Shown one piece after another: positions 1-64,000 of a DNA stretch of 64,000 nt. How positions within the stretch are numbered: position 1 is the stretch's first letter; every line of letters begins with the position of its first letter. The notes beneath the pieces were generated by a model, which was not told where the DNA came from, did no database searches, and saw nothing but the letters and a program-made list of their open reading frames with translations. Source of the stretch: Candidatus Deferrimicrobiaceae bacterium (GTDB lineage Bacteria; Desulfobacterota; Deferrimicrobia; Deferrimicrobiales; Deferrimicrobiaceae); the NCBI GenBank assembly GCA_963792415.1, contig CAWBVY010000004.1:512001-576000 (forward strand), written 5' to 3'. The translations under genes and the position numbers were made by a program.

Positions 1-839
1 CGATGCTGCGACAGCGCGGCATCGACATCCCGGAGGACACCTGGTTCGTGGCTGCCCAGCACAATACGACCACCGATGAAGTGGAAATCCTGGACGAGCG
101 CGACTGCCCGGAGACGCACGCGGAGGATCTCCGGTGGCTTCGCCGGGACCTTGCCGAGGCGGGCGCCCGCCAGGCGCAGGAGCGTTGCGGGCGGCTGCCG
201 GGGTCGCCGGCCGGCCTCTCGCCGCGCGCCGCGCTTCGGCACGTGGAGCGCCGCAGCGCCGACCTCGCCCAGGTGCGCCCGGAGTGGGGCCTGTCGAGCA
301 ACGCCGCGTTCATCGTCGCCCACCGGTCGCTCACCCGGGAGCTCAACCTCGGCGGTCGGGTGTTCCTGCACTCCTACGACTGGGAGCGGGACACGATAGG
401 GAGCGTGCTTGACGTGATCATGACCGCCCCCCTCATCGTCGGTGAGTGGATCAACATGGAGCACTACTTCTCCACCGTGGACAACAAGGTGTACGGAAGC
501 GACAGCAAGGTGATCCACAACGTCGTGGGAGGGTTCGGGGTCGTGCTGGGCAGTGGAGGCGACCTGCAGACGGGGTTGCCGCGCCAGACGGTGATGGCGG
601 GGGAGGCGCGTTACCACGATCCCCTGCGCCTGTTGGCGGTGATCGAGGCGCCGACGGACCGGATCGGGGAGATCATCCGGCGCCACCGCATCCTGCAGCA
701 CCTGTTCGACAATGGATGGGTCAACCTGGTCGCGCTCGACCCGCGGACCGGTACCTTCCATCGCTACCTGCCAGGTTTCGCCTGGGAACGCCTCGCCGTC
801 GAACCGGGCCGCGAGCGCCGCGACGGGATACGAAAATGA
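1..839 (+). CDS. dabA: DabA/DUF2309 inorganic carbon transporter subunit, copy 1 (5'-truncated by window edge)
   Basis: Motifs HNTTTDEV, RPEWGL, RVFLHSYDW, WINMEHYFSTVDN..YGSDSKVIHNVVG, H.PLRL; nearly identical to the C-terminus of copy 2. Confidence 0.9.
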   Translation, partial: MLRQRGIDIPEDTWFVAAQHNTTTDEVEILDERDCPETHAEDLRWLRRDLAEAGARQAQERCGRLPGSPAGLSPRAALRHVERRSADLAQVRPEWGLSSNAAFIVAHRSLTRELNLGGRVFLHSYDWERDTIGSVLDVIMTAPLIVGEWINMEHYFSTVDNKVYGSDSKVIHNVVGGFGVVLGSGGDLQTGLPRQTVMAGEARYHDPLRLLAVIEAPTDRIGEIIRRHRILQHLFDNGWVNLVALDPRTGTFHRYLPGFAWERLAVEPGRERRDGIRK

Positions 840-2413
840 CGTGGATGCCTGCGTACCTGTCGTCGAACCTGCTGACGGTCCTGATCTTCTTCCCGCTGGC
901 CGGGGCGCTGCTGCTCTTCTTCCTGCCGAAGGGAAACGTGCGCCTGATCCGGAACGCGACCCTGCTTGTCACCCTGGCGGAGTTCCTCCTCTCGCTGGTC
1001 ATCGTCTTCCGGTTCGACGACGCAACCGCGTCGATGCAGTTCGTCGAGCGGGCTTCCTGGATCCCCGGCTACGGGATCGAGTACCACGTGGGCGTCGACG
1101 GGATCTCGCTCTGGCTCGTCATGCTCACGACGTTCCTCATGCCCATCGTGGTCCTCTCCACCTACCAGGCGGTTGAGAAGCACGTGAAGGAGTTCCTGAT
1201 CTTCACACTGGTTCTGGAGGTCGGGATGGTGGGGGTGTTCCTTGCGATCGACCTCTTCCTCTTCTACATCTTCTGGGAACTGGTGCTCGTCCCGATGTAC
1301 TTCCTGATCGGGGTGTGGGGTAGCGACCGGCGCATCTACTCGGCGATCAAGTTCTTCCTGTACACGTTCGCGGGCTCGGTGCTGATGCTCGTCGCGATCA
1401 TCGCGCTCTATTTCCACCACCACGAGGTCACGGGGGTCTACACGACGAACCTGCTCCGCCTGTATGAGCTGTCGATTCCGGTGCAGCTGCAGTTCTGGAT
1501 GTTCGCCGCCTTCGCGCTGGCGTTCGCGGTCAAGGTCCCGATGTTCCCGTTCCACACGTGGCTCCCCGACGCCCACGTGGACGCACCCACGTCGGGCTCG
1601 GTGATCCTCGCGGCGTTATTGCTCAAGATGGGGACCTACGGGTTCCTCCGGTTCGCGATGCCTCTGTTTCCGGTCGCCGCTTTCGATCTGATGCCGTTGA
1701 TCGGTGCGCTTGCGGTCGTCGGGATCATCTACGGGGCGCTGGTCGCGATGGCCCAGAAGGACATGAAGAAGCTCGTCGCCTACTCCTCGGTCTCCCACCT
1801 CGGGTTCGTCATGCTGGGGCTGTTCGCCTTCAACATCCAGGGGATACAGGGCGGAATCCTCCAGATGGTCAACCACGGCATCTCGACGGGGGCCCTCTTC
1901 CTCCTCGTCGGCATCCTCTACGAGAGGCGCCACACCCGCCTCGTTTCGGAGTACGGAGGGCTGTTCAAGGTCATCCCCGTGTACGCGACGGTCTTCATGA
2001 TCGTGGCGCTCTCCTCGCTGGGTCTGCCCGGCCTGAACAACTTCGCCGGCGAGTTCCTGATCCTCATGGGCGCGTTCCAGTCGATGAGGGGGCTCACGGT
2101 CGCGGCCACCGTCGGGATCTTCTTCGCGGCCGTATACATGCTCTGGATGTTCCAGCGCGTGATGTTCGGCGCGGTGGGCAACGAGAAGAACCGGCATCTT
2201 CCGGACATGAATGCGCGCGAGGTGGCCTGCATGCTTCCTCTCCTTCTGTTCGTCTTCTGGATCGGGGTATACCCCCAGACGTTCCTCCGGAAGATGGAAG
2301 CCTCGGTGTCGGCTGCCGTGACGCGGATGGAGGGGAAGCGACAGGCGTTGCTCATGGGACGGCCGCCCGGGGAGACCCTGCTCGCACGCTATTTCGATCG
2401 TGCCCGTGATTGA
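836..2413 (+). CDS. NuoM/ND4-like proton-translocating antiporter subunit, copy 1
   Basis: ATG 836 overlaps the dabA stop (ATGA); motifs GVDGISL, FYIFWE, KVPMFPFHTWLPDAH, LLKMGTYG, AYSSVSH, FAGEF. Confidence 0.92.
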   Translation: MTWMPAYLSSNLLTVLIFFPLAGALLLFFLPKGNVRLIRNATLLVTLAEFLLSLVIVFRFDDATASMQFVERASWIPGYGIEYHVGVDGISLWLVMLTTFLMPIVVLSTYQAVEKHVKEFLIFTLVLEVGMVGVFLAIDLFLFYIFWELVLVPMYFLIGVWGSDRRIYSAIKFFLYTFAGSVLMLVAIIALYFHHHEVTGVYTTNLLRLYELSIPVQLQFWMFAAFALAFAVKVPMFPFHTWLPDAHVDAPTSGSVILAALLLKMGTYGFLRFAMPLFPVAAFDLMPLIGALAVVGIIYGALVAMAQKDMKKLVAYSSVSHLGFVMLGLFAFNIQGIQGGILQMVNHGISTGALFLLVGILYERRHTRLVSEYGGLFKVIPVYATVFMIVALSSLGLPGLNNFAGEFLILMGAFQSMRGLTVAATVGIFFAAVYMLWMFQRVMFGAVGNEKNRHLPDMNAREVACMLPLLLFVFWIGVYPQTFLRKMEASVSAAVTRMEGKRQALLMGRPPGETLLARYFDRARD

Positions 2414-2491
2414 AACGGGCCGGCCGTTCGGGTATATGGCTTTTTCCATGTTCCTTCGCCGTGACTCCAGACGTCGATCGGGGGTGATGAG

Positions 2492-2836
2492 ATGAGCGAC
2501 ACAAGCCTGGTATTGATGAAGAGGGTCCAGATCATCGTCAAGGGCGAGGACCTGCACCTTGTCGAGGAGCTTCTCGTGAAAGCGCGCGTTTCCGGATTCA
2601 CCATCGTGCCGAACGTATCGGGCAGGGGGCATCACGGCACCCATGAAGGGCACCTTCTCTTCAACGACATGCACACGCTGGACGTCCTGTTCACCATCGT
2701 CCCGGAGGACCGGGTCGATCCGATCCTCGCCGGCCTCGGGACGCTGTTCGAGCGGCATTCGGGCGTCGTGTTCGTCTCGGATGTCTGGGTCACCCGCAAG
2801 CACTACTTCGAGACGTATGCCAACCCCTCCCGCTGA
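2492..2836 (+). CDS. PII-like regulator (SbtB-like, non-GlnB)
   Basis: 114 aa; MKRVQIIV, GFTIVPNVSGRG, SGVVFVSDV PII-fold pattern; lacks the GlnB Tyr51 T-loop. Confidence 0.8.
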   Translation: MSDTSLVLMKRVQIIVKGEDLHLVEELLVKARVSGFTIVPNVSGRGHHGTHEGHLLFNDMHTLDVLFTIVPEDRVDPILAGLGTLFERHSGVVFVSDVWVTRKHYFETYANPSR

Positions 2837-2859
2837 CGGCGCACGGGACCGGTAGCGGG

Positions 2860-4782
2860 ATGCCACTCGCCTGCCTCGCCGTTCCCGCACTGCCCCTGCT
2901 CGCCTTCCTGGCGATCCTCCTGGGCGGTCACTGGCTTCGCGGCCGCAGTCATGTGGTCGCGCTCGCCGCCGCCGGCGTTTCGTTCGCCCTGTCGGTGGCG
3001 GTGGCAGTCGAGGTCGTCTCGTCGGGTCCGGTCCAGGTGGTTCTGTACACGTGGATCGGGTCCGGATCGTTAGTGGTGCGCCTCGGACTGTACGTGGACC
3101 GCCTGACCGTCGTCATGCTGGTGATGGTGACGACGATCTCGGGAATCGTGCAGGCTTACAGCGTGCGTTACATGGACGGCGACGGCGGCTACTCGAGGTA
3201 CTTCGCCTTCGTCTGCCTGTTCACCGGCTCCATGCTGATGCTGGTGATGAGCGACAACCTCCTGATGATGTTCGTGTTCTGGGAAGCGGTGGGACTGTGC
3301 TCCTACCTCCTGATCGGGTTCACGTACGAGCGGAAGCCGGCGTGCGACGCCGCGGTGAAGGCGTTCTGGGTGAACCGGGTCGGCGACATGGGGTTCCTGC
3401 TGGGGATCCTTCTCGCGTGGACGACGTTCGGGACGCTCGACTCCCTCGCGATCATGCGCGAGGCGGGCCGGCACGCGGGCGCCACCGTCGCGCTCTTCGG
3501 TCAGTACGGGTCGGTGAGCACGCTGACCCTCATCACCATGCTGTTCCTCTGCGGGGCGCTCGCAAAGTCGGCCCAGCTTCCTTTCCACGTGTGGCTGCCT
3601 GACGCGATGGAGGCGCCGACTCCCGTCTCCGCCCTGATCCACGCGGCGACGATGGTGACGGCCGGCGTGTTCCTCATCGCCCGCTTCGCCCCCCTGTTCG
3701 AACTCGCTCCCGTGACGCTCTCCGTCCTCGCGTTCGTCGGCGCGGCGTCGGCGTTCTTCGCGGCCGCGGTCTCGACGGTCCAGACCGACATCAAGCGGGT
3801 CCTGGCGTATTCCACGATGTGCCAGCTGGGGTACATGATGCTGGCCTGCGGTCTCGGGGCCTACGGGCTGGCGATCTTCCACCTGGTCGCCCACGCGGCG
3901 TTCAAGGCCCTGCTGTTCCTGACCGCGGGGATGGCGATCGAGGAGGTCGCCGCGCACGAAGCGCTCATCGAATCCGGGCGATCCGGGCGCTGGCTCCCCG
4001 CCCGCTTCTGGCTCCTGTGGATATCGGGGGTCGCCCTGGCGGCGATGCCGCCCCTGGTTCTTATCGCGGGCGGGAAAGGTCTTTTTCAACTGGTGTCCCC
4101 ATCGGATCACGGCCATCCGGTATTCTGGATCCTGGCATGGGGCACCGCGCTGATGACGGTCGTTTACCTGCTCCGGCTGGTCGGAACCGCCGAGCTCCGG
4201 TCCGGGGTGGACGCCACGCCGATTCGGCTCCTGTCGCCGCGGGCGCTCGGATTCGTGGCCGGGACGGCAGGGGTGGTGGTCCTTGCCTCGGTCTGGTCGC
4301 CTCTCGCCGGATGGGCCTGGTTCGAGCGGTTCATGGCTTCGGCGCTGCCGACCCCGCACCACGGATCCCCGCCTTCCGCGGCGGAAGGGACGCTTGCGCT
4401 GGCCGCCGTGACGGTCGCCGGCCTGACCCTCCTGGCGGCGGCATGGGGGGGGCTGCGCGCGGTGCTGCGGCTGCGGACGGCCGCCGGCCCCGGGTTGTGG
4501 GACAGGTGGAGCGCAACGTTGTACGTGGTCGTGCTGAACCGCGGGTATGTGGACGAGATCTACCGGGCGACGCTGGTGCGACCCGCGCTTTCGCTCGCGA
4601 TGTGGCTGTCCGACTCGTTCGACGCCGGAGTCATCGACCGCGCTGTCGACGGCTTCGGGGCGGCCGTCGCGGGCATGGGGGAGCGGATGCGGGAGATCCA
4701 GAGCGGGCAGTTCCACCATTACGCCATCGCCATGCTTCTCGGGGTCATCCTGCTCCTGGGGTTCTGCCTGGTGGCGGGCTAA
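2860..4782 (+). CDS. NuoL/ND5-like (DabB-related) membrane subunit, copy 1
   Basis: FWEAVGLCSYLLIGF, NRVGD, KSAQLPFHVWLPDAMEAPTPVSALIHAATMV, DIKRVLAYST, HAAFKALLF; C-terminal lateral helix plus last TM. Confidence 0.9.
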   Translation: MPLACLAVPALPLLAFLAILLGGHWLRGRSHVVALAAAGVSFALSVAVAVEVVSSGPVQVVLYTWIGSGSLVVRLGLYVDRLTVVMLVMVTTISGIVQAYSVRYMDGDGGYSRYFAFVCLFTGSMLMLVMSDNLLMMFVFWEAVGLCSYLLIGFTYERKPACDAAVKAFWVNRVGDMGFLLGILLAWTTFGTLDSLAIMREAGRHAGATVALFGQYGSVSTLTLITMLFLCGALAKSAQLPFHVWLPDAMEAPTPVSALIHAATMVTAGVFLIARFAPLFELAPVTLSVLAFVGAASAFFAAAVSTVQTDIKRVLAYSTMCQLGYMMLACGLGAYGLAIFHLVAHAAFKALLFLTAGMAIEEVAAHEALIESGRSGRWLPARFWLLWISGVALAAMPPLVLIAGGKGLFQLVSPSDHGHPVFWILAWGTALMTVVYLLRLVGTAELRSGVDATPIRLLSPRALGFVAGTAGVVVLASVWSPLAGWAWFERFMASALPTPHHGSPPSAAEGTLALAAVTVAGLTLLAAAWGGLRAVLRLRTAAGPGLWDRWSATLYVVVLNRGYVDEIYRATLVRPALSLAMWLSDSFDAGVIDRAVDGFGAAVAGMGERMREIQSGQFHHYAIAMLLGVILLLGFCLVAG

Positions 4783-4873
4783 GGGGAGGATCTTCCCCTT
4801 GACTCGAAGGTTTGCATGTTAAAAGATGTTCGCTGATCGGGTCATGCCGGCTGCTCTTTTCGGGGGAACCACG

Positions 4874-7800
4874 GTGTCCACCAAACGCGTCGAGCAGACA
4901 GGTCCGATCACCGAAGTCGACCGGCAGCGGGTGCTGTCCGCGGTCGCCCTGGCGAGCGAGTCCGTTTCGTCGTTCTGGCCGATGCGGATGTTCGTCCACC
5001 ACAATCCCCTTCACGGCCTCGAACATCTGCCCTTCGACACGGCGGTCCGCAAGTCGAATAGCCTTACCGGCGGACGTGGTTACCTGACAAACGAAGAGTA
5101 CCGCCGCATGTTGGCGAGCGGGCACATAAAAGCCGATGACCTCGCTCGTGCGATCGAACGGCTTGAATTTGCCGGAATCGACGTGCGCAAGGAAGTGGTC
5201 TTCGGTGGGCGCCGGGTCCGGACCCTCGATGTCGTTGCCAGCCATGTCGCCTTCGGGATCGGCGCGCTGGAGCCGGCCGCATTCCGGGCCCGGGTCCGCG
5301 AGCGGGCGCTTCTGCGGCTGTTTCCCGATCTCCCGCCGGACCGCCGCGCCCGGCTGCTTGCCGCCTCGGCATGGAAGACCCCGGAAGAGATCGCATCGGA
5401 GCTTTGGTCGGCCGTTCTTCGCGTCCTGGGAATCAGCGGCCCGGATCCGTTCGCCTTCGACGAACTCGAGGAGGCGGAACTGGAGGTGCGTTTCGAGCGC
5501 GAAGTGCTCGCGGCGACCTCGGGCGAAACAGAGGCCGTGGATGCCGCCGTCGCGTCGGACGGCCTGGAGCTGCTGGCAGCCGACCTCGACCGCGTCGGGG
5601 AGGATATGACCGCGGGGGAGTGGTGCGGCCGGCTGGCGGGCGCCGACATCGTCGGCGTGATCAACAGGGAAATGATCAAATGGTGCTCGGTTTTCCTCGA
5701 TCAGGGGGTGGCGACGTGGGAGGCCCCCGGCAGGGAGAAGGGATTCTACTCCTTCTGGCGGAGCCTTGCAGCGTGGGATTTCTCGGGAAGATTCCTGGGG
5801 ATTCGAGGGTTTCGCCGCATGGTACATCGCCTGCCGGATACGTCCGAGGATGCGCTCATCGGGAGCTTGCGTGCGCTGGGAAATACCGACAAGAGCTGGA
5901 TCGAAACCCTGGGGCGTCACCTTGCCCAGCTGCCCGGTTGGGCGGGATTCGTGAAATGGCGGTCGGAGGCGCACGACTACCATTGGCAACGGCGGCACCC
6001 CATCGATCTGGTCGATTATCTCGCGGTGCGGATGTTCTACGAACGTCACCTTGTGGATGCGTGCTGCCGGGATATCTGGGAAGTCGAAGGGACGGTGCAC
6101 GCGCTGGCGGAGTATTTCCGTCGCCGTCCCGCCGAGTATTTTGCGCGCCGGCGATCCGCCGAGGAACCGTTCCCGGATTTTACACGCCGGCATCGTCCTG
6201 CCGCGGAGCGAAAACCAGGGAGTGACGACGCCTGGGTCCGGTTCGGCCGCATCCTTTTCCTGGTCCGGGAACACTCTGAACGCGATCCGTGGTCGGCGCA
6301 TGGTCGCGACGCATGGCGGCTGTTCCGTCTGGCCCAGTTCCTGGCGCTCTCGCCTGCGGAGGTCCGGGCGATGTCCGGGGATGACGCACGGGCGTTGCTG
6401 GCGATCCTCGACCGCGTGCCGCCGGACGCGCACGGCCGGATCTGGCTGGAGGCCCACGAGGCGAATTACAGGGACACGCTGCTTTCCCGGCTGGCTGCGA
6501 GACATCGAGACCTCCTCTCGGGGAGCCCCCGGCGTGACTCCCGTCCCGCGTCGCAGTCGGTGTACTGCATCGATGTCCGATCGGAGGGGTTCCGACGGCA
6601 TCTCGAAGCCGTGGGCGACCATGAAACGTTCGGCTTCGCGGGCTTTTTCGGTCGTTCCCATCGGGTTCCGCGGTTTCGGGAAGAAGGAGGATTCGGCGCT
6701 CTGCCCCGTCCTGATCAAGCCGAAGTGCGTGATCGTGGAGCAGCCGGGTGTCGGCGCCGGCCCGGCCGGGAAGCGGGCGTTGCGGGGCATGGCGTGGGAC
6801 GGCATCGTTCATGGAGTCGTCCAGCGGCTCGAGCGTCATTTCGCGGCTTCGTACGCGATGGTCGATCTGCTCGGCGGGGTTTTCGGCCTCTCGCTCGCAG
6901 GCCGTACCTTGGCCCCGGCGGCTACGCGCCGCCTCGCTGCGAAGGTCCACCATCGGGCCGTGCCGAAGGCGGCCACGAGTCTCACGGTGGGCAAGATGAC
7001 CCGGAAGGAAGCCGAGGAACTCGTCGCCGGCCTCGACCCGCCTGAACGCGCCGCCCGCCTCGAGCGGTTGGGGACGCAGGGGTTCACCGGGGAGGAACAG
7101 GCCCTCTACATCGAAACCGGGCTTCGCACGATGGGCCTTACCGGCCCCTTCGCGCGCATGGTGCTCGTCTGCGGCCACCGGAGCACATCGACCAACAATC
7201 CTTATGTGGCCGCCCTGGATTGCGGCGCGTGCGGGGGGAGCCCCAGCGGGCCGAACGCCCGTGTGTTCGCCATGCTGGCGAACAAACCCACGGTCCGGGC
7301 GATGCTGCGACAGCGCGGCATCGACATCCCGGAGGACACCTGGTTCGTGGCTGCCCAGCACAATACGACCACCGATGAAGTGGAAATCCTGGACGAGTGC
7401 GACTGCCCGGAGACGCACGGGGAGGATCTTCAGTGGCTTCGCAGGGACCTCGCCGAGGCGGGCGCCCGCCAGGCGCAGGAGCGTTGCGGGCGGCTGCCGG
7501 GATCGCCGGCCGGCCTCTCGCCGCGCGCCGCGCTTCGGCACGTGGAGCGCCGCAGCGCCGATCTCGCCCAGGTGCTCCCGGAGTGGGGGCTGTCGAGCAA
7601 CGCCGCGTTCATCGTCGCGCACCGGTCTCTCACCCGGGAGCTCAACCTCGGCGGCCGGGTGTTCCTTCAATCCTACGACTGGCGGCGGGACGCCGAGGGT
7701 ACGTCCCTTGAGATCATCATGACCGCCCCCCTCATCGTCGGTGAGTGGATCAACATGGAGCACTACTTCTCCGCCGTGGACAACAAGGTGTACGGAAGCG

Positions 7801-8114
7801 ACAGCAAGGTGGTCCACAACGTCGTGGGAGGGTTCGGGGTCATGCTGGGCAGCGGCGGCGACCTGCGGACGGGGTTGCCGCGGCAGACGGTGATGGCGGG
7901 GGAGGCGCGTTACCACGATCCCCTGCGCCTGTTGGCGGTGATCGAGGCGCCGACGGACCGGATCGGGGAGATCATCAGGCGCCATCACGCGCTTCAGCAC
8001 CTGTTCGACAACGGGTGGGTCAACCTGGTTGCGCTCGATCCGCGGACCGGTTCGTTCCTCCGCTATCGCGAGGGGGGCGGCTGGGAGCCTTCCGAGGTCC
8101 GCGCGGCCTGCTGA
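4874..8114 (+). CDS. dabA: DabA/DUF2309 copy 2, about 1080 aa, +1 frameshift near 6652
   Basis: GTG 4874 after GGGGGA; FWPMRMFVHHNPLHGLE, LPGWAGF, YCIDVRSE, GFAGFFG then VPI in the next frame, CGH.S, LDCGACGG; split over ORFs 4826-7045 and 6051-8114. Confidence 0.9.
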
Positions 8115-8203
8115 GTCGCGTCCGTTCCGGGGCGGCCTTTGCGAAAAGGGGCGGCAGCGGTTACTATGCCGGCAATGAGCGAAAACTGGCGGAGTGCATC
8201 GAC

Positions 8204-9824
8204 ATGACGGTCCCCGCATTCCTGTCGTCGAACCTGTTGACCGTGGTGATCTTCTCCCCGCTTGCCGGCGCCCTGCTGCTCGTTCTTCCTGCCGAAGGGA
8301 AACCTCCGCCTGATCCGGAACGCGGCTTTCCTGACGGCTCTCGCGGAATTCCTCCTCTCGCTGGTCATCGTCTTCCGGTTCGACGACGCGACCGCGTCGA
8401 TGCAGTTCGTCGAGCGGGCTTCCTGGATTCCCGGCTACGGGATCGAGTATCACGTGGGCGTGGACGGGATCTCCCTGTGGCTGGTGATGCTGACCACATT
8501 CCTCCTGCCGATCACGATTCTCTCCACCTACAGGGCGGTCAACAGCCACGTGAAGGAGTTCATGATCTTCCTGCTGCTCATCGAGGTCGGTATGGTGGGA
8601 GTCTTCCTGTCGATCGACCTCTTCCTCTTCTACGTTTTCTGGGAACTGGTGCTCGTCCCCATGTACCTTCTCATCGGCGTGTGGGGGAGCGACCGTTGCG
8701 TCTACTCCGCGATCAAGTTCTTCCTCTACACGTTCGCCGGCTCCGTGCTGATGCTCGTGGCCATCATCGCCCTCTATTTCCACCATTACGATGTCACCGG
8801 GGTCAAAACGACGAGCCTGCTCAGCATGTACGATCTCACCATCCCGGTGAAACTGCAGTTCTGGCTGTTCGCCGCCTTCGCGCTCGCGTTCGCCGTCAAG
8901 GTCCCGATGTTCCCGTTCCACACGTGGCTTCCCGACGCCCACGTGGACGCCCCGACTTCGGGATCCGTGATCCTTGCCGCCTTGCTGCTCAAGATGGGGA
9001 CCTACGGGTTCCTCCGTTTCGCAATGCCGCTTTTCCCCGTGGCCGCTTCGGCCCTGATGCCTGTTGTTGCGGTTCTTGCCGTCATCGGGATCATCTACGG
9101 GGCGCTCGTTGCGACGGTCCAGAAGGACATGAAGAAGCTGGTCGCCTACTCCTCCGTTTCCCACCTCGGATTCGTGATGCTCGGCCTTTTCGCCTTCAAC
9201 AGTCAGGGGATCGAGGGAGGGATCCTCCAGATGGTCAACCACGGCATCTCGACCGGGGCCCTCTTTCTCCTCGTCGGGATCCTCTACGAAAGGCGGCATA
9301 CCCGCCTGATATTGGAATACGGGGGGCTTTTCAAGATCCAGCCGGTGTTCGCCATCGTCTTCCTGATCATAACGCTTTCCTCTCTCGGCCTCCCGGGGCT
9401 CAACAACTTCGTCGGAGAGTTTCTCATCCTGATGGGAGTATTCCGGGTGTCACCGGCATTCGCGCTGCTCGCCTCCTTCGGCGTTGTTCTGTCGGCGGTC
9501 TACATGCTCTGGATGTTCCAGCGGGTGATGTTCGGCCCGGTCACGAACGAGAAGAACCGGAACTTGCCGGACCTGAGCGCGCGGGAGGCGGCCTGCGTGC
9601 TGCCTTTCCTGGTGTTCGTCTTCTGGATCGGATTTTATCCGCAGACGTTCCTCCGGAAGATGACCGCCTCGGTTTCGGCGGTCGTGTCCAGGATCGAAAC
9701 GAAGCGGCAGGCGGCGCTCGGGGATCGCCCTTCGGACGAAACCGTGCTGGCCCGCTACCTCGATTGGAAACCGCAGGGACATCGAGGGGACCACGTGTCC
9801 GTGGCGGCTCCGGGCGGGAGATGA
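8204..9824 (+). CDS. NuoM/ND4-like subunit, copy 2, +1 frameshift near 8282
   Basis: MTVPAFLSSNLL aligns to the copy 1 N-terminus; one extra G relative to copy 1; all NuoM motifs present. Confidence 0.9.
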
Positions 9825-9885
9825 AGACGGTTCGGGGTGCGAAACGGGGGGACCCTGACATTCTCCGGATATGCGGGACAGCACA

Positions 9886-11976
9886 ATGACGCTTGCCTGC
9901 ATCGCGATCCCGCTCCTTCCGTTGCTCGCCTCCGTTGCGATCGTGCTCGGCGGCCCGTGGCTGAAAGGCCGCAGCCACTTCGTGGCGCTTCCCGCCGTGT
10001 GCGGCGCGTTCGCGCTTTCCGTCGCGGCCCTCGTCCACGTGGTCTCCTCGGGGCCGGTGCGGGCGCCGCTTTACGAGTGGATCGACGCCGGGTCGTTTTC
10101 CGTGCGTATCGGCCTGTTGGTCGACCGCCTGACCGTCGTCATGCTCGTGATGGTTACGGCAGTCGCGGGCCTGGTCCAGGCGTACAGCGTGCGCTACATG
10201 CGGGGAGACGACGGGTACGCAAGGTTCTTCGCGTGCGTCTCGCTGTTCACCGGCTCGATGCTGATGCTGGTGATGAGCGACAACCTCCTGACGATGTTCG
10301 TGTTCTGGGAAGCGGTGGGACTGTGCTCCTACCTCCTGATCGGGTTCACGTACGAGCGGAAGCCGGCGTGCGACGCCGCGGTGAAGGCGTTCTGGGTGAA
10401 CCGGATCGGGGACGCGGGGTTCCTGATGGGGATCCTTCTCGCGTGGACGACGTTCGGGACGCTCGACTCCCTCGCGATCATGCGCGATGCGGGCCGGCAC
10501 GCGGGCGACACCGTCGCGCTCTTCGGTCGGTACGGGTCGGTGAACACGCTGACCCTCATCACCATGCTGTTCCTCTGCGGGGCGCTCGCAAAGTCGGCCC
10601 AGCTTCCCTTCCACGTGTGGCTGCCCAACGCGATGGAGGCGCCGACTCCCGTCTCCGCCCTGATCCACGCGGCGACGATGGTGACGGCCGGCGTGTTCCT
10701 CGTCGCCCGCTTCGCCCCCCTGTTCGACCAGGCGCCGGTTACGCGGAATGTCCTTGTCGTCGCAGGTGCGTCTTCTGCGGTGTTCGGTGCCGCTGTTTCC
10801 ATGGTGCAGGCCGACATCAAGCGGGTCCTGGCGTATTCCACGATGAGCCAGCTGGGGTACATGATGCTGGCCTGCGGCCTCGGAGCCTACGGGCTGGCGA
10901 TCTTCCACATGGTCGCCCACGCTGCGTTCAAGTCCCTGCTGTTCCTGACCGCGGGAACCGCGATCGAGGAGGTGGCCGCCCGGCACGATTTCCCGGCGCC
11001 CGTTCGCTCCGCCGGCTGGTTGCCCGCCCGCTTCTGGCTCCTCTGGGGTTCGGCCGTCGCACTGGCGTCGATGCCCCCCCTTGTACTGATCGCGGGCGGG
11101 AAAGGTCTTTTCCAACGGGTGTCCCCATCGGAACACGGGCATCCGGTATTCTGGGCGCTGACCTGGGTCGCGGCGCTGATGACGGTGGTGTACCTGCTTC
11201 GACTGGTAAGGGCCGCAGAGCAGCGATCCGGGCCGGACGCCACGCCGCTTCGTCTCCTGACGCCGAGGGCGTTCGGATATGTCGCGGGGACCGTGGCGGT
11301 GGTGACCATGGTTTCCGTGTGGTCCCCCCTCGCCGGCTGGGCGTGGTTCGAACGCTTCATGGCTTCGGCGCTCCCCTCCCCGTCGCCAGGCGCTCCGGTC
11401 GCCTCCGCGGAAGGGGCGCTGTCCCTCGCGATCATGACGGCCATGGGCGTGACGCTTTCGGCCGCGGTGTTCGGATTCCTTCATGCGGCCTTGCGAAGGC
11501 GCGCGCCTGCGGCGCCCGGCCCGTGGGATCGATGGAGTGCCATGCTCTATGTCGTTGTGCTGAACCGCGGATACGTGGACGAGGTCTATCAGGCGGCCAT
11601 TGTCCGCCCCGTGCTGGGGATCGCGAAATGGCTTTCGGAGTCGGTCGACGTCGAAATCATCGACCGTTCCGTCGAAGGCATCGGCGCGGTTTTGGAAAAC
11701 GTCGGGAGGTGGCTGTCGACGTGCATCGAGGGAGGCATCGACCGTGGTTTCGAAGGCTTCAGCGCGGTTTTTGAAGGCGTCGGGAAGTGGCTGTCGACGT
11801 GTATAGAGGGAGGAGTCATCGACCGGGCCGTCGACGGATTCGGGGCGGCCGTCGCGGGCATGGGAGAGCGGATGCGGCGGATGCAGAGCGGGCAGTTCCA
11901 CCATTACGCCATCGTCGCGCTCCTCGGCGTCATCCTGCTGCTGGGGGTGTGCCTCGCGGCGGTAGTCGCCGGTTGA
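9886..11976 (+). CDS. NuoL/ND5-like subunit, copy 2, with extended lateral helix
   Basis: Paralog of 2860-4782 with a 53-aa repeat insertion at 11656-11814. Confidence 0.9.
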   Translation: MTLACIAIPLLPLLASVAIVLGGPWLKGRSHFVALPAVCGAFALSVAALVHVVSSGPVRAPLYEWIDAGSFSVRIGLLVDRLTVVMLVMVTAVAGLVQAYSVRYMRGDDGYARFFACVSLFTGSMLMLVMSDNLLTMFVFWEAVGLCSYLLIGFTYERKPACDAAVKAFWVNRIGDAGFLMGILLAWTTFGTLDSLAIMRDAGRHAGDTVALFGRYGSVNTLTLITMLFLCGALAKSAQLPFHVWLPNAMEAPTPVSALIHAATMVTAGVFLVARFAPLFDQAPVTRNVLVVAGASSAVFGAAVSMVQADIKRVLAYSTMSQLGYMMLACGLGAYGLAIFHMVAHAAFKSLLFLTAGTAIEEVAARHDFPAPVRSAGWLPARFWLLWGSAVALASMPPLVLIAGGKGLFQRVSPSEHGHPVFWALTWVAALMTVVYLLRLVRAAEQRSGPDATPLRLLTPRAFGYVAGTVAVVTMVSVWSPLAGWAWFERFMASALPSPSPGAPVASAEGALSLAIMTAMGVTLSAAVFGFLHAALRRRAPAAPGPWDRWSAMLYVVVLNRGYVDEVYQAAIVRPVLGIAKWLSESVDVEIIDRSVEGIGAVLENVGRWLSTCIEGGIDRGFEGFSAVFEGVGKWLSTCIEGGVIDRAVDGFGAAVAGMGERMRRMQSGQFHHYAIVALLGVILLLGVCLAAVVAG
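11656..11814 (+). repeat. In-frame tandem repeat (81 + 78 bp) in the NuoL-like lateral helix
   Basis: IIDRSVEGIGAVLENVGRWLSTCIEGG / IDRGFEGFSAVFEGVGKWLSTCIEGG preceding VIDRAVDGFGA. Confidence 0.9.
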
Positions 11977-12144
11977 CCCCCCCAAAAAATCCTCAGGGCC
12001 TGATCCGCAAGGCAATAAAAGAGAACCTCCTGTCGCCGGGGGGACCGGCGCGACTCCCGCCATCCCCAACGCTGCGAAAACGTAACCGTAGTTTCGTCCA
12101 GGGGACTTCGTCCCGAGGTGGTCGGCCGTGATCGGCCGGGAGGG

Positions 12145-12176
12145 AAAAAAAGCCGCCGGGGATTTCCCCCGGCGGC
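12145..12176 (-). terminator. Intrinsic terminator of the MFS gene
   Basis: 10-bp stem GCCGCCGGGG/CCCCGGCGGC followed by T7 on the minus strand. Confidence 0.85.
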
Positions 12177-12210
12177 CTTGAAGCGGTTGTACCCCTCTGA
12201 AGACGGTCGA

Positions 12211-13480
12211 CTAGGCGTCGTGCGACGGCTTCTTGAGGATGAGCACCAGGATGATCCCGAGGACGCACATGCCCGACAGGGTGAAGTAGGTCTGGTTGTA
12301 CCCGGCGGCGATGTCTCCCGCCTTCTTCGCCGCGTCGACGATGCCGGCGAAGTACCCCGGGACGACGAACCCGCAGATTCCCCACGCCGTGAAGACGGTG
12401 CCGTAGTTGGCGCCCACGTTCTTCGGGCCGTAGAAGTCGGCCGTGAACGACGGCATCATCGCCAGGTAGCCGCCGTACGAGAAGCCGACCAGGCACAGGC
12501 CGGCAAGGGCCTGCACGAAGTTGGTGGTGTTCCGGAGCAGGAAGAGGCAGGCGACGATGTAGACGACGAACATGGCGACCGTCGTCGGCTTTCCGCCCGA
12601 TCTTGTCGGAGGTCGCGCCCCACGCGAGGCGGCCGACCCCGTTGAACGCGCTCATCAACCCGAGGGCCGCGGCCGCGGACATGATGGCGGTGCCCGCCGC
12701 CATGCCCTTCATCACCGGGACTGCCTGGCCGATGGAGACGATCCCGACGCTGGTGCCGAGGAAGTAGATGAACCACAGGCAGTAGAACTGCCACGTCTTG
12801 ACCATCTCGCCCGTGGTGAACTCCGCCTTCTGCACCACGCCGGCGGCGCTGGTGGCCGCGGCGGGAGGAGTCCACCCTTCCGGCTTGTAGCCGGCGGGCG
12901 GGACGTCGTAGATCCGGGCGGCGCCGACGACGCAGACCAGCATGATGACGCCGAGGATGCCGAAGGTCCGGGGAACGGTGGTCGACCACATCGCCGCATC
13001 GGGACCGAGGAGGGCCGAGATCAACGGCGCGAAGATCATCGAGCCCGCCCCGAAGCCGAGGACCGCGAGGCCGACGATCGTCCCGCGCTTGTCGGGGAAC
13101 CACTTCACGCAGGTGGCGATCGGGGTGACGTAGGCGAACCCGACGCCGAGGCCCCCGATGATCCCGTAGGCGAAATTGAGGCCCATCGGGTTCTGCCACA
13201 TGAGGGCCGAAAGGAAGCAGCCGGCGGCCAGCAGGCCGCCGCCGACCGAGCCGACGAGTTTCGGCCCCTTCTTGTCCTGCCAGAACCCGGCGATGATCAT
13301 CGCGACGGTGAAGAAGAGCAGCGAGTAGCGGTACGGCGCGATCGAGGTCTTCCCGTCCCAACCGTTCGTTTTCTCCAGAACCGGCCGGAACACCGACCAG
13401 GAGTACAACGCACCCAAGCACAGCTGCATTACCAAGGCGGCGTAGACGAACTTCCAACGATTCACCTTCTCAGCCATCAT
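12211..13480 (-). CDS. OFA-family (OxlT/YhjX-like) MFS transporter, frameshift near 12591
   Basis: LGALYSWSVF, KWFPDKRG, NGVGRLAWGATSDKIGR, ADFYGPKNVGANYG; split over two frames. Confidence 0.88.
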
Positions 13481-13619
13481 TCCCCTCCTTCTTGATATGA
13501 TCCCTCATTGAATCCAATCGAACTCGCGAACTCGGTCCCCTCAATCACGGTCGATACGTCCCGGGTCCACCTCCTTTCGGGGAGAAGCGGTTTTACCCTG
13601 TAAAATAAGATTTCCCTAT

Positions 13620-13649
13620 CTTCTACCTCAAACGAAAAACCGGTGTCAA
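13620..13649 (-). promoter_or_regulatory. Candidate sigma70 promoter of the MFS gene
   Basis: TTGACA-N18-TAGAAG in an AT-rich intergenic stretch. Confidence 0.45.
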
Positions 13650-13872
13650 GGGAATTGTAAACGCGGTTTTATTGTCGTTTACCGGTTCGCCTGCGGGATC
13701 GGGCCGGCGATCGATCGGGGCGTCCCGCCGGAGTGGCATCGGAGGGGCGCAGGACGTGAATCGCCGGGCGATCGGAGGCGCGCCGGGAAATCGATCCGGG
13801 GAGGGAATCCGGGTCGTGGGGATGGGGCATCTAATCATGAAAGAGCGATGGCACGCGAGAGGAGAACCCGAC

Positions 13873-14352
13873 ATGAGCCCCTTCCAGGAGATCAAGACCG
13901 TCCCCCCCGTCCAGGCGATCGGCATGCGCGGGGAGATGTCGCTGTGGAGCGTCGACACCGCCTTCGGGCGGCTCTACGACAAGGCGTTGGAAGGTCGGCT
14001 GATGTTCCGCCAGCCGGCCATCGGGGTGCGCCACGGGGAGGTCCGGATCCCCGACCCCTTCCGGTCCGAGTACCACGTCCTCTTCCCCCTGAACCAGAAT
14101 CCCGGGATGGAGATCCCCGGCGCCGAGATCGTCGACCTGCCCGGCGCGGAGGTCGCCTCCTTCGTCCACCGGGGTCCCTACGAGTGGATCCAGTGCACCT
14201 ATGAAAAGGTGCTAGACTGGCTCCGGGAGAACCGGTACGAAGCCGCGGGGGAGGCACGAGAGGTGTTCTTCGTGGCCCCGGAGCCGCACTCGGGGGGAAC
14301 CCAGGACGACATGCTGACCGAGATCCAGGTCCCCATCCGTCCGGCGGCGTGA
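13873..14352 (+). CDS. GyrI-like small-molecule-binding protein
   Basis: VASFVHRGPYE..TYEKVLDWL..REVF..TEIQVPI; GAGGAG RBS. Confidence 0.85.
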   Translation: MSPFQEIKTVPPVQAIGMRGEMSLWSVDTAFGRLYDKALEGRLMFRQPAIGVRHGEVRIPDPFRSEYHVLFPLNQNPGMEIPGAEIVDLPGAEVASFVHRGPYEWIQCTYEKVLDWLRENRYEAAGEAREVFFVAPEPHSGGTQDDMLTEIQVPIRPAA

Positions 14353-14380
14353 ACCGGCTCCCCGGAGGGACGGGGAAGGC

Positions 14381-15508
14381 TTGAGCGATCGGGAGAAGAT
14401 CTTCCTGACCCACCTGTCGTCCTGCGCCGGTTGAGCGTCCAAGCTGGGGCAGGGGGTCCTTGCCCGCGTGCTGTCCGCCTTGCCGCCGCCCGACGATCCG
14501 CGCGTGCTCGTAGGCACCTCCCACGCCGACGACGCGGGGGTCTTTCGCCTTTCCGCGGAGGAGGCCCTCATCGGCACCCTCGACTTCTTCACGCCGATCG
14601 TCGACGACCCGTACCTGTACGGTTCGATCGCCGCCGCCAACTCCCTGAGCGACGTGTACGCGATGGGGGGGGAGCCGCTCTTCGCGCTCGCCATCGCCGC
14701 CTTCCCCGAGGACGAGAAGATCCTGCCGTACCTCGCGGACGTCATGGCCGGCGCCGCCGGCAAGGCGAAGGAGGCCGGCGTCTGCATCATCGGGGGGCAC
14801 ACGGTGAAGGACAAGGAGCCGAAGTTCGGCCTCTCGGTCACCGGCCGGGTCCACCCCGACCGGATGTGGCACAACCGGGGGGCGAAGCCCGGCGACGCGA
14901 TCGTCCTGACGAAGCCCCTGGGGACCGGCATTGCCACCTCGGCGATCAAGTGGGGGATCTGCCCGAAAGGGACGGAAGAGGCGGTGATCGCCTCGATGGC
15001 CCGGCTGAACGCGTATGCTTCGAAAGCGGGGCGCGAGGTCGGGATCTCCACGGCCACCGACGTGACCGGGTTCGGGTTGATCGGGCACCTGCTGGAGGTG
15101 GTCGAGGGGAGCGGGATCGCCGCGGAGATCCGCCTTGCGGACGTCCCGGTCTTCCACGGGGTGCGGGAACTCATGCGGAGGAAGCGCGTGGACGCCCTGA
15201 CCGGCAGGTGGCGGTTTCCGGGATCGGAATGGATCCACGCGACGTTCGGCGGGCACCCGATCCCCGGGGGGACGCACCAGAATATAACGCACCAGCTCGG
15301 GCGCGTCCGCTTCCCGCCCATGCTGCCGCCGGAGGAGGCGTTTCTCCTGTCCGACCCGCAGACCTCCGGCGGGCTCCTGATGTTCGTCCCCGAGGCTTCG
15401 GCCGAGGCGCTCTGCGACGCCTTGCGCTCCGCGGGCGAGGGCGCGTGGCGGATCGGCCGGACGCTCGAGGCGGGCGACCTCCCGATGCAGCGGATCACGG
15501 TAATCTAG
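14381..15508 (+). CDS. selD: Selenide,water dikinase containing selenocysteine (UGA 14432-14434)
   Basis: TTG start; LTHLSSCAG-U-ASKL; DDAGV, DFFTPIVDDP, ANSLSDVYAMGG, GGHT, TDVTGFGL, DPQTSGGLL. Confidence 0.93.
14447..14465 (+). promoter_or_regulatory. Candidate bacterial SECIS hairpin
   Basis: GGGCAGGG-GGT-CCTTGCCC stem-loop with G-containing loop starting 13 nt after the UGA. Confidence 0.6.
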
Positions 15509-15587
15509 CTTCCGGTCTTCCCCCCCCCCCCCACCCGGAGATTCTTTGAGGTACTATGGCAGGGACACCGCGAGGGGGGGTGGGACG

Positions 15588-16490
15588 ATGCGGAAGATGG
15601 CGTTGGGGACCGTCCGATCGCTTTCGGTGAAGTGTCTCTCCGAGCTGTCGTGGCACGACAACGCGCGGATGCGGCTGGACGTACGGGAGGCGGGCGGGCT
15701 GCAGACCGCCGACCAGTTCGACGTGAAGTGGACGCCGGGGAACGCCGCCGGCGTCTCCGCCCTCCTGTCGATGGTCGATGCCGAAGGGGTCTCCAGGACG
15801 ATCCTGATGGACGTGGGCTGGGACGTCGAGTACATGGACGGCGTCTTCCGCCGCGAGGGGGTCGACCGGCTCCTCGCCGACGGGAAGATCGACCTCGTCT
15901 ACATCACCCACGAGCACGTGGACCATTTCTGGGGGATGCCCGCCGTCGTGAAGTACCGCCCCGACGTGAAGGTCGTCCTCCCCGCCGGTTTCTCCCCCCG
16001 CAGCAAGGAGCTGCTGGCATCGTCCGGCCACAAGGGGGAGGTCGTCGAGATGCCGCCCGGCCCGCACCTGCTCTTTCCCGGATGCGCCTCCGTCACCTTC
16101 GACCAGCCGATCTTCCTCAAGACCCACGGGGAGCAGGTCCTCTACGTGAACATCGAGGGGAAGGGGATCGTCACCGTCACCGGCTGCTGCCACCCCGGGG
16201 TGATCGGGCTGCTCGAATACGCGAAGGAGCACTTCAAGGAGTTCCCCGCCTTCCACGGCGTGTACGGCGGCCTGCACATCGCCCCGTTCGAGGAGTGGGG
16301 CCCCCCGCAGGAGGAGCTGCTCGACAAGATGGAGGCGTTCCGCGTCCGGAAGTTCGCCTGCAACCATTGCACGGGGGAAATTGCGGCGCGGAAGATGCGG
16401 GAGCGCGGCATGCCCGTCGTCGGCGGCACGGCGCGCCACGGCAGCAAGAGCGTCCTCTACCCCGGGAACGGCGACACGGTCGACTTCTGA
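15588..16490 (+). CDS. MBL-fold metallo-hydrolase
   Basis: ILMDVG, THEHVDHFWG, GCCHPG, GGLH, NHCTG. Confidence 0.85.
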   Translation: MRKMALGTVRSLSVKCLSELSWHDNARMRLDVREAGGLQTADQFDVKWTPGNAAGVSALLSMVDAEGVSRTILMDVGWDVEYMDGVFRREGVDRLLADGKIDLVYITHEHVDHFWGMPAVVKYRPDVKVVLPAGFSPRSKELLASSGHKGEVVEMPPGPHLLFPGCASVTFDQPIFLKTHGEQVLYVNIEGKGIVTVTGCCHPGVIGLLEYAKEHFKEFPAFHGVYGGLHIAPFEEWGPPQEELLDKMEAFRVRKFACNHCTGEIAARKMRERGMPVVGGTARHGSKSVLYPGNGDTVDF

Positions 16491-16524
16491 CGTTGCCCGC
16501 GAGCCCGACCGCTCCCGTCGGCGC

Positions 16525-17814
16525 TTACCCGTTCCACCGCTCGATGAGCCGATAGACGATCTCCGTCATCTCCGCGATCCCGGCCAACGGGATCCGCTCG
16601 TCCACCCCGTGGATCTTCCCGTGCTCGGCGCGCGGAAGCAGCGCCGGCATCAGCCCGTACGTGGGGATCCCGATCGACCGGAAGAAGCGCGAGTCGGTGA
16701 AGCCGGTGGACATGTACGGCACGACGACCGCGTCGGGGTGCACGGCGAGGACCGCCGCCTCCATCGCCCCGTAGAGCGGCCCCATCGGCGACCCGTTCGG
16801 CACCTCCGCGAAGAGGATCTCGACCGACACGTGGAGGTCGGCCACCAGGGCCCGCAGCCGCGCCGCCACCTCCTCCGGCTCCTCGCCCGGGACGATCCGC
16901 GCGTCGACCGTCCCCTCCGCCGAGGACGGGATCACGTTCGGCTTGAACCCCGCCGAAAGCGTCGTCACCGCGAACGTGTTCCGCAGCAGCGGGTCGATCT
17001 CGGGGAACTTCGCCGCGAGAGCGTCCAGCGCCCGGGACTCTTCGGCACCCCCCCGCAGCGCGTCCACGTCGAGGTCCGAGAATCCCTTCGCGCGCAGCAC
17101 CCGCAGCATGTCCCGCACCGGTTCGGTGAGGCGCGCCGGGTCCCGGTGCTCGGCCACCCGCGCCATCGCCCGCGCCAGCCGCGCCGGGGCGTCCTTCGCC
17201 GACGGGCGGCTGCCGTGCCCCGCCCTCCCCGCCGCGGACAGCTTCATCCACACGGGCCCCTTCTCCCACATGTTCAGCAGGAAGAACTTCCCGCCATCGC
17301 CGAAGACGTCGGTCACCCCCACGCCGCCCTCGTTCATCCCGAACGCCGCGCCGATCGGGAACGGCAGGTTCCGCACGAAATATTCCGCCCCCTCGCCCCC
17401 GCCGACCTCCTCGTCCGCGTTCGCCACGAGGAACAGCTTTCTCCGCAGGACCCCGGCCTTCGCGGCGCGCAGCGCGGCGCACCAGTGCGCGACCCCCAGG
17501 CCCTTCGTGTCCAGCGTCCCGCGCCCGTACAGGAAGCCGTCCCGCACCTCCGCCGAAAACGGCGGCACGCTCCACTCCTCCGCCCTTGCCGGCACCACGT
17601 CCATGTGGTGGATGAGGACCAGTCCCGGTTCCTCCGTCCCCCCGACGTGGCAGAGGACGTTCGGTTTCTCGGGCACCGCCCCGAACGTGACCGGCGACAG
17701 GCCGCTCTCCCGCAGCGTCCCGCAGAGCAGTTCCGCCGCCGCCCGGCAATCCCCCGGCGGATTCGACGTGTCGATCCTCACGTATTCGGAAAGCAGCGCA
17801 ACCGGGTCCGTCAT
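16525..17814 (-). CDS. M20/M25/M40 family metallopeptidase or deacylase
   Basis: HHMDVVP, YGRGTLDTKG, ADEEVGG, GHGS, GFTD, IHGVDE. Confidence 0.9.
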   Translation of the reverse strand: MTDPVALLSEYVRIDTSNPPGDCRAAAELLCGTLRESGLSPVTFGAVPEKPNVLCHVGGTEEPGLVLIHHMDVVPARAEEWSVPPFSAEVRDGFLYGRGTLDTKGLGVAHWCAALRAAKAGVLRRKLFLVANADEEVGGGEGAEYFVRNLPFPIGAAFGMNEGGVGVTDVFGDGGKFFLLNMWEKGPVWMKLSAAGRAGHGSRPSAKDAPARLARAMARVAEHRDPARLTEPVRDMLRVLRAKGFSDLDVDALRGGAEESRALDALAAKFPEIDPLLRNTFAVTTLSAGFKPNVIPSSAEGTVDARIVPGEEPEEVAARLRALVADLHVSVEILFAEVPNGSPMGPLYGAMEAAVLAVHPDAVVVPYMSTGFTDSRFFRSIGIPTYGLMPALLPRAEHGKIHGVDERIPLAGIAEMTEIVYRLIERWNG

Positions 17815-17891
17815 TGAAGTTCCCCCTGTTTCGGGATACATTTTCCTGACCGCGCAAGAGCGGCCCACATCGCGCGCGAGGGGACACCCGC

Positions 17892-18932
17892 ATGCCCAAG
17901 GCACTGATCACCGGCATTACCGGACAGGACGGATCCTACCTCGCCGAGTTCCTGCTCTCGAAGGGGTACGAGGTCCACGGCATCATCCGCCGCGCCTCCA
18001 CCTTCAACACCGGCCGCCTCGACCACATCTACCTCGACCCGCACGCCGCCGGCGCCCGCATGTTCCTCCACTACGGCGACCTGTCGGACGGCGGGCAGCT
18101 CACCAACCTCATCTACAACGTCCAGCCCGACGAGATCTACCATTTGGGTGCGCAAAGTCACGTTCGCGTTTCCTTCGACATCCCCGAATACACCGGCGAC
18201 ATCACCGCCCTCGGCACGATCCGCATCCTCGAGTCGCTGCGCCGCGCGGGCGGCAAGGCCCGCTACTACCAGGCCTCCTCCAGCGAGATGTTCGGCGCGA
18301 CGAAGCCGCCGCAGGGGGAGAATGCGCCCTTCTATCCCCGCTCCCCGTACGGGGCGGCGAAGGTCTACTCCTACTGGATGGCGGTCAACTACCGGGAAGC
18401 GTACAACATGTTCGCCAGCAACGGGATCCTCTTCAACCACGAATCCCCGCGCCGCGGCGAGACGTTCGTCACCCGCAAGATCACCCGCGCGATCGCGAGG
18501 ATCAAGGCGGGGGAGCAGAAGGAGCTGTTCCTCGGCAACCTCGACGCCCGGCGCGACTGGGGGTTCGCCTACGAATACGTCCAGGCGATGTGGCGCATCC
18601 TGCAGCACGACCGGGGGGACGATTTCGTCGTCGGCACCGGCCAGTCGAACTCGGTGAAGGAGTTCCTCGAGGAGGCGTTCGCCTACGCCGGCCTCGACTG
18701 GAAGGAGTACGTGAGGATCGACCCGAAATATTTCCGGCCCACCGAGGTCGAGAACCTGGTCGCCGACGCCTCGAAGGCGAGGAGGCTGCTCGGCTGGGAG
18801 CCGAAGGTAACGTTCAAGGAGCTTGTGCGGATCATGGTCGACGCCGACCTGGAGGACGCGGGGCTTCCGACCCCCGGCGAGGGCCGCAGGATCCTCGCCG
18901 CCAAGGGCTTCCCCGTCGCCTCGAAACTCTGA
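17892..18932 (+). CDS. gmd: GDP-mannose 4,6-dehydratase
   Basis: [52 protein letters not shown]. Confidence 0.97.
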
Positions 18933-18980
18933 CCCGTTGAACAGGGACACTCCTGTGGTTCGGGAGATCATGGAGCCGGG

Positions 18981-19949
18981 ATGAGCGCGTTCGCGGGAAA
19001 GAGGATCCTGGTCACCGGCGGCGCGGGGTTCCTGGGGGGCCCGCTGATCCGGATCCTCGTGGAGCGGGGCGCGCGGCCGGAGGACGTCTCCGTTCCGGAG
19101 TACCCCCGCTTCGACCTTCGCCGCCCGGCGGATTGCGCGGACGTCGTGGCCGGCAGGGACCTCGTCCTCCACCTCGCCGCCAACGCCGGCGGGATCGGCT
19201 GGAACCGGGCGCACCCGGGGGCTCTCTTCTACGACAACGCCGCGATGGGAATCCACCTGATGGAGGAGTCCCGCAAGGCGGGCGTGAAGAAATTCGTCCA
19301 GATCGGCACCGTCTGCGCCTACCCGTTCCAGCCGCCGCGCATCCCGTTCCGCGAGGACGACCTCTGGGCCGGGTATCCCGAGCCGACCAACGCGCCGTAC
19401 GGGATCGCCAAGAAGGCGATGATGGTGATGGGGCAGGCGTACCGGGAGGAGTACGGCTTCAACGTGATCTACCTGCTCCCCGTGAACCTGTACGGCCCCC
19501 GCGACCATTTCTTCGAGCCGGAGAAGTCCCACGTCATTCCGGCGCTGATTCAGAAGTTCGTGGACGCCCGGGAATCCGGCGCGCCCGAGGTCGTGGTGTG
19601 GGGAAGCGGCCTCCATGAGGGCACCCCCGTCACCCGCGAATTCCTTTATGTGGACGACGCCGCGGAGGCGATCGCCCTCGCGGCGGAGCGGTACGATGAG
19701 CCGGCCCCCGTGAACATCGGCGCCGGGAGGGAGGTCCCCATCAACGACCTGATCGCGATGGTGTGCGGGATGACCGGCTACCGGGGGAAGATCGTCCGCG
19801 ACCTCACGAAGCCCGACGGCCAGCCCCGCCGCTGCCTCGATACTACCCGGGCGAAGGAGAAGTTCGGCTTCGTCGCCCGCACGCCGTTCGAGGAAGGGTT
19901 GCGCAGGACCATCGCGTGGTACGAGGAGGCGCGGCGGGGGCGTTCCTGA
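18981..19949 (+). CDS. fcl: GDP-L-fucose synthase
   Basis: AANAGGIG.N, PEPTNAPYGIAK, NLYGPRD, SHVIPALI, KPDGQPRR; follows gmd. Confidence 0.92.
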   Translation: MSAFAGKRILVTGGAGFLGGPLIRILVERGARPEDVSVPEYPRFDLRRPADCADVVAGRDLVLHLAANAGGIGWNRAHPGALFYDNAAMGIHLMEESRKAGVKKFVQIGTVCAYPFQPPRIPFREDDLWAGYPEPTNAPYGIAKKAMMVMGQAYREEYGFNVIYLLPVNLYGPRDHFFEPEKSHVIPALIQKFVDARESGAPEVVVWGSGLHEGTPVTREFLYVDDAAEAIALAAERYDEPAPVNIGAGREVPINDLIAMVCGMTGYRGKIVRDLTKPDGQPRRCLDTTRAKEKFGFVARTPFEEGLRRTIAWYEEARRGRS

Positions 19950-20176
19950 GGTCGATCCGACCGGTTCCCGGACACAAGGTTCTATAACCGGCCCGGCGCC
20001 GCGGGCTCCTCCGGTCTCCGCACGCTCCTTCCGTCCGGGATTCCTCCCGCAACTTCTTCCAGTACGGATGCTTTCCGGACCCGGCCCGCCGCCGCCCCCA
20101 TCCGCGCGTCCCCGGCCCGTCCTTTGCTCCCCCCTCCCGGCAACATGCCGCGCTGCGGCCCAGGGAGGGAGCGACG

Positions 20177-21106
20177 ATGAGGAAAGCGCTGCTGGTCGGC
20201 ATCAACCGGTACCCGGATCCGGGCCACGAGCTGAAGGGGTGCGTCAACGACGTCCGCCGGATGGCGGAAACGCTGAAAAGCCGGTACGGCTTCCCCGGCG
20301 ACGGGAACATGCGCATCCTCACCGACGCCCGCGCCACCACGAAGGGGATCCTCGACGGGCTCGCCTGGCTTACCGCGGGCGCCTCCCCGGGCGACTCCCT
20401 CGTCTTCCACTACTCCGGCCACGGCTCCCAGGTCCCCGACAAGGACGGCGACGAGACGACCGACCGGCTCGACGAGATCCTCTGCCCGTACGACCTCGAC
20501 TGGGACCACCCGCTCACCGACGACGACCTCGCCGCCGCCTGCACCAACCTCCCGGAAGGGGTCCTCCTCACCGTCATCCTCGACTGCTGCCACTCCGGCA
20601 CCGGCCTGCGCGACTTCGCCTTCTCCGGCAACCGGCATTACCTGCCCAGCCTCACGCGGCCTGCGAATCTTGTGCGCCCGGGCTGCGCCCGTCCGCGCGG
20701 AAATTTCGTCCGCCCCCGCGGCGTCGCACCGTCCGACGCCCCCGACCGGCACCGCTTCCTCCCGCACCCGGAAACGCCGCATCCGGTTGCGCCGCGCCCG
20801 CGCCGCCCCGCCCGCCGGTTCGGCGTCGGCATCACCCGCACCAACGCCGTGCTGATCGCCGCCTGCCGGGACGACCAGACCTCGGCCGACGCATGGATCG
20901 ACGGCGGCTATCACGGCGCCCACACGTTTTATCTCTGCCGCGCTCTCGCGAACGGGGCCCGCGACCTCACCTGCCGCGCCCTCGTCTCCGCCACCGGAAC
21001 CGCCCTCTCCCGCGCCGGCTTCGACCAGGTCCCACAGCTCGAGGGGCCCGCCCGCCTGCTCGCGAGCCCGGTGTTCCTCCCCCTTGCCGGAATTTCCCGG
21101 GTTTGA
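20177..21106 (+). CDS. Caspase-family (peptidase C14, metacaspase-like) protease
   Basis: KALLVGINRY, LKGCVND, FHYSGHG, ILDCCHSG, AACRDDQTSAD. Confidence 0.9.
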   Translation: MRKALLVGINRYPDPGHELKGCVNDVRRMAETLKSRYGFPGDGNMRILTDARATTKGILDGLAWLTAGASPGDSLVFHYSGHGSQVPDKDGDETTDRLDEILCPYDLDWDHPLTDDDLAAACTNLPEGVLLTVILDCCHSGTGLRDFAFSGNRHYLPSLTRPANLVRPGCARPRGNFVRPRGVAPSDAPDRHRFLPHPETPHPVAPRPRRPARRFGVGITRTNAVLIAACRDDQTSADAWIDGGYHGAHTFYLCRALANGARDLTCRALVSATGTALSRAGFDQVPQLEGPARLLASPVFLPLAGISRV

Positions 21107-21207
21107 TACTGTTTGCACATAATCCGGCGTACGCTCCATCCCAATGAAGCCTGCATTGCGTGCGCGCGCGGATGTCCCACATGGCGATGTCCGCGGGAGG
21201 ACTGTGC

Positions 21208-21702
21208 TTGGACCCGAAGTGGTACCTGGTCAAGACGAAAGCGCTCAATGAAACGCGGGTCCACACGCGCCTGACGGGCGCCGGCTACGAAGTCCTCTTC
21301 CCGAAAATCAGCAGGAAATCGAAACGCCACCGCGGCGTCTTCGAGATGCGCCCCCTCTTCCCGACGTACCTCTTCGTCCGGTTCCACGGCGACGAACTGA
21401 AAACGATCAAGTATACGCACGGCGTCGCCCGGGTGATCTGCTTCGGCCTGGAGCCCCACGAAGTGGACGAGGAGATCATCGCCGCCGTTCGCGCGCGGAT
21501 GAACGAGGAAGGGATCGTCAAGCTGGAGCCGAAACGGGTCATCCTGTCCCCCGGCCAGCGCGTGAAGATCGGGGAGGGCCCCTTCGCCGGCCTCGACGCG
21601 ATCTTCATCGAGGAGATGCCCGACCGCGAGCGGGTGGTCCTGCTCCTGGACGCCGTCTCCAGCTACCGGTTGACGGTCCAGAAGGATTCGCTCGAGCCTT
21701 AG
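21208..21702 (+). CDS. RfaH-like NusG-paralog antiterminator
   Basis: GGAGG plus TTG start; WYLVKTK, PLFPTYLFV, T.GV, KOW motif GQRVKIGEGPFAG. Confidence 0.88.
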   Translation: MDPKWYLVKTKALNETRVHTRLTGAGYEVLFPKISRKSKRHRGVFEMRPLFPTYLFVRFHGDELKTIKYTHGVARVICFGLEPHEVDEEIIAAVRARMNEEGIVKLEPKRVILSPGQRVKIGEGPFAGLDAIFIEEMPDRERVVLLLDAVSSYRLTVQKDSLEP

Positions 21703-21866
21703 TGCTGCGTTTCATAAATACGGTTGCATTCGAGGGCCGCTGCATCCGCCCCGGCTGCGTTGCGCTCCCTCACCGTACTTGCGCAGTACGCCTCGGTCGC
21801 GACGCCTTGCCGGATGCGGCGCATCGGCCCTCTCGGTGCGACACCGTATTTATGAAACGCAACACT
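21701..21866. mobile_element. Palindromic MITE-like element A
   Basis: 24-bp terminal inverted repeats with 1 mismatch (AGTGCTGCGTTTCATAAATACGGT / ACCGTATTTATGAAACGCAACACT), TTAG/CTAG junctions, no ORF. Confidence 0.75.
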
Positions 21867-22003
21867 AGTTCTCAAGGGGTTGAGGAGGTCCCCGAATTTG
21901 CCGGCTGTCGGCTTGAACTCTGATAACATAAAACGCTGTGTTGTGGAAACGGACCGCAGGTGGCACCGCCCGGCGGGCTCTCCCTGTTCCCGGAGGCCGC
22001 ATG

Positions 22004-22015
22004 GGCGGTAGCCTT
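22004..22015 (+). promoter_or_regulatory. ops-like element
   Basis: GGCGGTAGCCTT about 30 nt before the first gene of the polysaccharide operon, downstream of the RfaH-like gene. Confidence 0.65.
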
Positions 22016-22041
22016 CGCGTTTTCCGCCCCGGCGAATCGGG

Positions 22042-25000
22042 ATGACCATGCCTGAACGACACTTCCGGTTGCCCGCGCTCCTCTTCCTGCTCTTCGCGTT
22101 CCTCGGGGGGGTCGCCCTCGCCGCGGAAAACAGCGCGGGCGGGTCGCCGCAGGCGCTCCCCGCCGATCTCTCCCCGGAGCAGGCGGAGATGGCGAGGAAG
22201 TACCTCGAAGTCGAACCCGGAGACGCGCCAGGCACTCGAGGCCGCCCAGCAACGTAAAGAGCAGGAAGCCCAGGACGGGGTGAAACCGGGGGACGAGAGC
22301 GCCGACGGGGGGAAGAAGGACCTTGCCCCCGGGGCGGAAGGCGCCGCCTCGGCCGCGAAAGAGGACCGGTTCCCGTCCGGCTACGACTGGCGGAGATCCC
22401 CCTACGTCTCCCGCCTCTTCGGCTCCCGCCTCAAGGACGAGGAGAAGCGGCAGCTCGTCCACTTCGGCCACGAGCTGTTCGCCCCCCGGACCGACGTCGC
22501 CGTGGTTCTCGAAAACATGCCGGCGGTCCCCGGGTACGTCATCGGCCCCGGCGACGAAGTCGTCGTCCGGATGTGGGGCCGGATGGAGGGGACCCAGCGG
22601 CTGACGGTCGACCGCGACGGGAAGATCTTCTTCCCGAAGCTCGGCTCCTTCCGCGTCGCGGGGAAGACGTTCGAGGAGCTCAAAACCTTTCTCCAGGAGA
22701 AGGTCTCCGGCATCAAGGAGGTCCGCTCCGACGTCTCCCTCGGCCGGATGAAAGGCGTCCGCGTCTCCGTCATCGGGGAGGTCCGCGCCCCGGGGTGGTA
22801 CGACGTCTCCTCCCTCCACACCGCGCTCCAGGCGCTCTCCCTTGCCTCCGGGGTGAAGGACATCGGGTCCCTCCGCCGGATCGAGCTGCGCCGGGGAGGG
22901 AAGGCGGTCGAGACGATCGACCTCTACGATCTCCTGCTGAAGGGGGACGGGCGGTCCGATCTCCGTCTCCTCCAGGGGGACACGATCTTCGTCCCCGTGG
23001 TGGGGAAGCTGGTCGTCATCGCCGGCGAAGTGCGCCGGCCCGCCATCTACGAGCTTCGCGACGAGAAGCCGCTGCTGGACCTGGTCCGGGTCGCGGGCGG
23101 GTTCGCCCCCTCCGCCTGGAAGCAGCGCGTCCTGGTGGAGCGGCTCGAGGGGAACGCCTCCCGCGTCGTCCTCGACGCGAGCGTCGAGGACCTGGAGAAA
23201 GGGAAGGCGACGCTGGATCTCTCCGACGGCGACATCGTCCGCGTCTTCCCCATCCTCCCGGTGGACCTCAACGTGGTCACGCTGGAGGGGAACGTCTACC
23301 GCCCCGGGAAGTACGAGCTCAAGCCCGGGATGACCGTGGGCGCGCTCCTCAAGGACGCGATGGACTTCCGCCCCGAAACGTACTTCGACTACGCGCTCCT
23401 CACCCGCCTCGTTCCCCCGGACCTGCACAAGGAGGTCATCCCCGTAAACCTCCGGGAGATCGTGCTGGAGAAGAAGCCGGGGGCCGACGTCGCCCTTCAG
23501 GGGCGGGACAAGCTCACGGTCTACAACCGTTCGGCCTTCCGCGACCCGCCCAAGGCGACCATCTCCGGGGAGGTGCGGTTGACGCGCCAGCCGCCCGGAC
23601 AGCCGCCGAAGGCCGAGAGCCCGCTCCCGGGAGGACAAGGGCTGGAAAAACCTCCCGTGACGGAGAGTCCGTTCCCGGCCGGGTCGGGGCGGGAGAAACC
23701 GCTCAAGGCGGAGGAGTCGCTCGCGCCGGTGCCCGGGCTGGAACCGTGCGCCGAAGGCGGAGGGCCGGGTCGCGACCGGGAAAGTGGCCCTGGGGATGAA
23801 AAGCGAAAAGGACTTCCTCCTCTCCAAGCTGGCCGCGGAATCGAGGGTCGACAACAACGTCCTCACCGTCGAGATCCAGGCGGGGATGCGCGTGGCCGAC
23901 CTGGTCCGGATGGCGGGCGGCCTGACCCGCCTTGCGTACCTGGAGCGCGCCGAGGTCGTTCGCGTCGACGAGGACCGCACCTACCGGACGATCTACTTCC
24001 ACCTCGGAAGGGCGATCGCGGGCGACCCGGTCGAGAACCTCCTCCTTTCGAACGAGGACCACGTCCAGATCCACTCGATCCTGGAGACGCGCTTCAAGAA
24101 GACCGTGATGGCCGCGGGAGAGGTGAACAACGTCGGGGAATACGTCCTCACCGACGGGATGCGGCTTTCCGACCTTCTCTTCAAGGCCGGCGGGTTCAGG
24201 GAGGGCGCCTACACGAAAGAGGCGGAGGTCATCCGCAGGGAGGTCTCCCCGCAGGGGGACCTGGTCCGGACGCAGGCCCTGGTCGTCTTCCCGGAGAGGG
24301 CGCTTCGGAGGGAAGCGGACGCCGATATCCCCCTGAAAGAGCGCGACCTCCTGGTCGTCCGGCAGATCCCCGACTGGTCGGAGAAGATCCAGGTGGAGCT
24401 TGCGGGGGAGGTGCAGTTTCCCGGAATCTACGCCGCCCACAAAAGGGAGCGGCTGAGCTCGGTCGTCGAGCGCGCCGGGGGGTTCACGAACGGCGCGTAC
24501 CTGAAGGCCGCCCAGTTCACCCGCCGGTCCACACAGAAGGCCCAGCAGGAGGCGATCGACAAGCTGATCGACGACCTCGAGGTGGAGGTCGCGCAGAAGG
24601 GCCAGGCGGTGAGCGGCGCCATCGACAGGGAGGACGTGGAGGCGAACAAGCTGCTCCTCGAGGCCCGCCGCTCCCTCATCACCCAGCTGAAGAAAGCGAG
24701 GGCGAAGGGCCGGGTCGTCATCCAGCTGACCTCCGCCGACCAGCTGAAGGGGTCGACCGCCGACGTCCTCCTCGAGGACGGCGACCGGCTCGAGGTCCCC
24801 AAGAAGACGAACGTGGTCAACGTCGTCGGGCGCGTTTATAACCCGACGGGCGTCGTGTACGACCCCGCGAAAGATACCCTGGGCCACTACCTCAAGATGG
24901 TGGGAGGCCCCACGGAGAGCGCGGACCGGGACCACGTCTTCCTCCTCAAGGCGAACGGTTCGGTGGTCACCCGGGAGAACGCCGACGGCGGATTCTTCTC

Positions 25001-25163
25001 GACGGGCAAGCAGAGTCTCCTCTCGACCCGGGTGGACCCGGGGGACTCCATCGTCGTGCCCGAAAAGCTCCTTGATCCGCGCCTGATGAAGAACGCGAAG
25101 GACATCACCCAGATCCTGTTCCAGATCGCCGTGACGACCGGCGTCCTGATCGCGCTGTTCTGA
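22042..25163 (+). CDS. Multi-SLBB polysaccharide export protein (large Wza/KpsD-like); frameshifts near 22240 and 23780
   Basis: Signal peptide; FGHELF, YVIGPGDEV, repeated V.V.GEV..PG.Y..AGG SLBB units, PGDSIVVP. Confidence 0.85.
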
Positions 25164-25210
25164 CCGTTGGGACGATTGCGGATCACGCGTTCCGGCATCG
25201 ATAAACGACC

Positions 25211-26140
25211 ATGGGAAAAGAAGATACGGAGATCCAGGGCGGCAAGAGCGTGACGGAGGAGCGACCACCAATCCGATACGAGGAAGACGAAATCAACCTC
25301 GGGGAATATTTCGCCATCCTGCGCAAGGTTTGGTGGAAGATCGTCCTCTTTTCCCTGGCCGTGGGGCTCGTGACGCTCCTCGTGATGTTCCTGTTGCCGA
25401 ACATCTACCAGGCGACCGCCGTCCTCACCCCCGCGGTGGATGAGAAGAGGCCGAATCCCGCCCTGGGTCTTCTCGCCTCGTTGGGTGTCGATGTCGGAAG
25501 CCCGACCAAGGTGGAAGACCTGGAGACCCTCTTCAAGAGCAACGACCTCACCGTGCGGGTCTTCAGTAAATACAATCTGTGGCCGGTCGTTCTTCCGGAC
25601 AGATTCGATTCCGCTACAGGAAAGATGAAGTTCTGTTGGACGGACCGCCTGTTGGGTCGAGAAAAGGGGCCGAGGGCACCGGGCGACTGGGATGCCATAC
25701 GCGCCGCGAAAGATCGCTTGAAGGTTTTCGTCAACAGGAAGGCGAACACCGTTTCCGTTTCCTTCGAATCCCCGTCCGCGGAAGGTTCCGCCAACATCGT
25801 GAAGTATTATCTCGAGGAAGGGAAAAGCCGCCTCCAGGAGGAGGCTTTTGATCGCGCGATGAAGAACAAGAAATTCATCGAGGAACAGATCGGGAAGACG
25901 GTCGATGCCTTGACGCGGGATCGCCTCTATTCGCTTTACGGCCAGGAAGTCGAAAAGGAGATGATGGCCCGGAACCGGGAACAGTTCGGTTTCCGGGTGA
26001 TCGATTCTCCCCGGGCGCCGGACCGGAAGTCGGGGCCTCAGCGGTTCTTGACCGCCCTGCTCGTCGCAGTTCTCTCTTTCGTAGTTTCAAGCTTCCTTCT
26101 AACCGCTTGGTGGAAAAGGCGTCCTGTCAAATACCTTTAG
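25211..26140 (+). CDS. wzz: Wzz-like chain-length determinant
   Basis: EDEINL, N-terminal TM, PNIYQATA, VIDSPRAP..GP plus C-terminal TM. Confidence 0.85.
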   Translation: MGKEDTEIQGGKSVTEERPPIRYEEDEINLGEYFAILRKVWWKIVLFSLAVGLVTLLVMFLLPNIYQATAVLTPAVDEKRPNPALGLLASLGVDVGSPTKVEDLETLFKSNDLTVRVFSKYNLWPVVLPDRFDSATGKMKFCWTDRLLGREKGPRAPGDWDAIRAAKDRLKVFVNRKANTVSVSFESPSAEGSANIVKYYLEEGKSRLQEEAFDRAMKNKKFIEEQIGKTVDALTRDRLYSLYGQEVEKEMMARNREQFGFRVIDSPRAPDRKSGPQRFLTALLVAVLSFVVSSFLLTAWWKRRPVKYL

Positions 26141-26176
26141 TAACAATAATTTAGACTTTTAATTCAAATTTTACTT

Positions 26177-27065
26177 ATGGACAATAAAGTCAATGTTGTA
26201 CCATGGAGCGCTCATACTGCACATAATCATATCGTTTCTATTGTAAATTCATGCTTTGATAAATATGAAGAAGGAAAAATCATACGGATTCTTGATGTTA
26301 GATTTGGGAGTGGGAAGCTACTATGTCATCTTCTTGATTTTCTTAAATTCTCAAAACCTTGTTTACGATTGGAAGTATTTGGATTAGATGTGTTGGATTC
26401 TGGTGTTTCAGGATGTCGGCTTCATGGAAATAACAAGAGATTATCTTATTGAACGACATCCAGAACAGGATTGGCATAATAAACTTTTCATGATTTCAAC
26501 AAGAGATAAATGGCCATTTGAAAATAATAGTTTTGATTTTATACTTAGCAACATGGTTATGGAACACGTTTTTGACTTTGATTTGTTATTCAATGAAATT
26601 AGGCGTTGCTTAAGTCCAATAGGTTCCAGTATAAATTTGTTCCCAACACGTGAGGTGTTGTGGGAGGGGCATATACATATGCCGATAGTACATAAAGTGC
26701 GTAATGAAAAATTGCGCTCAAACATAATATATATCTTGGCGAATATCGGTTTCACAAAGTGCTATTATCTTGAGATGCAACGTCGTGGTTGGAAATCAAT
26801 AAAAGAATTCGCTTCTGTGTTTTCACACGTTTTGGAAAAAGACACTAATTATATTACACAAAAGCAACTTATAAATATTGCTCATCGTAATGGATTAGAT
26901 ATATCGTTTAAGAATACAAAAGATTTTTATATAATAAAAATTCTGTCTTTGTTTGGGAGGAAAAAATTAATTTGTAATGATTGGGGTCCGGCAGAAAATT
27001 TAATGTGTTTCTTTTTGAAATATCTTTCGGCTATTACTGTTAATCTTACAATAAAATATTCATGA
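26177..27065 (+). CDS. Class I SAM-dependent methyltransferase (AT-rich), frameshift near 26400
   Basis: RILDV.FGSG, FGLDV, WPFENNSFDFI.SN.V.EHV, E.HIH.P. Confidence 0.75.
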
Positions 27066-27208
27066 TTCTAAAAAATTATTCGGTTTGGCAAGGGTAAAAA
27101 AACGAGAGGGCGGTGATGCGGTAATAAATATTCGCAAATCGTCACATTTCTTTCCATTACCCTGAAGAGAATCTCTTGGCTCTCCCCACCGGAAAACGAA
27201 GCCCCCCG

Positions 27209-28668
27209 TTGACTAGCGGAGTAGTGCTCGCGAGGAATACCCTCTGGAATTTTGCCGGCTTGAGTGTGCCAATGTTTGTCGCCCTCGTTAGTATCCCGGT
27301 TATCGTCAGGCGGGTTGGGACGGAAAGGTTCGCGGGATGCTGAACCTCGCCTGGATGGTGATCGGCTACTTCACCCTGTTCGACCTCGGGCTGGGGAGGG
27401 CTCTCACGAAACTTGTGGCCGAGAAACTGGGACAAGAACGGCGGGACGATCTCCCCGCGCTAGTCTGGACCGCTTCGGTCCTGATGCTGGCTTTGGGGGG
27501 GGTGGGTGGTATCGTCCTCGGCTTGCTAGCCCCCTTCCTCGTGGCTCACACGTTTAAGGTGCCGGCCGGGATGCAGGAAGAATTACTGGGGACTTTCTAC
27601 CTCCTTGCCGCGGCGGTCCCGATGGTCATTAGCACCACTGGCCTACGGGGGATTCTCGAAGCCCACCAGCGATTCGATCTTTCCAATCGTCTCCGCGTTT
27701 TCATGGGAGTCGTTACGTTCCTAGGACCTTTGCTGGTCTTGCCCTTCTCCAGCGATCTGTTCTGGATAATCCTTGCCCTAGTTGCGGGACGTCTTGTTGC
27801 ATGGGGTGGTCATTTGTATTTCTGTCTCCAAATCATGCCAGGATTGAAATCGAGGATCTCTATGGAACGTTCCATGGTTCGTCCTCTACTGAAATTCGGC
27901 GGATGGATGACGGTGAGCAACGTCATCAGCCCGCTGATGGTATCCCTGGACCGCTTCCTGATCGGCGCCCTTATCTCCATGACTGCCGTGGCCTATTACT
28001 CGACGCCATGGGAAATTGTGACCAAGTTTCTGGTGATCCCAGGGGCGGTCGTCGGTGTTCTCTTCCCCGCCTTCAGCGCCGCCTTCGACCAGGATTCCCA
28101 ACGGGCCGGCCGGTTGTACCTACGGGGCCTGAAATATGTGTTCCTTTCCATGTTCCCGCTGGTGCTTCTGGTCGTTTCCTTCGCAAAAGAAGGGCTGTAC
28201 CTTTGGTTGGGCCCCGAGTTCGCCGAAAACGGGTTCCGGATCATGCAGTTACTGGCGGTCGGAATCCTCGTGATTGGCGTGGCAGGCATTCCCTTTGCGT
28301 TCATCCAGGGGATGGGGCGTCCCGATGTCACCGCGAAATTTCACATGGTGGAAGCGGTTATTTACATCCCGTGCGCTTGGTGGCTCGTCAAGGGATACGG
28401 CCCAACGGGGGCGGCTCTTGCCTGGACGCTCCGGGCAGGGGCGGATGCGCTTTTCCTGCTTCTGTTCGCCAAGAAGTTTCTGTTGGGAGAGCACGCGCGA
28501 TACAAGGTTCATGCGGTATGCGCGGTGTCATCAGTTGGGGTTTTGATCTTGGCGATGGTGTCTCTGCCATTTGCCGTAAAACTTCCCTTTGTCGGGTTGG
28601 CCTTAACTGCATTCTTTCTTACAGCGTGGCATTGGGGCGTAGAGGTGGAGGAGAAGTCGCTATATTAA
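27209..28668 (+). CDS. wzx: Wzx flippase, 5' frameshifted
   Basis: LARNTLWN, FDLGLGRALTKLVA, FGGWMTVSNVISPLMVSLDRFLIG; many TM segments. Confidence 0.85.
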
Positions 28669-28723
28669 CGACAAAGTGCGAAACTTACTGAAATATTTCT
28701 ACGCGGAGGAGTGAAGGTTCAGC

Positions 28724-29958
28724 ATGACATTGCTGGTCTATTTCCATCCTTCTCGCCCAAGCGATACTCATATACAGCGTCGCTGGCTCGGGACTCTTTC
28801 CCCCGGTTTTGTACGCATTCTACTGGGCCAGTGTCGTAGCGCTCTCGACGGTGATCCGATTCGGCGATTACTCGATTACCGTCGATGCGTTGATGGTGTT
28901 CTTGGTCGGTTCGATGGTGTTTTCGATCGGCGGTTTTGTCGCAATGAGGTGCATTGGGCGGGGGATTCGAGGGAGCCGATATCACCTTTACGGAAACGCT
29001 TCATCCAGAACTTCATCATCGCCTATAGTGTTGCACTCCTCGCACTCGTCCCGTTGTTTTTCAGTACCCTAAGAAATGTCGTTGACATGTTGGGGTTAGA
29101 TGGGTTGGCGGTAGCGGTGCGTTTTGCTTTCGGGGATAGAGACCGAGCAGGAATTCCACGGATCTTTCTAGCTTGACGTCGGTGGGTGGAATCCTGGCTT
29201 ATTGTGCTGCGTGGCTTTATGAAGACACACGCCGGGACAAGGTCGTGCTTTGGGTGGCAATCATTGCACCTCTGATAATGAACATATTGACCTTCGCACG
29301 GACTCCGATCTACATGCTGTTGAGCGGAGTCATGGCCATCATGTTGTTCCGGAATACCATACGGAAACGTCTCGTCCTTGCGTACGCATTGCTTGGGATC
29401 TCACTCGGTATATGCATTGGGGTGGTTTTGGGGAAGGGGCCGGAGTTCGATTCCGGAAAATCTTCCTTACATGCCGATCGTGCAGTACGTGGCAAGTCTA
29501 CTTCGTGGGGGCCCAGTTGGGTTCGGTCATGTCATGGAGTTTTCTGCCTGAGTAGGAGAATGGGGTTGTCTTTGAGATTCTTCACCCAGGCTGCGTCGTC
29601 CTTCGGCGCGGATATCACACTTCCCAATATCGTTCTGGGGTACTTCAGTGATGTCTTAGGGAACATCTACACGATTTATTTCGCTTATTGGCTCGATTGG
29701 GGATGGTGGGGGATCCTCATTATATCATTCATCATGGGGTCCCTCTGCACGGCAGTGTACAGGTTCGCGAGGATGGGGAACCCCGCAGCTGGCGTTGCCT
29801 TCGGCCTGGTAACGGGCTCCATACTGAATTCGGCAACCGGGGATGGAATCTTCGGGTCATCGGTGCCGTGGCTCCTCATTCTCTCGGTTGTAGGGTTTCT
29901 TTGGAATGTCCCTATCATCTCTTGCAGGTTTTCCCGGCAGCCGACCCTCGAGGTGTAG
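28724..29958 (+). CDS. wzy: Wzy-like O-antigen polymerase, several frameshifts
   Basis: Hydrophobic fragments across frames; NIYTIYF..DWGWWG motif; position in a wzx/wzz cluster. Confidence 0.65.
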
Positions 29959-30009
29959 GGATTCCCAGGGAATGGCATCGAGTTACTTGGTTGTCTGCAT
30001 GTCCGGGTT

Positions 30010-30981
30010 ATGAGCGGAACAGTTCTGGACATAGTGATCGTCGATTACGACGCAGGCGAACTTTTGCGGGAGTGTCTTGCGTCGATTCTATCGCATGTGC
30101 CGCAGTACACTTCGCTGGGTCGGATCGTGGTGGTGGACAATGCCTCTTGGGAGTCATCCCGGCGCTGGATTGATGGGCTAAACTTGTCGGTCACTCTGAT
30201 CCGGAACGGAGAGAACCGCGGGTTCGCTGCCGCGTGTAACCAGGGTGCGCAGGGAAGCGACGCGGATTACCTGTTGTTCCTCAACCCGGACGTACGCCTC
30301 ACGAAGAACTCTTTGGACGTCCCTGCACGCTTCCTTTCGACCCCCGAGAACCGTGACGTAGGGATCGTGGGGATCCAACTGGTGGATGGTCAGGGAGAGG
30401 TATCCCTCACATGTCGCCACTTCCCGAGACCATCCTACTATTGGACCCGGGCGCTGGGTCTCGAGCGAATTTCGCGGTCCCGATTTCCAACGGGCGAAAT
30501 GGAGGGGTGGGACCATGGGGATTCCCGCAAGGTAGACCAGTTGATGGGGGCTTTTCTTTTCGTTCGGCGAGAAGTCTTTGAGGCGCTGGGTGGGTTCGAC
30601 GAACGGTTCTTCGTCTACTTCGAGGAAGTGGATTTCAGTTTAAGAGCGATTCAGGCGGGCTGGCTAAGCGTATTCCTGTCCGAAGCCAAGGCGTTTCATA
30701 CGGGCTGCGGTACAACTGACAAGGTGAAGGCCAAGAGATTATATTATTCGCTGAGGAGCCGGATTTTGTATGGCTATAAGCATTTCGGATGGATTCCAGC
30801 TACCTCTGTACTTGTTCTTACGGTTCTTGTTGAGCCAATCACACGAATTGTTTGGGCGATATTGAGGGGTGCATGGAGTGAGGCTGGCGAATCTGTCAAG
30901 GCTTCCGCAATGTTGTGGCTTTCGTTGATCCAAACGTTGCGGACCGTAATTCGACTTAGAAGGCGAGTCTTAATACAATAA
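30010..30981 (+). CDS. GT2 glycosyltransferase (rhamnosyltransferase-like)
   Basis: VVDNAS, NRGFAAACNQG, FLNPD, GGFDERFFVYFEEVD. Confidence 0.9.
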   Translation: MSGTVLDIVIVDYDAGELLRECLASILSHVPQYTSLGRIVVVDNASWESSRRWIDGLNLSVTLIRNGENRGFAAACNQGAQGSDADYLLFLNPDVRLTKNSLDVPARFLSTPENRDVGIVGIQLVDGQGEVSLTCRHFPRPSYYWTRALGLERISRSRFPTGEMEGWDHGDSRKVDQLMGAFLFVRREVFEALGGFDERFFVYFEEVDFSLRAIQAGWLSVFLSEAKAFHTGCGTTDKVKAKRLYYSLRSRILYGYKHFGWIPATSVLVLTVLVEPITRIVWAILRGAWSEAGESVKASAMLWLSLIQTLRTVIRLRRRVLIQ

Positions 30982-30989
30982 GAATTTTA

Positions 30990-32045
30990 ATGCTTGGCAG
31001 GTACGATTGTCTTGGGGCAAGTAGCCGAATTCGCGCCTACCAATATTTTCCATATTTGAAACATTGCGGCATCGAGATGACTGTTTCATCTTTTTTATTG
31101 AATGATTATCTCAAATTACTCTACGAGAAAAGCACCATAAGTATTTTATCAATTTTCAGTGCGTATTTACGACGGTTGGGGGTGTTATTGCATGCAAGAA
31201 AATTTGACCTGATTTGGATAGAAAAAGAGCTGTTTCCCTGGCTCCCGTTTTTCATAGACAATGCTTTTCAACCAAGAATCCCGTATGTCGCCGATTATGA
31301 CGATGCAATCTTCCACAATTACGATATACACCACCGACAGATCGTATCTCGCCTGCTGGGAACAAAGATCGACAAGGTCATGGCAAATGCAGGCGTCGTC
31401 ACTGTGGGAAACGAATATCTTGCGAGCCGGGCCCGGCAGGCTGGGGCAAAGAGGGTGGAGGTACTTCCATCCGTGGTCGACATTGCGAAATATCCCGGGA
31501 TCATAAACAAAATCGAAGAAGGTTCCTTCACGATCGGTTGGATAGGGTCCCCGGGCACCGCAAAGCACTTATTGGAGGCGGAAACTGCCCTGAAGCAGGT
31601 ATGCAAGAATCGCGGAGGAAGGGTCGTCCTGGTCGGCGCAGGTGAAAATCCCTTCAGCGGATTGATGGCCACAATCCGGGATTGGGACGAAGCCACGGAA
31701 ACCATGGAGATCGGGAACTTCGATGTGGGGATCATGCCTCTTCCCGACAATCCGTGGGAACGGGGCAAGTGCGGCTTCAAGCTGATCCAGTACATGGCTT
31801 GCGGCAAGCCGGTGGTGGCGTCGCCCGTCGGAGTGAACCGGGAGATCGTCGTCGATGGGGTCAACGGATTCCTCGCCTCCACACCGAAGGAATGGGTTGA
31901 GGCGTTGTTGCGTCTCAAGGCGGATCCGGAGCTGCGGAGAGCGATGGGGGAAAAGGGCCGGCGCATGGTGGAAGAGAAATATTGCCTCCAGGTGACCGCT
32001 CCCCGCCTGCACCGGATTCTCTTGGAAGCGGCGGGCCGGGCCTGA
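30990..32045 (+). CDS. GT4 glycosyltransferase
   Basis: DYDDAIF, IGWIGS, GIMPL, GKCGFKLIQYMACGKPVVASPVG. Confidence 0.9.
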   Translation: MLGRYDCLGASSRIRAYQYFPYLKHCGIEMTVSSFLLNDYLKLLYEKSTISILSIFSAYLRRLGVLLHARKFDLIWIEKELFPWLPFFIDNAFQPRIPYVADYDDAIFHNYDIHHRQIVSRLLGTKIDKVMANAGVVTVGNEYLASRARQAGAKRVEVLPSVVDIAKYPGIINKIEEGSFTIGWIGSPGTAKHLLEAETALKQVCKNRGGRVVLVGAGENPFSGLMATIRDWDEATETMEIGNFDVGIMPLPDNPWERGKCGFKLIQYMACGKPVVASPVGVNREIVVDGVNGFLASTPKEWVEALLRLKADPELRRAMGEKGRRMVEEKYCLQVTAPRLHRILLEAAGRA

Positions 32046-32049
32046 ATCT

Positions 32050-33940
32050 TTGTGCGGCATCGCGGGATTCTGGAGGACGGAGGGAAGGGTCGGAGACGAC
32101 CCGGCGGCAAACGCCGTCCGGATGGCGGAGGCGATGCGACTCCGAGGGCCGGACGATCAAGGCGTCTGGCTGTCAAATGATCGACGCATGGTCCTTTCCC
32201 ACCGGAGACTGTCCATCCTGGACACCTCTTCCCGCGGTCATCAGCCGATGCTGTCCGCCGACGGCAGGCAGGTGATCGTATACAACGGTGAGATCTACAA
32301 CTTCCTCGAACTACGGGCCGATCTCCAACGGGAGGGAGACCGGTTCATCACCGGGTCCGACACCGAGGTCATCCTCGCGGCGTACCGGCGATACGGGGTC
32401 GATTGCCTGTGCCGCTTCAACGGGATGTTCGCCTTCGCGATCTGGGACGAGGAGGATCGAAGCCTTTTCCTCGCCCGCGACCGGTTCGGCGTCAAACCGC
32501 TTCTTTACCATTGGCAGGGGGGATTATTCCTGTTCGCGTCGGAAATGAAGGCGATCAGGGCCTTCGACGGGCTGCCGACGCTGACCCTCAACGCTGCCGC
32601 CATCCGGCGTTATTTCTACCTGACCTACCTGATGCCGCGGGACACGGTGTACAAGGAGATCTGTCAACTGGATGCGGGGAACTTTCTCGTAGTAAAGGAT
32701 GGGAACTGCCGATGCGAGCGCTGGTACGATCTCGCTCCCTGCTTCTCGGTAAAAATGGATTCACAATTGGCGGGGATACAGTCGCTTCGGGAAACGATGG
32801 AGGGAGCGGTTCGGGACCGGCTTGTGTCCGACGTCCCTTTGGGCGCTTTTCTGAGCGGTGGGGTCGATTCGAGCATCGTCGTCGGGTTGATGGCGAAAAA
32901 CAGCCGCAAGCAGGTCAAGACCTTCACAGTGGGGTACAACGACGCACCTCTTTACGATGAATCCGGTTTTGCCCGGGAGGTGGCCCGCCATTTCGGGACG
33001 GAGCATTCGGAAATCCGCCTCTCTCTTCGTGATGCGCTCGCGGTCATCCCCGATGCGCTGGATTATCTCGATCAGCCGTTCGGGGATTCCTCCTGCATCC
33101 CGACGTACCTCATCTCCCGCGAAACCCGGAATGAAGTCACGGTGGCGCTGTCGGGGGATGGCGGCGACGAGGTGTTCGCCGGGTATTCGAAATACCAGGC
33201 GGAGGCCTACGTCCCAGTACTTCAGGATGGTTCCTGGCGTGGTATGGTCCTTTGTCCGCAAACTTCTTGCGAATGTCCCCGAAGGGCGACAATCGGGGCT
33301 CCATGAATATGTCCGGATCCTGAAAAAGTTCCTCCGTGCTGCCACAGTGGACCAGGTTTCGAGACACTGCTCCTTGATGTTCCCCTTGGAAGAACGGGAG
33401 GTTGCCTGCCTTGCAGGGGAGGCTGCCGCAAGGGAAATCCGTGGTTACGTAGCAGCCTTGATGGACAGGATCGAGACGGGGAACATAGACCGGGCTCTTT
33501 ATGCGGACATCAACCTTTGTCTTAAAGAGGACATGCTGAGGAAAGTGGATCTCATGGGGATGGCGAATTCCCTCGAAATCCGGAATCCGTACCTGGATTA
33601 CCGTGTCGTCGAACTGGCCGCACGCATGCCGGGCGAATGGAAGTTGAAGGGAACGGAACGGAAGCACATCTTGAAATCAGCATTCCGGGATTTTCTCCCA
33701 TCCGCAGTGCTCAATAGGAAGAAGTACGGATTCGGCATCCCCGTGGGGGAATGGCTCCGGCGCGACCTCAAAGGATTGTTTGAGGAGGTGGTGTCCAGGA
33801 AAAACGTGGAGCGGGTCGGCCTCCTAAAATACGACGTTGTTCGGGATGTGTACCAGCAACACCTCTCGGGACACCGGGACGCGACCCCGCTGCTATGGAG
33901 TGTCTTTGCCTTCCAATGGTGGGCGAACCGGTACCTGTGA
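32050..33940 (+). CDS. asnB: Asparagine-synthase-like amidotransferase, frameshift near 33220
   Basis: MCGIAG, RGPD, HRRLSI, NGEIYN, LSGGVDSS, SGDGGDE, LRKVD..MANSLE.R.PYLD. Confidence 0.9.
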
Positions 33941-35100
33941 GCGTCGATCTCGTTTCCACTCCCTTCCCGCCGTCCGCCAAGGGACGGCGGATTCTCGTCC
34001 TCGCGGGGTTTGCCGAATCTCTGATCAACTTCCGGAAACCGCTTCTGGAGGCGTTCCGGGGAAAAGGTTTTGACGTATTCGCCCTCGCTCCGCCGGCCGA
34101 TCCCGAAATAGTGGAAGCATTGAACTGCATCGGGGTCGATTTTCGGCCGGTAAATTTTTCCCGGTCCGGAACGAGTCCCTTCGAGGACGCAAGATATTAC
34201 CTCGAATTGCGGAGCCGGATCCTGGAGATAAAACCGGACACGGTGTTCAGCTATACCATCAAGCCCGTGATCTACGGTTCCCTTGCCGCCCGTGCCTGCG
34301 GTGTGAAGCAGGTCGTTTCGATGATCACCGGGACTGGGTACGCCTTCCAGAAAGCCACGTGGAAGGGAAAGGCCGTCCATGCGATTGTTCGCCCCATGTA
34401 TCGGAAGGCCCTAACGTCCAACGACGTCGTGTTTTTCCAGAATCGGGACAATCTTGCTCTGTTCCGTGAAGAGGGGGTTCTCGGCGACCCCCGGAAAGCG
34501 ACGTTGATTCCAGGAACCGGCGTGGATCTGGCCCATTATGCTGCCGTTGCACCCTGGATCCGGCCCGTGACGTTCCTCCTGATCGCTCGCCTCCTGTACG
34601 ATAAGGGGATCCGCGAGTACGTCGAGGCGGCCCGATCGCTCAAGGAGGGGTACCACGAAGCGAGGTTCCGCCTCCTGGGTCCTCTTGATCCCAATCCGAT
34701 GGGAGTCCCGCGACGCCTCGTGGAAGAGTGGCAGCGGGAAGGGGTGATCGAATACCTTCCCGAGACCCGGGATGTGCGCCCGTTCCTTGCGGAAACCAGC
34801 GTCTATGTCCTTCCCTCCTACCACGAGGGGATCCCACGAACGGTGATGGAGGCGATGTCCATGGGGCGGCCCATCGTCACCACCGATGCCCCGGGATGTC
34901 GGGAGACGGTGGTCGAAGACAGGAACGGATATATTATTCCCGTCAAGGATTCGAGGGCTCTTTCTCAGGCGATGGAAAGATTTCTGATCGATCCGTCGTT
35001 GATCCCCGCGATGGGGCACCAGAGCCGGCGGCTCGCGGAAGAGCGCTTCGATGTGCGAAAGGTCAATACAGAAATTTTATCCCGCTTGGGGATTCTCTGA
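33937..35100 (+). CDS. GT4 glycosyltransferase (PglA/CapM-like)
   Basis: YTIKPVIYG, FQNRD, ARLLYDKG, PSYHEG.PR..MEAM, TTDAPGCRE. Confidence 0.9.
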   Translation: MSVDLVSTPFPPSAKGRRILVLAGFAESLINFRKPLLEAFRGKGFDVFALAPPADPEIVEALNCIGVDFRPVNFSRSGTSPFEDARYYLELRSRILEIKPDTVFSYTIKPVIYGSLAARACGVKQVVSMITGTGYAFQKATWKGKAVHAIVRPMYRKALTSNDVVFFQNRDNLALFREEGVLGDPRKATLIPGTGVDLAHYAAVAPWIRPVTFLLIARLLYDKGIREYVEAARSLKEGYHEARFRLLGPLDPNPMGVPRRLVEEWQREGVIEYLPETRDVRPFLAETSVYVLPSYHEGIPRTVMEAMSMGRPIVTTDAPGCRETVVEDRNGYIIPVKDSRALSQAMERFLIDPSLIPAMGHQSRRLAEERFDVRKVNTEILSRLGIL

Positions 35101-35123
35101 CGGTCGATGCTGGACAAGCGGAT

Positions 35124-35753
35124 ATGTATCCGTTCCTGAAACGGCTCCTGGATGTCCTGTTTTCGGGAGTCTTGATTCTCCTGTTGCTTCCCATCGGGAT
35201 CGTATTGACCCTTCTTGTCCGGTGGAGGATGGGGTCCCCCATTCTGTTCTTTCAGGACCGTCCCGGTTTGAAAGGGCATCTCTTCCGGTTGTACAAGTTT
35301 AGGACAATGCGCGATGTGGCAGGTGCCGAGGGGAAACCCTTGGAGGATGCGGAACGGCTGACGTCGTTGGGTCGCTGGATGAGAAAGTGGAGCCTGGACG
35401 AACTTCCGGAGTTGTACAACGTCCTGATCGGGGATATGAGTCTTGTCGGGCCCCGTCCGCTCCTTCCCCAATATCTGGGTCGCTACACTGCGGAGCAGGC
35501 CCGTCGCCACGAGGTGAAACCGGGCCTGACCGGTTGGGCGCAGGTCAACGGGCGGAACGCGATCACTTGGGAGGAAAAATTCGTCCTGGACGTCTGGTAC
35601 GTAGACAATCGATCTTTCTGGCTGGATCTGAAAATTCTGGCCATGACTGCATTGAAGGTACTGCGGCGGGAAGGGATCAGCGCCGAGGGGGAGGCGACGA
35701 TGCCGGAGTTCATGGGAACTGTCTCCACTAGCGGAAAATCCGAAAATGCCTGA
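35124..35753 (+). CDS. Initiating sugar-phosphate transferase (PglC-like)
   Basis: KRLLD, KFRTM, SLDELP, GDMSLVGPRP, KPGLTGWAQVNGRN. Confidence 0.92.
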   Translation: MYPFLKRLLDVLFSGVLILLLLPIGIVLTLLVRWRMGSPILFFQDRPGLKGHLFRLYKFRTMRDVAGAEGKPLEDAERLTSLGRWMRKWSLDELPELYNVLIGDMSLVGPRPLLPQYLGRYTAEQARRHEVKPGLTGWAQVNGRNAITWEEKFVLDVWYVDNRSFWLDLKILAMTALKVLRREGISAEGEATMPEFMGTVSTSGKSENA

Positions 35754-36397
35754 ACGATTCGCGGTCGTTGGCGCAGGTGGCCACGCCAAGGTGGTGCTGG
35801 ATGCGTTGCTTGCTTCTGGGCATGAAGTACTGGGGGTCTACGACGACAATCCGGCATTGCTGGGGGTGGAACCGATACCGGGCGTGAAAGTACTGGGTGA
35901 CGCGAAGGATTCGCTGAAAGTATTGGAGAAGGGGGAAGGCTTGGTGATCCTCGCGATCGGCGAGAACCGTGTACGCTAGCCGGTTGTCGCGACGGTTTTC
36001 CGTTCCGTATGGTGTTGCGTGTGCTCCCTCCACGGTGCTCGGTCGCGGCGTCCGGATCGGGAAAGGAAGCATGATCCTTCCGTCTGTGACGGTGAACATC
36101 GATACCGTTATCGGGGAGCATGTGATCCTGAACACGTCCTGTTCCGTTGACCATGACTGTGTTATCGGCGATTTCGTCCACATTGCTCCCGGAGCCCATC
36201 TTGGAGGGGGAGTGGCTGTAGGGGAGGGTACTTTCCTCGGGCTTGGGTCGAGCGTGATTCCGGGAATCCGCATCGGCCGGTGGTCCGTGATCGGCGCCGG
36301 CGCCGTCGTCACGAAGGACCTTCCCGATAACTGCACGGCCGTCGGTGTCCCGGCCAAGGTCATCAAGACCCGGGAGGAAGGTTGGCACCTGGCATGA
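35746..36397 (+). CDS. PglD/NeuD-like acetyltransferase, frameshift near 35975
   Basis: GAGGHAKVV, AIGEN, hexapeptide repeats, VDHDC, GVPAK. Confidence 0.88.
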
Positions 36398-37540
36398 CGC
36401 GTCCGCCGCCTGCCGAAGCGGATCTACCTATCCCCCCCCCACATGGGGGCAACTGAGCGGGAACTACTGCTCGACGCCTTCGACTCGAACTGGATCGCCC
36501 CGATCGGGCCCCACGTGGACGCCTTCGAGCGGGAGTTCTGCGAAACCGTCGGGGTATCCTGCGCCGTGGCCCTTTCCAGCGGGACGGCGGCTCTCCACCT
36601 GGCGCTGCTGTTGCTAAGCGTCGGCCCAGGGGACGAGGTCATCGTCTCCACTTTCACGTTCGCGACGACGGCGAACGCCGTCATGTACATGGGGGCAACA
36701 CCGGTCTTCATCGACAGCGATCCGATCAACTGGAACATGGACCCCGGCCTGCTGAGGGAGGAACTTGAATCTGCCGCGAAGCGGAGAAAGCTTCCCAAAG
36801 CGGTGATCGTGGTCGACCTGTACGGCCAGTGCGCGGATTACGGCCCGATCATTGAGGTGTGCGAGAGGTATGGGGTGCCGGTGGTGGAGGACGCTGCCGA
36901 GGCGCTCGGGTCTACCTACAAGGGGAGGCCCGCAGGATCCTTCGGCGCGGTGGCCACCTTCTCGTTCAATGGGAACAAGATCATTACGACTTCGGGTGGA
37001 GGAATGCTCGTTTCAATGGATGCGGGAATGGTCGAGCGGGCCCGGCACCTGGCGACGCAGGCGAAGGATCCCGCTCCGCACTATCAACATTCCAAAATCG
37101 GGTACAACTACCGTTTAAGCAATCTTCTGGCAGCCGTGGGCCGTGGACAGTTGCGGGTTCTGAAGGACAGGGTGTCGAGAAAGCGGGAAATCTTCCAGTT
37201 CTATCAGCGTGCTTTCGCTGATCTTCCCGGCGTCTCCTTCATGCCGATCGCAGGTTACGGGGAGCCGAATTATTGGCTGACATGCATCCTGGTCGATCCG
37301 GTCGGGTTCGGAGCGACGAGGGAAGACATCCGGCAGGCACTGGAAAAGGAGAACATCGAGTCCCGACCTCTCTGGAAGCCAATGCACCTGCAACCTGTTT
37401 ACAAGGATTGCAGAGTGAGAAGCGGATCGGTTTCCGAAGGGATCTTCCGGGATGGCCTGTGTCTTCCCAGCGGGACGGCGCTGACGGATGGGGAACTTCG
37501 GCGGATTGCAGGGATTATTCGGGCCGCCTGCAGGGGATAG
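36394..37540 (+). CDS. DegT/DnrJ aminotransferase (PglE-like); start uncertain
   Basis: IYLSPPHM, SSGTAALHL, EDAAEALG, SFNGNKIITTSGGG, GYNYRLSN, RPLWKPMH. Confidence 0.92.
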
Positions 37541-37625
37541 ATTGATTTAATATTGTGTCTTGTCCTTCCGATCATCCTCGAACAGGATGAATCCTTGATA
37601 ATGCCGAAAGTCGCATAGGAGCCTC

Positions 37626-39644
37626 ATGGACCTTCGCGAAAAAATTGCCAGGTGGTCGTCCCCGCTTCTGGGTGCCTTGCTCCGGAGCAGGACCACGGTG
37701 AAGTTTTTCCTGACCCTCGGGATCTTCATCTCCGCCCACTACCTTGCCTACCTGATCCGGTTCGAATTCGACGTGCCGCCGGAGACGGTCGTCGTGATGT
37801 GGCGGACGATCCCGGTCCTGGTGCTCGCGAAGGCGTTCGGGTTCCTTGTCTTCGGGCAGTTCAGCGGCTGGTGGCGGTACGTGTCGATCAAGGACGTGCT
37901 GCCGATCGCGGCCGGTTCCGCGCTCGGGTCGGTTCTCTTCGCGGCGGGCGTCTGGTGGTTGTGGGGACCGTCCCATGTGCCGAGGTCGATCTACGTGCTG
38001 GATTGGGTGAACGCGATGTTGCTGGTCCTCGGGATCCGGTACCTCATCCGCATGGGAAGGGAAGGGCTGGGAAGAAGAAGACATGTGACGGAGCGGCGCG
38101 TCCTGATCGTCGGGGCGGGCGCGGCCGGTCAGATAATCGCGAGGGAGATCGCCGAGAACGTATCCCTGGAGATGGAGCAGGTGGGGTTCATCGACGACGA
38201 CCCCGCCAAGATCGGCACGCGGATCCACGGGGTGAAAGTGCTGGGGGGCCACGGGGTGATCGCCGACATCTGCCGGAAATACGACGTCAACGAGATCATC
38301 ATCGCGATCCCGTCCTCTCCGGCGGCGGTGATTCGTCACATCGTGGAGCATTGCCGCGACGTGACCGCCACGGTCCAGATCCTTCCCCGCATCGGCGACC
38401 TGATCGGCGGCAAGGTGAGCGTCGATGCGCTGCGGAAAGTGGACCTCGAGGACCTGCTGGGTCGCGACCCGGTGGAGCTCGACACGGCGCTTCTGAGCCG
38501 CCGCATCACGGGACACACGGTGATGGTGACCGGTGCGGCGGGGTCCATCGGGTCGGAGCTGTGCCGGCAGATCGCCCGCCTTTCGCCCTCCCGGCTGGTG
38601 ATGTTCGAGATCGCGGAAAGTCCCTTGTTCGACTTCGAGATGGAGATGCGGGAAACGTTCCCGACGGTGAACGTGGTCGCCGTGATCGGCGACGTGAGGG
38701 ACCGCGCGCGGGTCGAAGAGACCGTCCGGATGTATCGGCCGTCCGTCGTGTACCATGCGGCGGCGTACAAGCACGTGCCCATGATGGAGATGCACCCCGT
38801 GGAAGCCGTGAAGACGAACGTGTTGGGAACGCGGATCGTCGCCGAGGCGGCGGCGAAGTTCGGGGTGGAGCGGTTCGTCCTCGTTTCGACCGACAAGGCG
38901 GTGCGCCCGACGAACGTGATGGGGGCGACGAAGCGTCTGGCCGAGCTGGTCATCCACAACATGAACGGGACGGCCCGCAAGACCGTGTTCGTCGCGGTTC
39001 GGTTCGGCAACGTCCTTGGGAGCGCCGGGAGCGTGATCCCGATCTTCCGGAGGCAGCTGGAGACCACGGGGAAGCTGACCGTGACCCACCCCGAGGCATC
39101 CCGCTACTTCATGCTGGTTTCCGAGGCGGCGGGGCTGATCCTGCAGGCGGGGGCGATGGGGGAGGGCGGCGAGGTGTTCGTCCTCGAGATGGGCAAACCA
39201 TTGAAGATCGTCGACCTGGCGGAAAACCTGATCCGCCTCTCCGGGAAAGAGCTGGGCGTGGACGCCGAGATCGTGTTCATCGGCCTGCGCCCCGGCGAGA
39301 AACTGCACGAGGAGCTGATCGTGGAGGGAGAGGATGTCACGCGCACGAGCCACCCCAAGGTGTTGAAGCTGATCGGCAACGAGAGGATGCCCCCCTTCTG
39401 GGCGAAGCAGCTGGAGGAGTTGATCCTGTGCGCCATCGCCGGGGGCCATTCCGGCGTCGTCGAGCGGCTGGACGCCCTGGTGAAAGGGTACCGCCCGGAT
39501 TACGAATTTCACGGCGCCGTCGTCCCCCCGGGCGCCGCCGTCGCCAACGTCGCAAATGCCTCTGTCAGCGCACCTTCCCCCGTACCTCCCCCCGAAGGCG
39601 ACCTCCCGCCGGACTCCGTCTCCCCCTCCAAGTCCATCCACTAA
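37626..39644 (+). CDS. Membrane UDP-GlcNAc 4,6-dehydratase (PglF/CapD-like)
   Basis: N-terminal TMs; GAAGSIGSEL, HAAAYKHVP, STDKAV.PTNVMGATK, RFGNVLGS.GSV, GLRPGEKLHEEL. Confidence 0.93.
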   Translation: MDLREKIARWSSPLLGALLRSRTTVKFFLTLGIFISAHYLAYLIRFEFDVPPETVVVMWRTIPVLVLAKAFGFLVFGQFSGWWRYVSIKDVLPIAAGSALGSVLFAAGVWWLWGPSHVPRSIYVLDWVNAMLLVLGIRYLIRMGREGLGRRRHVTERRVLIVGAGAAGQIIAREIAENVSLEMEQVGFIDDDPAKIGTRIHGVKVLGGHGVIADICRKYDVNEIIIAIPSSPAAVIRHIVEHCRDVTATVQILPRIGDLIGGKVSVDALRKVDLEDLLGRDPVELDTALLSRRITGHTVMVTGAAGSIGSELCRQIARLSPSRLVMFEIAESPLFDFEMEMRETFPTVNVVAVIGDVRDRARVEETVRMYRPSVVYHAAAYKHVPMMEMHPVEAVKTNVLGTRIVAEAAAKFGVERFVLVSTDKAVRPTNVMGATKRLAELVIHNMNGTARKTVFVAVRFGNVLGSAGSVIPIFRRQLETTGKLTVTHPEASRYFMLVSEAAGLILQAGAMGEGGEVFVLEMGKPLKIVDLAENLIRLSGKELGVDAEIVFIGLRPGEKLHEELIVEGEDVTRTSHPKVLKLIGNERMPPFWAKQLEELILCAIAGGHSGVVERLDALVKGYRPDYEFHGAVVPPGAAVANVANASVSAPSPVPPPEGDLPPDSVSPSKSIH

Positions 39645-39695
39645 GCCCCTTCCATAACCCCGGACAGAGTCTTAAGAGGACCCCCAGTTCCGGGG

Positions 39696-40260
39696 TCAGC
39701 GGGGCCAGAACGTCTCGACCAGCCCCACCTTCCAACCGCTGTCTTCAAGGAACATTTTCAGCGTCGCCGGGTGGTCCGCGCCACGGTAGGTGAGGAGGAT
39801 CTCCGCGCGGTCCTTTTCCACGGAGCCGATCTCCCAGCGGCTATGCTCCAGGGCGATGTCCGGGTCGAAGCGGCGGAGGAAGGCGTCCCAGTAATCGCGC
39901 GCGATCGGCCCGCCCGCGATGAAATCGGAGCGGACCGCCTCGGGGCCGGGTGGGGGATCCTTCGCGGGGACGGTCGGGGCATCGACCGCGGTCGGCTCCC
40001 CCGGGCCCGCCTGCTTTCCCGCCGCGGCAAGGGCGGATGTCGTCTCCAGGACGATCGTCTCCCGGGATTTCGCGCTGAGCGCGGCGAAGATCGCCGGGTA
40101 GTCGCGAACTTTCATCGACTGGAAGAGGGATTCCGCGCGGTCGAGGATCGCGGGGACGGCGGGATGGTCTTCGGGGGAGGCGGCGGACGCGGGATGAGAA
40201 TGGAACATCAATACGGCAAAGAGAAAACCAATAGACTAGCGGAACCGGTATGCGGTTCAA
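39696..40260 (-). CDS. Hypothetical exported protein (probable 5' frameshift)
   Basis: ORF 39696-40211 with a signal-like upstream segment in the adjacent frame; co-oriented with the yjbH-like gene. Confidence 0.5.
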
Positions 40261-40282
40261 TCGATCGGCGAGCGGCCTGCGG

Positions 40283-40624
40283 TCAGGGGTGGGATGGGGT
40301 CGACGACCCGCTGTCTCCGCCTCCACCACCGCCGGCGGCGACCGCGACCCCGATGACCACGGCCGTCCCGGCGGCGATCCACCCGATCGTTCCCGCGGAC
40401 ATCCCGGCGTAGGTCTTCGTGCCTGCGGCATCCCCCGCCTGGGCCGCTCCGTCCGGGGCCGGCGTCGGCTCCACGCCGGGCTCGGTCGGCTTTTTCGGCC
40501 ACGTTTCCCACGTGTCGGCCGCCACCGCGCTGGAAACGGTCCCGATGCCCACGAAGAGGAAACAGGCGGCGCAAAGGATCGCGACGGCGGATTTCACTTT
40601 CGACCGGAGACGGGTTCCGCGCAT
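40283..40624 (-). CDS. Small exported Gly/Ala-rich protein (GfcA/YjbE-like architecture)
   Basis: Signal peptide, C-terminal hydrophobic segment, then GGGGGGDSGSSTP tail; AGGGGGT RBS. Confidence 0.6.
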   Translation of the reverse strand: MRGTRLRSKVKSAVAILCAACFLFVGIGTVSSAVAADTWETWPKKPTEPGVEPTPAPDGAAQAGDAAGTKTYAGMSAGTIGWIAAGTAVVIGVAVAAGGGGGGDSGSSTPSHP

Positions 40625-40650
40625 GCCTACCCCCTATTGGAAACGCCGTG

Positions 40651-43060
40651 TCATCTCGCGCCACGATACGTCGATCCCTGGTCCCTGTCAAGGAGCACGC
40701 CGGCGTTGCGGCCGATCCAGTCGAAGAGCGGCAGGTACCGGTTGATGTCCTGCGCGACGTCGCGCGTCCACGGAACCAGGCTGAAGCGGTACGCCGTCTC
40801 CGAGTCGCGCCCGGCGAAGAGGCGGATGGGGATGGTCACGGAGATCCCCTTGTCGTGGTACCCCTGGTTGTACGGATCCGAGAAGACGTCGGTGTCGGTG
40901 GCGCTGTACCAGGCGGACAGGGTGACGCCGCGGATGAATTTCGATACCTCCACCCGCACCCCGGTGTCGCCGGCGAGGAACCGCCCCCACTTGACGTCGA
41001 TCGCCGTGTCGATCTCCGGCACGTTCAGCCGCCCCAGGAGCAGCGCCGTGTGGTAGTTCCCGGTGTCGAGGAACCCGAACGGGTCGTCGGGCGCCCGCTT
41101 CCGGACGAGACTTCCCGACGCCCCCGCGAGGATCCTGCCGTTCCACAACGGAAGCGCGGCCTCGGCGTCGACGCCGCCGAACATCGTCTCCAGCATCCCC
41201 GCCTCCGCGCGGAAGTAGGCCGGCTCCCGCGTCCCGACGATCTGGTCGAAGAGCAGGCGGGAGAGGGATGCCTTCTCTCCCATATACTCCGCCAGGTCGC
41301 TGCGGATGGGGATGGAAAGCGGCGCGTTCGAGGTGGAGATGTTGTTCAGGGGGTACCCCTCGACGCCGAGGAGCGCGGTCCCGCCGCGCCACGGGAACGC
41401 GCTGACCGAGCCGGCCACCCCGACGCGGTACTTGACGGAAGCCGGAAGGGTCGTTGAGGAACACATCGAACGACGGCTCGAGGCTGTAGTCGAACCACCG
41501 GCGGTGCGTTGTGGGGCGGAGCGGCGCGTCGAAGTTCGCCGAGCGGAAACCGGCGGCGGCGCGGATCCGTTCTGTGAGAAGGAAGCCGCTGCCCGCCTCG
41601 GAGAGCACGGAGGCCGTTACGGCGGCCTCGGCCACCGGGATCCCGTTCTCCTTCAGTTGCACCCGGACGTACTCGACGTTCGGCGGGACGAACGGGGCGA
41701 TGGTGGCGAGGAGCACCTCGACGGCGCGGGGCGCGAAGAAGTACCGGTCGTTCTCCGCGTCGACCCGCAAGGTGAACCCGTCGTCCGAAACGGCGATGTC
41801 GCTGAAGCCGACGTCCGCGAGGGCGAAGGCGATCCGGTCCTGGAGCGGCGAGCGGGACGCCTCGACGGTCTCCCGGTACGGTTCGTCGCGGATCGGGACC
41901 ATCGGGCGGCCGATGTCGAAGGCGACCGAGGCGCTGACGCCGAGCTCTTCCCCCCGCTGCCAGCTCGCGTCGATTTCCAGCCATTTCAGCGGTTTCAGGC
42001 GGGCGCCGAAATTGAACGGGGAGCGGACGGCGGTCTGGAAATATTTCGGCTGGGCCGGGTCGTTCGTCTGGCGCTCGTAGCGGATCGGGCTGTACTCCGC
42101 GAGGAGCGAGAGCCACGGCGTCGGGGCGTACTGGATGCCGCCGAACGGGAGGGCCTCGGCCGCCCACTTCGCCGGGTCGGTGAACATCTCGACCTTGAAC
42201 CCTTCCCCCTGCGCGGGGAGTGGCGCGGTGCCGAGGCGGCCGTTGCCGAAGCCGAGCGAGAGGTCGACGTCCAGCGAGGGGATCCGCTTGCTCGCGACGA
42301 TCGACTGGGAGGCGTAGATGCGCGTCCCGTGCGGGTCGGAGATCACGATGGCGACGGCGGGCAAGGTCTTCCCTTCCTTCAGGAGGAGGAACTTCGCGTC
42401 GAACGCCTTGTCCTTGAAGTTGCCGTAGGAGTCGTTGTTGTCGTTGAAGCCGGGCACCCCGATCACCTCGGTGACCCGCCCGTTCACCTCGATCCGGTCG
42501 AACAGGCCGACGGTGCCGTAGTAGTACCGGTACGGGTGGACCTGCGTGGCGCCGAGGCGGTACCGGTTCTCCGGCATCAGCCGCGCCGTGGGGGTTTCGA
42601 AGAGGCCGGTCACGCCGAAGTTGTTCGGACGGGTGAACGGCTCGTAGCCGGCGGAGCCGGGGCGCTTCCTGGGCGGGGCCCCCGGCGTCCGCGCCGGGAT
42701 CCGGAGCACGTCGCCGTCCGCAAGAGGCAGGTCCTCGGGGCTTCCCTTCAGCAGCCGCGGATGGGAGAGCGGGGCGGCCACGGGATTCGCGGATTCCCGC
42801 GTCAGGGTCGCAGCGGCGAGGTCCGCGTTGTCGGTATATCCGCCGGCGGCGACGACCAGGGTGGAGAGCGTCGCATTGCGGGGGAGCGTGTAGCTGCCGG
42901 GGCGCCGGACGGCTCCCTCCACGGCGACTGTGACCGGAGGCGGCCCCCCGATCGCGAGGACGGTCCCCGGAAGAATCGCCGTCCATGCGGCTCCCAGGAG
43001 GACACAGGAGGCGATCCACGCACAACGGCGACGGGGGACGCTTCGGAGGGTGCAGGGCAT
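40651..43060 (-). CDS. YjbH/GfcD-family outer-membrane protein with N-terminal SLBB domain; frameshift near 41440
   Basis: V.VEGAVRRPGSY..AGG SLBB; NFGVTGLFETPTAR, DKAFDAK, LETMFGG, GRFLAGD.G, DKGISVTIP. Confidence 0.85.
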
Positions 43061-43186
43061 CCTCGAAGTATACCCCGGTGTCCGCCGGTTTCGTTTCCGG
43101 ACTTCCCGCACGCTGAAGTTTAAGGTATTCTCAGCCGATTAGCATACTTGGAATCATCAGACACTTGAAATGACGGGGGTTGGGGG

Positions 43187-44536
43187 ATGAACGTCGCGAT
43201 CATCGGAACGGGGTACGTGGGTCTGGTCACCGGGGTGTGCCTCGCCGAGCGGGGCAACACCGTGCACTGCGTCGACACGAACCCGGTGGTGGTCGAGAAA
43301 TTGAACGCGGGACAGGTGACGATCTACGAGCCCGGGCTCGACGACATCTTCCTGCGCAACCTGAAGAAGGGGCGGATCTCGTTCTCGGGGGATCTCGAGA
43401 AGGCGGTCCTCCCCGCCGAGATCATCTTCCTGTGCCTCCCCACGCCCCCCGGGGAGGACGGCTCCGCGGACCTGAAGTACATCCTCCAGGTGGCGGACGA
43501 CCTCGGAAAGATCTTCTCACGCAACCCGGGCGCGGGGTACAAGGTGGTGGTCGACAAATCCACCGTGCCGGTGGGGACGAGCGACAAGGTGCTGGCGGCG
43601 ATCCGCAAGAATGCGGGCCCGGCGTTCGGATTCAGCGTCGTGTCGAACCCGGAGTTCCTGCGCGAGGGGTTCGCGGTCGAGGATTTCCTGCGGCCGGAGC
43701 GCGTGGTGATCGGCTCGACCGAGGAGCGGGCGATCGTGCCCCTCAGGGACCTTTACGAGCCGTTCATGCAGACCGGCAGCAAGGTCATCGTGATGGACGA
43801 AAAGAGCGCCGAGGTGACCAAGTACGCCGCGAACGCCTTCCTCGCCCTCAAGATCTCCTACATGAACGACCTGGCGACCTTCTGCGACGCCGTGGGGGCC
43901 GACATCGACAGGATCCGCGAGGGGATCGGGTCGGACTCGCGCATCGGCCACAAGTTTCTCCACCCGGGACTGGGGTACGGCGGGTCGTGTCTGCCGAAAG
44001 ACGTGAAGGCGCTGCTGAAAAGCGCGTCGGACGCGGGGACCCCGCTCTCGGTCCTGCAGGCGGTCGAGGATATCAACCAGGAGCAGCGGAAGCGTTTCTT
44101 CCGGAGGATGGAGCGGCATTTCGACGGCAAGCTCGAGGGGCTGAGGTTCGCCATCTGGGGAATCGCGTTCAAGCCGAACACGGACGACACGCGGGAGGCG
44201 CCGGTTTTTTATCTGATCGACAGCATGCTGAACGCCAAGGCGTCGGTGGTGGTCTTCGACCCGGAGGCGATGGAGGGCGCGCGGACGCGGTACGGGGACA
44301 GAATCGAGTACGCGGAGTCGTCGTACGGCGCGCTGCAGGGGGCGGACGTCCTGGTGATCGCCACGGAGTGGTTCGAGTTCCGCAAGCCCGATTTCGGGCT
44401 GATGAAGAGCCTGATGCGGCAGCCGGTCATCTTCGACGGCCGCAACATCTACGACCCGCGGAAGATGCGGGAGCGCGGCTTCCTCTACCACTCGATCGGC
44501 CGCAAGGCGTACGAGGGGCACGGAAAGAAGGGGTGA
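43187..44536 (+). CDS. ugd: UDP-glucose 6-dehydrogenase
   Basis: GTGYVG, KSTVPVGT, SNPEFLREG, GYGGSCLPKD, FKPNTDD.RE. Confidence 0.95.
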   Translation: MNVAIIGTGYVGLVTGVCLAERGNTVHCVDTNPVVVEKLNAGQVTIYEPGLDDIFLRNLKKGRISFSGDLEKAVLPAEIIFLCLPTPPGEDGSADLKYILQVADDLGKIFSRNPGAGYKVVVDKSTVPVGTSDKVLAAIRKNAGPAFGFSVVSNPEFLREGFAVEDFLRPERVVIGSTEERAIVPLRDLYEPFMQTGSKVIVMDEKSAEVTKYAANAFLALKISYMNDLATFCDAVGADIDRIREGIGSDSRIGHKFLHPGLGYGGSCLPKDVKALLKSASDAGTPLSVLQAVEDINQEQRKRFFRRMERHFDGKLEGLRFAIWGIAFKPNTDDTREAPVFYLIDSMLNAKASVVVFDPEAMEGARTRYGDRIEYAESSYGALQGADVLVIATEWFEFRKPDFGLMKSLMRQPVIFDGRNIYDPRKMRERGFLYHSIGRKAYEGHGKKG

Positions 44537-44539
44537 GAG

Positions 44540-44995
44540 ATGATCGACGGCGTGATGGTGAAGCAGCTGAAGGTGTTCCCGGACGAACGCGGGCGGCTGA
44601 TGGAGATCCTGCGCGAGGACGACGAGATCTACATGCGGTTCGGACAGGTGTATCTGACCACCGGGTACCCGGGCGTCGTCAAGGCGTGGCACTACCACAA
44701 GGGCCAGTTCGACCACTTCTGCGTGGTCAAGGGGATGATGAAGGTGGTGCTGTACGATTCCCGGGACGGCTCCCCGACGAAGGGGGAGGTGAACGAATTC
44801 TTCCTCGGCGAGCACCGGCCGATCGTCCTGCGGATCCCGCCGCTCGTCTACCACGGGTTCAAGACGATCAGCGGGGAAGAGGCGTTCCTGATCAACGTCT
44901 GCACGCAGACCTACAAGTACGACGCGCCGGACGAGTTCCGCGTCCCGCCGCACGACAACGACATCCCCTACGACTGGGCGAGGAAGGACGGGTGA
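44540..44995 (+). CDS. rmlC: dTDP-4-dehydrorhamnose 3,5-epimerase family protein
   Basis: DERG.LME, KAWHYH, YHGF cupin motifs; adjacent to rmlD and rmlB. Confidence 0.85.
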   Translation: MIDGVMVKQLKVFPDERGRLMEILREDDEIYMRFGQVYLTTGYPGVVKAWHYHKGQFDHFCVVKGMMKVVLYDSRDGSPTKGEVNEFFLGEHRPIVLRIPPLVYHGFKTISGEEAFLINVCTQTYKYDAPDEFRVPPHDNDIPYDWARKDG

Positions 44996-45026
44996 CCGTC
45001 GCGGACCGGGCGCCCGGACCCGCCGC

Positions 45027-45887
45027 GTGAGGCTGCTGATCACCGGAGGGCTCGGCCTGCTCGGGAAGGAGATCGCCCGGGTCTTCGACGGTTCCGCCGG
45101 GATCCGCACGACCGACCGGGACGAGTGGGACGTGACGGACCCCGCGGCGTGCCGGCGGGAGGTCGACGGGTTCCGCCCGGACGTGGTGATCCATTGCGCG
45201 GCCTGGACGGCCGTGGACCGCGCGGAGAGCGAGGCGGAGGCGGCGCGCCTCCTGAACGTCGAGGGGACGCGGAACGTCGCGCGCGCCTGCAGGGAGCGCG
45301 GGGTCCTGATGGTCACGTTCGGCACCGACTACATCTTCGACGGCGCCTCCCCGCGTCCGTATCGGGAAGACGATCCGGCGAACCCCCTCTCCGTGTACGG
45401 AAAGACGAAGTGGGAGGCCGAGCAGGCCCTCCGGGAGGAGGGGGGAGACCACCTGCTGGTCCGCACCCAGTGGCTTTTCGGCCCCGCGGGGAGGAATTTC
45501 ATCGGCACGGTCCTCGAGAAGGCGCGGCGGGGGGAGACGCTTCGCGTCGCGTCGGATCAGGTCGGGTGTCCCACGCTTTCGGGGGACCTGGCCGGCGCCG
45601 TCCGGAAACTGCTGGAGGCGGGCGCGCGCGGGACGGTGCACTTCTCGAGCGAGGGGGAGACGAGCTGGTTCGGGCTCGCCCGGCACGTGCTGGGGCGATG
45701 CGGGTTGCCTGCCGCCCTGCTGTCCCCGGCGCGGACGCGGGACCTGCCGTACCCGGCGCCAAGGCCGGCGTACGGCGTGCTGAGCAAGGAGAGGTATCGC
45801 GCGCTCACCGGATCCTCCCCGAGGCCGTGGGAGGAAGCGGTGGGGGAATACCTTGAAAGGATCGATTCGGAAGGGGGGACGCGCTGA
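45027..45887 (+). CDS. rmlD: dTDP-4-dehydrorhamnose reductase
   Basis: CAAWTAVDRAE, TDYIFDG, YGKTK, DQVGCPT, APRPAY. Confidence 0.93.
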   Translation: MRLLITGGLGLLGKEIARVFDGSAGIRTTDRDEWDVTDPAACRREVDGFRPDVVIHCAAWTAVDRAESEAEAARLLNVEGTRNVARACRERGVLMVTFGTDYIFDGASPRPYREDDPANPLSVYGKTKWEAEQALREEGGDHLLVRTQWLFGPAGRNFIGTVLEKARRGETLRVASDQVGCPTLSGDLAGAVRKLLEAGARGTVHFSSEGETSWFGLARHVLGRCGLPAALLSPARTRDLPYPAPRPAYGVLSKERYRALTGSSPRPWEEAVGEYLERIDSEGGTR

Positions 45888-46906
45888 TGCGGGTTCTCGT
45901 CGCGGGGGGGGCCGGATTCATCGGCTCGAACTTCATCCGGTACATCCTCGGGGCCCACGGCGATTGGTCCGTCGTGAACGTGGACAAGCTGACCTACGCG
46001 GGGAACCTCGCGAATCTGGCGGACATGGTGGGGGAGCCGCGGTACCGCTTCCACCGGGCCGACATCTGCGACGCGGCCGGGATCGCGCGGATCTTCGCGG
46101 AGGAGACGCCGGAGGCGGTCGTGAACTTCGCCGCCGAGACGCACGTGGACCGCAGCATCGACGACCCCGCGCTCTTCCTGCGGACGAACATCCTCGGCAC
46201 CCAGGTGCTGCTCGACGCCGCCCGCAAGGCGAAGGTCGCCCGGTATCTGCAGATCTCGACCGACGAGGTGTACGGCTCGCTGGGGGCGACGGGGCACTTC
46301 TCCGAGGATTCGCCTCTGAAGCCCAACTCCCCCTACGCCGCCAGCAAGACGTCGGCGGACCTGCTGGTGCGGGCCTACGGGAAGACGTTCGGCCTGCCGG
46401 TGCTGGTCACCCGCTGCTCGAACAATTACGGTCCGTACCAGTTTCCCGAGAAGCTGATCCCGTTCTTCGTCACGCTGCTGCACGAGGGGAAGCCGGTGCC
46501 GGTGTACGGCGACGGGATGAACGTGCGCGACTGGATCCACGTGGAGGACCATTCGCGGGCCGTGGAGGCGGTGCTGCAGCGCGGGCGCCCCGGCGAGATC
46601 TACAACGTGGGCGGGGGAAACGAGCGCACGAACATCGAGATCACGAAGCTGCTGATCGCCGCGATGGGGAAGGACGAGCGGGCGATGAAGTTCGTCCCCG
46701 ACCGGCCGGGCCACGACCGCCGGTACGCGATCGACGACGCCAAGATCCGGGCGGAGCTGGGCGTCGTCCCGCAGGTCGCGTTCGAGGAGGGGCTGCGCGC
46801 CACGGTGCGCTGGTACATCGACAACGAACCGTGGTGGCGGGCGGTCCAGTCCGGCGAATACCAGTCGTTCTACGATCGCTGGTACGTCCGCAAGGACCGC
46901 GCCTGA
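45887..46906 (+). CDS. rmlB: dTDP-glucose 4,6-dehydratase
   Basis: GGAGFIGSN, DKLTYAGN, AAETHVDRSI, STDEVYG, NNYGPYQFPEK, DRPGHDRRY. Confidence 0.96.
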   Translation: MRVLVAGGAGFIGSNFIRYILGAHGDWSVVNVDKLTYAGNLANLADMVGEPRYRFHRADICDAAGIARIFAEETPEAVVNFAAETHVDRSIDDPALFLRTNILGTQVLLDAARKAKVARYLQISTDEVYGSLGATGHFSEDSPLKPNSPYAASKTSADLLVRAYGKTFGLPVLVTRCSNNYGPYQFPEKLIPFFVTLLHEGKPVPVYGDGMNVRDWIHVEDHSRAVEAVLQRGRPGEIYNVGGGNERTNIEITKLLIAAMGKDERAMKFVPDRPGHDRRYAIDDAKIRAELGVVPQVAFEEGLRATVRWYIDNEPWWRAVQSGEYQSFYDRWYVRKDRA

Positions 46907-47325
46907 CCCCCTGGTCGCCGCGTGGGCGGCTGTATCTTGCGGCGCTGGCGGGGTGGGTTGCGTTCACCCTCACGCTGACGTCGATCCCGAACCCGGACTT
47001 CGGCCCCTTCTTCCCGGGGGAGGACAAGATCGCCCACTTCGGCTTCTACGGCGTCGCGGGGTTCCTGTTCGTCCTGTGGCGGAGGGAGAACGGCACGGGA
47101 ACGGCGGCGGCGATGGTTTGGGCGGCGATCTTCGCGGCTCTCCTGGGCGCCTTCGACGAGTTTCACCAGCAGTGGATCCCGGGCCGGTCGATGGAGCTCC
47201 TCGACTGGGCGGCCGACTTCGCGGGCGGGACGGCGGGGGGGATCTGCTCGGCGGCCGCGGTTTTGATGTTCCCGTTTCTCCTCACGCCGAACGATCCGCC
47301 CTCTTCCCGCGCCGTCAAGTATTGA
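46903..47325 (+). CDS. VanZ-family membrane protein (start uncertain)
   Basis: DKIAHF..Y, DEFHQQWIPGR, D..AD. Confidence 0.8.
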   Translation: MTPWSPRGRLYLAALAGWVAFTLTLTSIPNPDFGPFFPGEDKIAHFGFYGVAGFLFVLWRRENGTGTAAAMVWAAIFAALLGAFDEFHQQWIPGRSMELLDWAADFAGGTAGGICSAAAVLMFPFLLTPNDPPSSRAVKY

Positions 47326-47406
47326 ACCACCGTTCATTCTTGCTTTTGATTTGCTTTTCCGATATGTTATGGCGTTCGAAGCGTTGAAACCCCTGGGAGG
47401 TGCGAC

Positions 47407-48159
47407 GTGAAGATCCTGGTCCCCATCAAGCCGGTCCCCAACCCCGACGAGAAGGTCAAGATCAAGAGGGACGGAAGCGGGATCGTCCTGGACAACATCA
47501 AGATGGTCGTGAACCCGTTCTGCGAGATCGCGGTCGAGGAGGCGCTCCGGATCCGGGAGAAGCTGACCGGCGAAGTCGTCATCGTGACCGTCGGCCCGAA
47601 GGAGAGCGAGCAGCAGGTGCGCACGGCGCTGGCGATGGGCGCGGACCGGGCGGTGCTGGTCGAGGCGGGGACGGACCTCGACTCCCTGGCGGTGGCGAAG
47701 GTGCTGGCGAAGGTGGTCGCCGACGAACAGGCCGGGATCGTGCTGATGGGGAAGCAGTCGGTCGACGACGACAACAACCAGGTGGGGCAGATCCTCGCCG
47801 CGGTGCTCGGGTGGCCGCAGGCGACCTTCGCGTCGAAGATCGAGTTCGCCGCGGACAATAAGAAAGCGAACGTGACCCGCGAGGTCGACGGCGGGCTGGA
47901 GACGATCGAGGTGACGCTCCCGGCGGTCGTGACCGTGGACCTGCGGCTGAACGAGCCGCGGTACGCGTCGCTCCCCGGCATCATGAAGGCGAAGAAGAAG
48001 GAAATGAAGGTCGTCCCGCTCGCGTCGCTGGGCGTGGACACGGCCCCGAGGGTGAAGGTCCTCTCGTACGCCGCACCGAAGCTGCGCGCGGGAGGCGGCC
48101 GGGTGGCGGATGTCGCGGAGCTGGTGTCCAAGCTGAAAAACGAGGCGAAGGTCCTTTAG
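47407..48159 (+). CDS. etfB: Electron transfer flavoprotein beta subunit
   Basis: NPFCEIAVEEA, ALAMGADRA, GKQSVD, REVDGG, LNEPRYASL. Confidence 0.96.
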   Translation: MKILVPIKPVPNPDEKVKIKRDGSGIVLDNIKMVVNPFCEIAVEEALRIREKLTGEVVIVTVGPKESEQQVRTALAMGADRAVLVEAGTDLDSLAVAKVLAKVVADEQAGIVLMGKQSVDDDNNQVGQILAAVLGWPQATFASKIEFAADNKKANVTREVDGGLETIEVTLPAVVTVDLRLNEPRYASLPGIMKAKKKEMKVVPLASLGVDTAPRVKVLSYAAPKLRAGGGRVADVAELVSKLKNEAKVL

Positions 48160-48169
48160 GAGGATTCCG

Positions 48170-49144
48170 ATGGCGGACATACTGGTTGTCGTCGAGCATC
48201 AGGAAGGGGTCTTCAAGAAGAACACGCTCTCGGTCGTCTCCGCGGCGAAGGCCCTGGCGGGAGTGGCCGGGGGCGAGGTGGACGCGCTCGTTCTGGGCGA
48301 CGGCGTCGCTGCGGTGGCCGACGTGGCGGCCGGCACGGGCGTGCGGAAGGTCCTCCTGGGCGAAGGGGCGGCGTTCGGGAAATACCTCGCGGCGACGACC
48401 GCGGGCGCGGTGGCGCAGGTGGTGAAGGCGGGGGGGTACGGCGCGGTGTTCGCACCGGCCTCCACGTTCGGGAAGGATTTCATGCCTCGGCTGTCCGGGC
48501 TGCTCGACGCCCCCCTGGCGAGCGACATCGTCGGGCTCGAAAAGGATGGGGACGCGCTGCGGGTCAAGCGTCCGATGTACGCGGGGAACGCCATCGGGAC
48601 GGTGGAGCTGGTCGGCGCCCCGCTCCTGTTCACGGTGCGGCAGACGGCGTACGACGCGGCGGCGATTGGGGGACCGAAAGCCCCCGTGGAGAAGGTCGCG
48701 GTCACGGCCGAGGCGGGGGGAACGGCGTTTGTTTCGATGCAGGAGACGAAATCGGAGCGGCCGGAGCTGACCGAGGCGCGGGTGATCGTCTCCGCGGGGC
48801 GGGGCATCAAGTCGCAGGAGAACTTCAAGCTGGTGGAAGATCTCGCGGACCAGCTGAACGCGGCGATCGGCGCGTCGCGCGCGTCGGTGGACGCGGGGTG
48901 GGCTCCCAACGACTGGCAGGTGGGGCAGACCGGCAAGATCGTCGCGCCGGAGCTCTACATCGCGCTCGGGATCAGCGGGGCGATCCAGCACCTGGCGGGG
49001 ATGAAGGACAGCAAGGTGATCGTGGCGATCAACAAGGACGAGGAGGCCCCCATCTTCCAGGTGGCGGATTACGGGCTGGTGGCCGACCTCTTCAAGGCGG
49101 TGCCGGAGCTGATCGCGGAGCTGAAGAAGCTGAAGTCGGCCTGA
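48170..49144 (+). CDS. etfA: Electron transfer flavoprotein alpha subunit
   Basis: [39 protein letters not shown]. Confidence 0.96.
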
Positions 49145-49258
49145 TATTTTTCCGGTCCCGTTCCGATAAGGGTACGAAGGGACGCGCGGCCGGGGACACG
49201 GCGCGCGAATGCGATCGTATTCATGAATTGAAGCATCAAGGGAGGGGTCGCAAGAGAC

Positions 49259-50584
49259 ATGGCAGGCACCCGGAAAGAGAAGGATCTGCTCTCCCGCATC
49301 AAGCGGAAGAACTTCACGGCGGCGATCGTGGGCCTGGGGTATGTCGGGCTTCCGTTGGCGATGGAGTACGCCGACGCGGGGATCTCCGTCGTCGGCATCG
49401 ACATCGACGGCTCCAAGGTTCGCGCGCTGCGGGCCGGGAAGTCGTACGTCGGGGACGTCCCGTCCGAATCGGTGAAAAGGGCGGTCGACGCGAGGCTGTT
49501 CACGGCGACCACCGACTACTCGGCGGTCGGGATGGCGGACACGGTCAACATCTGCGTCCCCACCCCGCTGCGCAAGACGAAGGATCCGGACCTCTCCTAC
49601 ATCGTCGGCGCGATGGAGCACCTGCTGGAGTATCTCCACAAGGACATGCTCATCGTCCTCGAGAGCACCACGTACCCCGGAACGACGCAGGAGGTCCTCG
49701 GCCCGATGGTGGAGGAGAAGGGGTTCAAGGTGGGAAAGGACATCTTCCTCGCCTTCTCGCCCGAGCGGGTCGATCCCGGGAACGCGAAGTTCACGACGAA
49801 AAACATCCCGAAAGTGGTCGGCGGCGTGACCCCCGCGTGCACGAAGGTGGCGGTGGCGCTCTACAGCGGCGTGCTCGAAAACGTCCACCCGGTGTCGACC
49901 GCGGCGGTGGCCGAGATGGTGAAACTGCTCGAGAACACGTTCCGGTCGGTGAACATCGCCCTGGTGAACGAGATCGCGCTCATGGCGAACCGGATGGGGA
50001 TCGACGTGTGGGAGGTGATCGACGCGGCCGCGACGAAGCCGTTCGGCTTCATGCCCTTCTACCCGGGGCCGGGAATCGGCGGGCACTGCATCCCGCTGGA
50101 TCCGTTCTACCTGTCGTGGAAGGCGAAGCAGTTCGGGTTCGAGTCGCGCTTCATCGAGCTGGCGGGGGTGGTGAACGGGCAGATGCCGCACTACACCGTG
50201 GAGAAGGTGGCCGAGGCGCTCAACCGGAGCCGGAAGGCGGTCAACGGGGCGAAGGTGCTGGTGCTGGGCGTGGCGTACAAGAAGGACATCAGCGACGTGC
50301 GCGAGTCGCCGGCGCTCGACATCCTGCAGCTCCTGACGAAAAAGGGAGCGCACCTGTCGTACTGCGACCCGTACGTGCCCGAGGTGCGGGAGGCCGGGAT
50401 GACGCTCGTCGCGTCGCCGTTTTCCTCCGCGACGCTCCGGAAGGCCGACTGCGTGGTGATCGTGACGAACCACGCCGCGTTCGACTATAAAATGGTCGCC
50501 CGCGAGGCGAAGATGATCGTCGACACCCGCAACGCGCTGAAGGGGCGGAACGGCCGGAACGGCCGAAAGATCGTCAAGCTCTGA
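49259..50584 (+). CDS. Nucleotide-sugar dehydrogenase (WbpA/TviB/WecC-like)
   Basis: GLGYVGLPLA, CVPTP, LESTTYPGTT, SPERVDPGN, GGHCIPLDP, D.RESP. Confidence 0.93.
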   Translation: MAGTRKEKDLLSRIKRKNFTAAIVGLGYVGLPLAMEYADAGISVVGIDIDGSKVRALRAGKSYVGDVPSESVKRAVDARLFTATTDYSAVGMADTVNICVPTPLRKTKDPDLSYIVGAMEHLLEYLHKDMLIVLESTTYPGTTQEVLGPMVEEKGFKVGKDIFLAFSPERVDPGNAKFTTKNIPKVVGGVTPACTKVAVALYSGVLENVHPVSTAAVAEMVKLLENTFRSVNIALVNEIALMANRMGIDVWEVIDAAATKPFGFMPFYPGPGIGGHCIPLDPFYLSWKAKQFGFESRFIELAGVVNGQMPHYTVEKVAEALNRSRKAVNGAKVLVLGVAYKKDISDVRESPALDILQLLTKKGAHLSYCDPYVPEVREAGMTLVASPFSSATLRKADCVVIVTNHAAFDYKMVAREAKMIVDTRNALKGRNGRNGRKIVKL

Positions 50585-50604
50585 CGGCTGGAAAGGTGGG
50601 CGGG

Positions 50605-51558
50605 ATGAAGTATCTGGTGACGGGCGGGGCGGGGTTCATCGGGTCGAACCTGACGCGCGAGCTCCTCGCCTCCGGGGAGAGCGTGCGGGTCCTCGACAAC
50701 TTCCTCACCGGAAAACGGGAAAACCTCGCCGGGCTGGCGGAAGCCCACGGCGACGCCTTCGAGCTGTTGGAGGGCGACCTGCGGGACCTCGAAACGGTCC
50801 GCAAGGCGACGGCGGGCATCGGGTTCGTCCTCCACCAGGGTGCGCTCCCTTCGGTTCCGCGCTCCGTGGCCGACCCGATCCTCTCGAACGGGATCAACGT
50901 GGAGGGGACGGTGAACCTGCTCGTCGCCGCGCGCGACGCCGGCGTCCGCCGCGTGGTCTTCGCCGCATCCTCCTCCGCCTACGGCGACACCCCCCAGCTC
51001 CCGAAGCGGGAGTCGATGACCCCCACCCCGAAGTCCCCCTATGCGGCGCAGAAGCTGATGGGGGAATATTACCTGCGCATCTTCCACGAGATCTACGGGC
51101 TCGAGACCGTCTCCCTGCGCTACTTCAACGTGTTCGGCCCGCGGCAGGACCCGCAGTCGACGTACGCCGCCGTCATCCCCCGGTTCATCACCTCGGTGCT
51201 TCGAGGGGTCCCCCCCACGATCTACGGCGACGGCCTCCAGACGCGCGACTTCACCTACATCGACAACGTGATCCAGGCCAATCTCGCGGCCTGCCTCGCC
51301 CCGAAGGCCGCGTGCGGAAAGGTCGTCAACATCGCCTGCGGGGAACGGGTGTCCCTGCTCGACATCCTCGAGATCGTGTATACGCTGGCGGGGAAGCGCG
51401 TGCCGCCGGAATTCGAACCGGGCCGCGCGGGGGACGTGCGCGACTCGCTGGCCGACATCTCCCTCGCCCGGGACCTCATCGGCTTCGACCCGAAGATCCC
51501 CTTCTCCGAGGGGCTCGCGAAAACGTTCGACTGGTTCCGGGAGCGCGCGGGATCCTGA
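50605..51558 (+). CDS. UDP-GlcNAc(A) 4-epimerase (WbpP/TviC-like SDR)
   Basis: TGGAGFIGS, ALPSVPRS, SPYAAQK, RYFNVFGPRQDP, YAAVIP. Confidence 0.92.
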   Translation: MKYLVTGGAGFIGSNLTRELLASGESVRVLDNFLTGKRENLAGLAEAHGDAFELLEGDLRDLETVRKATAGIGFVLHQGALPSVPRSVADPILSNGINVEGTVNLLVAARDAGVRRVVFAASSSAYGDTPQLPKRESMTPTPKSPYAAQKLMGEYYLRIFHEIYGLETVSLRYFNVFGPRQDPQSTYAAVIPRFITSVLRGVPPTIYGDGLQTRDFTYIDNVIQANLAACLAPKAACGKVVNIACGERVSLLDILEIVYTLAGKRVPPEFEPGRAGDVRDSLADISLARDLIGFDPKIPFSEGLAKTFDWFRERAGS

Positions 51559-51577
51559 CGCCGTCCCCGCGAGGGGT

Positions 51578-52378
51578 TCAGGTGGTGATCTTCCGCGTCA
51601 CCACCAGGAAGGCGGAGTGGGAGAACATCCACTGGACGGGGCGGACGGAGTTCCCCTTCACGTGCCAGGGGCGCAGGATCACCTCGAACGTCTCCGGCTC
51701 CGCGAAGCCGCCCTCCTCCGCGAACCGGTCGCACAGCTGCTTCACCTGGATCGTGGAGGGGAGGTAGGAAAGCACGATTCCCCCGGGGGCGAGCGCCCCC
51801 CGCGCGTGGGGGACGGCCTGCCACGGCTCCGGCAGGTCGAGGACGATCCGGTCCACCTCCCGCTCGTCGATCCCGAGGTAGATGTCCCGCAGCTTCACCT
51901 CGTGGTTCCCGCACGCGCCGAGGTAGCGCCGGACGGTGCCCGCGCCGCTCTCCGCGAAATCCTCCCGGATCTCGTACGAGACGACCTTGCCCGTCGGGCC
52001 GACCGCCTCGAGCAGCTTGATGGTGAGGGCCCCCCACCCGATCCCCGCCTCGATCACCGTGGCTCCCGGGAAGACGTCCGCCCACATCAGGATCGTCCCC
52101 GTGTCCTTCGGGTAGATGATCTGCGCGTGCCGCTTCTGGTTCATGATGAACTGCATGTAGGTGGGGCGGAAGGCGCGGTACTCGCTCCCCATCGCGGTCC
52201 ACGCGCGGCCGCCGTCCTCCTTGCCGATCAGGTCGTCGTGCGGCAGGTTCCCCTTGTGCGTGCCGAACACCTTTCCCGGGGCGAGCGTGACGAGGTGCTC
52301 CTCCCCCTTGGGGGAGATCAGCAGGATGTCCTCCCCCTCCCGGAACGGCCCCCTGCGAACGCGCTTCCCCTCCGTCAT
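51578..52378 (-). CDS. trmI: tRNA (adenine58-N1)-methyltransferase
   Basis: THKG, R.AQIIYPKD, EAGIG.GAL, SYEIREDF, LDLPEPW, HSAFL. Confidence 0.92.
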   Translation of the reverse strand: MTEGKRVRRGPFREGEDILLISPKGEEHLVTLAPGKVFGTHKGNLPHDDLIGKEDGGRAWTAMGSEYRAFRPTYMQFIMNQKRHAQIIYPKDTGTILMWADVFPGATVIEAGIGWGALTIKLLEAVGPTGKVVSYEIREDFAESGAGTVRRYLGACGNHEVKLRDIYLGIDEREVDRIVLDLPEPWQAVPHARGALAPGGIVLSYLPSTIQVKQLCDRFAEEGGFAEPETFEVILRPWHVKGNSVRPVQWMFSHSAFLVVTRKITT

Positions 52379-53394
52379 CGGGAACCCCCCGCGGCGCGCA
52401 GCGAACGCGCCTTCCGGACGCGCTCCTTCAACCGGCAGAAGGAGCATGTCTCCGCGTACGTCGGGGCGCCGCACGACGCGCACGCACGCGGCGTTCCCGC
52501 GCCCTCTTCCGCGTCGGCTTCCGTCGCGCGCGCCGTGTCCGCCGCCGGCGCGTCTTCCGGCGTCGGGACGGCATCGGCCGGGGCCGCGGCCTCCGCCCCT
52601 TTCCGCAGGGGGTTCGACGGGTCGAGGAACCCCTGGTAGAAGACGATCCGCGTCCCCGGCATCCGGTCCTCGATGCGCGACAGCGCCTCCTTGTAGACGA
52701 GGGACGTCGCGTCCTCGCTCATCGGGCACTCCTCGGTCACGTAGTCGATCCCCTTCAGGAACCCGTACGCCGCGGTTTCGACCTCGCTCACGCGCCACAG
52801 CGGCTTCACCTTGCGCACGAGTCCCCCGTCCGCCCCGGGCAGCAATGGATGCTGCCGCGCAAGATGGTCGCGCTGCCAGTGGAGCAGGTTCCCCAGCAGC
52901 CGGGCCGTCTCGTCATCGAGATTGTGTCCCGTCGCCACCACGGTGAACTTTCCTTCGGCGGCGACGCGGTTGAAGAAGTACCGTTTCACCGTGCCGCAGA
53001 TGGAGCACTCCTGCATCCGCGCGCAGCGGGCGGCCTCGGGGATCGGGATCCCCTCCTTCGCGAGCTCGACGACGATCGGCGTCTTCCCGCGGGACGCCGC
53101 GTAGGCGAGGACCTTCTCCTTCGACCGGTCGGAGTACCCGTCGATCCCGAGGTCGACGTACAGACCCTCCGTCTCGTATCCCTCGTCGATCAGGACGTCC
53201 CAGAGGACCAGGCTGTCCTTGCCGCCCGACACGCAGACGAGGACGCGGTCCTCCGGGGCGAGGAGCCGCAGCTTGCGGATCCCCTCCGTCGCCTGGCGCC
53301 GGAAGAAGACGAAGAAGCAGTCGGGGCAGAAGGCGGCGTGGTGGCTCGGCAGCTCGACCGCGGCCTCGGCCCGCCGGCAGCGCTTGCATTTCAT
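52375..53394 (-). CDS. ttuA: TtuA-like tRNA 2-thiolation sulfurtransferase
   Basis: N-terminal CxxC..CxxC, PP-loop SGGKDS, CSIC, GHNLDDE, ECP, C-terminal CxxC..CxxC. Confidence 0.85.
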   Translation of the reverse strand: MKCKRCRRAEAAVELPSHHAAFCPDCFFVFFRRQATEGIRKLRLLAPEDRVLVCVSGGKDSLVLWDVLIDEGYETEGLYVDLGIDGYSDRSKEKVLAYAASRGKTPIVVELAKEGIPIPEAARCARMQECSICGTVKRYFFNRVAAEGKFTVVATGHNLDDETARLLGNLLHWQRDHLARQHPLLPGADGGLVRKVKPLWRVSEVETAAYGFLKGIDYVTEECPMSEDATSLVYKEALSRIEDRMPGTRIVFYQGFLDPSNPLRKGAEAAAPADAVPTPEDAPAADTARATEADAEEGAGTPRACASCGAPTYAETCSFCRLKERVRKARSLRAAGGSR

Positions 53395-53403
53395 GAGGGC
53401 ACT

Positions 53404-53601
53404 TCAGCCCCCGGAGACGACGGAGATGACGTCGATCGTCGCCCCGTCCTCGACCCGGTGGTCCTTCGTGAGGAGCTTCTTCCCCTGGGTGACGATCACC
53501 GTGGTGGGGCGCACCCCCGCATCGGCGAGCAGGTCCATCACCCGCCGGGGGCCGGGGAGTGCGAGCTCCTTCTTCTTCTGGGGAAGGCGTACGGTGATCA
53601 T
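53404..53601 (-). CDS. ttuB: Ubiquitin-like sulfur carrier (TtuB/ThiS/MoaD family)
   Basis: 65 aa ending VVSGG, directly upstream of ttuA. Confidence 0.82.
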   Translation of the reverse strand: MITVRLPQKKKELALPGPRRVMDLLADAGVRPTTVIVTQGKKLLTKDHRVEDGATIDVISVVSGG

Positions 53602-53698
53602 CGGAGCATTATACATGGTGTCTCCACGGAACAGTTGAGTCTCCCCCGGGCGCGGAGTAAGATGATCGCAAATCGCTCGCCTGAGGAGGAATTCCGAA

Positions 53699-54028
53699 AT
53701 GCGCGTTCGCTCCGTGGTCCCGGGTCTCCTGTCCGCGATGCTTCTCGTCTTCGCCATCGGCTGCGCCAAGCAGGAACCCCCCAAGCCCGCGGCTCCGGCG
53801 GCTCCCGCGGCGGAGGCCCCGGCGGCTTCCGTGGCGGACGGCAAGACCCTCTTCAACGCCAAGTGCGGCGTCTGCCACGGTCTCGACCGGGCGACCGCCC
53901 GCACCGAGACGAAGGCGCAGTGGGCCAGCTTCGTCAAGGAGATGCAGGAGAAGAAGGTTGACTGGATCTCGGACGCCGAGGCGTCGAAGATCGTCGACTA
54001 CCTCACCGCGGAGCACGGCAAGAAGTAA
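53699..54028 (+). CDS. Monoheme c-type cytochrome lipoprotein
   Basis: Lipobox AIGC, Pro/Ala linker, CGVCH, candidate distal Met; GAGGAGG RBS. Confidence 0.85.
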   Translation: MRVRSVVPGLLSAMLLVFAIGCAKQEPPKPAAPAAPAAEAPAASVADGKTLFNAKCGVCHGLDRATARTETKAQWASFVKEMQEKKVDWISDAEASKIVDYLTAEHGKK

Positions 54029-54080
54029 ACCGATCGGCGTGGGACGGGCGGCTCGGACCTCCCTCCCCGCGTAGCAAGGA

Positions 54081-54118
54081 CGGGCGGTCTCAGGCGCAGG
54101 AGACCGCCCGATTTTTCT
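54081..54118 (+). terminator. Intrinsic terminator after the cytochrome gene
   Basis: CGGGCGGTCTC/GAGACCGCCCG stem followed by ATTTTTCT. Confidence 0.7.
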
Positions 54119-54141
54119 CGGGAGGTCGCCCCGCCCCACCT

Positions 54142-54222
54142 CGAGCTTCGCGCCGGTGGGGTACCCCCGGTGGGATCAAGCCGGGGGGGCAGTACGAGCT
54201 TCGCGCTGCTGGGGTACCCCCG
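54142..54222. repeat. Pair of 28-bp direct repeats (26/28 identical) with 25-bp spacer
   Basis: CGAGCTTCGCGCnGnTGGGGTACCCCCG at 54142 and 54195. Confidence 0.75.
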
Positions 54223-54233
54223 CCGTAGGGAGA

Positions 54234-55188
54234 ATGGGGGGCACAACTGGATATCCTGCAGGCGGTCATCCCGGTTTTCCTCGTGGTGGCGGTGGGGATC
54301 GTCCTGCGCCGCTACCGGTTCCTCGACGAGGGGTTCATCGACAAGGCGAACTCCCTCGTCTACTACATCCTGCTCCCGGTCCTCCTCTTCCACGAGATCG
54401 GCGGGACCGATTTCCGGCAGGCGTTCAGCGGACCCCTCGTGGTCGGAGGGTACGCCGCCACGATCGCGATCTTCCTGCTCGCCTTCCTCGTGGCCCGCGG
54501 CCTCGGGCTCGGGCCCTCGGAAACGGGGGTCTTCGTCCAGGGGTCGTTGCGCGCCAACCTGGCGTATGTCGGGCTGCCGATCGTCTTCAACGCGGTGGGG
54601 CCCGCGGGGCTGCGGAAGGCGGGGATCTTCCTCGGCATGATCGTACCGCTGCTGAACGGCCTGTCGATCGTGGCGTTGACGGCGCCCCACGGCGCGGGGA
54701 GGGGCGAGGGGATCGGGACCACGGCGTCGCGCATCACTCGCCAGATCGCGATGAACCCCATCATCCTCGCCTGCCTCGCTGGGATCGCTTGGAGCATGCT
54801 GAAACTTTCCCTCCCCGGGATGGTCGACCGGACCTTCCGGATCCTCACGCCGGCCACCTTGCCGCTGGCGCTGCTGTCCCTCGGGGGATCCTTCTCGTTC
54901 GAGCGCGCCCGGAAAGGGTTCGCGGTCGCCTCCCTCGCGGCGTTCATGAAGGGGGTGGTGGTGACGGGGATCGGGATCGCCCTTTACCGGTGGATGGGAG
55001 TGTCGGGGGAGGACCTGCGGATCGGGGCGATCATGCTCGGGTGCCCCGCCGCGGTGGTCACCTACGTGATGGCGGCGCGCCTTCGGGGCGACACGGACCT
55101 CGCCGGGACGATCATCATCGTCTCGACCGTCACCTCCGCCGCCACAATCACCGGATGGTTGCTCCTGATCCGGTTCATGGGGTGGTGA
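54234..55188 (+). CDS. AEC (auxin efflux carrier) family transporter; start uncertain
   Basis: PVFL, LVYYILLPVLLF, N.AYVGLP, NPIILA, LPLALLSLG, CPAAV. Confidence 0.88.
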
Positions 55189-55224
55189 TCCCCCCCGAAA
55201 CGTCATCCCGCGGGAGATGTCGTC

Positions 55225-55857
55225 CTACCCGAGCAGCAGCGCGATCGCCTTCCTCGGCCCGTGGGCGCCGACGGTGAGGGTCTGCTCGATGTCGCCGGTC
55301 CTGCTCGGGCCGGAGAGGAAGGAGATGTTCCGGGGCGGATCGGCGGTGACGGCCGCCAGCGCCTCCTCCATCCGGGCGACCAACGAGGCGGCGGGCACGA
55401 TCGAAACGTGGACGTCCGCCATCAGGCCCGGGAGGAGCGTCCTCCCGAACGCGCTGGTCTCGACGATCGTCCCCGTTTCGGCGATCGCGGCCTCCGCTGT
55501 CCGAAAACCGGCCGTGGCCGCCGCGCCCCCGTCGCGAACCTCCGCCCCCGTCGTGAGGTTGAACGGCCCGAACGGGACGAGCGCCTCCGCGATCTCCCGC
55601 GCCGCCGCGTCTTCTTCCGGGAAGAAGAGGGCGGTCACGCCCTCCGCGCGCAGGTGTTCCCCGAGGTCGGACAACGCCTTTTCCACCGTTCCGCGGAGGA
55701 GCACCCCGCCGGCGGCGGCGAACGTTTTCGCGAACAGCGCGACGCGGTCGGATTCCGGCGCCACGGTCGCTTCCCCCGGAAGCGGCCTCCCGGCCGGGGA
55801 GCCGTGACCCCCGCATGCCGCGGAAAGGCGTTGGAACAGCGACTCCCGCTCGTTCAC
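55225..55857 (-). CDS. lutC: Lactate utilization protein C (LUD domain)
   Basis: AIAETGT, SGPSRTGDIEQTLTVGAHGP. Confidence 0.9.
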   Translation of the reverse strand: MNERESLFQRLSAACGGHGSPAGRPLPGEATVAPESDRVALFAKTFAAAGGVLLRGTVEKALSDLGEHLRAEGVTALFFPEEDAAAREIAEALVPFGPFNLTTGAEVRDGGAAATAGFRTAEAAIAETGTIVETSAFGRTLLPGLMADVHVSIVPAASLVARMEEALAAVTADPPRNISFLSGPSRTGDIEQTLTVGAHGPRKAIALLLG

Positions 55858-55861
55858 CGCG

Positions 55862-57274
55862 TTACCCCCTTGCTCCCCGCTTGATCTTCCACTGCTTGCG
55901 GAACGGCCGCGCGGCCGGCGCGGGGAAGTCGCGGCGCTCCGTCCACCCCGAGAAGGGGTACGGCAGCCCGCCGATCCCCTTCCCCTTCGAGAAGAACTGC
56001 CCCAGCACCCCGGCGATCCGCTCGATCGCTTCGAGCAGCCCGGCCCGCCGCATCACCCCCGCGTACCCCTTCATCGCGGCGATCTCGCCGGGGGTCTTCA
56101 ACCCCTGTTCCCGCGCGTCGGACCGAAGCTCGAGCAGGAAATCCGGCAGGGGGATCTTCACCGGGCACACGTCCGCGCACGCGCCGCACAGCGTGCTCGC
56201 GTCGGGCAGCGCGGCCGCCTCGGGGAGGCCGACCAGCAGCGGGGTCAGGACCGCGCCGATCGGACCGGAGTAGACCCACCCGTAGGCGTGCCCCCCCACG
56301 CTCTGGTAGACGGGACAGGTGTTCAGGCATGCGCCGCAGCGGAGGCATTTGAGGACTTCCCGGTACTTCCCCTCGAGGATCGCGCTGCGGCCGCAATCGA
56401 GCAGGAGGATGTGCATCCGGTCCGGCCCCTCGGGGTCGACCGCCCGCCGCGTGCCCGTCACGATCGACACGTACGACGAGATCGCCTGGCCGGTGGCGCT
56501 CCGCGGCAGGAGGCGAAGGAAGGTCGGCAGGTCCGCCATGCGCGGGATGACCTTCTCGATCCCGACGACGGCGAGGTGGACGCGCGGCAGGACCGTCCCC
56601 ATCCGCCCGTTTCCCTCGTTGGTGACGAGCACGACGGATCCGGTGTCGGCCACCAGGAAGTTCCCGCCGGAGACGCCCATCCCCGCGGAGAGGAACTTCC
56701 CCCGCAGGTGCTTTCGGGCCATCCCGACCAGTTCGGGGATGCTGTCGGTCCGCGGCTCCCCGAGGTGGCGCTCGAAGAGGCGCGAGATCTCCTCGCGCGT
56801 CTTGTGGACGGCGGGGGCGATGATGTGGGAAGGTGTCTCCCCCGCGAGCTGGACGATGTATTCCCCGAGGTCGGACTCGACGACCGTGACGCCCGCCCCC
56901 TGCAGCGCCTCGTTCAGGGAAATCTCCTCGGACGCCATCGACTTCGACTTCACGGCGAGGGTGACCCCTTCGTCCCGCGCGATCCGCGCGGCGATCTCCC
57001 GCGCCTGGGCCGCGTTCCGGGCCACATGGACGATCGCGCCCCGTTTTTCCGCCTCCTCGATGAAGCGCGCGAGGTACGTGTCCAGGTGGTCGAGGACGTC
57101 CCGCTTGATCCGCGACGCGCGCTCCCGGGTCGCCTCGAACTCGGGAAATTCGGCGATCGCCGCGTCGCGGTGGGTCTGGAACCGCTCCGTGGCCCGCCCC
57201 AGCGCTCCCTGCAGCTTCTTGTCGAGGAGCGCCTTCCGGGCGTTTCGCCCGAACGCGTTGGCGTTGAGCTCCAT
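55862..57274 (-). CDS. lutB: Lactate utilization Fe-S protein B
   Basis: KSKSMASEEI, ESDLGE, PSHIIAPAVH, NEGNG, CLRCGACLNTCP, CGACADVCP. Confidence 0.95.
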   Translation of the reverse strand: MELNANAFGRNARKALLDKKLQGALGRATERFQTHRDAAIAEFPEFEATRERASRIKRDVLDHLDTYLARFIEEAEKRGAIVHVARNAAQAREIAARIARDEGVTLAVKSKSMASEEISLNEALQGAGVTVVESDLGEYIVQLAGETPSHIIAPAVHKTREEISRLFERHLGEPRTDSIPELVGMARKHLRGKFLSAGMGVSGGNFLVADTGSVVLVTNEGNGRMGTVLPRVHLAVVGIEKVIPRMADLPTFLRLLPRSATGQAISSYVSIVTGTRRAVDPEGPDRMHILLLDCGRSAILEGKYREVLKCLRCGACLNTCPVYQSVGGHAYGWVYSGPIGAVLTPLLVGLPEAAALPDASTLCGACADVCPVKIPLPDFLLELRSDAREQGLKTPGEIAAMKGYAGVMRRAGLLEAIERIAGVLGQFFSKGKGIGGLPYPFSGWTERRDFPAPAARPFRKQWKIKRGARG

Positions 57275-58095
57275 TAGCGGCCACCCGTTCTTCGGACGGT
57301 CACGGGTGGACGCGTATCCTTCGAAGCGGCATCCGCCGCGAAGGAGGACAGCCCTCCGGCGCTCCCGGCGAGGATTTCGGCGAGATGGATCGGTTTCACC
57401 GGGTATCCGATCCGCGAGATCAACCCGCCGATGTTCAGCAGGCACCCGAGATCCCCGGAGGTGACGTACGACGCGCCGGTCGCGAGAATCCGCTCGAGCT
57501 TGCGCTCCGTCATCCTGCAGGAGATCTGCGGATGTTTCACGGAGAAGACGCCGCCGAAGCCGCAGCACCGGTCGCTCTCCTCCATCTCGACGAACTCGAC
57601 CCCGGGGACGGCGCGCAGCAGCTTCCGCGGGGCCTCGACCACCCCGAGCCCCCGACGAAGGTGGCACGAATCGTGGTACGTCACCTTTCCCGAAAAGTTC
57701 GATTTCGGGTCGGTCACGCCGAGCACGTCGACCAGGAACTGGGAGAGTTCGAAGATGCGATCGCCGACCGCCCGCGCCCGGTCGAGCATCCGGGGCTCGT
57801 CCCGGAACAGGACGGGGTAGCCGTGCTTCACCATCGCCGCGCACGACCCCGACGGGGTGACGATGGGGCCGTCGTCGGCGAAGGAGAGGAGGAACTTCCG
57901 CGCCATCGCCCGGGCCTCCTTCCGGTTGCCCGAGTTGAAGGCGGGCTGGCCGCAGCACGTCTGGGAGAGCGGGACGCGCACCGTCGCCCCGAACCGCTCG
58001 AGCACCTCGACGGTCGCGCTGCAGACCCCGGGGGAGAAGGCGTCGGCGAGGCAGGTGAAGAAAAGGGAAACGGGGATGGGCCCCTCAGCCCGCAT
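57274..58095 (-). CDS. lutA: Lactate utilization protein A (CCG domains)
   Basis: TCCGQPAFNSG, PSGSC, YHDSCH, CCGFGG.FS, D.GCL. Confidence 0.93.
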   Translation of the reverse strand: MRAEGPIPVSLFFTCLADAFSPGVCSATVEVLERFGATVRVPLSQTCCGQPAFNSGNRKEARAMARKFLLSFADDGPIVTPSGSCAAMVKHGYPVLFRDEPRMLDRARAVGDRIFELSQFLVDVLGVTDPKSNFSGKVTYHDSCHLRRGLGVVEAPRKLLRAVPGVEFVEMEESDRCCGFGGVFSVKHPQISCRMTERKLERILATGASYVTSGDLGCLLNIGGLISRIGYPVKPIHLAEILAGSAGGLSSFAADAASKDTRPPVTVRRTGGR

Positions 58096-58266
58096 ATCTC
58101 ACCAGCCTTCTGCTACGGCGGCGGATACGGGCATGTCTACTGCGTTCCGCTCGGTCGGGCTCCTCAGCGTAGTTTCAACTACGCCTCCGGGGCCCTCCGG
58201 TCGCGCGCCTTGTATCCACGCCCGTCTCCACCCCCTCGCGACGAATCCTGGTGAGATATGCGGGCT
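58087..58266. mobile_element. Palindromic MITE-like element B
   Basis: Perfect 19-bp terminal inverted repeats AGCCCGCATATCTCACCAG / CTGGTGAGATATGCGGGCT; core related to element A. Confidence 0.75.
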
Positions 58267-58399
58267 TGGATCCATCCCCGTAGTATACGGCATTCGCATC
58301 CCCCCTCGAGGGAACGATCCTTCCGGGGGATAACCCCGGCGCGGAAGGAGGGGGCTCTTGTCGCGCCGCTCCCCCCGGAAGGACATCAGGATCGGGGGG

Positions 58400-58744
<345 letters not shown>

Positions 58745-60250
58745 TTATCTCCTCTCGACGAGCTGGAAGTTGGGATAGGCCGAGTTGCCGTGCTCGGTGT
58801 AATCCAGGCCTTCCACCTCTTCCTCTTCGCTCACGCGGATCCCGCCGCAGAGCATCTTCGTGACGAACCAGAAGGCCAGGGAGAGGCCGAACACGGCCAC
58901 GGCGACCACGCCGACGCCGATGAGCTGCGGGCCGAGTTGCTCCATGCCGCCCCCAAGGAGGAGTCCCTTCTTCGCCGCGGCCGCGGCCGGGCAGACGGTG
59001 GGATCGGCGAAGAGGCCCAGTGCGATGGTTCCGAACACCCCGTTGGCCAGGTGAACCGCCGTGGCGCCCACCGGGTCGTCGATCCGGATCCGGTCGAAGA
59101 AAAATACCGCCAGGACCACGATGACGCCTGCAATGATGCCGATGATGAGCGAACTGGGGACGCTGACAAATGCGCAGGGAGCCGTGATCGCCACCAGGCC
59201 CGCGAGGCAGCCGTTCAACGTCATCCCGAAGTCGGGTTTCCCCAGGAGGATCCATGCGGTGAGCATCGAGGAGAGGGTGGCCGCCGCCGCCGCGATGTTG
59301 GTGGTGGTGGCCACGTGGGCGATGGAGGGTCCGTCCGCGGCCATGGTGGAGCCCGGGTTGAACCCGAACCACCCGAACCAGAGGATGAACACCCCGATGG
59401 CGGCCGAGGTCATGCTGTGGCCGGGAATGGCGAACACCTTGCCATCCTTGCCGTACTTTCCGAGCCGGGGCCCGAGAACGATGATCCCGGCCAGGGCGGC
59501 CCAGCCGCCGATGGAATGGACGACCGTGGAACCGGCGAAGTCGAGGAAGCCCTTGCTCGCGAGCCAGCCGCCGCCCCAGATCAGGTGGCCGCCGATGGGG
59601 TAGATGACCCCCACCATGAAGAGCGTGAAGATGACGAACGCCTTGAACTTGATCCGCTCGGCCACCGCCCCCGACACGATGGTGGCCGCGGTCCCGGCGA
59701 AGACGAGCTGGAAGAAGAACTTGGCCCAGAGCGGCACGCCCGTCCAGTTGAGCGCGCTGTACACCCCCTGGTAGGCGGCGCCCAGGGCCGGGCTGTTGTC
59801 TGCCCCCGTGACGAAGAGGAGTCCTTTGAGACCGAGGAGCGGATTCCCGTCCCCGAACATGAGCCCGAACCCCAGGACCAGGAACGCGATCGAGGAGACC
59901 GCGAACACCACGAAGTTCTTGAAGAGGATGTTGACGCAGTTCTTGGCGCGGCAGAACCCGGACTCCACCAGGCCGAAGCCCAGGTTCATGAAGAAGACCA
60001 GGAATGCGGCGATCAGCACCCAGATGGTGTCGATGGCGACCTTCTGGCCGGCGATGGATTCGGCCATCTCCTTGGTGAAGGTCGGCGCCGGGGCCGCCGG
60101 TGCGGTGGCCGGTGCGGGGGCGGCGACGGCCGGTGCCGCTTCGGGCTTCACCTCGTCCGCCGCCATCGCGGGGAGGAGCGTGCCGGCTGCCAGCAGGAGC
60201 GCCGCCACGCACAGGAACAGGCTCGTCCACTTCCGAAAATATCTTTTCAT
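58745..60250 (-). CDS. amtB: Ammonium transporter
   Basis: FQLVFA, SGAVAER, DFAGSTVVH, LGPR, WFGWFGFN, IDDP..VH (twin His). Confidence 0.96.
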   Translation of the reverse strand: MKRYFRKWTSLFLCVAALLLAAGTLLPAMAADEVKPEAAPAVAAPAPATAPAAPAPTFTKEMAESIAGQKVAIDTIWVLIAAFLVFFMNLGFGLVESGFCRAKNCVNILFKNFVVFAVSSIAFLVLGFGLMFGDGNPLLGLKGLLFVTGADNSPALGAAYQGVYSALNWTGVPLWAKFFFQLVFAGTAATIVSGAVAERIKFKAFVIFTLFMVGVIYPIGGHLIWGGGWLASKGFLDFAGSTVVHSIGGWAALAGIIVLGPRLGKYGKDGKVFAIPGHSMTSAAIGVFILWFGWFGFNPGSTMAADGPSIAHVATTTNIAAAAATLSSMLTAWILLGKPDFGMTLNGCLAGLVAITAPCAFVSVPSSLIIGIIAGVIVVLAVFFFDRIRIDDPVGATAVHLANGVFGTIALGLFADPTVCPAAAAAKKGLLLGGGMEQLGPQLIGVGVVAVAVFGLSLAFWFVTKMLCGGIRVSEEEEVEGLDYTEHGNSAYPNFQLVERR

Positions 60251-60319
60251 CGCGTTCTCCTTTTCTGATCCGGCCGCTCCGTCAGGGGCGGTCGGTGTCG
60301 CGACCAGCTCGTCCGCGGG

Positions 60320-61102
60320 TTACGGGAAGTTGATGTCGAGCTGCAGCGTGACGGTGTTCTCTCCGCCGGTCGCCTTCTTGTTGTAGATGTCGTAGCCGAG
60401 GAGAACGCTCACGTTCTTCGCGAACGCCCAGGAGGCGCCGAAGCTCAGAGCGCCCATGAAGGAATTCGAACCCTGGTAGTCGACCGCCATCCACAGCTTG
60501 TCGGAGATCTCGGTCATCGTCCGGTCCCAGGAAAGGAGCACGCCCTTCTCGTCGGAGCTCCCGTTCTCGTCGATCAGGACCTTCTTGTTCCCGGAGAAGT
60601 ATCCGGCGGACAGACGGCCGATCACCGGGAAGGACTTGGCGACCAGCGCGTAGGCGATGTCCTGATTGGTGGCGAGTTCGCCGTTGCGGGCGTCCCCGCT
60701 CTTGGTACCGATGTTGTACATGCCGACCGCGACCGCCGGGATCCAGGTGTTGTCCTCGGGCATCCCGAGCTTGAAGTGTCCGTAGAGCGGATACTTGTCC
60801 AGATCGCCCCCTTGGGAGATCACGTCGAAGCCGACCTCGGCCTGGATCTTCTCGTACGGAAGAACCCCGAAGGTGGGTCCGATCACGACGACCGGCGGCG
60901 TGCGGGAGCCGTCGTCGTTGGTGTTGGCGCGGAGGTACGTGTCGAAGTTCAGGTGCACGGTCTTGTACGGCTGGATGTCCGTCGAGGGAATCCAAACCTG
61001 CGTGGACGGCGTGGCCGCGGCGATCGACGCCGTCAAGCCGCAGAGCGCGAGCGCCGCGAGTGAGATTCCCATCCGATGGATGATTCTGCCGCTCTTCTTC
61101 AT
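60320..61102 (-). CDS. Exported protein, probable outer-membrane beta-barrel
   Basis: Signal peptide, alternating beta-strand pattern, C-terminus VTLQLDINFP; first gene of the amtB operon. Confidence 0.65.
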   Translation of the reverse strand: MKKSGRIIHRMGISLAALALCGLTASIAAATPSTQVWIPSTDIQPYKTVHLNFDTYLRANTNDDGSRTPPVVVIGPTFGVLPYEKIQAEVGFDVISQGGDLDKYPLYGHFKLGMPEDNTWIPAVAVGMYNIGTKSGDARNGELATNQDIAYALVAKSFPVIGRLSAGYFSGNKKVLIDENGSSDEKGVLLSWDRTMTEISDKLWMAVDYQGSNSFMGALSFGASWAFAKNVSVLLGYDIYNKKATGGENTVTLQLDINFP

Positions 61103-61207
61103 GGTGCCCCCCGTTTTTCCTGCAGAGGGGGTACCCCAGGGAGCGTATTTCGCCCGGGAGTGGGGTGCCCTCTTAGGAAGAGATGATGTCGCTTCGACCC
61201 GTGGGAG

Positions 61208-61224
61208 AGCATCGGCCGTGCCAA
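61208..61224 (-). promoter_or_regulatory. Sigma54 (-24/-12) promoter
   Basis: TTGGCACGGCCGATGCT with correct GG-N10-GC spacing. Confidence 0.85.
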
Positions 61225-61334
61225 CGGGGGGCAGGCGGAACGCGCGACGAGACAACGGGTTGAAAGGAAACGGGAAAGCGTGACGATGCGCGGCAGGGGG
61301 GCGGGAGAGGGGGTGCGCGGTGATGCTACAAAAA

Positions 61335-61350
61335 TGTCCGGTTTCCTACA
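61335..61350. promoter_or_regulatory. NifA-type upstream activator sequence
   Basis: TGT-CCGGTTTCCT-ACA (TGT-N10-ACA) about 110 bp upstream of the -24 box. Confidence 0.7.
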
Positions 61351-61362
61351 TCGATGGTGGGA

Positions 61363-62985
61363 TCACTTCTTCCACGGGGAGGAGAGCCCGTGCTTCTTCA
61401 TCTTGTACGCCACCTGCCGGGGCGTCCACCCGAGGATCTTGGCGGCCCGCGCGATCACCCAGCCGGCGGACGCCAGCGCCGTCTGCAGCTCCTCGCGCTC
61501 CATCGCCTTGAGGAACTCGACCCGGGGCCGCCCTTCGCGCGGCGCCGCCGGGTGGACCGGTTCCGCCGCGGAGGCGCCGCCGGACGCCTGCGGCGGCGGG
61601 GTTTGCCCATACGACCCGGTAGCGGGGAGGGACGCGGCGACCCGGATCGCCCGGGGGAGGTCCTGCGCCCGCACGACCGGCGCCTTGGCCATCACCACCG
61701 CGCGCTCGACGAGGTTCTCGAGCTCCCGCACGTTTCCGGTCCACCGGTACTCGAGGAGCAGGTCGAGGGCGTCCTTCGCGAAGGCGATGCTTTTCCCGTG
61801 CTCCCGGTTGAACCGCTCGAGGAAATGCTCCGTCAGCGGGAGGATGTCCTCCCTCCGGTCCCGCAAGGGGGGGAGGAAGACGGGGATCACGTTGAGCCGG
61901 TAGTAGAGGTCCTCCCGGAACGTGCCCCCCGCCACCATCTTTTCGAGGTCGGCGTTCGTCGCGGCGATGATCCGGACGTCCACGGGAACGGGCCGGTTCT
62001 CGCCGAGGCGCTCGAACGTGCGCTCCTGCAGGACGCGCAGCAGCTTCACCTGCGTGGGGAGCGGGATGTCGCCCACCTCGTCGAGGAAGATCGTGCCGCC
62101 GGACGCCTCCTCGAACCGGCCTTTCCGCTCCTCGACGGCGCCGGTGAAGGCGCCCCGCTTGTGGCCGAACAGCTCCGACTCGAGCAGCGTCTCGGGGAGG
62201 GCGGCGCAGTTGACGGCGACGAAGGGGCGGTCCGCGCGGCCTCCCCCCTGGTGGATCGCGCGGGCGATCATCTCCTTCCCCGTCCCGCTCTCGCCGCGCA
62301 GGAGCACCGTGGCGCGCGACGGCGCGACGCTGGTCACCGCGGCGAAGACCTCCTGCATCCGCTTGCTCTGCCCGACGATGTTCTCGATCCGGTACGTCTT
62401 CCGGATCGTCTTCTCGAATTCCTTCCGTTGCCGCTTGAACTCGTCCTGCAGCCGCTCGATCGCCTTGTGCAGCTTGAGCGCCTGCCCGATGAGGCATCCG
62501 ATCACGGTGAGGGTCCGCGCGTCCGCTTCGAGCGCCCGGGTTCCCTCGCGGCCGATCCGCTCCGCGCTCAGCACCCCCAGCGTCTCGGCGCCGATCTTGA
62601 TGGGGACGCAGATCCAGGAAAGGGGGCCTTCCCCGGACGACTTCCCGTGCGCGCGCGTCTTGTCCAGGAACGACGGCTCTTTCCGGACGTCGGGGAGGGC
62701 GATCGGGCTGCCCGTCTTCATCGTCTTCCCGACGATCCCCTCGCCCCAGACGTATCGCCCCCGCTCCCTCTGCTCGGCGGTGTAGCCGGCGCCGACCTCC
62801 ATCCGGATCTCGCGGGTCGTCTCGTCGGGGCGGAAGATCGCGGCGCGGTCGAATCCGAGGAAGCTCTGGAGCGTGCGAAGGGCGGTCCCCAGCGCGCGGT
62901 CGAGGTTCTGCGTCGAGGTGAGGATCTTGGCCACCTCGTGGATGGCCGCGATCTCGGCCTTCTCGGGGGATCGGGAGTCGGTCAC
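61363..62985 (-). CDS. NifA-like sigma54 activator (GAF-AAA+-HTH)
   Basis: GAF ([19 protein letters not shown]), [43 protein letters not shown]. Confidence 0.9.
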
Positions 62986-63051
62986 GCCCCGATTATAGCG
63001 CAGCGGAGGCGATTCCGACGAGTCGGCTCCGGAGGGCCCGGGTGGCCCGGT

Positions 63052-64000
63052 TCAGAGCCGTTTGTAGGTCAGCGCCGCCGTCCCGGGGACCTCGAGGAAC
63101 TCGAGGACCGTGTCCGTCGCGCGCTGGATCTTCCCGCCCTTGAGGCCGCCCCGGAACACGGTGTCGGAAAGAAGGCGGGAGAGGTTGATCCCGACCCCGT
63201 AATAGATGCGCCGGTGGGGGTCGTTCATCGTGCCGTCAATGTACTCGTAGCCGCGCGTGTTGTACCCGACCAGGATCTCCAGGTACCGTACCAGGGGAAC
63301 GTCCCTGAGCCCGGGCACGCCGTCCGCCTTGAACGCCAGCAGGTACGTCTGCCCCGAGTAATCGCCGACGACGTTGGACTTGTCGAGGGTCTTGGCGGCA
63401 TCGGATTGCCGGTACAGGAGCCGGAAGTCCACCAGAGCGTCGAACGATGGGTAGATCTCCTGCAGGAGGGCGAAGCCCACGCCGACGGCGTTGAACACCA
63501 CGTCCTCGTAGCTGAAGCGCCACTTGGACGAGAAGCTGTCCACCATCTCGACACCCGTGAGGATCCCGAAGGAGGTCCAGGCGGCGAGACGAAGGGAGTG
63601 CGCAGGGTTGTTCCCCAGGCCCTCGAACGCGCCCGCGAGAAGTCGGGTCCCCGAGTATGTTGTGAACGCGTGGCCTAGCTTGTCCGCTCCGCCCGCGTAC
63701 GTGTCCTGTCCGAACCATCCTTCGCTCTTGGCCTGGGCCGAAGAGGTCATCCCTTCGCTCCACCAGTTATTCATCCCGTACGCCCCGACGGCCAGCGTGA
63801 TCCCGCCGATGACCGCGGCGTTCTTCCAGCGCAGATTCCGGTCGCCGGGTTCCGGGAGGGCGGTATTGTCGGAAAGAGGCCCCGTTCCCGAAGGCGGAGC
63901 GGCCGGGGGGCCTCCTGAAACGGGTGGAGAGCCCGGTACGGGGGCTTCCGTCGGGAACGCTTGCGCATCGCCCGCGGCGCAAAGCGCGGGAGCGCACAAC
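63052..64000 (-). CDS. YfiM/DUF2279-like exported protein (start beyond window)
   Basis: GGADKLGHAF, E..D.FS, FSYED...N, DYSGQTY, YYGVGINL. Confidence 0.7.
   Translation of the reverse strand, partial: LCAPALCAAGDAQAFPTEAPVPGSPPVSGGPPAAPPSGTGPLSDNTALPEPGDRNLRWKNAAVIGGITLAVGAYGMNNWWSEGMTSSAQAKSEGWFGQDTYAGGADKLGHAFTTYSGTRLLAGAFEGLGNNPAHSLRLAAWTSFGILTGVEMVDSFSSKWRFSYEDVVFNAVGVGFALLQEIYPSFDALVDFRLLYRQSDAAKTLDKSNVVGDYSGQTYLLAFKADGVPGLRDVPLVRYLEILVGYNTRGYEYIDGTMNDPHRRIYYGVGINLSRLLSDTVFRGGLKGGKIQRATDTVLEFLEVPGTAALTYKRL

What the first reader, a model, noticed from the sequence alone, without database searches (positions are those of the whole stretch)
1..11976. Tandem DabA-NuoM-(PII)-NuoL clusters: a possible multi-antiporter inorganic-carbon pump
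Seen: dabA-nuoM-PII-nuoL-dabA-nuoM-nuoL, all co-oriented, with dabA1 and nuoM1 translationally coupled (ATGA). DabA2 keeps the predicted Zn ligands (CxD in CIDVRSE, His in CGH, Cys in LDCGAC). Both NuoM-like proteins keep their charged axis (FWE, KVP, LLK, GEF). No NADH-, quinone- or hydrogenase-module gene lies in the visible part. Established: characterised DAB/MpsAB/DAC pumps are DabA plus one NuoL-related subunit, sometimes with a tiny third subunit. Inference: here DabA may be coupled to a chain of several ion-translocating subunits, giving a higher ion/CO2 stoichiometry, or may dock on a complex-I-like membrane arm as cyanobacterial CupA/NdhF3/NdhD3 does. I know of no characterised DAB with NuoM partners. 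The cluster continues upstream of the window.
Basis: partly seen in the sequence, partly recalled or inferred. Interest (0 to 1): 0.85.

Follow-up and report, generated by a model that had tools for sequence, protein, structure and literature searches.

The report
CO2 pump with two proton channels
A 14.8-kb gene island in an uncultured sediment bacterium links a membrane-coupled CO2-hydrating enzyme (DabA) to two complete proton-channel proteins instead of one, an arrangement seen before in gene maps but never studied.

Summary
The gene order is dabA1-nuoM1-PII-nuoL1-dabA2-nuoM2-nuoL2, all on the + strand. Relatives and public contigs lack the extra bases, so these are probably assembly errors. 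The cluster does not continue upstream beyond dabA1. It is a self-contained 14.8-kb island between two conserved genes, missing from 4 of 4 cluster-free congeners checked at that site.

NuoL1 and NuoL2 belong to the DabB-related clade, not to complex I NuoL. Unlike DabB, they keep the TM5 glutamate and a full-length lateral-helix tail. NuoM1 and NuoM2 are lineage-specific duplicates of the host's own complex I nuoM (76% identical). They keep all eight proton-path residues checked and are under purifying selection. The DabC-like proteins of classical loci have lost all seven positions examined.

Best reading (confidence 0.6): a DAB-type vectorial carbonic anhydrase with an active NuoM-NuoL membrane pair, with NuoM sitting where DabC sits in DAB1.

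A 2017 gene-neighbourhood paper noted NuoM next to ybcC/dabA. I found no experimental work on it. I rate it a new variant of a known kind, interest 0.6. A larger dabA-Mrp-like-nuoL-nuoM cluster also turned up, carrying seven phylum labels.

The parts
1..839 (+). 3' part of dabA1. The whole gene is genome C4:509498-512839 (L004:15498-18839) and encodes 1113 aa.
   Evidence: PF10070 scores 885.8 bits over profile positions 2-747. The Zn-ligand motifs and the finger motif with its acidic residue align to PDB 9rd0_A.
836..2413 (+). nuoM1, 525 aa. Its start overlaps the dabA1 stop (ATGA).
   Evidence: NDH_I_M 626.5 bits; equivalog NF004499 595.9 bits against a cut-off of 585. It is 76% identical to the genome's own nuo-operon-2 NuoM. 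All eight proton-path residues checked are kept.
2492..2836 (+). P-II family gene, 114 aa, of the type that accompanies DAB loci.
   Evidence: Pfam P-II 75.1 bits. Its only PDB sequence matches are 5d4n and 5d4l, E about 2e-24. It is 42-59% identical to the PII genes that follow dabA in classical loci.
2860..4782 (+). nuoL1, 640 aa: a full-length NuoL-type subunit of the DabB-related clade.
   Evidence: NDH_I_L 527.7 bits. Its clade has 99% SH-aLRT support together with DabB and Type A NuoL. The AF2 model shows TM15, a helical stretch at 508-610 and a last helix at 616-639. The best fold matches are complex I chain L.
4826..8114 (+). dabA2, read in two frames in this assembly because of one extra base near 6652.
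   Evidence: PF10070 profile positions 3-333 lie in one frame and 321-747 in the next. The gene is intact in G014 and in L090. Contigs from 4 of 4 public runs show one base left out at 6652-6654.
8204..9824 (+). nuoM2, with one extra base near 8285 in this assembly.
   Evidence: DNA alignment with L008 and L090. Coordinates. NDH_I_M 608.3 bits for residues read from 8262.
9871..11976 (+). nuoL2, 701 aa; the tail after E. coli position 470 is 206 residues.
   Evidence: NDH_I_L 521.6 bits. It is 72% identical to NuoL1. Residues and tail length.
12136..12188 (.). Right border of the island, holding a 14-pair hairpin at 12149-12179. A degenerate copy lies just upstream of dabA1.
   Evidence: Hairpin. 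Homology of the flank with cluster-free congeners resumes at window 12136. A 53-base copy (83%) lies upstream of dabA1 in G014. A weaker 33-base copy lies there in this genome (E 0.037).

Best explanation
The island encodes two tandem units of a DAB-type energy-coupled (vectorial) carbonic anhydrase. Its membrane part is a NuoM-NuoL pair rather than a single DabB.

Inferred arrangement:
- DabA sits on the cytoplasmic face. Its hydrophobic finger hairpin inserts at the modified TM12 side of NuoL, as DabA does in DabB.
- NuoM packs against the opposite, TM5-glutamate side of NuoL, as NuoM packs against NuoL in complex I. NuoL's long lateral helix presumably clamps it there.
- Protons flowing inward through both channels drive one-way hydration of CO2 to bicarbonate in DabA. 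That would give more than one proton per CO2, and so a steeper bicarbonate gradient or operation at lower CO2 or lower proton-motive force.
- The PII protein probably regulates the first unit.

Shown here: gene content, clade membership, residue conservation, purifying selection, island borders, and a complex-I-like predicted L-M interface.

Inferred only: that the three proteins form one complex, that NuoM conducts protons in it, the direction of flow, and the stoichiometry.
For: 1. DabA1 keeps the catalytic motifs. It also keeps an acidic residue (Asp in VDLLGG) at the position of Glu444 of the solved H. neapolitanus DabA2, which the DAB2 paper reports as essential (passages).

2. NuoL1 and NuoL2 fall in a 99%-supported clade of 21 rows with Type A NuoL and DabB. 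This clade excludes E. coli NuoL and the genome's own two complex I NuoL (the same in FastTree). Like DabB, they lack the canonical TM12 Lys-Asp of complex I NuoL.

3. Unlike DabB, they keep the TM5 Glu (E. coli E144), R175 and a full tail.
- E144: kept in 5 of 6 window-type rows and 38 of 38 Type A rows. Among 74 class-B rows, 72 have Q, H, V, Y or I. The 2 rows with E belong to Type A modules lying in the same loci.
- Tail length after E. coli position 470: median 150 (window type), 201.5 (Type A), 97.5 (class B).

4. NuoM1 and NuoM2 keep E144, K234, H248, K265, H322, H348, R369 and E407. The DabC-like proteins of 10 of 10 classical loci have hydrophobic residues at all 7 positions examined.

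5. The dabA-nuoM-PII-nuoL order holds in G014, G005 and 7 metagenome loci whose DabA is 70-91% identical.

6. dN/dS is 0.19-0.28 for nuoM1, 0.30-0.36 for nuoL1, 0.22-0.30 for PII and 0.30-0.33 for dabA1.

7. dabA1 and nuoM1 overlap by ATGA.

8. The island contains only these seven genes. Its flanks are adjacent in 4 of 4 cluster-free congeners tested.

9. Complex prediction on NuoL1 residues 1-470 plus NuoM1 gave a score of 0.75, with the best of 3 controls at 0.00. That mark was reached by 58 of 80 solved complexes and 2 of 110 mismatched pairs. The runs agree in at least 95% of contacts and the partner's pLDDT is at least 82. The interface is NuoL1 135-188 (which holds E142) against NuoM1 375-446 (which holds E406). 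Because complex I is solved, this pass may only reflect likeness to it.
Against: - There is no expression, biochemical or structural evidence for this system.
- NuoM1 is 76% identical to the host's complex I NuoM and passes the NuoM equivalog cut-off. It could therefore serve complex I instead.
- NuoL1's tail is as long as E. coli NuoL's, which spans two neighbouring subunits, yet each unit encodes only one NuoM. The true assembly may include something not identified here.
- Only 3 of 25 genomes of the genus carry PF10070 at all, so the system is dispensable.
- The second unit carries two frameshifts in this assembly.
- No DabA contact with NuoM or NuoL was tested. The 1000-residue limit left no room for DabA in the one complex job.
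- The host has no RuBisCO large subunit but does have an acetyl-CoA synthase subunit. A classical carboxysome-type need for bicarbonate is therefore not evident.
Confidence: 0.6

Rival explanations
1. NuoM is only a structural brace, as DabC is proposed to be. The working unit would be DabA plus NuoL, with one proton path.
For: In the DAB1 structure, DabC aligns with the NuoM helices next to NuoL, has hydrophobic residues in place of the proton path, and is still required for function (passages). A full NuoM could simply fill the same place.
Against: NuoM1 and NuoM2 and their orthologues keep all eight proton-path residues checked, with one exception (L007 has Glu at the K265 position). The DabC-like proteins lost all seven positions in 10 of 10 loci. 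NuoM is the most constrained gene of the cluster. NuoL keeps the TM5 Glu that faces NuoM, which all 72 true DabB rows have lost.
Confidence: 0.15
2. The NuoM and NuoL copies are spare or conditional subunits of the host's respiratory complex I. They would be co-located with a two-subunit DAB only by the history of the island.
For: NuoM1 is sister to the genus's nuo-operon-2 NuoM, at 98% support. It scores above the NuoM equivalog cut-off. In this assembly the operon-2 nuoM itself is broken by two single-base insertions.
Against: NuoL1 and NuoL2 are not complex I NuoL by tree or by the TM12 motif. nuoM overlaps dabA and lies inside the island in all relatives. Operon-2 nuoM is intact in 20 congeners. 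The insertions in this assembly look like errors, being absent from 4 of 4 congeners compared.
Confidence: 0.08
3. The machine runs the other way, or moves another ion. Bicarbonate dehydration, or CO2 hydration, would drive proton or sodium export (a membrane-potential generator). Alternatively, the L-M pair would act as a cation/proton antiporter gated by DabA and PII.
For: The 2017 COGNAT authors proposed that YbcC catalyses an exergonic reaction that drives ion export (passages). The related Type A clusters join dabA to Mrp-type antiporter subunits. The host appears to use the Wood-Ljungdahl route, which takes CO2 rather than bicarbonate (pathway chemistry from established knowledge).
Against: The characterised DAB and MpsAB systems accumulate inorganic carbon and are stopped by uncouplers (passages). 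No sequence feature found here points to sodium or to reversal.
Confidence: 0.1
4. The second unit, or the whole island, is decaying and the frameshifts are real.
For: There are two frameshifts in dabA2 and nuoM2. The island is missing from most of the genus.
Against: Both genes are intact in G014 and L090. Contigs of 4 of 4 public runs lack one base at 6652-6654. The same kind of single-base insertion breaks the conserved operon-2 nuoM of this assembly, against 4 of 4 congeners. dN/dS values are well below 1.
Confidence: 0.07

Closest known systems
DAB1 (DabA-DabB-DabC) of Thermocrinis albus and Halothiobacillus neapolitanus (2026 cryo-EM paper, passages read)
   Same: Both have a DabA with a buried beta-carbonic-anhydrase-like Zn site and a membrane-inserting hairpin. 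Both have a NuoL-related proton subunit. Both have a third membrane subunit in the position NuoM holds next to NuoL in complex I.
   Different: Here the third subunit is a full-length NuoM with its proton-path residues, 76% identical to the host's complex I NuoM. The NuoL-type subunit keeps the TM5 Glu, R175 and a full-length lateral-helix tail. The gene order is dabA-nuoM-PII-nuoL. DabC-like genes in classical loci have lost the charged residues.
DAB2 / MpsAB two-subunit pumps (PDB 9rd0; DAB2 paper, passages)
   Same: PF10070 plus a PF00361 partner; conserved Zn ligands; an acidic finger residue; loss of the canonical TM12 Lys-Asp in the membrane partner.
   Different: Those systems have one antiporter-like subunit, a short axial helix and no TM5 Glu. 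DabA1 is 1113 aa, against 870 for the solved chain, and only residues 552-1090 align well.
Cyanobacterial NDH-1MS CO2-uptake module (CupA with NdhF3 and NdhD3)
   Same: It works alike in outline: a CO2-hydrating protein sits on an L-type plus M-type antiporter-like pair (established knowledge; named as the analogue in the reviews read).
   Different: That module is part of a redox-driven NDH-1 complex. NuoL1 scores 207 bits on the NdhF3 model against a cut-off of 588.7. No redox or small membrane-arm genes lie in the island. Any relation of CupA to DabA was not tested.
Type A clusters found here: dabA-mnhE-(F)-G-B-B-C-mrpD-nuoL-nuoM (for example Nitrospina sp. 32_T5, L020)
   Same: dabA is linked to a full-length NuoL that keeps the TM5 Glu and a long tail, plus a NuoM. 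That NuoL lies in the same DAB-associated clade.
   Different: Type A adds a complete set of Mrp-type small subunits and an MrpD. Its NuoM belongs to a different NuoM clade. Its DabA belongs to a different DabA clade. It has no PII gene.
Respiratory complex I NuoM of the same genome (nuo operon 2, C4:~328.1-329.7 kb)
   Same: 76% identity over residues 118-524, the same conserved residues, and the same NCBIfam equivalog.
   Different: It sits in a nuo operon rather than in the dabA island. The island copies form their own 100%-supported clade with longer branches.

Membership tests
DAB / DAC (DabA with a PF00361 partner) | PF10070 domain above Pfam's cut-off | tested here: met
   DabA1 scores 885.8 bits over profile positions 2-747. 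DabA2 scores 558.7 and 286.8 bits in two frames. The cut-off is 25.
DAB / DAC | Zn-site residues (Cys and Asp in CIDVRSE, His in CGH, Cys in LDCGAC) | tested here: met
   Present in both copies and aligned to PDB 9rd0_A.
DAB / DAC | Membrane-inserting finger (elbow) motif with a conserved acidic residue (Glu444 in H. neapolitanus DabA2) | tested here: met
   The Asp of VDLLGG aligns with Glu444. The motif is present in both copies.
DAB / DAC | Membrane partner belongs to the DabB-related branch of NuoL-like proteins | tested here: met
   A clade of 21 rows at 99% SH-aLRT that excludes 3 complex I NuoL. The canonical TM12 Lys-Asp is absent.
DAB / DAC | DabB traits: TM5 Glu replaced, short axial helix, about 500-570 aa | tested here: not met
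   NuoL1 and NuoL2 keep the Glu and R175. Their tails are 150 and 206 residues, against a median of 97.5 in class B.
DAB / DAC | Uncoupler-sensitive inorganic-carbon accumulation; rescue of carbonic-anhydrase-free E. coli | not testable with these tools
   Requires bench work.
Respiratory complex I subunit NuoM | Sequence above the NuoM model cut-offs | tested here: met
   TIGR01972 scores 626.5 and 608.3 (cut-off 263.8). NF004499 scores 595.9 and 594 (cut-off 585).
Respiratory complex I subunit NuoM | Encoded within a nuo operon alongside the other membrane-arm and redox subunits | tested here: not met
   The island holds only dabA, nuoM, PII and nuoL. The nuo operons lie at C4:~305-331 kb.
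Respiratory complex I subunit NuoL | Equivalog score and the canonical TM12 Lys399-Asp400 | tested here: not met
   NF005141 scores 531.2 and 518, below the cut-off of 556. The motif reads Gly-Lys here, against Lys-Asp in 3 of 3 complex I NuoL.
Cyanobacterial NdhF3-type CO2-uptake subunit | TIGR01960 above its cut-off | tested here: not met
   207.2 and 194.8 bits against a cut-off of 588.7.
Mrp-type antiporter | Small subunits MnhB, C, E, F, G encoded alongside | tested here: not met
   The genome's only MnhE match is on contig C10. That separate cluster holds the other small subunits.
DAB- or carboxysome-associated PII (CPII type) | P-II fold family, closest to the solved PII proteins 5d4n and 5d4l | tested here: met
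   Pfam P-II 75.1 bits. Those two sequences are the only PDB matches at E up to 0.01. That these entries are the bicarbonate-responsive CPII is recalled, not checked here. Ligand binding is not testable with these tools.

The most novel reading that the evidence does not exclude
DabA can cap a redox-free, complex-I-like chain of active proton channels. In this island that chain was built by copying the host's own complex I NuoM into a DAB operon, giving two or more protons per CO2. Together with the dabA-Mrp-like-nuoL-nuoM clusters that carry seven phylum labels, this would define a class of multi-channel vectorial carbonic anhydrases. DabC of DAB1 would then be the degenerate remnant of such a second channel.
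Probability: 0.35. Interest if true: 0.8.

Novelty: new variant of a known kind. Interest (0 to 1): 0.6.

Why it matters
How DAB pumps couple proton flow to one-way CO2 hydration is still being worked out from the first structures, published in 2026. This island is a natural variant that adds a second, apparently functional proton channel.

It would let three things be tested directly:
- the proton-per-CO2 stoichiometry;
- the role of the DabC position;
- how antiporter-like modules are recombined in evolution, here by a traceable duplication of a complex I gene.

Multi-channel versions could reach steeper bicarbonate gradients, which bears on engineering carbon-concentrating mechanisms. The same survey shows that many nitrite oxidisers and other uncultured bacteria link dabA to an even larger Mrp-like membrane module. 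I found no description of that link in the literature searched.

Tried and rejected
- A complete nuo or hyf operon upstream: rejected. The upstream genes are a histone-deacetylase-family gene, a PGA_cap gene, an NlpC/P60 gene and ABC-transport genes.
- Programmed frameshift in dabA2: rejected in favour of an error, because relatives and public contigs lack the base.
- A careful IQ-TREE run with the mixture model was killed by the sandbox. I used the quick LG+G4 search instead, so the trees carry SH-aLRT support only, with no bootstrap and no AU test.
- In the large NuoL alignment, E. coli columns 399 and 400 fell in a gap for nearly all rows. The TM12 statement therefore rests on the 18-row alignment only.
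- One of the 6 window-type NuoL rows showed R at the E144 column. I did not trace it. It may be the split NuoL of L099.
- Promoter scan: no sigma-70-like site in window 1-13600, and one weak site 22 bases upstream of dabA1. This is not used as evidence.
- No DabA-NuoM or DabA-NuoL complex was predicted. DabA alone exceeds the 1000-residue limit, and the single job went to NuoL1(1-470) plus NuoM1.
- Literature searches for a described dabA-NuoM or dabA-Mrp system found only the 2017 COGNAT remark. Its Figure S1, which shows clade C, is a supplement and could not be seen, so I cannot say which organisms it covered.
- The loci surveyed are the 80 and 79 best matches to DabA1, not a random sample of PF10070. 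The class counts are not frequencies.


Full report
**What is there.**
The window is G000:C4:512001-576000, from a 2.84-Mb, 11-contig genome of about 66% G+C. Seven co-oriented genes lie on the + strand:
- dabA1: starts upstream at C4:509498 and ends at window 839; 1113 aa.
- nuoM1: 836-2413.
- A P-II gene: 2492-2836.
- nuoL1: 2860-4782.
- dabA2: 4826-8114.
- nuoM2: 8204-9824.
- nuoL2: 9871-11976.

Pfam and NCBIfam confirm each assignment. The spacers between genes are -4, 78, 23, 43, 89 and 46 bases.

dabA2 is split between two frames by one extra base near 6652. nuoM2 has one extra base near 8285 relative to two relatives. Both are probably assembly errors, for three reasons:
- Both genes are uninterrupted in the congener G014 and in metagenome contig L090.
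- Contigs of 4 of 4 public runs show one base left out at 6652-6654. The depths are X2 5.95 of 5.95, X6 8.9 of 8.9, and X3 5.19 of 19.2. In X1 the gap is placed at three neighbouring positions: 4.3 of 10.6, 3 of 14.1 and 3.3 of 30.9. The table does not show whether any contig keeps the base.
- The same assembly carries two further single-base insertions in its conserved complex I nuoM (operon 2), against 4 of 4 congeners compared.

All four insertions lie in paralogous genes, so I read them as errors. I have not seen raw reads.

**Limits of the cluster.**
Upstream of dabA1 lies a histone-deacetylase-family gene, and beyond it unrelated genes. Downstream lies an MFS transporter gene on the other strand.

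In four congeners without dabA, the two flanks are adjacent. They abut in G011 and are 232-276 bases apart in G002, G006 and G017. The seven genes are therefore a discrete island of about 14.8 kb. A hairpin at its right border has a degenerate copy at its left border.

Only 3 of the 41 genomes searched carry PF10070: this genome and 2 of its 24 congeners.

The genome's two nuo operons lie about 180-205 kb upstream on the same contig. An Mrp-like cluster lies on contig C10.

**What the membrane subunits are.**
NuoL and NuoM have different origins.

*NuoL.* In a tree of 53 PF00361 proteins (IQ-TREE quick, LG+G4, SH-aLRT), NuoL1 and NuoL2 fall in a 99%-supported clade of 21 rows. That clade also holds the NuoL of the Type A clusters (described below) and the classical DabB proteins. 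It excludes E. coli NuoL and the genome's own two complex I NuoL (FastTree agrees). Within it, the window-type NuoL is sister to DabB (support 85). The DabA tree mirrors this: the window-type DabA is sister to the DabA of the DabB-DabA-PII loci (support 91).

*NuoM.* NuoM1 and NuoM2 are 76% and 73% identical to the genome's own operon-2 NuoM. With orthologues from 23 relatives added, the island NuoM clade (6 rows, support 100) is sister (98) to the genus's operon-2 NuoM clade (17 rows). Both are nested inside the class-level sequences (96). NuoM was therefore recruited by duplication of the lineage's own complex I gene.

**Residues.**
The positions checked come from passages of the DAB2 paper (NuoL E144, R175, D178, K229, K399, D400) and from recall (the NuoM positions and the other NuoL positions). 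They were mapped on E. coli sequences fetched.
- NuoM1, NuoM2 and their orthologues keep E144, K234, H248, K265, H322, H348, R369 and E407. The one exception is that L007 has Glu at position 265.
- NuoL1 and NuoL2 keep E144, R175, D178, K229, H254, D303, H334, H338 and K342. Where complex I NuoL has Ser-Lys-Asp in TM12, they have Gly-Gly-Lys, or Gly-Gly-Glu in L098. Type A NuoL and DabB also lack the Lys-Asp. The DAB2 paper reports that DabA's finger Glu444 takes the place of that pair. DabA1 has Asp at the aligned position.
- Across 121 NuoL-like genes from the loci plus NuoL1 and NuoL2, the TM5 Glu is kept in 5 of 6 window-type rows and 38 of 38 Type A rows. It is replaced in 72 of 74 class-B rows, and the other 2 belong to Type A modules lying in the same loci.
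- Tails after E. coli position 470 have medians of 150, 201.5 and 97.5 residues respectively.

So this NuoL is DabB-like on the side where DabA docks. It is complex-I-like on the side that faces a NuoM neighbour, and it keeps the clamp helix. The AF2 model of NuoL1 has moderate confidence (mean pLDDT 68.9). It shows helix 460-493, a helical stretch at 508-610 and a last helix at 616-639. Its best fold matches are full-length complex I chain L.

**Contrast with DabC.**
[quoted passage not shown] DabC aligns with the NuoM helices next to NuoL and has hydrophobic residues in place of the proton path.

In 10 classical loci of my sample, a gene or fused domain between dabB and dabA shows 27-29% identity to the C-terminal half of NuoM. 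All 7 positions examined in it are hydrophobic, in 10 of 10 loci. In three of these loci it is fused to DabB as an 878-938-aa protein with two PF00361 stretches.

The island's NuoM is thus the active counterpart of DabC.

**Conservation.**
- The dabA-nuoM-PII-nuoL order is found in G014, in G005 and in metagenome loci L090, L091, L092, L094, L098, L099 and L113. L093 and L095 end at PII. L097 shows nuoL-dabA-nuoM.
- The tandem second unit is seen in G014, L090, L097, L098 and L099.
- NG86 dN/dS is 0.19-0.28 for nuoM1, which is lower than for dabA1 (0.30-0.33).

**Predicted contact.**
NuoL1(1-470) with NuoM1, each given as an alignment, scored 0.75. The best of 3 controls scored 0.00. That mark was reached by 58 of 80 solved complexes and 2 of 110 mismatched pairs. 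The runs agree in at least 95% of contacts and the partner's pLDDT is at least 82.

The interface joins NuoL1 135-188 (which holds E142) to NuoM1 375-446 (which holds E406). This is the complex I M-to-L arrangement. Because complex I is solved, the pass shows likeness and not proof of binding. My own alignments were used, so the calibration counts hold only roughly.

**Wider picture.**
I classified the 80 genome loci and 79 metagenome loci most similar to DabA1. The counts are below.

| Class | Genome loci (of 80) | Metagenome loci (of 79) |
|---|---|---|
| A (Type A) | 35 (33 plus L013 and L014) | 14 |
| B (classical: dabB-dabA-PII, with or without a DabC-like gene) | 29, plus 5 probable | 40, plus 5 probable |
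| Window type | 1 | 10 |
| Other dabA-nuoL-nuoM forms (L102, L159) | 0 | 2 |
| Too short or unclear | 10 | 8 |

Type A reads dabA-mnhE-(F)-mnhG-mbhD/E-like-mnhB-mnhC-mrpD-nuoL-nuoM. Pfam confirms this in L020, from Nitrospina sp. 32_T5. Of the Type A loci with at least 8.2 kb downstream, 36 of 37 hold mrpD, nuoL and nuoM. The 35 genome loci carry seven phylum labels. These are similarity-selected samples, not frequencies.

**Literature.**
- COGNAT (PMC5700660, passages) identified the NuoL-homologue/YbcC operon. It noted that where ybcC lies upstream, the neighbourhood often holds COG1008 (NuoM) and SulP ("clade C", in a supplement I could not open).
- Daebeler et al. (PMC7784846, passages) noted NuoM- and NuoL-like genes after mrpD next to bicA in one Nitrospira. 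They did not link them to DabA.
- The two 2026 structure papers mention NuoM only in comparison with DabB and DabC.
- A 2024 minireview on inorganic-carbon toolkits does not mention such variants in the passages found.
- Six searches found no experimental study.

**Host context.**
No RuBisCO large subunit and no beta-carbonic anhydrase were found. An acetyl-CoA synthase subunit (CdhC) is present. The PII protein matches only the solved PII entries 5d4n and 5d4l. I recall, but did not check, that these are the carboxysome-associated CPII. What the cell uses the bicarbonate for is open.

**Verdict.**
The finding is real and its central inference is the best-supported reading. The system is a variant within the DAB family, its gene-level association with NuoM had been glimpsed before, and nothing has been shown at the bench.

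Noticed in passing
L020:9962-20737 (Nitrospina sp. 32_T5) and 48 further loci, for example L011, L015, L047, L104, L105: A conserved cluster, dabA-mnhE-(F)-mnhG-mbhD/E-like-mnhB-mnhC-mrpD-nuoL-nuoM, joins DabA to a whole Mrp-like membrane module with three antiporter-like subunits. The 35 species-representative genome loci that hold it carry seven phylum labels. I found no description of this cluster in the papers searched.
   Followed up: partly
L038:7162-9975, L042:7275-9986, L119:7365-9998; separate genes in L061, L066, L088, L130, L144: In classical dabB-dabA-PII loci, a DabC-like region between dabB and dabA is detectably similar to the C-terminal half of NuoM (27-29% identity). All seven proton-path positions in it are hydrophobic. 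In three loci it is fused to DabB as an 878-938-aa protein with two PF00361 stretches.
   Followed up: partly
G000:C4:328100-329660 (outside the window): The nuoM of the genome's second nuo operon is read in three frames because of two single-base insertions (near 328200 and 328423) relative to four congeners. This is probably assembly error in paralogous genes. The neighbouring 'NuoL' open frame of 834 aa is inflated by this.
   Followed up: partly
L004:12852-15337 (genome C4:506852-509337): The histone-deacetylase-family gene upstream of the island appears as two long overlapping open frames (621 aa and 762 aa) in different frames. This may be another single-base error in this assembly.
   Followed up: no
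window 12136-12188 and L004:~15339-15371; G014 C202:4221-4273: The hairpin at the island's right border has a degenerate copy at the left border (53 bases at 83% in G014; 33 bases at 79%, E 0.037, in this genome). This short direct repeat could mark how the island was inserted or is lost.
   Followed up: partly
G000:C10:18171-25230 (outside the window): The genome has a separate Mrp-like cluster with the same order of small subunits as Type A (mnhE, G, mbhD/E-like, mnhB, mnhC, mrpD-like). It is followed by two divergent PF00361 genes and is not linked to dabA.
   Followed up: partly
L102:6485-12255 and L159:312-9685: Two further arrangements were seen. One is dabA-nuoL-nuoM without Mrp small subunits (L102). 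The other is nuoM-dabA-nuoL-nuoM-nuoM with very divergent members (L159).
   Followed up: no
window 2860-4782 and 9871-11976: NuoL1's tail is as long as that of E. coli NuoL, which spans two neighbouring subunits. NuoL2's tail is 56 residues longer still. Yet each unit encodes only one NuoM. This is unexplained.
   Followed up: no

What the first reader, a model, noticed from the sequence alone, without database searches (positions are those of the whole stretch)
11656..11814. NuoL lateral helix lengthened by two ~26-aa units, a possible ruler for two extra antiporter subunits
Seen: relative to its paralog (WLSDSFDAG|VIDRAVDG), copy 2 has a 53-aa in-frame insertion of two amphipathic repeats (27 + 26 aa) inside the transverse helix before the last TM. 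The repeats have diverged from each other, so this is not a simple assembly stutter. Established: the canonical NuoL helix spans NuoM and NuoN, and in '2M' complex I variants one extra NuoM goes with an approximately 26-residue lengthening. Inference: copy 1 clamps about two antiporter subunits and copy 2 about four. Copy 2 could therefore bind the products of both gene sets into one long membrane arm, or the two sets could be pumps of different gearing.
Basis: partly seen in the sequence, partly recalled or inferred. Interest (0 to 1): 0.85.

Follow-up and report, generated by a model that had tools for sequence, protein, structure and literature searches.

The report
Repeat-lengthened strap helix, DabA-linked NuoL
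A complex-I-type membrane protein that sits in a putative CO2-uptake gene cluster carries two extra copies of the 27-residue building block of its long surface "strap" helix, but relatives with the same partner genes carry none, one or two, so the repeat lengthens the strap without counting pump genes.

Summary
Window 11656-11814 encodes two in-frame tandem units (27 + 26 aa) that the paralogue at 2860-4782 lacks. It is one 53-aa gap in a 72%-identical alignment. The units are 84% alike in DNA, and a contig from an independent run spans both.

The setting is not complex I. It is a tandemly duplicated DabA / NuoM-like / (P-II) / NuoL-like cluster.

The insert lies in the lateral helix (HL). Each unit is strongly amphipathic. 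AlphaFold breaks the helix exactly at the Gly-Gly unit junctions and does not return TM16 to its canonical place, whereas the copy-1 control does.

Among 39 scorable homologues the HL segment measures 59, 86 or 112/113 aa (0, +1, +2 units), with one exception of 92 aa. A DabA-Mrp sister clade reaches +3.

Unit number does not follow gene content. Two-set clusters show (0,+1), (0,+2) and (+1,+2). Single-set genomes show +2. Two Nitrospirales clusters with identical genes show 0 and +2.

The "ruler for two extra subunits" reading is therefore only partly supported. What the extra 80 Å holds remains open. This scan has found the same phenomenon before on other DNA.

The parts
3..839 (+). 3' part of dabA_0. 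The gene starts upstream of the window at G000:C4:509498. It is intact at 1113 aa.
   Evidence: Pfam PF10070 DabA 369 bits on the window part. Whole gene 885.8 bits in an open frame of 1121 aa. Translation.
836..2413 (+). nuoM-like gene 1 (525 aa). Its start overlaps the dabA_0 stop (ATGA).
   Evidence: PF00361 261 bits. Start mapped. NCBIfam TIGR01972 626.5 bits (cut-off 263.8) and NF004499 595.9 bits (cut-off 585).
2492..2836 (+). P-II family gene (114 aa), present in set 1 only.
   Evidence: PF00543 75 bits. The same position is conserved in L037-L043, L053, L088, L213, L215 and L222.
2860..4782 (+). NuoL-like copy 1 (640 aa) with the base-length lateral helix (0 extra units).
   Evidence: PF00361 + PF00662. 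TIGR01974 527.7 bits (cut-off 407.5). AF2 model pLDDT 84.1 with a continuous helix 561-613 and TM16 618-639. It aligns end to end with E. coli NuoL: model 1..639 to chain 1..612, Z 47-49.7, rmsd about 7.4 Å.
4826..8114 (+). dabA_1, split into two frames by one extra base near 6652 in this assembly.
   Evidence: Pfam halves 3-333 and 321-747 of 747. A 1-nt insertion relative to L043, whose frame is intact (1103 codons). Every listed contig of X1 and X9 at this place, and some of X2, lack one base at 6652/6654.
8204..9824 (+). nuoM-like gene 2, with one extra base near 8282 in this assembly. The listed ORF 8262-9824 is the downstream part.
   Evidence: PF00361 268 bits. The N-terminus is read in the neighbouring frame. 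Contigs of X1 and X2 lack one base at 8282/8283. It is 73% identical to the NuoM of the genome's nuo cluster at C4:328424-329647.
9886..11976 (+). NuoL-like copy 2 (696 aa from the ATG at 9886; 701 aa if the ATG at 9871 is used).
   Evidence: PF00361 + PF00662. TIGR01974 521.4 bits (cut-off 407.5). AF2 pLDDT 84.3. E. coli NuoL Z 45.9, rmsd 2.4 Å over model 1..585.
11656..11736 (+). Extra HL unit 1 (27 aa), the lineage-specific duplicate.
   Evidence: 84% nt identity to unit 2 and 80% to the single extra unit of L043/G014. Hydrophobic moment 0.55; 0 of 2000 shuffles reach it. Predicted helical, ending at the Gly-Gly junction at 617/618 in 696-aa numbering.
11737..11814 (+). Extra HL unit 2 (26 aa), orthologous to the single extra unit of close relatives.
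   Evidence: 88% nt identity to the extra unit of L043 and G014. Hydrophobic moment 0.52; 0 of 2000 shuffles reach it. Helix 619-642, break at 643/644.
11815..11883 (+). Native HL unit (VIDRAVDG...RRM), shared with copy 1.
   Evidence: 91% nt identity to the copy-1 unit. Helix 645-666. Both this unit and the start of unit 1 align to the same stretch of the T. elongatus NdhF chain.
11896..11970 (+). TM16, the terminal anchor helix.
   Evidence: AF2 helix 671-695, pLDDT 68-85. It is not covered by any of the 50 listed structural alignments to NuoL chains.
11993..13480 (-). MFS transporter gene on the opposite strand, which marks the end of the cluster.
   Evidence: PF07690 75 bits. The same neighbour follows the last NuoL in L035, L037, L038, L043 and L006.

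Best explanation
What it is. The feature is a real, twice-added copy of the 27-residue module from which the lateral helix (HL) of NuoL-family proteins is built. The host protein is a full-length NuoL-family subunit. It is encoded next to a NuoM-family subunit and DabA (with a P-II protein in set 1). This makes it a DAB-type, ion-gradient-coupled CO2-hydration system whose membrane part is a complex-I-like L+M pair, rather than the short DabB or DabB+DabC of the solved DAB complexes.

How it most likely works. Each module is a separate amphipathic, membrane-surface helix with the signature W-L-S...D..G-I-D-R, joined to the next by a Gly-Gly hinge. Two extra modules add 53 residues, about 80 Å if helical, and move the TM16 anchor outward.

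How it arises. Module number changes quickly by unequal tandem duplication or loss. It has done so repeatedly in both paralogue lineages and in a DabA-Mrp sister clade.

What is shown and what is inferred. Shown: the repeat, its place in the HL, the quantised lengths, the recurrent changes, and the lack of correlation with gene content. Inferred, and my preferred reading: in these DabA-linked L+M modules the far end of the strap has no fixed docking partner. Its length is therefore a tolerated, weakly constrained polymorphism of an interfacial helix and not a counter of pump genes. Whether the extra length holds additional copies of the NuoM-like subunit or a neighbouring protomer is not settled.
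For: Repeat and coordinates. Independent contig support.

Cluster identity:
- DabA PF10070, PF00361 four times and P-II.
- An unrelated histone-deacetylase-family gene lies upstream.
- Both copies pass TIGR01974 and NuoM_1 passes TIGR01972 and NF004499.
- The fold matches E. coli NuoL with Z 45.9 and 49.7.

HL placement and segmentation:
- Helices 561-616, 619-642 and 645-666 break at the unit junctions.
- Each unit has a hydrophobic moment of 0.52-0.55, against a shuffle mean of 0.17-0.18.
- The unit faces would point to 41, 119 and 311 degrees in one ideal helix.

TM16 displacement: copy 1 aligns to E. coli NuoL over 1..639 to 1..612, while no listed row for copy 2 passes model residue 631.

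Quantised lengths: of 39 homologues with the anchors, 12 measure 59 aa, 12 measure 86, 11 measure 113, 3 measure 112 and 1 measures 92. Among 145 aligned NuoL-like sequences, 58 fall at 52-57, 23 at 79-83, 10 at 105-110 and 6 at 136-137; 46 had no anchors and 2 gave odd values.

Recurrent origin:
- G000's two units are both of the 'WLSTCIEGG' type, while other +2 forms are A+B.
- A copy-1-like protein (P0022 = L037) has two near-identical units.

No tie to gene content: (set 1, set 2) is (0,+2) in G000, (0,+1) in L043, (0,+1) in G014 and (+1,+2) in G355. Single-set G225 and L037-39 carry +2. L041 (DabA-P-II-NuoL, no NuoM) carries 0. Nitrospirales G329 and G331 have the same Pfam-typed genes but 0 and +2.

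Literature (passages only): HL insertions also occur in NuoL of 'Ca. Manganitrophaceae' complexes that lack extra pump genes (PMC9040806). In this genome, NuoL of the nuo cluster at C4:312362-314491 has +1 unit with a single nuoM in that operon.
Against: - The lengths are strikingly exact: 35 of 39 are 59 + 27n. Each extra unit keeps the motif and the amphipathic pattern, even in the 40%-identical sister clade where units have diverged from one another. This argues for constraint on every unit rather than free drift.
- dN/dS of the shared extra unit is below 1 in all 7 pairs (0.25-0.66, against 0.24-0.34 for the core). It rests on only 27 codons, and the pairs are not independent.
- The 27-aa step, about 40 Å, is close to the increment linked in print to one extra NuoM. 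A periodic docking role therefore remains attractive.
- Stoichiometry was not measured, and extra copies could come from the one nuoM gene.
- pLDDT in the insert is only 50-66, so the model's geometry is weak.
- No RuBisCO large subunit was found in this genome, so the physiological role of the DabA system here is unclear.
Confidence: 0.5

Rival explanations
1. Modular ruler with variable stoichiometry. Each extra 27-aa module straps one more antiporter-like subunit. These would be extra copies of the NuoM-like protein made from the same gene, or a neighbouring L-M protomer. Copy 2 would then build an L-M-M-M or (L-M)2 arm with more ion-translocation modules per DabA, that is, a different gearing.
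For: - The unit size equals the ~26-aa insertion linked to a second NuoM in 2M complex I (passages of PMC9040806).
- Lengths are exact multiples of 27 aa in 35 of 39 homologues.
- Every extra unit repeats the conserved HL motif and the amphipathic pattern.
- TM16 is displaced in the model of copy 2 but canonical in copy 1.
- dN/dS of the extra unit is below 1 (small counts).
Against: - There is no correlation with the number of antiporter-like genes in 8 clusters or genomes of the family and 2 Nitrospirales clusters.
- Close orthologues at about 89% protein identity differ by one unit with the same neighbours.
- The unit faces are out of phase for one rigid helix.
- I know of no case of homo-oligomeric NuoM chains (recalled, not searched).
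Confidence: 0.3
2. One reading: the long helix of copy 2 clamps the products of both gene sets (L2-M2-L1-M1) into one membrane arm.
For: In G000 the two sets are adjacent and co-oriented, and the long-HL copy is the last gene. The +2 units would span about two further subunits (inference).
Against: - +2 occurs in genomes and contigs with a single set: G225, with 1 DabA hit and 1 such NuoL at 99% completeness, and L037-39.
- Two-set clusters carry +1 in L043 and G014 and (+1,+2) in G355.
- L1 has its own HL and TM16, which would occupy the same track (inference).
Confidence: 0.05
3. Set 2 is a decaying paralogous cluster in this strain, and the HL expansion is a neutral lesion in a gene on its way to loss.
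For: In the assembly, dabA_1 and nuoM_2 each carry a 1-nt insertion that breaks the frame.
Against: - Contigs of other runs that are about 99% identical lack exactly these bases.
- L043 has an intact second dabA.
- The nuoL and nuoM of a nuo cluster elsewhere in this assembly also show frame breaks, which points to assembly indels.
- nuoL copy 2 itself is an open 696-codon frame with high third-position GC.
- +1 and +2 forms are common in many intact relatives.
Confidence: 0.06
4. Assembly artefact: the two units are a mis-assembled duplication.
For: Tandem repeats are prone to mis-assembly (general knowledge), and this assembly has indel errors.
Against: - The units differ at 12 of 75 compared bases.
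- An X2 contig spans both units without gaps.
- P0004 and P0005, from other sources, have the same two units, and 11 further proteins have a different pair of units.
Confidence: 0.02

Closest known systems
HL insertion of NuoL in Nitrospira '2M' complex I and of MrpD2/NuoL in 'Ca. Manganitrophaceae' (Chadwick et al. 2018, known to me only through passages of PMC9040806)
   Same: It sits at the same place in the C-terminal amphipathic helix and has the same step of about 26-27 aa. The extra piece is a copy of the native 'D..IDG/IDR' unit. This genome's own nuo-cluster NuoL shows one such copy. The paper also notes insertions in complexes without extra pump genes.
   Different: Here there are two extra units, not one. 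The protein is encoded with DabA and one NuoM-like gene, not in a nuo operon. Unit number varies 0/+1/+2 among close relatives with unchanged neighbours.
DAB1 (DabA-DabB-DabC, Thermocrinis albus; 10.64898/2026.05.01.722082 = PMC13684180) and DAB2 (DabA2-DabB2, H. neapolitanus; PMC13144422). Passages read.
   Same: A DabA (PF10070) gene lies next to a PF00361 membrane subunit. In DAB1, DabC occupies the place that NuoM holds next to NuoL. A P-II gene is annotated in an H. neapolitanus genomic context figure (legend text of 10.1101/476713).
   Different: DabB is 551-559 aa with a short HL (residues 499-527) and no TM16 is described. DabC is about half a NuoM and lacks the proton-path residues. 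Here the partners are a full NuoL (640-701 aa, HL + TM16, passes TIGR01974) and a full NuoM (passes TIGR01972). My searches found no paper describing a DabA-NuoM-P-II-NuoL operon.
DabA-Mrp clusters of Nitrospirales and cyanobacteria (SulP/BicA - DabA - MnhE ... MnhB - MrpC - MrpD - NuoL-like - NuoM-like). The Mrp/NuoL/NuoM/BicA part was noted in 'Ca. Nitrospira alkalitolerans' (PMC7784846, passages).
   Same: These hold the nearest outgroup of the NuoL-like protein (40-42% identity). They are also DabA-linked. They show the same 27-aa HL module in variable number, 0 to +3.
   Different: They carry the small Mrp subunits and a third antiporter-like gene. The window's cluster has only L and M, plus P-II. 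The paper does not mention DabA at this locus: 'DUF2309' occurs 0 times, and a carbonic anhydrase is mentioned only elsewhere in the genome.
Cyanobacterial NDH-1MS CO2-uptake module (NdhF3-NdhD3-CupA-CupS). Recalled; only mentioned in 10.1101/476713.
   Same: A NuoL-like plus a NuoM-like subunit is paired with a CO2-hydrating protein.
   Different: CupA is unrelated to DabA, and that module plugs into a redox complex. TIGR01960 (NdhF3 family) scores 194-207 bits against a cut-off of 588.7, so these proteins are not members.

Membership tests
NuoL / NDH-1 subunit L family | Sequence model TIGR01974 (NDH_I_L) above its cut-off; Pfam PF00662 + PF00361 | tested here: met
   Copy 2 scores 521.4 bits and copy 1 scores 527.7 bits against a cut-off of 407.5. 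The equivalog NF005141 is narrowly missed (518.3 and 531.2 against 556). Pfam hits.
NuoL / NDH-1 subunit L family | Fold: antiporter-like core plus TM15-HL-TM16 extension | tested here: met
   E. coli NuoL Z 45.9, rmsd 2.4 Å, 514 aligned (copy 2). Z 49.7 over 1..639 to 1..612 at rmsd 7.3 Å (copy 1). A long helix plus a terminal TM is predicted in both.
NuoL / NDH-1 subunit L family | Encoded within a nuoA-N operon (respiratory complex I) | tested here: not met
   The neighbours are dabA, a nuoM-like gene, P-II and an MFS gene. The genome's nuo clusters lie elsewhere, at C4:307-318 kb and 324-331 kb.
'2M'-type NuoL | About 26-aa insertion in HL | tested here: met
   Two such insertions (27 + 26 aa) at the HL start.
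'2M'-type NuoL | A second nuoM gene accompanies the longer HL | tested here: not met
   There is one nuoM-like gene per set. Single-set relatives with +2 have one.
DAB (DabA/DabB) inorganic-carbon uptake systems | DabA (PF10070) adjacent to a PF00361 membrane subunit | tested here: met
   DabA_0 scores 885.8 bits. DabA_1 appears as two halves of 286.8 and 558.7 bits. The dabA stop overlaps the nuoM start.
DAB (DabA/DabB) inorganic-carbon uptake systems | Membrane partner of the DabB type (about 550 aa, short HL, no TM16) | tested here: not met
   The partners are 640 and 696-701 aa with a full HL and TM16. DabB sizes and the short HL come from 10.1101/476713 and PMC13144422.
DAB (DabA/DabB) inorganic-carbon uptake systems | CO2 hydration / inorganic-carbon uptake activity; zinc-site residues of DabA | not tested
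Mrp antiporter MrpA | MrpA models above cut-off; MrpB-like C-terminal domain; small Mrp subunit genes nearby | tested here: not met
   The best MrpA model, NF009287, scores 268 bits against a cut-off of 937. No MnhB/C/E/F/G genes lie in the cluster, unlike the Nitrospirales sister clusters.

The most novel reading that the evidence does not exclude
The 27-residue HL module is a true length quantum. Each added module lets the DabA-bearing NuoL strap one more NuoM-like pump unit (made from the same gene) or the next L-M protomer. Lineages would then retune the number of ions spent per CO2 hydrated simply by gaining or losing an 81-bp repeat, giving an evolvable gearbox for a vectorial carbonic anhydrase.
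Probability: 0.22. Interest if true: 0.85.

Novelty: new variant of a known kind. Interest (0 to 1): 0.5.

Why it matters
The lateral helix of NuoL is the textbook "strap" of complex I. Its one known length variant, +26 aa, has been read as proof of a fourth pump subunit.

This locus, with its relatives, shows three things. The strap is built from a duplicable 27-residue module. The module number changes often. It does so without any change in the pump genes nearby. Helix length alone should therefore not be used to infer subunit number from genomes.

The locus also shows a DabA system whose membrane part is a full NuoL + NuoM pair with a P-II protein. This form sits between the solved DabAB(C) complexes and the complex-I-type CO2-uptake modules. 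It offers natural 0/+1/+2 variants for testing what the strap does.

Tried and rejected
- **Complex of NuoL with several NuoM copies.** I did not run it. A fragment-only job would have tested only the textbook L-M contact, so the job was not used.
- **Model coordinates.** They are not available in the script box. Geometry was therefore inferred only from the aligned ranges of structural alignments.
- **DAB chains in the structure search.** None of the rows listed in the Foldseek search or in the two structural-alignment searches (50 rows each) is a DabB chain. The library ends in April 2026 and the lists are capped, so this says nothing about relatedness to DabB.
- **dN/dS on the extra unit.** The 27 codons are too few to separate weak constraint from neutrality.
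- **P0043-type (+3) proteins in the window's own phylum.** Among 301 genomes, only G000 and G225 matched, and both hits belong to the window's own family. The +3 clade was then located through names and Nitrospirales handles.
- **RNA run X15.** Its contigs cover 11425-11735 at about 94% identity. These are contigs of a relative in an RNA library and do not show transcription of this gene.
- **pMMO/AMO family search.** It matched nothing anywhere, including the controls, so it is uninformative about taxonomy.
- **Taxon name.** The names that sources give to family members conflict: 'Candidatus Methylomirabilis sp.', 'Actinobacteria bacterium' and 'Deltaproteobacteria bacterium RBG_16_64_85'. 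I therefore name no taxon.
- **NCBIfam on P-II and DabA_0.** No match at E <= 1e-10. The Pfam hits stand.
Full report
**1. Observation**

The ORF at window 9871-11976 translates to a 701-aa protein, or 696 aa from the second ATG at 9886. BLASTP against the paralogue at 2860-4782 (640 aa) gives 72% identity. All 53 gap positions fall in one block, between "WLSxSxD" and "GVIDRAVDG".

The block is IIDRSVEGIGAVLENVGRWLSTCIEGG (27 aa) followed by IDRGFEGFSAVFEGVGKWLSTCIEGG (26 aa). Tandem Repeats Finder reports a 78-nt period, 2.2 copies, 80% matches and score 236. Over 25 codons the two units are 84% identical in DNA.

I laid contigs of four public runs on 6400-12000. One X2 contig covers 11559-11819 with no gap and 2 mismatches. 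An X9 contig covers 10928-11723 with no gap. No joint that skips a unit is listed in that stretch. These are contigs and not raw reads, and one of the runs may be the source sample.

**2. What the genes are**

Pfam assigns the following:
- the window's first ORF to DabA (its C-terminal part);
- 836-2413 to PF00361 with the NuoM N-terminus;
- 2492-2836 to P-II;
- 2860-4782 to NuoL-type PF00662 + PF00361;
- 4826-8114 to DabA, in two frames;
- 8262-9824 to PF00361 (NuoM type);
- 9871-11976 to PF00662 + PF00361;
- the next gene, on the other strand, to an MFS transporter.

The first DabA starts 2.5 kb upstream of the window and is intact. Before it lies an unrelated histone-deacetylase-family gene. 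The locus is therefore two tandem modules, dabA-nuoM-(P-II)-nuoL, and not a complex I operon. The dabA_0 stop overlaps the nuoM_1 start.

By NCBIfam both NuoL-like copies pass the NuoL subfamily model: TIGR01974 at 521 and 528 bits against a cut-off of 407.5. NuoM_1 passes TIGR01972 and one NuoM equivalog. MrpA and NdhF3 models are far below their cut-offs.

The genome's real nuo clusters lie about 185-200 kb upstream on the same contig. NuoM_2 is 73% identical to the NuoM of one of them, while NuoL copy 2 is only 41% identical to that cluster's NuoL.

**3. State of the assembly**

dabA_1 carries one extra base near 6652, relative to a metagenome contig (L043) that has an intact 1103-codon frame. 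nuoM_2 carries one extra base near 8282, and its N-terminus reads in the neighbouring frame from about 8204.

Contigs of other runs that are about 99% identical lack a base at each place. At 6652/6654 this holds for every listed contig of X1 and X9 and for some of X2. At 8282/8283 it holds for X1 and X2. The nuoL and nuoM of one nuo cluster also show frame breaks in this assembly.

I read these as assembly indels rather than gene decay. Only raw reads of the source can settle it. The NuoL copy-2 frame itself is open.

**4. Structure**

AlphaFold2, with a 145-sequence alignment, gives pLDDT 84.3 for copy 2. After TM15 it predicts helices 561-616, 619-642 and 645-666, followed by TM16 at 671-695. 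The two breaks fall exactly on the Gly-Gly junctions between units. pLDDT in the insert is only 50-66.

Structural alignment puts the core on E. coli NuoL (Z 45.9, rmsd 2.4 Å, model 1..585). None of the 50 listed rows reaches past model residue 631, so TM16 is never superposed.

As a control, the model of copy 1 (pLDDT 84.1, one helix 561-613, TM16 618-639) aligns with E. coli NuoL from end to end (1..639 to 1..612, Z 47-49.7, rmsd about 7.4 Å) in 10 of the 50 listed rows. In the models, then, the insert pushes TM16 outward rather than looping out. This is a prediction of low local confidence.

Each extra unit is strongly amphipathic as a helix. The hydrophobic moments are 0.55 and 0.52, against shuffle means of 0.17-0.18, and 0 of 2000 shuffles reach them. 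The native unit scores 0.53. In one ideal continuous helix the three hydrophobic faces would point to 41, 119 and 311 degrees. The strap must therefore be segmented, with the Gly-Gly junctions acting as hinges.

**5. Relatives: quantised and variable**

A search of 5.8 billion proteins with residues 520-701 returned 40 proteins. I measured the segment from NRGYVDE to Q.GQF in 39 of them; one lacks the anchor.

| Segment length (aa) | Extra units | Proteins |
|---|---|---|
| 59 | 0 | 12 |
| 86 | +1 | 12 |
| 113 | +2 | 11 |
| 112 | +2, the window's lineage | 3 |
| 92 | irregular | 1 |

Both paralogue lineages, "copy-1-like" and "copy-2-like", contain 0, +1 and +2 forms.

The origin of the window's pair is traceable. 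Its second extra unit is 88% identical in DNA to the single extra unit of its closest relatives (L043 and G014). Its first extra unit is 84% identical to the second and 80% identical to theirs. It is therefore a lineage-specific duplicate. Other +2 proteins have a different pair of units, and a copy-1-like protein has two almost identical units.

The whole family collapses into one 50%-identity cluster. The next relatives are at 42% identity or less. Among those, six proteins carry three extra units. Across the 145 aligned NuoL-like sequences the lengths cluster as follows:
- 52-57 aa: 58 sequences;
- 79-83 aa: 23;
- 105-110 aa: 10;
- 136-137 aa: 6;
- no anchors: 46;
- odd values: 2.

**6. Does unit number count pump genes?**

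It does not. I mapped the G000 proteins onto the fetched loci and searched genomes for DabA and the NuoL-like protein.

| Cluster or genome | Architecture | Extra HL units |
|---|---|---|
| G000 | two sets | (0, +2) |
| L043 | two sets | (0, +1) |
| G014 | two sets | (0, +1) |
| G355 | two sets | (+1, +2) |
| G225 (99% complete; one DabA hit, one such NuoL) | single set | +2 |
| L037-L039 | single set | +2 |
| L041 | DabA-P-II-NuoL, no NuoM | 0 |
| G329 (Nitrospirales) | SulP, DabA, MnhE, MbhD/E, MnhB, MrpC, MrpD-like, NuoL-like, NuoM-like | 0 (640 aa) |
| G331 (Nitrospirales) | the same Pfam-typed genes as G329 | +2 (703 aa) |

The family is rare. It is found in 5 of 70 genomes of the taxonomic family at E <= 1e-150.

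dN/dS of the shared extra unit is 0.25-0.66 in 7 pairs, against 0.24-0.34 for the core. With 27 codons and non-independent pairs this shows at most weak constraint.

**7. Known systems**

From passages of PMC9040806: a 26-aa HL insertion marks NuoL of Nitrospira 2M complex I and MrpD2 of "Ca. Manganitrophaceae". It is read there as room for an extra NuoM. The same paper notes such insertions in complexes without extra pump genes.

From passages on the DAB structures and the 2018 preprint:
- DabB is 551-559 aa, has 15 TM helices and a short HL.
- DabC is a half-size, non-pumping stand-in at the NuoM position.

The window's system has a full NuoL and a full NuoM instead. My searches found no paper describing a DabA-NuoM-P-II-NuoL operon or multi-unit HL repeats.

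Earlier notes of this scan report the same repeat-lengthened HL in DabA-Mrp clusters and in several complex I operons. They reach the same conclusion about gene number. I read them only after reaching my own.

**8. Verdict**

The repeat is real. It lies in the lateral helix and extends a known principle (a +26-aa step) to two steps, in a new genetic setting.

Gene number does not follow unit number, and joining both sets is not needed. My preferred reading is a modular, hinged interfacial strap whose length is evolutionarily plastic (0.5). The stoichiometric ruler comes second (0.3).

No RuBisCO large subunit was found in this 100%-complete genome, of which 72 kb are withheld. The role of the DabA system here may therefore be bicarbonate supply rather than a RuBisCO-linked CO2-concentrating mechanism.

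Noticed in passing
window 6640-6665 and 8270-8295: Single extra bases break dabA_1 (about 6652) and nuoM_2 (about 8282) in this assembly. Near-identical contigs of other runs lack them, and L043 has an intact second dabA. They are probably assembly indels.
   Followed up: partly
G000:C4:325932-329659 (outside the window; locus L196): The nuoL and nuoM of one nuo cluster show several frame breaks in the assembly. The nuoL ORF runs on as an 834-aa frame with garbled C-terminal text, and nuoM is split.
   Followed up: no
G000:C4:312362-317563 (locus L195): The NuoL of the other nuo cluster (709 aa) carries one extra 26-aa HL unit (FD..VVDG twice). That operon has a single nuoM and a single nuoN.
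   Followed up: partly
window 8204-9824 vs G000:C4:328424-329647: The DabA-linked NuoM_2 is 73% identical to a complex I NuoM of the same genome, while the DabA-linked NuoL is only 41% identical to that cluster's NuoL. The M partner looks like a recent recruit from a nuo operon.
   Followed up: no
L211 (G331:C1:709001-729000) and L212 (G329:C15:14001-34000): Nitrospirales clusters read SulP(BicA-like)-DabA-MnhE-...-MbhD/E-MnhB-MrpC-MrpD-NuoL-NuoM. A DabA gene heads an Mrp-like operon with three antiporter-like genes. The NuoL HL has +2 units in one and 0 in the other.
   Followed up: partly
L041 (metagenome contig, 4109 nt): A more distant family member (62-68% identity) has DabA-P-II-NuoL with no NuoM-like gene between DabA and P-II, and a base-length HL.
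   Followed up: no
whole genome G000: No RuBisCO large-subunit match (PF00016) was found in a genome rated 100% complete (72 kb withheld). The DabA system is therefore not obviously tied to a Calvin-cycle CO2-concentrating mechanism.
   Followed up: no
window 2492-2836: A P-II gene sits between nuoM and nuoL in set 1 only. The same position is conserved in relatives, including single-set clusters, which suggests regulation of the transporter by a P-II-type signal protein.
   Followed up: no
G000:C10:17718-25000 (locus L197): A separate cluster has three PF00361-like genes and small membrane ORFs. It is probably an Mrp-type antiporter. It was seen only by tblastn and ORF listing.
   Followed up: no
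protein P0007 (678 aa; locus L036): One +1 family member has an irregular extra 6 residues (a partial re-duplication, GFSAVDGFG) in the native HL unit. It is the only non-quantised length among the 39 scored.
   Followed up: no
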